From contig OZ024763.1 of NCBI GenBank assembly GCA_964016885.1, forward strand, positions 8,990,001 through 9,054,000: DNA of 64,000 bases, in the 5' to 3' direction. Source of the stretch: Eledone cirrhosa (lineage: Eukaryota). Position numbers and translations under genes: made by a program. The notes below the pieces were generated by a model that had not been told where the DNA came from, searched no databases, and saw only the letters and a program-made list of their open reading frames with translations. Positions 1 through 64,000 of this stretch are shown in pieces; the first letter of the stretch is position 1, and each line of letters starts with the position of its first letter.

Positions 1-850
1 AGCTGACTGTGGACAAGTGTACCACCATGCATTTTGGGAGGAAAAATCCAGCGTCCACATACTCCCTCCACAACACTGATATCAAGAAGTCCTCTTGCGA
101 ATGTGACCTGAGCATTACTGTCAGCAACGATTTGCGTTGGACGAAGCACATCTCTAAAATTGTCAAGAAGGCTGAGGGTGTTTTGGCATCACTCAGCAAG
201 ACCTTTGTTAGCTGCTTACCAGCCATCTATTTAAAGCTGTATATAGCTATGGTACAACCACACTTGGAATTCGCATCATCAGTCTGGAACCCCTATCTTG
301 CTCAGAACATTGACCTCCTGGAAACTGTTCAGAGACGTGCAATCAAGCGCATACCCTCCATCAGACACCTACCATACTCTGAACGCCTTGCTTCCCTGGG
401 CATTGATTCATTGAAGCTCCGATGTCTGGCAATGGACTTGGTAAACACCCACAAAGTTATTAACCATCTCGCCAACAACAACCCTGAGCACCTTTTTGAT
501 CTCCATGTGTCTAACACACGTGGACATGCCTACAAAGTCAGAAAACAGCACAGCTCCCATGACTTTCGGAAACATTTTTTTCACGCTTAGAGTTGCTGAA
601 GCATGGAACAAACTGCCTGCGTCAGTTGTTAGCTGCTGAGACACTGCATCCTTTAAAACCCTCATGCTTCCCGAAATTCGCCAAAACTACACCCGATGTC
701 CCCCTTTCATACACATGCACACATGTATATATCATGACTCATGCACTGTTCATTTTCCTGACGTTTGTACATTACCCTATGTACTATACATGCACTTTTG
801 ATGAGTTGTAGTGCACCTGAGCACTGTACACAATATTTTCATTATATTAT
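1..850 (+). mobile_element. 3' fragment of CR1/L2-like non-LTR retrotransposon (RT C-terminus, 3' UTR, ATT tail), intronic
   Basis: ORF 9-590 has typical CR1-type RT C-terminal motifs (LYIAMVQPHLEFASSVWNPY, LETVQRRAIKRI, LPYSERLASLG, TRGHAYKV). A frameshift precedes RVAEAWNKLP. A second degraded copy lies at about 38806-39215. Confidence 0.85.
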
Positions 851-968
851 ATCATATGTATGCACACACACATATATATACATCCTCATTTTACACTATT
901 TTTTCTCTGCTACATGTTTTCTGTATACCATGTAAGATGTGATCTTTCCATGTTGGTTTTTCCCACAG

Positions 969-24009
<23,041 letters not shown>

Positions 24010-24845
24010 ATGTGTATATATCAAGAGAATTATTAATTAGCAAGTACATTGTTAATTTAGAATAATGTGTGGAATTATTATAAGAACCTGTTTTGAAGAA
24101 TTAATGAGAGGAAAGAAATGAGTCCACTGATACATTGCTTGCGAGGTGATCACACACCTATAAAGGTTTAGTTGACCTCCTACAAGGTTATATCTCATTG
24201 GAGGTTTCTTGGGTGTTTTAATGATAGGGGCTCCAGTCCTATCATGTTGCTGTTGTTAGAACTCACATCTAACACTCTCCACTTTATCATATAGTCAATA
24301 ATGTGACCCACCACTCACAGTAAGCAATACATGCAGGGTTCAAATTTTACCAATGGACTTGTTTGTTTGTTTTTTTCTCAAATACATTCTTATAAAGTGT
24401 AACACCCTTAAATATAATCCTTTAAAAAGTAGAAATAATTTGTTTTAATAAATATGAGCAAAGTAAATAAGTATAATGTGTGTGTTGTTTTTTCAAGCTA
24501 AAAAATTAGTATCAGAGTTGTGATCTCTCAAATCTGTCCAGTGATTCTTTCCTGAGACATTCTAACCACATGTCTGTAATATCAGAGCTGTGATCCTTAA
24601 AATCTGTCCAGTGATTCTTTCTGAAGACATTCTAACCAAATGTCTATCATATCAAAGCTGTGATCTCTCAATTCGGAGAAGTAGCGGCTCTACCTAGAGT
24701 GACTCTCTGATCTCCGAGTTACGCTCTTTATCAAGTAACATTACTCCAAACACCCCATTTCGGCTGCTTGTATTCACTGGTTAGAATCTCTCAGGAAAGA
24801 ATCGTTGGACAGATTTTATATATGTATACAAATAGCAGCTATATA

Positions 24846-25865
24846 CAGTGGTGGACTGGGTCTAAAACTATTGGTTGTCAGGAGCTGAAGGGGGCCCACC
24901 TACATATAGAATTCTATCGTTTAATTTTTGTAATGAATAAATACCATTTTCAAAAAATACATAAGTGGAAACAAATCAGTGCAATCAAATTTTTGCGGAA
25001 AAATATCTTACCTTCTCCAATAAAAAATAAGTATTTTGCGAAATCCAGAGACTTTCAATAATGACCAAAAGTCGACCCTACATATTACTAATAGCTCTAG
25101 GAAAGATATGAACGACAGCATATCTTTTTAACTTTGATTTTGAAAGTAGGTTTATAATTATCAATTTTCATTAAACTTTTGTAGCTGTCTCGGTGGCCTA
25201 GTTGGAAGAGTCATAGGTGGTAGTGATCATGGTCTGAAGTTCGATCCTGGTTGGGAGTAGGGTTCCCGGTAAGCCTTTTCAGTTTTTTCTATTGGTTGTA
25301 AAATAAAAACTGAAAAAAGGTTACATGTACCACTTGATTGAACCCAAGACCAGGATCTCCACCATCTCTAGTACTTACCGCTAGGCCACAGAGACAACTA
25401 CAAAAATCTCAGGAAAATTCATACTTATAAACCTACTTTCAAAATTTTCCAAACAAAGTGTTGTGTTGTCGTTCATGTCTTTCTTAATGTTATTGCTCCT
25501 ACCTAAGGTCGACTTCTAAATCATTTGGATGTCCCATAAACTACATCCTCATTTTGTTTCACATCTATCTAGACCTCATTTTAACCTATAATCCATGTTT
25601 CATTTTTGTACAATCACTGATTCCAGCTATTTGCACTATCGTATATTTTGGTTTCTAGTAATTCCCTGAGGAATTGGTTGAAGCAAATGCTTTGCTTAAA
25701 AGTTTTATTTATTTAAAAAAAAAATGTTTATTCTTTCTGTTAGATTTCAGATATTTTTTGAAAGCAAAGCATTGGCCCCTAAAATATTACAGTGGGCCCT
25801 GCAATGCTACTGTGGGCTCTTGCAATGCAACCTTGCCATTGGGCAACCTGGCCAGTCTGCCACTG
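24846..25865. mobile_element. hAT-like non-autonomous element with internal inverted tRNA-like arms
   Basis: TIRs cagtggtggactgg / ccagtctgccactg. Flanks gctatata / ggtatata (8 bp, 1 mismatch). Confidence 0.65.
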
Positions 25866-26499
25866 GGTATATATATATATATAAATATATGTATAAATAT
25901 ATCCTTTCAGTGTTTCATGATGGTAGACTTATTAAATTCCTTTGTTACTAGACGAAGCAACGTTTAGTTCAACAAAGGCTGCACCCTTGATAAGTAGATG
26001 CTGTGGTTTAGTGTGACAATTAATTTGTAATAACGCTGATACTTCTACTACTGCTACTACTACTGTTGCTGCTGCTACTGTTGCTGATCTTCTACTGTTG
26101 CTGATCTTCTACTGCTGCTGCTACTACTACTGATAATCATGATGATGGAGGAGGGGGGTGAGAACCTGAAGACTACATAGGGATTTCATGTATGAATAGA
26201 TTAGTCTTTTTGTTTTCAATGGAGGGGAAATATTTTGAAATGATATCTAGATGTTTGACTAAGAGACCACATTGTGTCAAACAAGAGCTCAGATGAAATA
26301 ATATTCTGCTTAAGTAGTTTTAGCGGAAGAATGTCTTTGTGAGTGGTTTTCTCTGTTTTATAAACTTGTTGCTTCTTTAAAGCCCTGTTATAGAGAAACT
26401 AACGGTTCTACCAACAAATTATACCCTAATCTATGTGTGTGTATATATATATATATACAGAGCCATGGATTTTATCTATTACATTCACTTATATTTAGA

Positions 26500-26557
26500 A
26501 TACCTGATGATATCACCGGATTCATACGGAACCCGGTCATTGAAATGATCATAGTAT
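26500..26557 (+). ncRNA. Minimal hammerhead ribozyme (Penelope-type)
   Basis: atac-CTGATGA-tatcaccgg..ccggtcatt-GAAA-tgatcaTA-gtat, with palindromic stem III (atgatcat). Confidence 0.6.
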
Positions 26558-26831
26558 AATAAACCTTTCAAGGATTTACACAAATCCAGCCTCCTGTCGT
26601 TTCATTATAATATTTAACTCCGTACTACCACCACCAACTACAAAAACCAAGACGGTTGAACTGCTTTACGTTGAGTACTCTCTATATTATTACATTACGA
26701 TTGACCATACGGAATAGACCAGCTCCATACAGTGGTGAACCTCAAACCTGAATATATATATATACATATATATATACATATAAATATATATATATACATA
26801 TAAATATATATATACATATATATATATATAC

Positions 26832-26894
<63 letters not shown>

Positions 26895-27055
26895 CACATA
26901 TATATATATATATACACATATATATATATATACACATATATATATATATACATATATATATACATATATATATATACATATATATATACATATATATATA
27001 TACATATATATATATACATATATATATACATATATATATATACATATATATATAC

Positions 27056-27142
<87 letters not shown>

Positions 27143-27219
27143 CATATATATATATATACATATATACATATATATATACATACATATATATATATATTCA
27201 TATATATATATATATATTC

Positions 27220-27254
<35 letters not shown>

Positions 27255-27279
27255 CATATATATACATATATATATATAT

Positions 27280-27839
27280 CATCATCATCACCGTTTTATG
27301 TCCGTTCTTCCACGCTAGCATGGGTTAGACGGGTTGTCCTGTTGTGGGCAGTATCTGGTCGGCTGACCATGCCTTGCTCATACAGGAACTGATTTGGCTT
27401 GATTTCTACAGCTGGATGCCCTTCCTAACACCAACCTCTTTTACAGTGAGTGCTGGGTGCTTTTTCGTGGCGCCTACACGTCCACTTTACAGTGTGGGCT
27501 GGGTGCTTTTTTGCCGTGGCACCTCCACGACCACCTTGCAGTGGGAGGGTGTGGGGGTATATTGTCTATATGCTTCAGCTTCTACCCATGGGAGGTCGGG
27601 TACTCTGTATTACTGCGTGACGCCAGAGGTCACGGTCGTGTGTCATTGCCTTTGAGAGGTGTAATTGGGTAACATCGGCTTTTATCACCTCATCCCAGGT
27701 CATCTTGGGTCTCCCCACTCCGCGGTTTCCATCGACTTCTAGTGCTCTGCACCTTTTTATGCAGCTGTCATCCATCATACGCATCACATGTCCATACCAA
27801 CACAACCGCCTCTCCTGCACACAGCTTTTGATTCCTCTT
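27280..27839 (-). mobile_element. 3' fragment of RTE-clade LINE, near-identical to 29617-30190
   Basis: [21 protein letters not shown]...[11 protein letters not shown], 3' UTR and (GAT)n tail. Confidence 0.9.
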
Positions 27840-27951
27840 ATATATATATATATACATATATATATACATATATATATATATACATATATACATATATATA
27901 TATATATACATATATACATATATATATATACATATATACATATATATATAT

Positions 27952-27984
<33 letters not shown>

Positions 27985-28066
27985 TATATACATATATATA
28001 TATACATATACATATATATATACATATACATATATATATATATATATCCATATATATCCATATATA

Positions 28067-28725
28067 TCGTTGATTTATTATTTTAAATCGATATGGACAA
28101 ACTGTAGTATAATAATTAGTATACTTCAATCTGGCTAAATTTTTCTTTTGCAATATATATACAGATGTGTTGGTATCTGTGTTTCATCACATACATATTA
28201 ATTTATACACTGCTCAGGGGGAATTTTCCTCCTTCGAGCTGATTCCATTGTAAAAGAATTCATTACCTTATTAATTTTAACTGCTCCTAGTTTGAGCTGC
28301 AAGCCGCCTCATATATACGACTGTTATTTCTAGCAGTGCGGTTATGAGACTAGTTAGATACTGTAAAACCATGTGCATCACGCAGTCTTTTAAATTATTT
28401 AGAAGTGAAGCATATCAATTTGTCTCTGGATGTTTACTGAGGAGAGCAGGACATGATATTCCTACACTTATTTAACTCGAAACATATTTGGATCTTAAAG
28501 TTTAAACTTATCTACGGAACAGGTTTGATTTTGAAATTTAAATGTGTCTAAACATCACGGCCTCTTGGCAATACAGCTCGTCTTCGTTGATTTATTATTT
28601 TAAATCGATATGGACAAACTGTAGTATAATAATTAGTATACTTCAATCTGGCTAAATTTTTCTTTTGCAATATATATACAGATGTGTTGGTATCTGTGTT
28701 TCATCACATACATATTAATTTATAT
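28067..28725 (+). mobile_element. Non-coding element with ~140-bp direct terminal repeats (28067-28205 / 28585-28725) and an internal hammerhead ribozyme
   Basis: tcgttgatttattattttaaatcgatatggac...catattaatttata occurs twice. (TA)n flanks on both sides. Confidence 0.7.
28429..28556 (+). ncRNA. Type I hammerhead ribozyme with extended stem III
   Basis: Stem I gatgttta/taaacatc (8 bp), CTGAGGA, stem II gag..ctc, GAAA at 28479, stem III acatattt/aaatgtgt, GUC at 28546-28548. Confidence 0.75.
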
Positions 28726-28743
28726 CCATATATATATATATAT

Positions 28744-28775
<32 letters not shown>

Positions 28776-28791
28776 CCATATATATATATAT

Positions 28792-28851
<60 letters not shown>

Positions 28852-28859
28852 ATATATAT

Positions 28860-28890
<31 letters not shown>

Positions 28891-28895
28891 CATAT

Positions 28896-31800
28896 AGAAA
28901 AGATGAATATCAAATGAAAGTGCTTTTATAAAGGAATTTATTAGGTATTTACATATGTTTCTGTAACAGACGGAATACCTATGTATCGCTGCTTGCGTAG
29001 TCATATAATGTTAGCGAGTACTCGATAGCAAATGTATAATCAGTTGTCACTTCTTCATAGATATTGGATAAATTGGAAAAAATCAGAAAAATTGAAGTAT
29101 TTATATTAGTTGTAAGAAAGGAAGAAGAGAAGGGATAGTATATGACAGATGGCAATTCAATTTACTGGTAAACAAGTATATAGAAGGTTTTTAATGAGAA
29201 TACAATGAGTATATGGCTTATTTTATCTAAATAAGAATTTTTGGTGCCTATTTTAATGTATATTTGACCAATTGAACAATGGACAGGGCTGGTCGTTTGG
29301 TGTAGTAGTATTAATACAGATATAAAGTGTCAATTAAGGAAGAGGGAGATTTTCACTGCTACTGTATAACAACAATGTTGGTAGCCTGCTGGTATATGCA
29401 TTAGGGAATTGAATTAAGAAATCTCATTTTATCTATAGCAGTTTATATTAAATGGTAAAGAATAGAAGAGTTGATAGAATTAAGACTAATAGAGAATGTT
29501 AATATGTATTTTGACAATCAAACGGAGATGGAGACAGGCGTTCAATCCTGGTAGCATTTGTAATATGAAAATGTAGATTTCAAGCGATTACAGTATAACG
29601 ATCGCTCTATTCTGTTCATCATCATCATCATCATCACCGTTTTACGTCCGTTCTTCCACGCTAGCATGGGTTAGACGGGTTGTCCTGTTGTGGGCAGTGT
29701 CTGGTCGGCTGACCATGCCTTGCTCATACAGGAACTGATCTGGCTTGATTTCTACAGCTGGATGCCCTTCCTAACACCAACCTCATTTACAGTGAGTGCT
29801 GGGTGCTTTTTCGTGGCGCCTACACGTCCACTTTACAGTGTGGGCTGGGTGCTTTTTTGCCGTGGCACCTCCACGACCACCTTGCGGTGGGGGGGGGGGG
29901 GGGGGGCATATTGTTTATATGCTTCAGCATGTATCCATGGGAGGTCGGGTACCCTGTATTACTGCGTGACGCCAGAAGTCACGGTCGTGTGTCATTGACT
30001 TTGAGAGGTGTAGTTGGGTAAGGTCGGCTTTTATCACCTCATCCCAAGTCATCTTGGGTCTCCCCACTCCGCGGTTTCCATCAACTTCTAGTGCTCTGCA
30101 CCTTTTTATGCAGCTGTCATCCTTCATACGCATCACATGTCCATACCAGCGTAACCGCCTCTCCTGCACGCAGCATTTGATTCCTCTTATGCTCAGTCTC
30201 TCTCTCAATTCATTTATGCTTTGTCGTTCACGTATATTACTGTTACACATCCATCGGAGCATGCAGGCTTCGTTTCTCTCTAATCTACGTAAGTCTTCCA
30301 CCTTCAGCGCCCAGGTCTCACTACCATGCAACATCGCTGTTCGGATACACGCATCATACAGTCTGCCTTTCATTCTGAGGGAGAAGCCTTTTGCAGCTAG
30401 CAGTGGTAGTAGTTCCCTAAACTTCTTCCATCCCGTTCTTACCCTAGTTATTGTACTTTCTGAGCACCCACCTCCGTTGCTAATTCGGTCACCTAGGTAG
30501 CAGAAGCTGTCTACTGTTTCTACAGGGCCCTCCCAGAGATTGGTGGTACTTGTTTCCTGTGGCTGTTTGCTTGCTGTTTCAGCACAGCTGCTGCATGTGA
30601 ATCCTACATTCTTAATTAAGCTTCCTGAGATCCCGCTACATCTCTTGTGTACCCATTGTTTGCATTTGGGGCAAAGAATGGAGTTCCTACCTACACCTTT
30701 CCTACATACTGAGCAAGGCCATTTCCCTGAGGGGATCTGGGTTCTGTTTTCTCGTCTACTTATAAGGACCTTAGTCTTTGTCATGTTGACTTTGAGGCCC
30801 TTTCTCTCTAGTCCCTGCTTCCAGGTTTGGAATTTATTCTCTAGTTCTACCATAGATTCAGCTATGAGTGCGAGGTCATCAGCATACAGGAGTTCCCATG
30901 GGCATCCGGTCTTAAACTCCTCCGTTATTGCCTGCAGGACTATGATGAACAGGAGAGGGCTAAGAACAGAGCCCTGGTGGACCCCAACCTGTACGCTAAA
31001 TTCCTCGCTATACTCATTGCCAATCCTAACTTTGCTGACTGCTCCCCTATACATGGCTTGAACCGCTTTCACAAGCCATTCATCTACTCCTAGTTTTCTA
31101 AGAGCCCACCAGATTACTGCACGTGGAACTCTGTCAAAGGCTTTCTCAAGGTCGACAAATGCCAAGTAGAGTGGCTTACTTTTAGCTAGGTACTTTTCCT
31201 GTAATTGCCTCACAAGGAAGAGCGCATCAGTGGTGCCTTTCCCTGGTACAAACCCAAATTGCATCTCGTCTATATTCACCCGGTCCCTAATCAGCTGTGC
31301 TATAACTCTTTCTGTTACTTTCATGACCTGGTCCATCAACTTTATACCTCTATAGTTTCCTCTATCTAGTGCATCCCCTTTACCTTTGTAGCAGTTGACA
31401 ATGATGCTACTGCACCAATCTTTTGGTATGGCCCCCTCTAGTATTACCTGGTTAACGATACGTGTGGTTATAGTGTGACCTACAGACCCAGATGCCTTCA
31501 GCATCTCGGCAGCTATACCCGATGGACCGGTTGCCTTCCCTATCTTCATATCTCTGATTGCCTTACTTACTACGCTGCCGCTGACTTGTACTGCTGGTCC
31601 CTCTATAGGGTCTACGTGGGGTAGGGTCTCTTCTTCCCATGCATTCTCCTCATTTAGTAATCTATCATAATGACTCTTCCATGCATCTTTCTTCTCAGCA
31701 CTTGTGAGGGCAAGCTCACCCTTATCATTCCGGATACACTTCTCTCCAATGACATCACAACTATCTCTGACACACTGCCTCGCAATCTTGAATACCTCCT

Positions 31801-34250
31801 GTTTCTGGTCCTCACGTTGTAAAACATGCTTGAATTTTCTATCCTCTGCTTCCCTCCTAGCTAAGTATACTTGTCGCCTAGCTTCCCTCTTGGTCTCTAT
31901 GTAATGTACCCTGCTCCCCCCGTTCTTCCATTCTTTCCATGCCTGTCTCTTGGCCTTGACTGCTTCATCTACCTTATTGTTCCACCACCAAGTCACTCTC
32001 CTCCTGCTTGAGGTCTTACTCCAGCCACAAACCTCATCCGTCGCCTCTAGTAAGTTATTTTTTAGGAACTCCCAGTTCTCTTCTACGTTAAATGTCTCTA
32101 TCTGTTCTTCTTTACTGTCGTAGGCGTTGAGTAAAATATCTTTAAATCTGTTACTGGTTGAGGGGACTTTCAGCTTCCAGATCTTTCTTCTCCAGGTTGG
32201 CCTCTGTTTCAGGGCTCGTCTAGTTCTGACCGTGAGGTCGCTGACAACTAAGCTATGTTGGGATGTACATTCCTCACTAGGGAAGGCTTTTGTGTTTACG
32301 ACCGTCCATCTGTCACGTCCTCTGATGAGGATAAAATCTAACTGACTAGAGTGCTCCCCTGATCTATAGGTGATCAGGTGGTTGTCGGGTTTTTTAAAGT
32401 TTGTGTTACATATCGACATGTCATTGGCGTCGCAGAATTCTAGAAGTCTGAATCCTTCCTCATTCCTTGTGCCAACTCCATGGCCTCCATGTACTCTATT
32501 GAAGCCGTCGCAGTGTTTACCTACGTGTCCGTTAAAATCTCCTGCAATGATTAGGAAGTCCTTGTCGTCTGTTAGAGCAGTAGTGTGTATTAGGGACTCG
32601 TAAAACCTATCCTTAAGTTCGTCTGGCAACCCCGATTGGGGTGCGTAAGCTGATATTATTGTGGTAATTGTCTTATTCAGGACTTATTCTGTTATTTAAT
32701 AAAATATTTTTGGATTTCATAATACAAAATAATTCCATATTACACAATTTACAAAATTCCTGTCCTTGTAAATATGCAGGGGCAACTGCTATTACATCCC
32801 ATTTTAGGTTAAATTGTTGGTTATTTTCGCGCAGCTGCCAAGCCTTGTCTGCGAGTGTTGTTACATAATGCTGGTTTTCATGTTTTATCGAGTAACAATG
32901 TCTATAAAGGCGAGATTTGAAGGAGGTAGCTGTAGACCCCACATAGTACCACTTCTGGCTACCCGATTCGATAGTACATTTGTATATGATGTCGCGTTCA
33001 AGACACTGATTGTTCAACGGACACATTCCTGGTTGGACACAGTTACAGTTATAATTTTGCGTTGTTGTATTAGCATGGATGGGTTGATGAGGTTGCTTAG
33101 GCAGGACGGAATGTTGTTTGTTGTTTTGTGATGTTATAGCCGATGTTTTACGTGTATTGTTATGTGTTGGAAGGCGTTTATACAACCGTTTTGCGTTAAG
33201 CTTTTTTATATGTTGTTCAATATTAGGGGCGGTTGAATATGAAAGTCGAATAGTGTTAGGGTTTAAGATTTTATTATATTTATGTGATGTTGGAAAGTGT
33301 TTTTTAACTAATCGAAAGAATTGTGAGGGTAGATTGGTTTTAATAGAGTTGTTATAGACCGGGTTGTACCATATATACTCTTTACATCGCCTTCTGTTTG
33401 GTGGTGTGCGACTATTAGTGTGTCTATTGCGGTAGTGTATGTATGGTGGTGATTCTATGCTATTTCTACCTCTATGAGATTTATTTTGGGTGTTTTGGTG
33501 ATCGTCGACTATATACTCTATATTATCTAGGTGTCCAGCCTTCCTAAGTGCAATCATCATAATATTGGGCATGTTCTTTGAAGGTTTGATGGTTGGATGA
33601 CAGGCGGGAGATTCTAAGGGAAATATTTCTAGGGATGGATTTAATTATAGAGGGTGGATGGTTAGAACCCGTATTTACATATTTAAGGTTCTCATTTAGT
33701 TTATGGAATGGTTTAATCGTTTCTGTATTGAGATTCAAAGTAACATCAAGGAAACTAACCTCTTTGAGGTTATATTCAAACGTAACATTTAATCCTAGTT
33801 CCTTAAAAAGCTTTCTAATATTTTTATGCATCCTTTCTAAATTCTGGTTATTCATATGCTTATAGATTCATATGCTCATAGATTAAAATAGGCACTCCCA
33901 AAAATTCTTATTTAGATAAAATAAGCCATATACTCATTGTATTCTCATTAAAAACCTTCTATATACTTGTTTACCAGTAAATTGAATTGCCATCTGTCAT
34001 ATACTATCCCCTCTCTTCTTCCTTTCTTACAACTAATATAAATACTCCAATTTTTCTGATTTTTTCCAATTTATCCAATATCTCTGAAGAAGTGACAACT
34101 GATTATACATTTGCTATCGAGTACTCGCTAACATTATATGATTACGCAAGCAGCGATACATAGGTATTCCGTCTGTTACAGAAACATATGTCAATACCTA
34201 ATAAATTCCTCTATAAAAGCACTTTCATTTTATATTCATCTTTTCTACAT
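28896..34250 (-). mobile_element. 5'-truncated Penelope-like element (RT C-terminus + GIY-YIG endonuclease) with ~360-bp inverted terminal segments, interrupted by an RTE LINE
   Basis: ORFs 33544-33855 (VSFLDVTLNL, YVNTGSNHPPSI) and 32685-33572 (IWYNPVY, IIYKCTI..YYVGST..FKSRLYRH, CKLCNME). The frame resumes at 29616-29542 (NRIERSLYC...*). 28896-29255 is the reverse complement of 33885-34248. Confidence 0.9.
29617..32684 (-). mobile_element. RTE-clade LINE, 5'-truncated in the endonuclease, ORF open for more than 900 aa
   Basis: ISAYAPQ, IAGDFNGHVG, LDFILI, NYRGIKL, FVDLEKAFDRVP, GVHQGSVLSP, LYADD, Cys-rich insert. (GAT)n tail. 9-bp TSD tattctgtt at 29608-29616 and 32685-32693. Confidence 0.95.
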
Positions 34251-34349
34251 TTTCTCAGGAATCTAATTTATACTCGTTGAGCAAACCTACACGTACGCTG
34301 TTCATCTCTAACGTGACGATATATTATCACTACATTATTGATAACTTGA

Positions 34350-34411
<62 letters not shown>

Positions 34412-34942
34412 TCCAAGATTCTAATGAATAAGTCTGAGCATTTTATAACAACTAGAAATTGATTAACATATAAATAAACATATGAAACAATCACAGGGGA
34501 TAATTTTTACAAGTGTGTAAGCACACATAGCTAGGTAGGTAACTAAATAAAGTTAACTAGAACTTCAAAAATAGATACCTTATAATATGATTAATCTTCC
34601 CTGTATATATTCCATTAAAGAAATATATTCCACCAATTAATCGAATGGTAAACCACAGAGGCCGATACTTGGATTTTCAACAAGGAAGAAGTCCAGCCAT
34701 CTGTGTTTACGCATTAAGTTCAAATCAGCGACTGGCCAGTAACACGTGCTGTATCTACTAAAAATAAACACATCATACCAGCCTCGTCCCAGTGGCGTGA
34801 ATAGAGTTATCGACAACTTGAAACAGCAGTCAAGTCCTTTCAACAGAGTTAGCTCTACAATTAAGGAGCCGTATTTATATATCTATATCCAAAATTAAGA
34901 TAAATCAAAGTGAATTTAATCTAAATATATATATACATACAG

Positions 34943-34999
<57 letters not shown>

Positions 35000-35066
35000 C
35001 AGCTATATATATATATATATATACAATATTAAATAAATGGAAAACTATATTTATAAAACCATATTT

Positions 35067-35130
35067 ATTTCATTATATATATTTCGGGGATATCATATTA
35101 ACAATATGTTATGCCTTCATCAGACAAAAT
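35067..35130 (-). ncRNA. Minimal hammerhead ribozyme, diverged member of the 5372/59995 family
   Basis: attttgt-CTGATGA-aggcataacata..tatgatatcccc-GAAA-tatataTA-atgaaat. Confidence 0.6.
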
Positions 35131-35396
35131 ACAATATAAACAGTTTTATAGATAAATATATTCGACATACCGTAATAAACATCAACTTCATTTGAAGAGG
35201 TTTACTCTAGCAGTCAGTTTACTCTATTTAAATATAACTTTACATATATATATATATATATATGTTATGCCTTCATCAGACAAAATACAATATAAACAGT
35301 TTTATAGATAAATATATTCGACATACCGTAATAAACATCAACTTCATTTGAAGAGGTTTACTCTAGCAGTCAGTTTACTCTATTTAAATATAACTT

Positions 35397-35432
<36 letters not shown>

Positions 35433-35435
35433 CAG

Positions 35436-35502
<67 letters not shown>

Positions 35503-36174
35503 CATATATATACATACAGCTATATATATATATATTTACATACATATATACATACAGCTATATATATATATATATATATATATACATACATACAGCTATA
35601 TATATATATATATACATACAGCTATATATATATACATACAGCTATATATATATATATATATATATACATACAGCTATATATATATATATATATATATACA
35701 GCTATATATATATATATACAGCTTTATATATATATATATATATATACATATACATACACATACAGCTTTATATATATATTTATATATATATATACATACA
35801 TACAGCTATATATATATATATACACACCTATATATATATATGTGTGTGTGTGTGCGTATATTCTAAAGCCTTATTATAGGAGCTGCTATGTCAATAAATC
35901 TACTTTGCCTAAGGCACTCCTGACTGTAGAGTTATTTGCTAACAAATACTTGCAAATATAATATCATCTACATGTATACAGTGTTTGTGAGTTGTGTGTA
36001 TGTATGTGTGTGTGTGTTTGTATATATATATATCACACACATATATACGGGAGTTGTCCCACTTAAGGCAAGGCTGGGCGGGTGACCGTGACTCGCTCAT
36101 ATAGGACTATCTGGCAGGTTTTCTACGGCTGGATGCCCTTCCTAACACCAACCACATTTACATATATATATATA

Positions 36175-36760
36175 CTAGCTAAACTACCCGTGCTTTGGAC
36201 GGTTCAAGTAGCTTTCGATGTAGCTCATTAAACTAAACAAAGTAAATTTGAATACATAGAAGAAAAACGTACTTTATGTAAACATGAAAACCTTAGGCAC
36301 TATTCCAGCGAAATAATTAATATGTGAGCTCAGTGTCAACAGAAATCCAGTCTAGGTATAAATTTTTTTGACAACAGTAAAAGTGCATCATGAATTAGAG
36401 AAGTGAAGTGAATAATAGACACTATTATGTACAAAGCATAATATTGTAAAAGTTATGACATCACTTAATGTATGAACATCAAGCTTGAAACGATAAATTA
36501 TACAATGTCAAATCTATAACTTAACTTAGTAATCTGTTAGAAATTGCTGGTTGTGAAATATACAAAATGATATTGTTAGTCTCAAGGAAGCGTACCTTTT
36601 GTTTCAAGTACAAAGTGTAAATTAAAATCCGAATGAGCCGAATTATGAAAGATAACTCTTGTCTTACTTAAAGATAAGTCTTGTCTTACTTAATCACGAA
36701 AATTGACACAAATAACCGAAACTTTTTTAATGTCTCCAAAGGCCCCAATATATATATATA
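36175..36760 (-). mobile_element. Possible non-autonomous Helitron remnant
   Basis: On the minus strand a hairpin (accgtcc..gcacgggt) is followed by CTAG|T. The 5' end is not resolved. Confidence 0.4.
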
Positions 36761-36907
36761 TATAAAATAAGTAAGTATATGTGTGTGTATGTGTGTGTGT
36801 GTGTGTATGGGGGGGGGGGTATATATATATATATATATAAGTATATGTGTGTGTGTGTATGGGGGGGTATATATATATATAAGTATATGTGTGTGTGTAT
36901 GGGGGGG

Positions 36908-36955
<48 letters not shown>

Positions 36956-37216
36956 ATGATACTATTTATAGTTATGTATATACTATAAACAACTATAAAC
37001 AGGAAAGGTCAGTAATTTATTACTACCTTATTACCAGTAAGAGAAATAGCTCAATGTAAGAACATCAAGTGTTTTACAGAGCAGGAATATAAATATATAT
37101 GATTGTTCAGTTGAATAGGAGGGTTATTATATGTACAACATTGCTCATGCTCCGATGACTCCAAACGATTGTCAGCAATAAAATGATTTGAACATAGCTT
37201 TGATAATTGTGTAATT

Positions 37217-37288
<72 letters not shown>

Positions 37289-37289
<1 letters not shown>

Positions 37290-37481
37290 ATTGTTATACT
37301 TTGGGAGGGTCATGTTGCCAATAAGAAACACACGCACCAGTTGCTTTCACTTCAATTTTTTATAAATTTATAAATTTATAAATTTACAAGTTTGTAGATT
37401 TGTAAATATAATAAATTGAAGTGAAAGCAACTGGTGCGTGTGTTTCTTATTGGCAACATGACCCTCCCAAAGTATAACAAT
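37289..37481. repeat. Perfect ~70-bp inverted repeat (hairpin) between (TA)n arrays
   Basis: tattgttatactttgggagggtcatgttgcc...ttcacttcaattt and its reverse complement. Confidence 0.85.
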
Positions 37482-37626
37482 ATCGATTTCAACACACGAT
37501 TTCAGATAAAGAATCTTGCTAAACAAATTCAGAAACGAAATATATATACATACATATATATATATATATGTATATATGTATATGTATATATATATGTATA
37601 TATATATATATGTATATATATATATG

Positions 37627-37734
<108 letters not shown>

Positions 37735-37819
37735 CATATATATATATACATATATATATATACATATATATATATATGTATATATATACATATATATATA
37801 TATACATATATATATATAC

Positions 37820-38027
<208 letters not shown>

Positions 38028-38060
38028 CTATACATATATCCTTGTGTTTGTGTGTTGAAC

Positions 38061-38157
<97 letters not shown>

Positions 38158-38805
38158 TATATATATACATATATATGTGTCTATACATATATCCTTGTGT
38201 TTGTGTGTTGAACCCTTTAACCGTGTTGCTCTATAATCTGGTTTAATTTATACATAATGCTACACACACACACGTATATATATATAAAACAATCCCTATG
38301 CATCTCCCTCACCCAAGTCCCCATTCCACTCTGTAAAGTGGTCATGTAAATGTCACAACAAAAAGCACCCAGTCCACTCTGTAAAGTAGTCATGTAGGTG
38401 TTACGACAAAAAGGACCCAGTCCACTCAGTAAAGTGGTCATGTAGGGGTCATGACAAAAAGCATCCAGTCCACTCTGTAAAGTGGTCATGTAGGTGTCAC
38501 GACAAAAAGCACCCAGTCCACTCTGTAATGTGGTTGTGTAGGTGTCACAACAAAAAGCACCCAGTTGACAGTGTAAAGTGGTCATGTAGGTGTCATGTCA
38601 AAAAGCACCCAGTCCACACTGTAAATGTGGTTGGTGTCAGGAAGGGCACCCTGCTTTAGAAATCAAGCCAAAACCAGTTCTCTGTGAGCAAGACACAGTC
38701 ATCTGACATCGACCAGGCTCATCTCACAATGGGACAACTCATTTAATCTATGCTAGTATGGAAATTGGACATTAAATGATGATGATGATGATGATATATA
38801 TATCA

Positions 38806-39215
38806 CTGACGTTTGGCAACTGACTTGTTGGATACCCACAAGATCATTAACCATTTTTCAAACACCTTTTTGAATTCCATGTGTCTAACACCCGTGGACA
38901 TGCTTACAAAATCAGAAAACAAAACTCCCGTGACTTTCGGAAATATTTTTTCATTTTCAGAGTTTCTGAAGCATGGAACAAACTCACTGCATCAGTTGTT
39001 ACCTGTCGGGACACTGCATCCTTTAAAACTTCCATGCATCTCAAAATTTGCCAACACTACACCTAATATTCCCTCTCCATACACACATGTATCTGTGTGT
39101 GTATCCTGACACATACACTGTTCACTTTCCTGACATTTGTACATTATTCTATGTACTATACATGCACCTTTGATGAGTTGTAGTGCACCTGAGCACTGTA
39201 CAGAATAATTTTAAT
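38806..39215 (+). mobile_element. CR1-like LINE 3' fragment (same family as 1-850)
   Basis: SNTRGHAYKIRKQ..RVSEAWNKL, plus the shared 3' UTR ttttgatgagttgtagtgcacctgagcactgtaca. Confidence 0.85.
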
Positions 39216-39261
<46 letters not shown>

Positions 39262-39624
39262 CGAGGATTATATATATTTAAGAGGATTAATGAATTAGTC
39301 ATTAATCCATCTATCTATCCATCAACACATGTGAGTGCCTATGTGTGTGTCTGTCTGTGTGTGTGTTGTGTGTGTGCACAAGCATGCAAGTTCGGTTGTA
39401 TTCATCCATTCATTCGTCTGCTGAAATGTTCATCTGTCTTTCTATCCATGTCTAAAACTTCCCTCTCGGCTGATATTACTGTCAGAATAGTACACACAGC
39501 GACACCTAGTGGGCAACTGGGCATTAAACACCAAAAATTGATCCATTCGGTAAGTGTCTACTTCTTACACACTCTCTCTTTCTCTTTCTCCATCACTTAT
39601 TCTTTCTTCTTTTTGTCTTTATCA

Positions 39625-41430
39625 TCATCATCATCATCATCACTATTTTACACCTGATTTTCCACATTTGTAATTGGATGGGTTGGATTTTCATCACTGC
39701 ATCTCGCCACTTTTTATGGTTCTTTACCGTCATCTCCTCTGCGAGTTTCAGTGATTCAAGACCACCTCTCTCTACCCAGGTCTTCTTTGGTCATCCTCTA
39801 CTGTAACTCTCTTCCACTGGGATTTCTTGACACTTCTTTGCCCACTGATCATCCACCATATACATCACATGTCCACACCAGTACAGTCTTCTCTCCTATA
39901 CATTACATCTGATTCCTCTTATATCCAGCTTTTCTCTCATCTCATCCATGCTTGCTTTGTTGTTCATGCACATCAGCATTACACATTCATCAGAGAATGC
40001 TCACTTCATTTCTCTCTAAACTTTGTATATGCTCTTCATTGTCCATGTCTCATTGCCATTTAACAACATAGGCAGCCATTCTTATACTCTTCTGTTATGG
40101 CCTGAGGAAGCACAATAAACAGAAGTGGGCTGAGGACTGAGCCCTGATGAACACCTACTTGTACATTGAATTCTTCACTAAATTCCTTACTCTCACTTTA
40201 CAGAAACACCTTCTGGTCATGGTTTGAACTGCTTTCACAAGCCATTCTTCTACATCTAGTTTCCTTAACCCTTTAACATTTACATTACTCTATATATACT
40301 ACTGTATTTTAACAGTAAAGGCTTTACCTCACATAATATCTCACATAACATTTACATTACTCTCTATATACTATTGTATTTTCACAGTAAAGGCTTTACC
40401 TCACATAATATCAAATCTACGAGATTTTGATATTATTTATTTTGAAAAGAATACCTTAATGTTGGTATGAGGGACTGGTTACAACCGGTTTGAACATGAT
40501 GATACAGCCGGTTTAAATGTTAAAAGCTTAAGGACCACCAGAGAGTAGATCCTGTCAAAGGCTTTCTCTGGATCAACAAAAGCTAGATATAAAGGCTTAC
40601 TCTTAGATAGGAACTTCTCTTGTAGTTGCCTCACTAAAAAGAGGGCAGCTACGGTGCCCCTCCCTTACTCAAGACCAAACTACATCTTATTTAGTTTGAC
40701 TCTTTCCATAAGCTGTGCTAAAACTCTTTCTCTCACTTTCATAACTTAGTCTAATTCTCTTTTAGTTGCTCCTTTATTGAACATCACCCTCTCTCTTGTA
40801 ACAATTAACGAGTATATTGCCTAGAATAAGGACAGGATGGAAGAAGTTTAGGGAGCTGCTTCCACTGTTGACAACGAAGGGTTTCTCCCTACGAATGAAA
40901 GGTCAGTTATATGATGCCTGTGTGAGATGCATGATACTGCATGGTAATGAGACATGGACAGAAACTGCGGAGGATATGCGACAGCTGGAGAGAAATGGAG
41001 CAAGCATGCTCCGATGGATGTGCAATGTCAATGTGCGTGAACGACAAAGTATAGACGAGTTGAGAGAGAAACTAGGTATAAGAGGATCCATCCCACCCTT
41101 GCAAGCAGACGTAAAATGATGATGATTGCTATACCAGTCATTAGGTATGGATCTGTCCTGTATTATATAATTGAATATGTGGGTCACTAGTTCAGCTCCT
41201 ACTTCGCTAGATGCTTTCAGCATCTCAGCGACTATCCTACACAGTCCAATTCAATGTCTTTAGCATTCTGTATCTTCTTCATAGCTTCTTTGACTCTATA
41301 ACTAACAATTTCAAAGGCTGGTCCTTCTGTTGGATCAGTAGAAGGTAGTCTCCCTACCTCCCATTTATTCTCTACACTTATCAGTCTCTCATAGTAACAT
41401 TTCCAGGCCTCTTTCTTTTGAGTTTTAAGT
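39625..41430 (-). pseudogene. Old degraded RTE LINE relic, containing a TTAA MITE (40269-40527) and a + strand RTE fragment (~40816-41125)
   Basis: Minus-strand remnants of AFVDPEKAFDR, WWSLRKLDVEEWLV and VGVHQGSVLSPL. ORF 40817 reads RIRTGWKKFRELLPLL. Confidence 0.75.
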
Positions 41431-41571
41431 CTCGATGATGCTAAGTGTCATACATATATAAGCATACACACACACACATATATAGTAATAATAATAATTG
41501 TGAAGAGTAAAATCCAAAGAGGGCTCGATAAGGATAAATTCAATCAAATATATAAGAACCCTAGAGCAAAT

Positions 41572-41686
41572 ATTTATTAAAATAACAGATTAAAGTTTAA
41601 GCAAAGAATCGCTGATTTCACTCTTAACGGGATCTTCTGAAAGCAGCGATTCTTTGCTTAAACTTTAATCTGTTATTTTAATAAAT
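41572..41686. repeat. Hairpin with ~48-bp arms; one arm recurs at 56158-56228
   Basis: tttattaaaataacagattaaagtttaagcaaagaatcgctg and its reverse complement. Confidence 0.8.
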
Positions 41687-42095
41687 AATTAATATATATA
41701 TATATATACACACATACGTAATCATCATGATCATCATGATCATCATTTAATGTCTATATTCCACGCTAGGATGGGTTAGACGGGAATTGTCCCATTTGAG
41801 GTAAGATTTGTTGGGTGACCGTGTCTCGCTCATATAGGACTATCTGGCAGGTTTTCTACGGCTGGATGCCCTTCCTAACACCAACCACATTTACAGTGTT
41901 ACCTACATGACCACATTACAGCTTGGACTGTTTTTTTATTTTTTTCCCTTCTCTATTTCTTTTTTTTTCCTTTCCTTCCTTCCCCTCCATCCTTTTTTAT
42001 ATATAAACCCATTGAACAAATATTTATTATTACCACGGATTAAAAGTTTAAATAAACAATTCCTGTTTTCACCCTAAAATATGTATGTATTATTC

Positions 42096-42133
<38 letters not shown>

Positions 42134-42409
42134 CACATAAATAATTAAAAAATGACAAACACAGAGATATACAAAAACAATTGATGTTAATAGGTTCACA
42201 AATTCAATGAGAGAGAAAAAGGAGTTCAATATATATATATATGTGTGTGTGTGTATATGTATATATATGTGTGTGTGTATATGTATATATATGTGTGTGT
42301 GTGTATATATATATGTATGTATTTGTATTTATATATGTGTGTGTGTGTATATATATGTATGTATGTGTATATATATGTAGGTATGTGTATGTATATATAT
42401 ATATGTATG

Positions 42410-42447
<38 letters not shown>

Positions 42448-43573
42448 CATATATATACATACACATACCTACATATATATACACATACATACATATACAC
42501 ATACATACATATATATACACACACACATATATAAATACAAATACATACATATATATATATATACACACACACACATATATATATACATATATACACACAC
42601 ATATATATATATATATATACATATACACACACACACATATTTATAGATAGATAGAGAGAGAGAGAGAGATGTATGAAACTCATTTTTTTTATTCTGGTGT
42701 TGTTGTTGTTACCTTCTTTATGGTCATTAAATAAGATTTACAACAGATTTCGATGGAGATTAGTAAATTGTACTATCACACACACATATATATCATCATC
42801 ATCATCATCATACGTCCACAATCTGAGGTCAGTTCTCACCACCTCCGCCCATGTTTTTCGTGGTCTTCCTCTACAGTGTTTTCCTTCCACTGGGATTTCT
42901 TGGCACTTCTTTACCCTCGATCATCTTCCAAGAGCATCACATGTCCATACCAATGCAGTCTTCTCTACTGTACACTATGCAGAGGTCGATACACAAATAT
43001 TTTTCATATGTAAATGAATCTTCCTTGTTTTTTCTATTATATATCTATCTTCTATATAATACTAACATTCAGGGATTGTCTGTAATGTAATACAGCCAAA
43101 AAGGCGCAAAATGGGAAAATACTTTGAAAGAAAGTTGCCTCTGAAATGGGAATACAAATGGAATAAAACAAGTTCCGCATAAATCGGAGCACGAGTTCCC
43201 AAGATACGGGGTTTTTCTGGGTACCTTCATGAATATATAGAGAGGAAGAGATAGTGGTTGTGAGGGAGTAGATTGAAAGGGAGACATAGAGAAGGAGACA
43301 GAGAAGGAAAATGGAAGACACACACAGACACACATATATATATATACATATATAGGCCTTCCAATTCATTTTATATTATATACATGTCTGTGTATATGTT
43401 ATTTAAAAATTATTTTTAAAGTGAATGTGACCCTATAGGTTATGGGTTGTCTAGTATATATATATATTCCCTCCTTGCTTGAAATGTTCATGAATGGTTG
43501 AACTTGACACATTAAATTAATCACAAAATCTCTTGTGCTTTGATGTGGATCTGATATAATATTCTCATTCAAA

Positions 43574-44840
43574 ATGTCGTCATTCAGAGTGGGTCATCTT
43601 CCGGAGGGAGGCTTGTCAGGTATGTCACAATCTGCATTTTTAGGTCATTGATAGCTCTGTATTTCTGTGTCTGTGTATATATGTATGCATACACACATAC
43701 ATATGTGTGTGTGTGTGTATGCACATGTGTATATATATATATCATCTTCTAACCCCTTAACATTTACATTACTCTATATATACTATTGTATTTTATTACT
43801 CTATATATACTATAACATTTACATTACTCTATATATACTATTATATTTTCACAGTAAAGACTTTACCTCGCATATCTCACATAACATTTACATTACTCTA
43901 TAGATAGTATTGTATTTTATTACTCTATATAGACAGTCCTATGCGAGCAAGACAATCACTCTTGCCTCAAGTGGGAATACCCCCGTCCAAACCCATGCAA
44001 GCGTGGAACACGGACGTTAAACGTTGATGATGATGATGATGATGATGATACTATTATATTTTCACAGTAAAGGCTTTACCTCACATAATATCTCACATAA
44101 CATTTACATTACTCTATATATACTATTATATTTTTATGGTAAAGGCTTTACCTCACATAATATTAAATCTATGTTTTGATATTATTTATTTTGAGAACAA
44201 TACTTTAACATCAGTTTGAGTGGCCAGTTACAGCCGGTTTGAACAGAAAGGTATGAGATAATTCTGGCTGGATATGGAGCGGTTTAAATCCTATAAAATG
44301 TTAAACCACAGCCGACATCATCATCATCGTTTAACGTCTAACTTCTATGCTAGCATGGGTTAGACATGTACGAGCTTTTACTACAACTGGATTCACTTCC
44401 CCGATGTTTTACATTGGTTCTGTCGTGGTTACTGTTCTTTTGAAATTCATACAGTAAGCAACAGTGAATAAATTTTATAAAGATTTTATCTTCCATGTTA
44501 ATTACCGAAATAATGATGATGATGGTGGTGATGATGATGATTGTGATGGTGGTGGTAATGTTGATGGTGATGATGGTGATGATGATGGTGATGGTGATGA
44601 TGGTGATAGTGATGGTGATAACGGTGATGATGATAGTGGTGGTGATGGTGATGGTGGTGATGATGGTGATGGTGGTGATGATGGTGATGATGGTGGTGAT
44701 GATGGTGGTGATGATGGTGATAATGATGATGGTGGTGATGATGGTGATAATGATGATGATGATGGTGATGGTGATGATGGTGATGATGATGGTGATAATG
44801 ATGGTGATGGTGATAATGGTGGTGGTGGTGGTGGTGGCGG

Positions 44841-44871
<31 letters not shown>

Positions 44872-45610
44872 ATAATAGGCATTTGTTTGTTTTGTTTTTT
44901 TTCCAGGTGAAAGCGTGATGGACATGCGAAGATATGTTAGCGCTGATGACCTTTTAAATTTGTATGCAAGAGACAAACCATCAAAACAGAAGCAAATAAA
45001 TGGCAGAAAATATCGTACTTTACAACGTACATCTCAACATCTCCCTTCACCTGTACTCGACTCTCCAAAAATGAACATAGATTTATCACCATTATCTCCA
45101 TCAAGATCAACGGAGAATTGTGCCCTAAGCTCAGCTGTGAAAAGTGCCTACATTAGCAATGAATATCTGAGAATAAGAGACTTCATTAATCGAACAGATC
45201 CTGATGTCCTGCAGCAAATTCTCCTCAGAACTCTAGAGTATCGCAACTCAAAGGACATAATAGCACTGGGTATTATTTTCCCACGTAACCACTTCCCAAC
45301 ATACAACAACTACCACTGTGCACGTTGTCACAAACAGTACAACCCCATGGATAGGGAGCACTGCCTGTTACGACATTCAGTTCAATATGTTCGAAAAATT
45401 CAACAAGATGAGAGAGGATCAAATTTTTTCTGTCGCCTCTGTGGCAAAACTTTTTATCTGAAGAATGTTTTTATTTACACAGAGAATATAACAAATCAAA
45501 ATACTGGTTATTGTTTTATTGGACTGCACACCAATGATGCCCGCTTAGTTAGGTATGGGGCTGAGGCAAAAACCTGTGAAGAGTATGGGTGTGTAGAATT
45601 TTATGTGTGA
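43574..45610 (+). CDS. Two-exon gene, 249-aa uncharacterised protein with C-terminal Cys/His (putative zinc-binding) clusters
   Basis: Exon 43574-43619 (aaaATG, MSSFRVGHLPEGGLS, g/gtatgt) joins in phase 1 to exon 44907-45610 (tttttttccag acceptor). Total 750 nt. Motifs HCARCH..HCLLRH, FCRLCG, YCFIGLH, TCEEYGC. Exon 1 is less certain than exon 2. Confidence 0.75.
44510..44870. repeat. (GAT/GGT)n compound trinucleotide repeat, intronic
   Basis: Direct inspection. Similar triplet tracts at 3262-3445, 9525-9590 and 23460-23682. Confidence 0.9.
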
Positions 45611-46828
45611 GGGGGTTTCTTTTGTTCACCCCAAGCAAGACATGAGACTTACAAAAATTGCAGGGGGTTACTGGGAAGGACAAGACAGAACATAATCCCA
45701 AGTAAGGCAATAAAGCCACTAAAATATAAGGGGTTACTGAGAAGGGAGAAGGACAAGACAGAACATAATCCCAAGTAAGGCAATAAAGTCACTAAAATAG
45801 AAAAGGGTTACTGGGATGGGAGAAGGACAAGACAGAGAACATAATTCAAGGAGATAAATGACAATTGATGTTGCTTTTGAATTTTTTTGATTGTTGTTAG
45901 GGATCAGGAAGCAAGAAGCCAGAAGAGAATTCCCTAGGTGTATGGGGAAGAAACTATCAGAATAGAATTATTATTTTTTGTTCGCACACAAAAATTCACA
46001 CTGTAATGTCCTTTGCTATCTCTATTGTCTGCTTAATGTCAGCCCTGTGTGGCTAATAAAGAAACCATTATTATCATTATTTGTATTATTATTAGGGTGG
46101 TGGAGTGACAGAATTGTTAGAGCATTGAACATGCTTTGCGGTATATAGTTATGGTTCTTTATGTTTCATAAAAATAAGGGAACAAGTTGAAAATATATCC
46201 TACATACCATTTCACTGCTAGGTCTTATGGTGAACAAGATGTAGTATCGTGAAATTACCATATGAATATCCTCCCAAGAAAAAAAAAGGGGCTGGGGTCG
46301 CGCATCGCTAAAAATATGCGAATGAATAAAAAAAAATCTGAGCGAAGGCAGGAAAATGAAAGAATAAAACAGTAACCCTATCTCATCAGTTGACCGCTAG
46401 GGATACATTGTTTTGGTACATATTATATATTCACATAACTGGGCACATCATGTTATATCTCCATTGTTAAGGGCAGCAATAATGACCAGCAGACAAACAA
46501 ACAGCTTTCAAAGTCATGACTTGACCTGTTAGTAATAGCAGTAAGATATTTGCTGCATTATAAAGGAGAATACATAGGATAATGTATTTCTAGATACATC
46601 TTCTTCACCCTTATTCCTGAGAGGGTCTTGGGTGCAGAGTCCTCAAACACACCCTTCAGTAGGTCTTGTCAGAAGCTACCGTCTCCAACTGATTCGGCTA
46701 GATCCTCCATGCTCATGGGATGTTATCCAACCATCTTACTCGGGTCTACCCGTGAGTCTCCTGCCGGTTATTTTTGCCAGTAAAAACTGTCCAGTGATTC
46801 TTTCCTAAGACATTCTAACCATGTCTGT

Positions 46829-46946
46829 AAATTCAACAAGATGAGAGAGGATCAAATTTTTTCTGTCGCCTCTGTGGCAAAACTTTTTATCTGAAGAATG
46901 CTTTCATTTACACAGAGAATATAACAAATCAAAATACCAGTTATTG
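46829..46946 (+). pseudogene. ~118-bp duplicate of coding segment 45396-45513
   Basis: aaattcaacaagatgagagaggatcaaattttttctgtcgcctctgtggc...ttattg, with about 4 substitutions. Confidence 0.9.
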
Positions 46947-47529
46947 CAAGTAAAATAATTGGATGGTCAGGGCTGGAAGGTAATGAGATATATACATGTC
47001 TAGTTTGCTGGGCAAGGCCTGAGCAGGGGGACAAACAATAACAGATCAAATGTTTTCATAATCTTTTTATTTCATGGTTTGTATAATTAAATATGTGATA
47101 TTATCCCCAATCACGAAAACACACATAATTATTATTGTCACTAGCATAAAAACCACCCAAAGGGTGGTTTTTATGCTATCATGTGTAGTGTGCATATTGA
47201 TATTATGTGCAAATATATATGCATGTAGATATGATACGTCAAATATAATCGTAATTGACAATATGCACAGAAATTGAAGAGAGACTGTGTTACAGAGTCT
47301 TCTGTAATCAGTAAAGTAATCCATGATATATTTATAAAAGTTGATATATATAAAATGCATTATGGTGAAATGTTATCAAAACGAAAAAGGAGAAAATTAG
47401 TGACAGAAATATAATGAACGTTTATATAAGCGATATGATATAGAGTCCGTTATATCATAACCAGAAGTATTGACATTTGAAAATTTTAAAAGTAGTGAAT
47501 CTTAAAATAAGCAATCATTATATATAAGA

Positions 47530-48912
47530 CTAGCAGAGGTACCCGGCGTTGCTCGGGTATTAAATAGCAGTTATGTATACCATTTATGTCAATACTTCAG
47601 TGCTATAAAACTATACTTTTACAAAATCATCGGCTTTTTCCAAAAGGGGTTCCTGCCCACAGGGGTCTCCTACTCAATATGTGCCAATTCTGAGAGTTCA
47701 CATTCATCTGTAGAACAAACGTAGCCCATGTGTCAAGTTTTGTGAAAATCGGTTGCAAACTGCAGAAGTTATGACGTTTTGTTGCATTGCACTGCAGTGC
47801 TTCAGTCGACTCCAAGGAAGTGGTTAAAGGGGGTTATCTGCCGGGAGGCCCTATAATCAATATCTGGAAAAATGAAAGTGCCCATGACCATCCAGAGTAC
47901 ATATGTAACCTATGTCCTAAGTTTGGTGAAAATACTGTAGAAATGCATAAGATTTACACACGCGTATGTATGTATGTATGTCCGTCGGTGCACACGTATG
48001 TACTGGCCTAAATATTTACTTTTACTATTTTAAGGCAAAGTTAAAATCCCGTCGAGGTTAACTTTGCCTTTCATCCTTACGAGGGTCGATAAAATAAAGT
48101 ACCAATAATGTACTGGGTAATTGCTGGCCTTGCGCCAAAAGTAGAAACAACTATTTTAATAACCTCTGTCATTTTCGTTTACAATTTTATTTACATCATT
48201 CTTAAACTCCGGGGCTGTATGTATATATATTTCTGTGTGTGTATATATATATATATATTACACACACAGAAATGTATATATATTTCTGTGTGTATATATA
48301 TATATTACACACACAGAAATGTATATATATTTCTTAGAACAAAATTATTATTAATGTTTTGCTGTTCATAACAATTGGAATTGAAAAATTACTTTTGAAA
48401 TTATTAGTTATTTTACTAATGCTTAGATATGTAAAAATGAAGCAATGTTTCTAATAATTGTTTCTACTTTTGGCACAAGGCCAGCAATTACCCAGTACAT
48501 TACTGGTACTTTATTTTATCGACCCCGTGAGGATGAAAGGCAAAGTTAACCTCGGCGGTATTTGAACTCAGACCGTAAAGGGACGTAACTCCATGCTATG
48601 AAGCATGGTGTCCGACTCTCTACACATTCTGCCAATCCACCGCCCTAATGTCTGTACGTAATGAGGGAGTGAGAGGGGAGAGAAAGAAAGGCAGAGGTGA
48701 AGTGACTCTCTCCTCCTCCTCCATCTCCCCATTCATCACAGCGATAGAGGAGAGGAATGTTAGTGTGTTACAAAGAGAAAGAGTGAGAGTAACAGACAGA
48801 CTAAAAGAGAGGGATAGCTGGAGAGAGAGAGAGAGATAGCAACCAAGCGCGCACATGTTTCCACTGTCAGACAGACAGACAGAGAAATTGCTGGTTATAT
48901 ATTATAAGGAGA
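47530..48912 (-). mobile_element. Non-autonomous Helitron with nested SINEs
   Basis: Minus strand: A|TC 5' end at 48912, (CTGT)n nearby, 3' hairpin tacccgagcaacgccgggta followed by CTAG|T at 47530. Confidence 0.65.
48455..48645 (-). mobile_element. tRNA-derived SINE (family also at 49061-49245, 49248-49445, 54310-54492, 59388-59510, 48040-48155, split copy 12735-13055)
   Basis: tggcag.at.ggtagag A box, gagttcaaat.ccgccgagg B box, ttgactttgcctttcatcc..ggggtcgataaaataaagtacc central domain, ATT tail. Confidence 0.8.
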
Positions 48913-50969
48913 TTATTTATATTTAATCAACAGCTACATAATTTAGTAGATAAATTATGTAATATTCATTCATTTATTCAAAGTAATCCAACTTATTTTA
49001 CAAATGGGATAAAAAAATATATTCAGGACACAGTCCCACACTCCTCCCTTTATTATATGGATTGGCAGTATCGGTAGAGGGTCGGACGCCATGCTTTCCA
49101 GCCTAGTTACGTCCCTTTACAATCTGAGTTCAAATCCCGCTGAGGTTGACTTTGCCTTTCATCCTTACGGGGTCGATAAAATAAAGTACCAGTAATGCAC
49201 TGAATAATTGCTGGCCTTGTGCCTAAAGTAGAAACAATTATTATTAAGGGCGGCGAATTGGCAGTATGGCTAGAGTGTCAGACACCATGCTTTGCAGCTT
49301 AGAGTTAAGGCTCTTTAACATTCTACGTTGAAATCCTGCCAAGGTTAGCTTTGCCTTTCGTCCTTATTGGGTTGACAAAATAAAGCACCAGTAATGCACT
49401 GGGGTAATTGCTGGCCTTGTACCAAAAGTAGAAACAATTATTATTATATTGCTAATAGTGAGAAATTACAAAGAGTTAATATAAAATCAAAAATATATTC
49501 CACAGTTTTGAATTCAGATTCTAATGATTTAGTCAGCTCGAAAGTAACACAGAGGAGACTGGGGTTAGCTGGACATATTCACTAACATTCAGAGTTGACA
49601 CTGGACTCAGTGCTCCAGTGGGAACCCCTAGGTGGACACACTAGAAGAGGGAGACCGAGGATGACATATATTGATACCCTAAGGAATGCCAAATTTGGGA
49701 ATGAATTCATATCTCCACAGAAAAATTGAAGCAGAGAAGTCTTTTATAGCTCGTTGGAAGCGTTTTGGAAAGCTGCAAGTGATGGGGTTAAATTTCTTCA
49801 AAGAAAGAATCTAATTTTGAAGATATAACTTGATTTCTTTTTCTGGCATTTGGTGTTGATGGCTCTGAGTCCCACAAAATCTGCCGATGGTTGATAGTCT
49901 GTTGTTGCGAACATCTGGACCCAGCAAAAACATAAAACCTCATTTATATTGTCATGTTATCAGGGCCGAATTTAGACATTAGGGAGGTGGAGGGGGGACT
50001 CATAAAAAAAAAAAGAATACACAGTAACCCCCACCCCATTTTTCACATCAAAGTTGGCTTGGCGCAAGTAATTGGAATTGAAAATTTATACATACAGGTA
50101 TTAAATGATAAAAAAAAAAAAGGGACATCCTCATTTTACATCCACTTTCCACACTGGCATGTGTTAGATGGGTTGTCACCATCCGAGATCAGACATATCA
50201 CCAATTGGCCCTCTCCTATAGAGATCTTTGATTAATAGACACAGACATGATGAAAGGCAAAGTTGATCATCGGCAGTAAATTTCTTAGTAAAATATAAAT
50301 TTTCAGTTAAAACTCAATAATTCAAAATATGTTCTGGTTTCCTCATTTTACATCCACTTTCCACACTGGCATGTGTTAGACGGGTTGTCACTGTCTGAGA
50401 TTAGACATATCTGAGTGACCCTCATCTTGCTCATACATTACATATTGTACATGGCCTCTATGGCTGGATGCCCTCCCTAATATGAAACACTTTACAGTCT
50501 TTACTGAGTGCATTGTTTAGGTATATTCTATGCAGGCACCAATAATAACAATTTACAAGGTGTACTGAGTACATTTTATCATGGCACTAGTACTAAAGAC
50601 GTCATCACATGCTCATTGTCAAAGGGATAAACTAAAAAGCCCAGCAGAGGGCACAGATAAATTGCTACAGCCGTCGTTGGTAGAGCCCAGGGCAATTGCC
50701 CCTTTTCCCCACCCCCATTAAATCCGGCCCTGCTCCATAGAATTACGGCTGCGGTGCCAGATAAAGTGATAGAAGGCACATCCCTTCCCCCAATACCAAC
50801 AACAAAAAGAAAAACAGCTGATCATCTTTAACAATATCGCCAATTGGCCCTCTCTATAGAGATCTTTGATTAATAGACACAGATATAATGAGAAGCAAAG
50901 TAAATTTCTTAGTAAAATATAATTCAGTTAAAATTCAATGATTCAAGATATGACCTGATTTTTCTTTTC

Positions 50970-52133
50970 TCAAACTTTTAATTTGTATTTATTTCTCGTT
51001 CCCTCGTTTCGAACGAAAATATCGAATGTACATTCAACTTCGTGAAACTCTTCAAAAAATTTGCGGTATTCATTCTTTGCTAATTCCGCAATAAAAGGAT
51101 TGGAATCGCTAGCATGATTAGGGCTCACAATCTTAGCATCCACGTTATCATCACCACCAGTCTCAGTCTTAGCATCCACGTTATCATCACCACCACCAGT
51201 CTCAGTCTTAGCATCCACGTTATCATCACCACCACCAGTCTCAGTCTTAGCATCCACGTTATCATCATCACCACCAGTCTCAGTCTTAGCATCCATGTTA
51301 TCATCACCACCACCAGTCTCAGTCTTAGCATCCACGTTATCATCACCACCAGTATCAATCTTAGCATCCACGTTATCAGCAGCATCACCAGTATCAATCT
51401 TAGCATCCACGTTCTCATCATCACCACCAGTATCCATCTTAGCATCCACGTTATCATCATCACCACCAGTAACAATCTTAGCATCCACGTTATCAGCATC
51501 ATCACCACCACCACCAATCTTATTACAACCACCATCAAAAACTATCAACATTGTTATTTTTGATTTAAGAACATTACTTGATATATTTTTTAAATAGTCT
51601 GCAATGTTTTCCTTTTCATCATTGTCCTTTACAAAAATAATATCAATGAAATCGAATTGATTCGTTTGTAGTGTATTAATTTTATTTTTCAAGCCTTTGG
51701 TAGACGAGAATATATAATCCACTTCATAATTGTCGTCGTTTTCGAAAATTTCGGTCTGTTCCACTTCATCCAAACCTTGGCAGATAAACATTTTCCTTTT
51801 CGGCAGCTTTTCTTCTACGTGCAGTTTTTTTTCTGTTTTTACTCCAGTTTCTTCCACAACTCGCTCCTCGTCTTTCATTGCTCTTTTGAAACGATTTAAT
51901 AATTTATCGTTGCCTGTAATGTCTAAAATGCGGATGAACTTTTTAGGCGAAACTCTTCTTCTTCCTAAAATATCCAACAGTGTCCTGATTCTGTTAGCTT
52001 CTATAGGTTTAGAATTGATGAGGTTGTAGTTGGAAGTTGTAATATATTCATCAGATATTAAATGATCCAGGACAGAATCGAGGGAAATAAGATCGTCCAC
52101 AATATCTGGACGTAGCTTCAGGTAAAGATCCAT
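50970..52133 (-). CDS. Intronless 387-aa CARD-domain protein with putative degenerate caspase fold and acidic tandem repeats
   Basis: ccaaaATGg start. LRPDIVDDLISLDSVLDHLISDEYIT...RIRTLLDILGRR..KKFIRIL fits CARD consensus. Open to TGA at 50970. Ten GGDDNVDAKTET-type repeats. The ORF track extends it to 52211, but those 26 aa are low-complexity. Confidence 0.8.
   Translation of the reverse strand: MDLYLKLRPDIVDDLISLDSVLDHLISDEYITTSNYNLINSKPIEANRIRTLLDILGRRRVSPKKFIRILDITGNDKLLNRFKRAMKDEERVVEETGVKTEKKLHVEEKLPKRKMFICQGLDEVEQTEIFENDDNYEVDYIFSSTKGLKNKINTLQTNQFDFIDIIFVKDNDEKENIADYLKNISSNVLKSKITMLIVFDGGCNKIGGGGDDADNVDAKIVTGGDDDNVDAKMDTGGDDENVDAKIDTGDAADNVDAKIDTGGDDNVDAKTETGGGDDNMDAKTETGGDDDNVDAKTETGGGDDNVDAKTETGGGDDNVDAKTETGGDDNVDAKIVSPNHASDSNPFIAELAKNEYRKFFEEFHEVECTFDIFVRNEGTRNKYKLKV
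51130..51515 (-). repeat. Coding minisatellite, ten 36-39-bp units
   Basis: cttagcatccacgttatcatcaccaccaccagtctcagt. All length variation is in multiples of 3. Confidence 0.9.
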
Positions 52134-54309
52134 TTTGGAGAGTAAATTACTTCCGCAAACGGTGTCAACCCAAAATAATACACGGCGAAAAAATAAAAAA
52201 TTATAATACATTTAAAAAAAAAAAATCATAAAACTCCGAGAAACTATTTATATTTATATTTGTTTCTACTTTAGGCACAAGGCCAGCAATTTATATTGTT
52301 TAACCGTTGGTCAATCAATGATTTTTTAAAAATTTTATTCAATAACTGTATGTATAACTGGGTAGAAAGTTTCAAATCTATAAAGATGGCTCTTCTTAAC
52401 ATATATTGTAACTTATTACTACATTATTAGTTTAGCTAGACCCGTGAGTTGAAGTGGCTCTTCCAGCGCGTCTTCTCTATTCTGTCCGCCGGGGCTGGGG
52501 GAGAGAGAACCCGATTATATTACGAATTCTGTTGAATAGTCTTAAATACTAGAAAGGTTATAAAACAATGTTGCAGTAACCATTTTGTACATAATATCTT
52601 TTTCTTTGCCCACTGAGAGGGTCGTGGGGTGGTAGAGTCCTCAAACACTCCTTCTAGCGGGTCATTCTAATCACATGTCTGTAATCTCTCAAATCTATTC
52701 AGTGATTCTTTCCTGAGACATTCTAACAACTATACACCAAAATATATGATCATCATATATTTGTGAGGTTCCTAGCAATAGTTAATTGTATTTACTATAT
52801 GTGTTTATATATTCAATATGAAAGAATTGTGAATAATTTGTAATGTTATTTATACAACCGTAAATAAAATGTTTTAAATCCATCTATACACTCTGCTATA
52901 GTATTGAATGCTAATATTGGTACCTTCTTCGGTAAACCACAAATCTACTGAATTACCTTATACATATATGAGCCCCGGCTTCAATCGGGGGTAATCTCAG
53001 TAGGTAAGGTACTCAATACATTAGTAGAATATAAACAAGAACTGTTTCATTCGAGTGAAACAGGTCTAGTACAGTAGAAGCCATTTCTATATAAAAATTA
53101 ATAAATGTACGTATATATACGGAGCTCGTTGAGACGAATTGTTGAGAGAAGGGACTTGACTGTAGCACACTCGTTTTAACTTTTGGGTCTCGAATAATCG
53201 TCCTCACCCACCCGCTTATTAATTTTTCAGATTTTTTTTCCAACAACTTAATAAATTTTGCTTATATCTATTTCTGGTGGAATTTTATTTTAACAATGAA
53301 TTTTTTTATACATGACAAAAAAAAACAAACATTACTAGAATTCTCATACGTTATAAAATAAAAAGGATGGGTTGGGGTCTCAATATGTAAACTAAACGAC
53401 TTGCTCTTTTTTTGTTTGTTTATTAATATCAACGGTGACAACATAGAAAAATTACTGATTTTCCAATCCCCCACCCTATTATTTGGGACCCGAGAGTAAA
53501 TATTTGTCATGCAATCAGCAACAGTCCGACAAATCAATATTTCTTGTTATTTGTGCGTATAGTTTAACCCTTTATTATTTCCATTACTCTATATTTACTG
53601 TTTTGAGAACAATACCATAACATTAGTATGAGCGGCCGGTTACAGCCGGTTTGAACAGAAAGAGGTGAGGGAATTCTGGCCGGATACAGCCGATATTTGC
53701 AGAATTCTGCGAACTATATTTCGACTGGTTTTGGCCAGAATTGTCTAACTTTTGAGTGTGATACCGTTTTCGGTTATCTTAACTAAAGATATACGGGACT
53801 CATTCCTTATTTATTCAGCTCTCTCTATCTCTTTCTTTCCCTCCTCTCTGTTAAAAACTACACCTTTTATCTAGAGAGAAAAGAAAGCAGACAAACAAAA
53901 GGTGTTTGAAAGGAAATGAAAGCAAATTGTAATAAGGAAAAAAAAAAAATTATTAAGGGGAAACCACTCTGGTCTGCACTAGAACATTTACCTTTATCTT
54001 ACATCACATTAACATAGCCTTAACATTAATTATATTTACGGGCAAATAGCCTGGGGGTCTATTTTACAGGGACCGGCAAAATAGCATATTCGTTAAAAAT
54101 AAATTAAGACTATATGAACATTTAAATGGCTTACCTGTAATTATATTGTGTTGATAGTTCCGTATTTTGAAGAAGATTATAAAGTACAACTTTCCCTGTA
54201 GCTACATCAAATTAATTCCCTTCTTTTGCCCCTTGAAGTCTAATTAGCAACAAAACACTTTCATTACGGACTGTTGTATTGGTCTAACTCTAAACCTTGC
54301 ATTATTTAG

Positions 54310-54492
54310 ATTGGCAGTATCGGTAGAGGGTCGGACGCCATGCTTTCCAGCATAGTTACGTCCCTTTACGATCTGAGTTCAAATCCCGCCGAGGTTGACT
54401 TTGCCTTTCATCCTTACGGGGTCGATAAAATAAAGTACCAGTAATGCACTGGGTAATTGCTGGCCTTGTGCCTAAAGTAGAAACAATTATTT
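54310..54492 (+). mobile_element. tRNA-derived SINE, well-preserved copy
   Basis: Near-identical to 49061-49245. A and B boxes present. Confidence 0.85.
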
Positions 54493-55393
54493 ATTTTGAA
54501 CCGGTGTAGTTGTTTAAGATTATCTGTGTAATATTCATTCCACCTTCTCTTGGTGGGGGCGTTAATTTAATATCTTTACACTAAAAATGTTAAAGAAATA
54601 CTGCCATAAATAAACCAAACCTTTTTCGTGTTTGACAAGCTGTGACAGTCTTTAGAAGTATCATTACATTGTTCAATCATGGTCCTATATCTCGTCACAG
54701 ACCATGAATTTACATTTATTTACTTGTTATTTTTAGATAAAGATAATTTTTGGTAGAAATTCTTTCTGGTGGTGAATTTGAAGAGTTGTTAGAACGTCGG
54801 ATAGAAGTCTTTGTCATATTCACACTGGTTCTCTGTGTTCAAATTCTGTTGGGGTAAACTTTGCCTTCCTTCCTCCTGTGGTCAACAAAAAATCAGACCC
54901 GTCAATTCTCCCCATCTAACGAGATCTCCCACCCACTTTTGGGTGGGTGAGAGAAATCTTCTCTTGTTAAAATGGGTATAGCTTTCATTATGTAAAATCT
55001 CCCCATTTTGCCTCATTTTTCACCGTTTTGGGGCACTTTTTTTCATGGTACTCCCTGTTTGGGTTTTTAGAGGTTGGCAGGTCTGCAAAAATTCACCAGT
55101 CCATTCCTCTTTAATACTCTCTCTCTTTCCTTACTCAAGAAGAAATTGGTCATATTCAGATGTGGTGCATTATGTAGTCAATCTGATGAGCTTGTTCACT
55201 GGATTGATAAGCTCTCAGAAGGCTGACCAGTTTCCTGAAATTATTGTTACAAATAGTTCATTTGTATCACAAAACTCCAACACACGCTCTCAGTTCGAAG
55301 ACTGACCGGTTGTGATGAAGAACTGACCACCTGGTCTTTCTCAGTTTGAAGACTGACCTATGTGATGAAAATCCAAATTCTACATGAGGTGAT

Positions 55394-55620
55394 TCTGATA
55401 TGGCTATCATAAGATAGTCTAGCAGAACAGGCCAGATCTAGAGTCTCTGACATGGCTATCAAAGGATAGTCTAACAGAACAGGTGACATCTAGAGTCTCT
55501 GATATGGCTATCATAAGATAGTCTAGCAGAACAGGTCAGATCTAGTCTCTGATATGGCTATCACGGGATAGTCTAACAGAACAGGTGACATCTAGAGTCT
55601 CTGATATGGCTATCATACGA
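55394..55620. repeat. ~52-bp tandem repeat, ~4.5 units in alternating A/B pattern
   Basis: tctgatatggctatc-N4-gatagtcta.cagaacagg..catctagagtc. Confidence 0.85.
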
Positions 55621-55883
55621 TCATGTCGGAACACCAGTGACTTCACAGATGATCAACTATTAATTCAACAATAGGTTGGCACAGAGAAATTTATTAGCAT
55701 GCAGGTATAGCGAGCTGCACATATATTTTTGCAATTAGAAAAAGCAAACTGAATGCTTCACCTTCGAAAGAGCTGATAACTCATGGCTGTTTTTTTCTTT
55801 CCTTTTTCATAATTATGTTCAGTACGGCATATATTGTTTAGTTTACAAACATCAATAATCTAAACAAAATACTCTTGGTCCAG

Positions 55884-56149
55884 TCCACCTCGGTCAGATA
55901 ATTGAGGTCCAGAGGATACTGAGGTTAGCTGGACATGCCCACCGACATCCAGAGTTGACATTGCACTCAGTGCTCCTGTGGGAGCCCCTACATGGACACA
56001 CTGGAAGAGGAAGACCAAGGTTAACGTATGTTGATGCCCAAAGGACAGACACTGGTCTGTTGGAGATGCAGGACATGGCAGTGATAATGAGCGACAGAGA
56101 CCGCTGGAGAGAACTCGTCCATGGATCTCGGGAATTTTACCCCTCCTAG
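55884..56149 (+). mobile_element. 3' end of a second RTE-like LINE family (also 49530-49690)
   Basis: LRLAGHAHRHPEL..VLLWEP..GRGRPRLTYVD..DRDRWRELV. Confidence 0.75.
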
Positions 56150-56257
56150 ATATATATATTTATTAAAATAACAGATTAAAGTTTAAGCAAAGAATCGCTG
56201 CTTTCACCCTTAACGGGATCTTCTGAAACTAACAAAGTCAATCTGTGAACGCAGGAG

Positions 56258-58552
56258 ACAAGTACTTTGCATGTTCTACAACGCGAGGACCAAAAACGTG
56301 AGGTGTTCAGGATTGCTAGGCAATGTGTCAAAGAAAACCGTGATATTGTCGGGGAGAAGTGTGTCCGTAATGATGATGGTGTACTTGCCATCACTGATGC
56401 TGATAAGAAGGTAGCTTGGAAGTGTCACTACGAAAGGCTACTAAATGAGGAGAATAAATGGGAGAAAGACAGTCTCCCCCACATCGATCCAATAGAGGGA
56501 CCAGCAGTGCAAGTTGAAGGTAGTATAATAAGTAAGGCAATCAAAGATATGAAGATGGGCAAGGCGCCTGGGCCTTTGGAAATAGTTGCTGAAATGCTGA
56601 AAGCCTCTGGAATGGTGGGACACACTATGGTCACCCGGATAGTAAACCAAGTCATACAGAATGGGGTTGTTCCAAAGGACTGGCGTAGCAGCATCATCAT
56701 TAACTGCTACAAGGGTAAAGGAGATGCCCTAGATAGGGGAAACTATAGTGGCATTAAATTAATTGACCAGGTCATGAAGGTCACAGAAAAAGTAATAGCG
56801 CAACTAATCAGAGAGCGAACTGATCTAGATGAAATGCAGTTCGGGTTTGTGTCAGGTAAAAGTACCACAGACGCTCTTTTCCTTGTATGACAACTACCGG
56901 AGAAGTACCTAGCTAAAAGTAAACCCCTATACTTAGCTTTTGTTGACTTGGAAAAAGCCTTTGATAGAGTCCCACGCCCCATTATCAGGTGGGCTCTCAG
57001 AAAACTAGGTGTTGATGAATGGCTTGTGAGAGCTATACAAGCCTTGTATAAAGAAACAGTCAGCAAGGTTAGAATTAACAACGAATATAGTGAAGAGTTT
57101 AGTGTAAAAGTTGGTGTTCATCAGGGCTCTGTCCTTAGCCCCCTCCTATTTATTATTGCACTTCAGGCTATAACAGAGGAGTTCAAGACCGGCTGCCCAT
57201 GGGAACTTCTATACGCAGATGATCTAACGCTCATAGCTGAATCAATGGCTGAACTAGAGAAGAAATTCCAAACATGGAAGCATGGCCTAGAATCAAAAGG
57301 CCTTAAAATTAACTTGTCTAAGACTAAAGTTCTAGTATGTAGGAAGGAAAATAGGGCACTGGTCCCATCTGGGAAATGGCCATGCTCATTGTGTAGGAAA
57401 GGAGTAGGCAGAAATTCCATTTTATGTCCCAAATGCAAAGTATGGGTGCATATAAGATGAAGTGGGATCACAGGTAAGCTAACTAAGAACAGATTTTATA
57501 TGTGGCCAGTGCTCAGGTGCAATAAGTAGTAGCAAGTGCTCACAGGATACTAGCTCATTCCATTGCCCAGATGGTTCTATAGAAATAGTGGACACCCTCC
57601 ATTACCTGGGTGACAAAATCAGCAGTGGTGGAGGGTGCTCTGAAAGTACAGTATCTAGAGTCAGAATGAGATGGAAAAAGTTCAGAGAGCTTATACCACT
57701 ATTGGCTGCTAAAGGTTTCTCTCTAAAAATGTATGATGCCTGCATACGAACAGCAATGTTACATGGCAGTGAGACTTGGGCATTGTGTGCAGAGGATCTA
57801 CGCAGACTGGAGAGGAATGAAGCTTGCATGCTCCGTTGGATGTGTAATAGTAATATACGTGAACGGCAAAGCATCAATGAACTATGTGAGAAAGTGGGAA
57901 TAAAAGGGATCAGATGCTGTTTACTTGAGAGAAGACTACGTTGGTATGGTCACGTGATGTGCATGAAAGACGACAGCTGTATAAAAAAGTGTAGGGCGAT
58001 CAAAATAGACAGTAGCTACGGAGTAGGCAGACCCAGAAAAATCTGGGACGACTTCATAAATTCCGACCTTACACACTTACACCTCTCCAAGACAATGTCA
58101 CTGGACCGAGATCTTTGGTGCTACGCAGTAATACAGAAGACCCGCCTTGCCTAAGTACAAAGCGAAACCTACAGTCAGTAGGCACCTCTTAATTAAACAT
58201 ACACCCCCATCCCACTACCCCTACTCCATCCTTCCACTCCCACCAACACCACCCTTTCTCTGTAAAGTTATGTTGGTACCACATCATCCAGTCCTAAATA
58301 AATGAGGTCGTGTATGTGTCACGACAAAAAAACACACAGTCCACGCTGTAATGTGGCCATGTAGGTAACACGGTAAAAAGCTCCCAGTCCACACTGTAAA
58401 CGTGGTTGGTGTTAGGAAGGGCATTCAGCCATAGAAAATCTGTCAGCCAGCCCTACACGAGCAAGACAACCAATCTTGCCTCAAGTGGGACAATTCCCAT
58501 CTAAACCCATGTTAGCGTGGAAGATAGACGTTAAACGATGATGATGATGATG
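56258..58552 (+). mobile_element. RTE LINE copy, 5'-truncated, with stops and frameshift
   Basis: ORFs 56267-56890, 56948-57460 and 57588-58154 are homologous to 29924-32629. 3' UTR and (GAT)n tail present. Confidence 0.92.
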
Positions 58553-59154
58553 ATATATATATATTATAAATATCATCATCATCATTTTTACGTCCGCTTT
58601 TCCCTGCTTGCAAGGGTGGGACGGGAACTGATTCTGGCTTGATTTCTACAGCTGGATGCCCTTCCTAACACCAACCTCATTTACAGTGAGTGCTGGGTGT
58701 TTTTTGCCGTGGCACCTCCACGACCACTTTGCAGTGGAATGATAGGGACCCCAGTCCTTATCTCATTTCTACAGCTGCTTAAACTGGAGCAATGTGAAAT
58801 AAAGTGTCTTGCTCAAGGAAACAACACATCACCCGGTCTGAGAATTGAACTCAAAACCTTTCGATTACAAATTATATATATATATATAATTTGAAATCGT
58901 GTATAACCGTGTCATATCACAGACCTGGATAGGGTGATTGTTTGGTTGAGAGAGGGGAAACTACCTAGGTGGGTTTCATAGAACTTTGGGGTAGTTGATG
59001 GTCAACTACCTTCAGACTTGCGCCTGCGCAGACCAGTAGAGGTGAATTGGGACTCACAAGGGAATGGGCGAAGAATTCAAGAGCACACGCTTTGTCCGTT
59101 CCCTTGTCGATTCAATTTGGATTGTCTCAGAAACATAACCTTATTATGTAAGAA

Positions 59155-59229
59155 GCTGTCTGATGATGTCACCGCACTGGGTACACCGATGAGTGTCGCC
59201 ACTGTCGTCATTGAAATATGTATCACAGC
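59155..59229 (+). ncRNA. Minimal hammerhead ribozyme candidate
   Basis: gctgt-CTGATGA-...-GAAA-tatgtaTC-acagc. Stem I is a perfect 5 bp; the stem II base is non-canonical. Confidence 0.55.
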
Positions 59230-59639
59230 ATTATCATTAAAGGACTTTAACATCTGAAACTACTTCGCTTTTTCTTATTCTATATATATATATATATTAT
59301 ATATATATATACATTATATATATAATATATATACATTATATATATATATATATATATAATATATATACATTATATATAATATATATTTACGGTCTGAGTT
59401 CAAATCCCGCCGAGGTTGACTTTGCCTTTCATCCTTACGGGGTCGATAAAATAAAGTACCAGTAATGCACTGAGTAATTGCTGGCTTTGTGCCTAAAGTA
59501 GAAACAATTATATATAATATATATACATTATATATATATATATATATATTATATATAATATATATACATTATATATATATATATATTATATACATATATA
59601 TATATATAATATATATATTATATATATATATATGTAGAA

Positions 59640-60094
59640 TTTCAATTTCTATTTAAATTGTTGGGATACAACAAGCAAATATTTTTATAACTGATATAAA
59701 GCAAACAAATAATTGGAGTAAAAATACGATATTAACAAATGGAAACTATATTTATAAAACCATATTTATTTCATTATACATATTTCAAGGACACCAAGTT
59801 AAATTATGGTGTGCTTTCATCAGATAAAATATAATATAGAGCAGTTTTATAAATAAATATTGACATACCCTTAAAGAATGCAACCATTACAGTTGGAAGC
59901 TTCTGGATAGTCTACTATCCAGAAGCTTCCAACTGTAATGGTTGCATTCTTTAAAGGTATGTCAATATTTATTTATAAAACTGCTCTATATTATATTTTA
60001 TCTGATGAAAGCACACCATAATTTAACTTGGTGTCCTTGAAATATGTATAATGAAATAAATATGGTTTTATAAATATAGTTTCCATTTGTTAAT

Positions 60095-60100
<6 letters not shown>
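59640..60100. mobile_element. Palindromic hammerhead-bearing element (arms ~59725-59910 / 59915-60100)
   Basis: Same family as 5330-5895. Intact cores at 59768-59830 (-) and 59995-60057 (+). Confidence 0.8.
59995..60057 (+). ncRNA. Minimal type I hammerhead ribozyme
   Basis: attttat-CTGATGA-aagcacacca..tggtgtcctt-GAAA-tatgtaTA-atgaaat. Confidence 0.75.
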
Positions 60101-60131
<31 letters not shown>

Positions 60132-60806
60132 CAGAAATAGCCATCGGGGGTCATACTTTCTGCCATCGGGGTCCTACTTTTTCCTATTTCCCACTCTACT
60201 ACCCTAAGTATTGAGTACTCTGGTGCATTATGGTCTATTTGGTTCCTTACCACAATTCCTTTGTTATATATATATTACATATATATATATATATATATTA
60301 CATATATATATATATATATATGTAATATATATATATATTACATATATATATATAAATATATACAATATATTAATAAATGGAAACTATATTTATAAAACCA
60401 TATTTATTTTATATACATATTTCAAGGGCAACCAAGGCAAATTATGGTGCGCTTTCATCATATAAAATAGATTTGTTTTATAAATAAATATTGACATACC
60501 CGGAAAAAAAGACAACCTCAACGGTTGGAGCTTCCTGGATAGTGGAGATATTATTTTATTGAGGGTAATACAAAGTTATGAGTGAGTATGCAAATGAGTG
60601 TCCGAAAGGTTGAAAAGATAACGCTTTATTTAAATTAAACTGTTGGATGAAGATGATATGTAAGGGAGAGAGAAAAAAAGAAAAAAGGAGAAAGATAGAA
60701 GAGGAAAGAAAGAACGATAATAGATATTGATAGTGCAGATAGAGTGCATGAAGAAATAAGTTTCAAAGGATAAATATACACAGCGTAAGTATATCTAAGT
60801 GAAAGA

Positions 60807-60870
60807 ATTTTATCTGATGAAAGCGCACCATAATTTACCTTGGTTGCCCTTGAAATATGTATAATAAAAT
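60807..60870 (+). ncRNA. Minimal type I hammerhead ribozyme (variant)
   Basis: attttat-CTGATGA-aagcgcacca..tggttgccctt-GAAA-tatgtaTA-ataaaat. It is part of an inverted-repeat element at 60360-61000. Confidence 0.7.
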
Positions 60871-61248
60871 AAATATGGTTTTATAAATATAGTTTCCATT
60901 TATTAATACATTGTGTATTTACTCCACCACTAGTTGAGTGCTTTATATCATTTATAATCATTTTTAAGCTTGTTGAATCCCAACAAATTAAATATAACCT
61001 CTGCATATATATATATATAAATCATCATCATCATTTTACGTCCGCTTTTCCCTGCTTGCAAGGGTGGGACGGGTCTTATTCAGCACAGCATCTCTCCACT
61101 TGTCACAGTCCTTCGTCATCTCCACCGTGAGCTTCAATGATCTGCAGTCTGTTCTCACCACCTCCGCCCATATTTTTCTTGGTCTACCTCTACCACGTCT
61201 TCCTTCCACTGGCATTTCTTCACCCATCGGTCATCCTCCATATATAAA

Positions 61249-61410
61249 TATATAAAGAATGAATAATAACAGGTAGACATCATAAAAAGGTAATTTATTC
61301 CGTGTGCTTACAAGTGTTTCCACGGCAGTACCACCGTGGAAACACTTGTAAGCACACGGAATAAATTACCTTTTTATGATGTCTACCTGTTATTATTCAT
61401 TCTTTATATA
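61249..61410. repeat. Perfect palindrome, ~75-bp arms, 7-nt loop
   Basis: tataaagaatgaataataacaggtagacatc...gtttccacgg-cagtacca-ccgtggaaac... Confidence 0.85.
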
Positions 61411-61569
61411 CACTCCGGAATACTGAAGGATCAGGAACTAAGTTTCTTGAACAATTCTTCCATAACTCGTAGAGTAACCTCTTACCGTACGTCAACCATA
61501 TCCAGTGTAGTAATTAACCATTACTACATCTTGGATAATCCTATACCTAATATATAAATATATATATAT

Positions 61570-61795
61570 AGCGACAGTCGATCGACTTTCGTCAAATCGG
61601 ACCGAGGGAACAATGTTTCCGTTGGTCTTTCCAATAGCTAGTACTCTCTATCGGTCGCAACTCCAGGTAAAAGGAGCAACGTGAAATAAAGTGTCTTGCT
61701 CAAGGACATAACGCATCGCCCGGTCCGGGAATCGAACTTACAACCTCACGATTAGGAATCCAATTCTCTAACCACTCGGCCACACGCCTTCACTA
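61570..61795 (-). mobile_element. tRNA-derived CORE-like SINE
   Basis: Reverse strand: gtggccgagtggttagag...gttcgattccc...gtccttgagcaagacactttatttcac. Partial copy at 58770-58870. Confidence 0.75.
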
Positions 61796-61825
61796 TATAT
61801 ATATATTATATATATTATATATATA

Positions 61826-61863
<38 letters not shown>

Positions 61864-61916
61864 CATATATATATATATTACATATATATATATATATTAC
61901 ATATATATATATATTA

Positions 61917-63270
61917 CAAGACTAAAGTTCTAGTTTGTAGGAAAGAAAATAAGGCGGCGGTCCCATCTGGGAAATGGCCATGCTCAGTGTGTAGGAAAGG
62001 CGTAGGTAGAAACTCCATTTTATGTCCCAAATGCAAAGTATGGGTGCATAAAAGATGTAGTGGGATCACAGGTAAGCTAACTAAGAACATAGATTTTACA
62101 TGTGGCCGGTGCTCTGGTGCAATAAGTAGCAGCAAGTGCCCACAAAATACTAGCTCCTTCAACTGCGCAGAGGGTTCTATAGAAATAGTGGACAGCTTCC
62201 GTTATCTGGGTGACAAAATCAGCAGTGGGGGAGGGTGCTCTGAAAGTACAGTAGCTAGAGTCAGAACTGGATGGAAAAAGTTCAGAGAGCTTATACCACT
62301 ATTAGCCGCTAGAGGGTTCTCCCTAAAAATGAAAGGCAGGTTATACGATGCCTGCATACGAACAGCAATGCTGCATGGCAGTGAGACCTGGGCATTGTGT
62401 GCAGAGGATATACGCAGACTAGAGATGAACGAAGCTTGCATGCTCCGCTGGATGTGCAATAGTAATATACGTGAACGGCAAAGCATAAACGAACTAAGGA
62501 AAAAATTAGAAATAAGAGGGATCAGATGTTGTTTACTCGAGAGAAGGCTACGTTGGTACGGTCACGTGATGCGCATGAAAGACAGCTGTATAACAAAGTG
62601 CAGGGCAATAAAGATAGACGGTAGCCACGGAGTAGGCAGACCCAGAAAAACATGGGACGAGCTGATAAATTCCGACCTCACACGCTTACACCTCTCCAAG
62701 ACAATGTCACTGGACCGAGACCTTTGGCGGTACTCAGTAATAGAGAAGACCCGCCTTACCTAAATACAAAGTAAAAACCTACTACAGTCAGTAGGCATCT
62801 CTATCAAAACACACCCCCGTCCCACCACCTCCACCCCACCCACACCGCCCCTTTCAATGTAAAGTTATGTTGGTCCCACAACATCCAGGCCGAAACAAAT
62901 GAGATCGTGTAGGTGTCACGACAAAAAACACAGTCCACGCTGTAAATGTGGCCGTGTAGGCAACACGGTAAAAACCTCCCAGCCCCACACTGTAAATGTG
63001 GTTGGTGTTAGGAAGGGCATCCAGCTGTAGAAAACCCGCCAGACAGTCCACGCTGTAATGTGGCCGTGTAGGCAACACGGTAAAAACCTCCCAGCCCCAC
63101 ACTGTAAATGTGGTTGGTGTTAGGAAGGGCATCCAACTGTAGAAAACCTGCCAGACAGTCCTATGCGAGCAAGACAACCACTCTTGCCTCAAGTGGGAAA
63201 ACCCCCGTCCAAACCCATGCAAGCGTGGAACACGGACGCTAAACCTGATGATGATGATGATGATGATGAT
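61917..63270 (+). mobile_element. RTE LINE 3' fragment with internally duplicated 3' UTR
   Basis: ORF 61987-62763 is homologous to the RTE C-terminus. A ~100-bp UTR segment is duplicated in 62930-63160. (GAT)n tail. Confidence 0.92.
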
Positions 63271-63279
63271 ATATATTAC

Positions 63280-63315
<36 letters not shown>

Positions 63316-64000
63316 TACATATATATATATCATCATGATCATCATCATCTTCATTTAACGTCCATCTTCCACGCTAGCATGGGTTAGACGGGAGTTGTCC
63401 CACTTGAGGCAAGGTTGGTCGGGTGACCGTGTCTCGCTCATATAGGACTATATATATATATATATATATACTGCCAATACTGGAATTGAATAATCAAGAC
63501 CGTAGCGGTATGTCATATATCAAATCATATATTTTGTCTCATGAAAACGTACTGAAAAAAACAGCCTAGTACCTTTGAAATATATATAATAAAGTATATA
63601 TTTTAATTATGCGAATATTTTTCATTTGTTAACATTCTGAATAATATATATAGCCGTCGAAGCGGCTTGAGCTCTGCCGTCAGGGTCATACTTTTTCCTA
63701 TGTATATATATATATAAAATGAAATGATGATATATATATTATATATACACTGCTGTAACTAACCCTACATAGATCGATAACGAAATATGTGTACAATATA
63801 TTATCACCTAGAAACGTTCGTAAAGCAGTGAAGTATATTTCTAATGACTTGATTTTTTATTTCATTGTTTTAACTTATATATATATATATATATATAATA
63901 TATAAGTACAAAGCGAAACCTACAGTCAGTAGGCACCTCTAACAAAAATACACCCCCGTCCCACTACCCCCACCCCATCCACACCACCCCTTTCAATGTA

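Follow-up and report, generated by a model that had tools for sequence, protein, structure and literature searches.

A CARD-linked pseudo-caspase of predicted fold with a repeat-expanded linker in Eledone cirrhosa, member of an unannotated octopod family

Pseudo-caspases are already known. According to the available part of PMC7586951, FLIP(L) acts by heterodimerising and is itself cut in its linker. Among invertebrates, C. elegans CSP-2 and CSP-3 and Aedes CASPS18 are, like the Eledone protein reported here (P0001), lineage-specific caspase paralogues: csp-3 is without an active site and csp-2/csp-3 are reported as apoptosis inhibitors (PMC3591282, in part), and CASPS18 is described as a decoy enhancing CASPS19 (PMC4840389, in part). 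These are precedents for inhibition and for enhancement, and the available parts of both sources (PMC3591282, PMC4840389) mention neither fusion to a CARD nor tandem domains nor a linker built of repeats in them; we assume an independent origin for the octopod family. Unlike c-FLIP(L) (CFLAR), P0001 is without the tandem DED prodomain expected of a c-FLIP orthologue and has one CARD instead. Moreover, c-FLIP(L) has 208 resolved residues whereas the octopod domain is reduced to ~165 aa, and the two share 10-11% identity, which does not establish orthology. The octopod relatives also differ from c-FLIP(L) in carrying up to six tandem copies of the domain, and the linker of P0001 is repeat-expanded. 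Compared with the CARD initiator caspases (caspase-2, caspase-9, CED-3, Dronc and lophotrochozoan caspase-Y), P0001 lacks their His-Cys dyad motifs, its substrate-binding loops appear to be deleted, and the Pfam Peptidase_C14 model is blind to it. LOC118768007/8/9, LOC106872585 and Argonauta Ahia01_000496500 belong to its own family, with homologous CARD, large and C-terminal halves; they are annotated as uncharacterised or hypothetical, and no clear one-to-one orthologue of P0001 was found among them. The octopod family is real and unannotated; new in it are the fusion to a CARD, a domain reduced to an extreme degree and present in tandem, and a linker that has expanded twice.

Table 1. Features of the P0001 gene in the window (the whole 64,000-nucleotide stretch analysed)
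Feature	Position in window	Strand	Basis
P0001: CARD and pseudo-caspase domain with expanded linker	50970..52133	-	single ORF, 387 aa
CARD, residues ~1-87	51873..52133	-	Pfam PF00619
Charged spacer, residues ~88-110	51804..51872	-	sequence; counterpart low-confidence in paralogue model
Large-subunit-like half, residues ~111-200: four strands and three helices, no His	51534..51803	-	P0026 identity and fold models
39/36-bp minisatellite, ten [DE]N[VM]D|AK units, residues ~210-336	51126..51507	-	repeat detection, Argonauta single-copy homologue
Small-subunit-like half, residues ~345-387: a strand, two helices (the second one short) and a terminal strand	50973..51101	-	family profile, hhalign

The translation of P0001 is stop-free over its whole length, and its first Met, at 52133, falls in a column that does not vary across the family alignments. 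Because one ORF spans this Met to the family C-terminal strand, the coding region can do without an intron, in line with the first-pass annotation; the flanking strings that it quoted are all found in the translation. The N-terminal CARD that it named, a six-helix bundle of the death-fold type, scores above the curated cut-off (E 8.8e-8, 32.5 bits against 23.9), and Pfam gave no other significant match. Fragments of a high-copy dispersed repeat of ~200 bp lie at 49033-49446, 52251-52291 and 54282-54495 of the window; we take this repeat to be SINE-like. An inverted tail fragment of it, ~120 bp upstream of the ATG, is the source of a TATA-like word, and the 3' flank of the gene (50128-50961) bears short local duplications of 72, 48 and 39 bp.

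To delimit the family, residues 1-206 of P0001 were searched with phmmer against 1.84 billion representatives. Of the 12 matches at E<=0.001, six share the CARD alone. The other six belong to the family: two from O. vulgaris (P0002 and P0009), one each from O. sinensis (P0003), O. bimaculoides (P0004) and Argonauta hians (P0006), and P0010. P0009 and P0010 were matched via the CARD only, their later domains being assigned from alignments with weak scores. A profile search added six further O. vulgaris/sinensis proteins, and every named member is annotated as uncharacterised or hypothetical. The domain of ~165 residues occurs in 1, 2, 3 or 6 tandem copies per protein; P0021 has six copies and no CARD, and its record may be a partial gene model. 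P0001 shows 34-38% identity with the Octopus members across the first ~200 residues (CARD plus large half), and 34% with P0026 over residues 1-198. Behind the array, a family profile from which P0001 had been left out gives residues 323-386 a score of 16.1 bits, whereas 300 shuffles reached 4.4 at most, and the small-subunit-like half is aligned by hhalign at E 8e-5 (probability 61%). Because this post-array segment matches the family profile, the array interrupts one single domain. In a 14-protein tree P0001 sits unplaced on a long branch, again with no clear one-to-one orthologue.

Two to six near-identical dead caspase-like domains per chain are seen in P0021, P0002, P0003 and P0022-P0025 (O. 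sinensis, O. vulgaris), from which single-chain pseudo-dimers are possible. The adjacent LOC numbers 118768007-9 of multi-domain relatives suggest a tandem gene cluster. Two tandem-CARD proteins, P0005 (O. vulgaris) and P0008, have CARDs 39% and 32% like that of P0001 and are candidate adaptors or CARD donors.

The first-pass annotation had also proposed a compact caspase fold without the catalytic His. In the model of the paralogue P0026 we found an alpha/beta core with large- and small-half elements in caspase order, and carrying it to P0001 by homology of both halves predicts a compact caspase fold there, in the same large-half/small-half order, which agrees with that proposal. Sequence profiles are silent on this fold: Peptidase_C14 matched neither P0001 at E<=1 nor the 12 phmmer hits at E<=0.1, and matches of the family profile to PDB sequences were confined to CARD-range stretches. 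The loss of the His is evident, since the only His residues of P0001 are 24, 105, 340 and 364, leaving none in the large-subunit half or anywhere between residues 106 and 339. Similarly, [ST]HG occurs in 0 of 13 family proteins and no His was found at the strand-3 end in the 26 ends located (27 domains, one excluded by filter). Q-x-C is absent from P0001 and appears once among the 13 proteins, at a C-terminus; strand 4 of P0001 ends LIVFDG where QACxG was sought. In a tentative register based on caspase motifs, Asp170 and Phe199 would occupy the caspase His and Cys positions. Cys203 in 'GGC' is unlikely to be catalytic, being shared by 0 of 10 aligned relatives. In P0009 (O. vulgaris, residues 211-218) a Cys, with no His, stands at the inferred catalytic-Cys position, and most Octopus members keep a Cys just ahead of the inferred His position.

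The earlier match of SNPFIAEL to the GSWFIQ.L helix probably does not hold: in the P0026 model the aligned segment is a strand (244-250) with a helix (251-263) directly after it, so that PFIAEL is probably the first small-subunit strand and the match is off by one element. In caspases the substrate-binding loop comes after this strand, and in P0001 the loop at that place looks deleted as judged from the model. Given the missing His and Cys motifs and this apparent loop deletion, it is very likely that the domain neither cleaves proteins nor binds substrates in the way of a caspase. P0001 thus has the death-fold prodomain and, via the paralogue model, the dyad-less caspase fold by which a pseudo-caspase regulator is recognised.

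The linker array lies between the large- and small-subunit-like halves, where the first-pass annotation had placed it. Tandem-repeat detection gives a 39-bp period, 9.8 copies and 91% matches over 51131-51507. The count and variants given earlier are exact: ten motifs, eight DNVD-A, one ENVD-A and one DNMD-A, with the P1 Asp at residues 217-332, a spacing of 12-13 aa, and Lys after the Ala in 10/10. Because the array uses a single codon per amino acid, except for Val at two different positions, it reads as a recent amplification of one ancestral unit. The tandem effector-caspase sites proposed earlier therefore count, as copies of one amplified ancestral motif, as a single putative site, not ten. 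The executioner caspase consensus is DEVD, and Val at P2 is given as an apoptotic preference in the available part of PMC8940215. Judged from such motifs, the expanded linker is likely to be cut by active caspases. Between the nine complete units there are about nine substitutions, all amino-acid changing. The codons for Asn, the P1 Asp, Ala and Lys are untouched, and both changes inside the motif are conservative. This pattern is a weak hint of constraint. At window position 51338, contigs of X1, X2 and X4 have three extra bases within the array, in frame and at about single-copy depth. This insertion may represent an allele, a unit missing from the assembly or a contig put in the wrong place. 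Elsewhere in the window, a GAT/GGT array (44513-44869) and a 2.3-kb TGG-rich array (13288-15631) contain the same triplets as the spacer of the P0001 repeat.

Relatives carry the motif in lower number. The second domain of Argonauta P0006 has the unit once, as GGGDDNIDARVV, in the same position of the linker, and the same strand and helix come after it. A looser motif, D-[AST]-[KR]-x-[VI], was counted 20 times across 10 of the 13 proteins, each time inside the linker, against 1.3 expected; as the motif was defined post hoc and the proteins are related, this comparison is descriptive only. It is missing from P0009, P0010 and P0026, and the Asp at P4 is missing in most relatives. Outside the six-domain member, relatives have 0-3 linker motifs, and never ten in one linker. 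In P0023-P0026 (O. vulgaris/sinensis) a different 17-residue unit has been repeated, to 2-3 copies, within the corresponding linker of their terminal domain, as an expansion independent of the P0001 array. This 17-residue repeat contains D-S-R-P-V in 3 of these 4 proteins.

Sequence variation was examined in X1 and X2, from one sample that is possibly the assembly's source, and in X4, a second sample. As contigs of all three cover the gene and its flanks alike, we read these data as genomic DNA, and since the gene is covered in X1 to the same depth (6.5-7.0) as the unique flanks, it appears to be single-copy. No contig among X1, X2 and X4 spans the array, and a RAD run (X5) scarcely covers the gene. 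X4 differs from the ORF at four sites, all amino-acid changing (G147S, E173V, N183K and N381K); where its contigs cover the ORF, they contain neither a stop nor a frameshift. Because 20-27% of possible changes in the ORF are synonymous, these four indicate neither purifying nor positive selection.

The reading that we favour, at somewhat less than an even chance, is that P0001 is a CARD-recruited, cFLIP-like decoy whose linker is cut by a partner caspase and in which one cleavage motif has been copied tenfold. The CARD would carry P0001 to a caspase-activating platform. There the dead domain would either fill the place of a procaspase or join an active caspase as a pair, and the partner would cut the linker at NVD|A. 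Extra copies of the motif would give a faster-cut linker and a locally concentrated competing substrate, which would damp or delay the partner. Because molluscs are reported to lack APAF-1 and to keep CRADD and FADD (PMC11463336, in part), a partner of the CRADD or caspase-2 type would be likelier. The main rival, though less probable than the favoured reading, accepts the same CARD pseudo-caspase and holds that the array is a neutral, slippage-prone GAT/GGT minisatellite in an insertion-tolerant surface loop, with function coming from the CARD and the dead domain alone. The single codon per amino acid would follow from recent amplification, the linker of P0023-P0026 has gained copies of an unlike 17-aa unit, the linker region is low-confidence in the P0026 model, and the window is rich in tandem repeats (132 rows). 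Furthermore, when 20,000 shuffled units were arranged as tandem repeats, 23% held DxxD-[AGS] and 2.7% held DxVD-[AGS]; a generic DxxD site is thus no surprise in a unit of this acidity, and DxVD with a small residue after it is unusual only to a moderate degree. Against neutral filling, the amplified unit is centred on the sole linker motif common to Argonauta and other members, and the core codons are unchanged in 9/9 units, a weak point given the few events. A wider version of the favoured reading, that this is an undescribed octopod family of CARD-linked dead caspases scaling by duplication of domains and cut sites, with repeat number as a heritable dial of the caspase threshold, is rather unlikely as a whole; it would cover the up to six domains per chain, the ten cut-site copies in P0001 and the separate O. 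vulgaris/sinensis expansion. If true, the array would be a tethered poly-substrate sponge.

The remaining alternatives are less probable still. That the array forms a beta-solenoid (a Ca2+-bound RTX-like roll or a curli-like stack) serving oligomerisation or binding instead of being a substrate seems improbable: the array model is low-confidence overall, repeats raise Z by their common arrangement, as the structure-comparison tool itself warns, each unit carries a net charge of -3 to -4, the unit length is sometimes 12 and sometimes 13, and relatives are without such a module. Also improbable is the idea that cleavage bares Ala N-termini (AKIV, AKTE, AKID, AKMD) for IAP BIR domains and so amplifies caspase activity, even though all 10/10 predicted cuts would expose Ala-Lys and the C-terminal fragment would begin with AKIV, much as that of caspase-9 begins with ATPF (PMC3760131, in part). 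By the preferences given in the available part of that source, BIR domains require an Ala in first place, BIR3 has a slight preference for Lys/Arg at position 2, position 3 favours Pro/Ala/Arg, and BIR2 favours Val/Ile/Ala/Gly at position 4. The predicted N-termini fit BIR2 at position 4 in 2/10, with Asp or Glu there in the other 8, and fit at position 3 in 0/10; most relatives would expose Thr or Ser. Equally improbable is that P0001 is a paralogue in decay or without activity as a gene, or that the caspase fold of the family has been repurposed away from caspase signalling. The long branch without a one-to-one orthologue and the TATA-like word lying inside a dispersed-repeat tail point that way, as do the 4/4 amino-acid-changing differences, which are however unremarkable under neutrality; the ORF is intact despite its low identity (34-38%) to relatives, and the second sample is likewise free of stops and frameshifts where covered.

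Searches of the literature found no paper on the gene identifiers of five family members, on expansion of catalytically inactive caspases in cephalopods (subscription journals being mostly outside the scope), or on a repeat-expanded caspase linker or this octopod family, sequences of which the supplements of PMC11463336 and PMC7836458 could list. The family escapes sequence-profile annotation, its members being listed just as uncharacterised, and its domain shows a degree of shrinkage that the caspase fold can bear. For the control of CARD caspases in molluscs, which are reported to lack APAF-1 (PMC11463336, in part), it offers candidate regulators. The array is a natural test of whether multiplying cleavage sites tunes a protease cascade.

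The window contains other open frames. At 44907-45610 (+), preceded by a pyrimidine tract and AG at 44905-44906, lies the probable last exon of a convergent gene whose C-terminus is rich in Cys and His, with no Pfam match at E<=0.01. A 264-codon open frame at 11643-12437 (+), probably an exon, has a weak, sub-cut-off match to the Hedgehog N-terminal Pfam model (E 1.7e-4). Seven long frames, at 19218-21986 (+), 29924-32683 (-), 56249-58154 (+), 61756-62763 (+), 32673-33644 (-), 6495-7022 (-) and 18654-19217 (+), resemble LINE reverse transcriptases, two of them about 920 codons long, part of a Penelope-like endonuclease, and remains of mariner elements.
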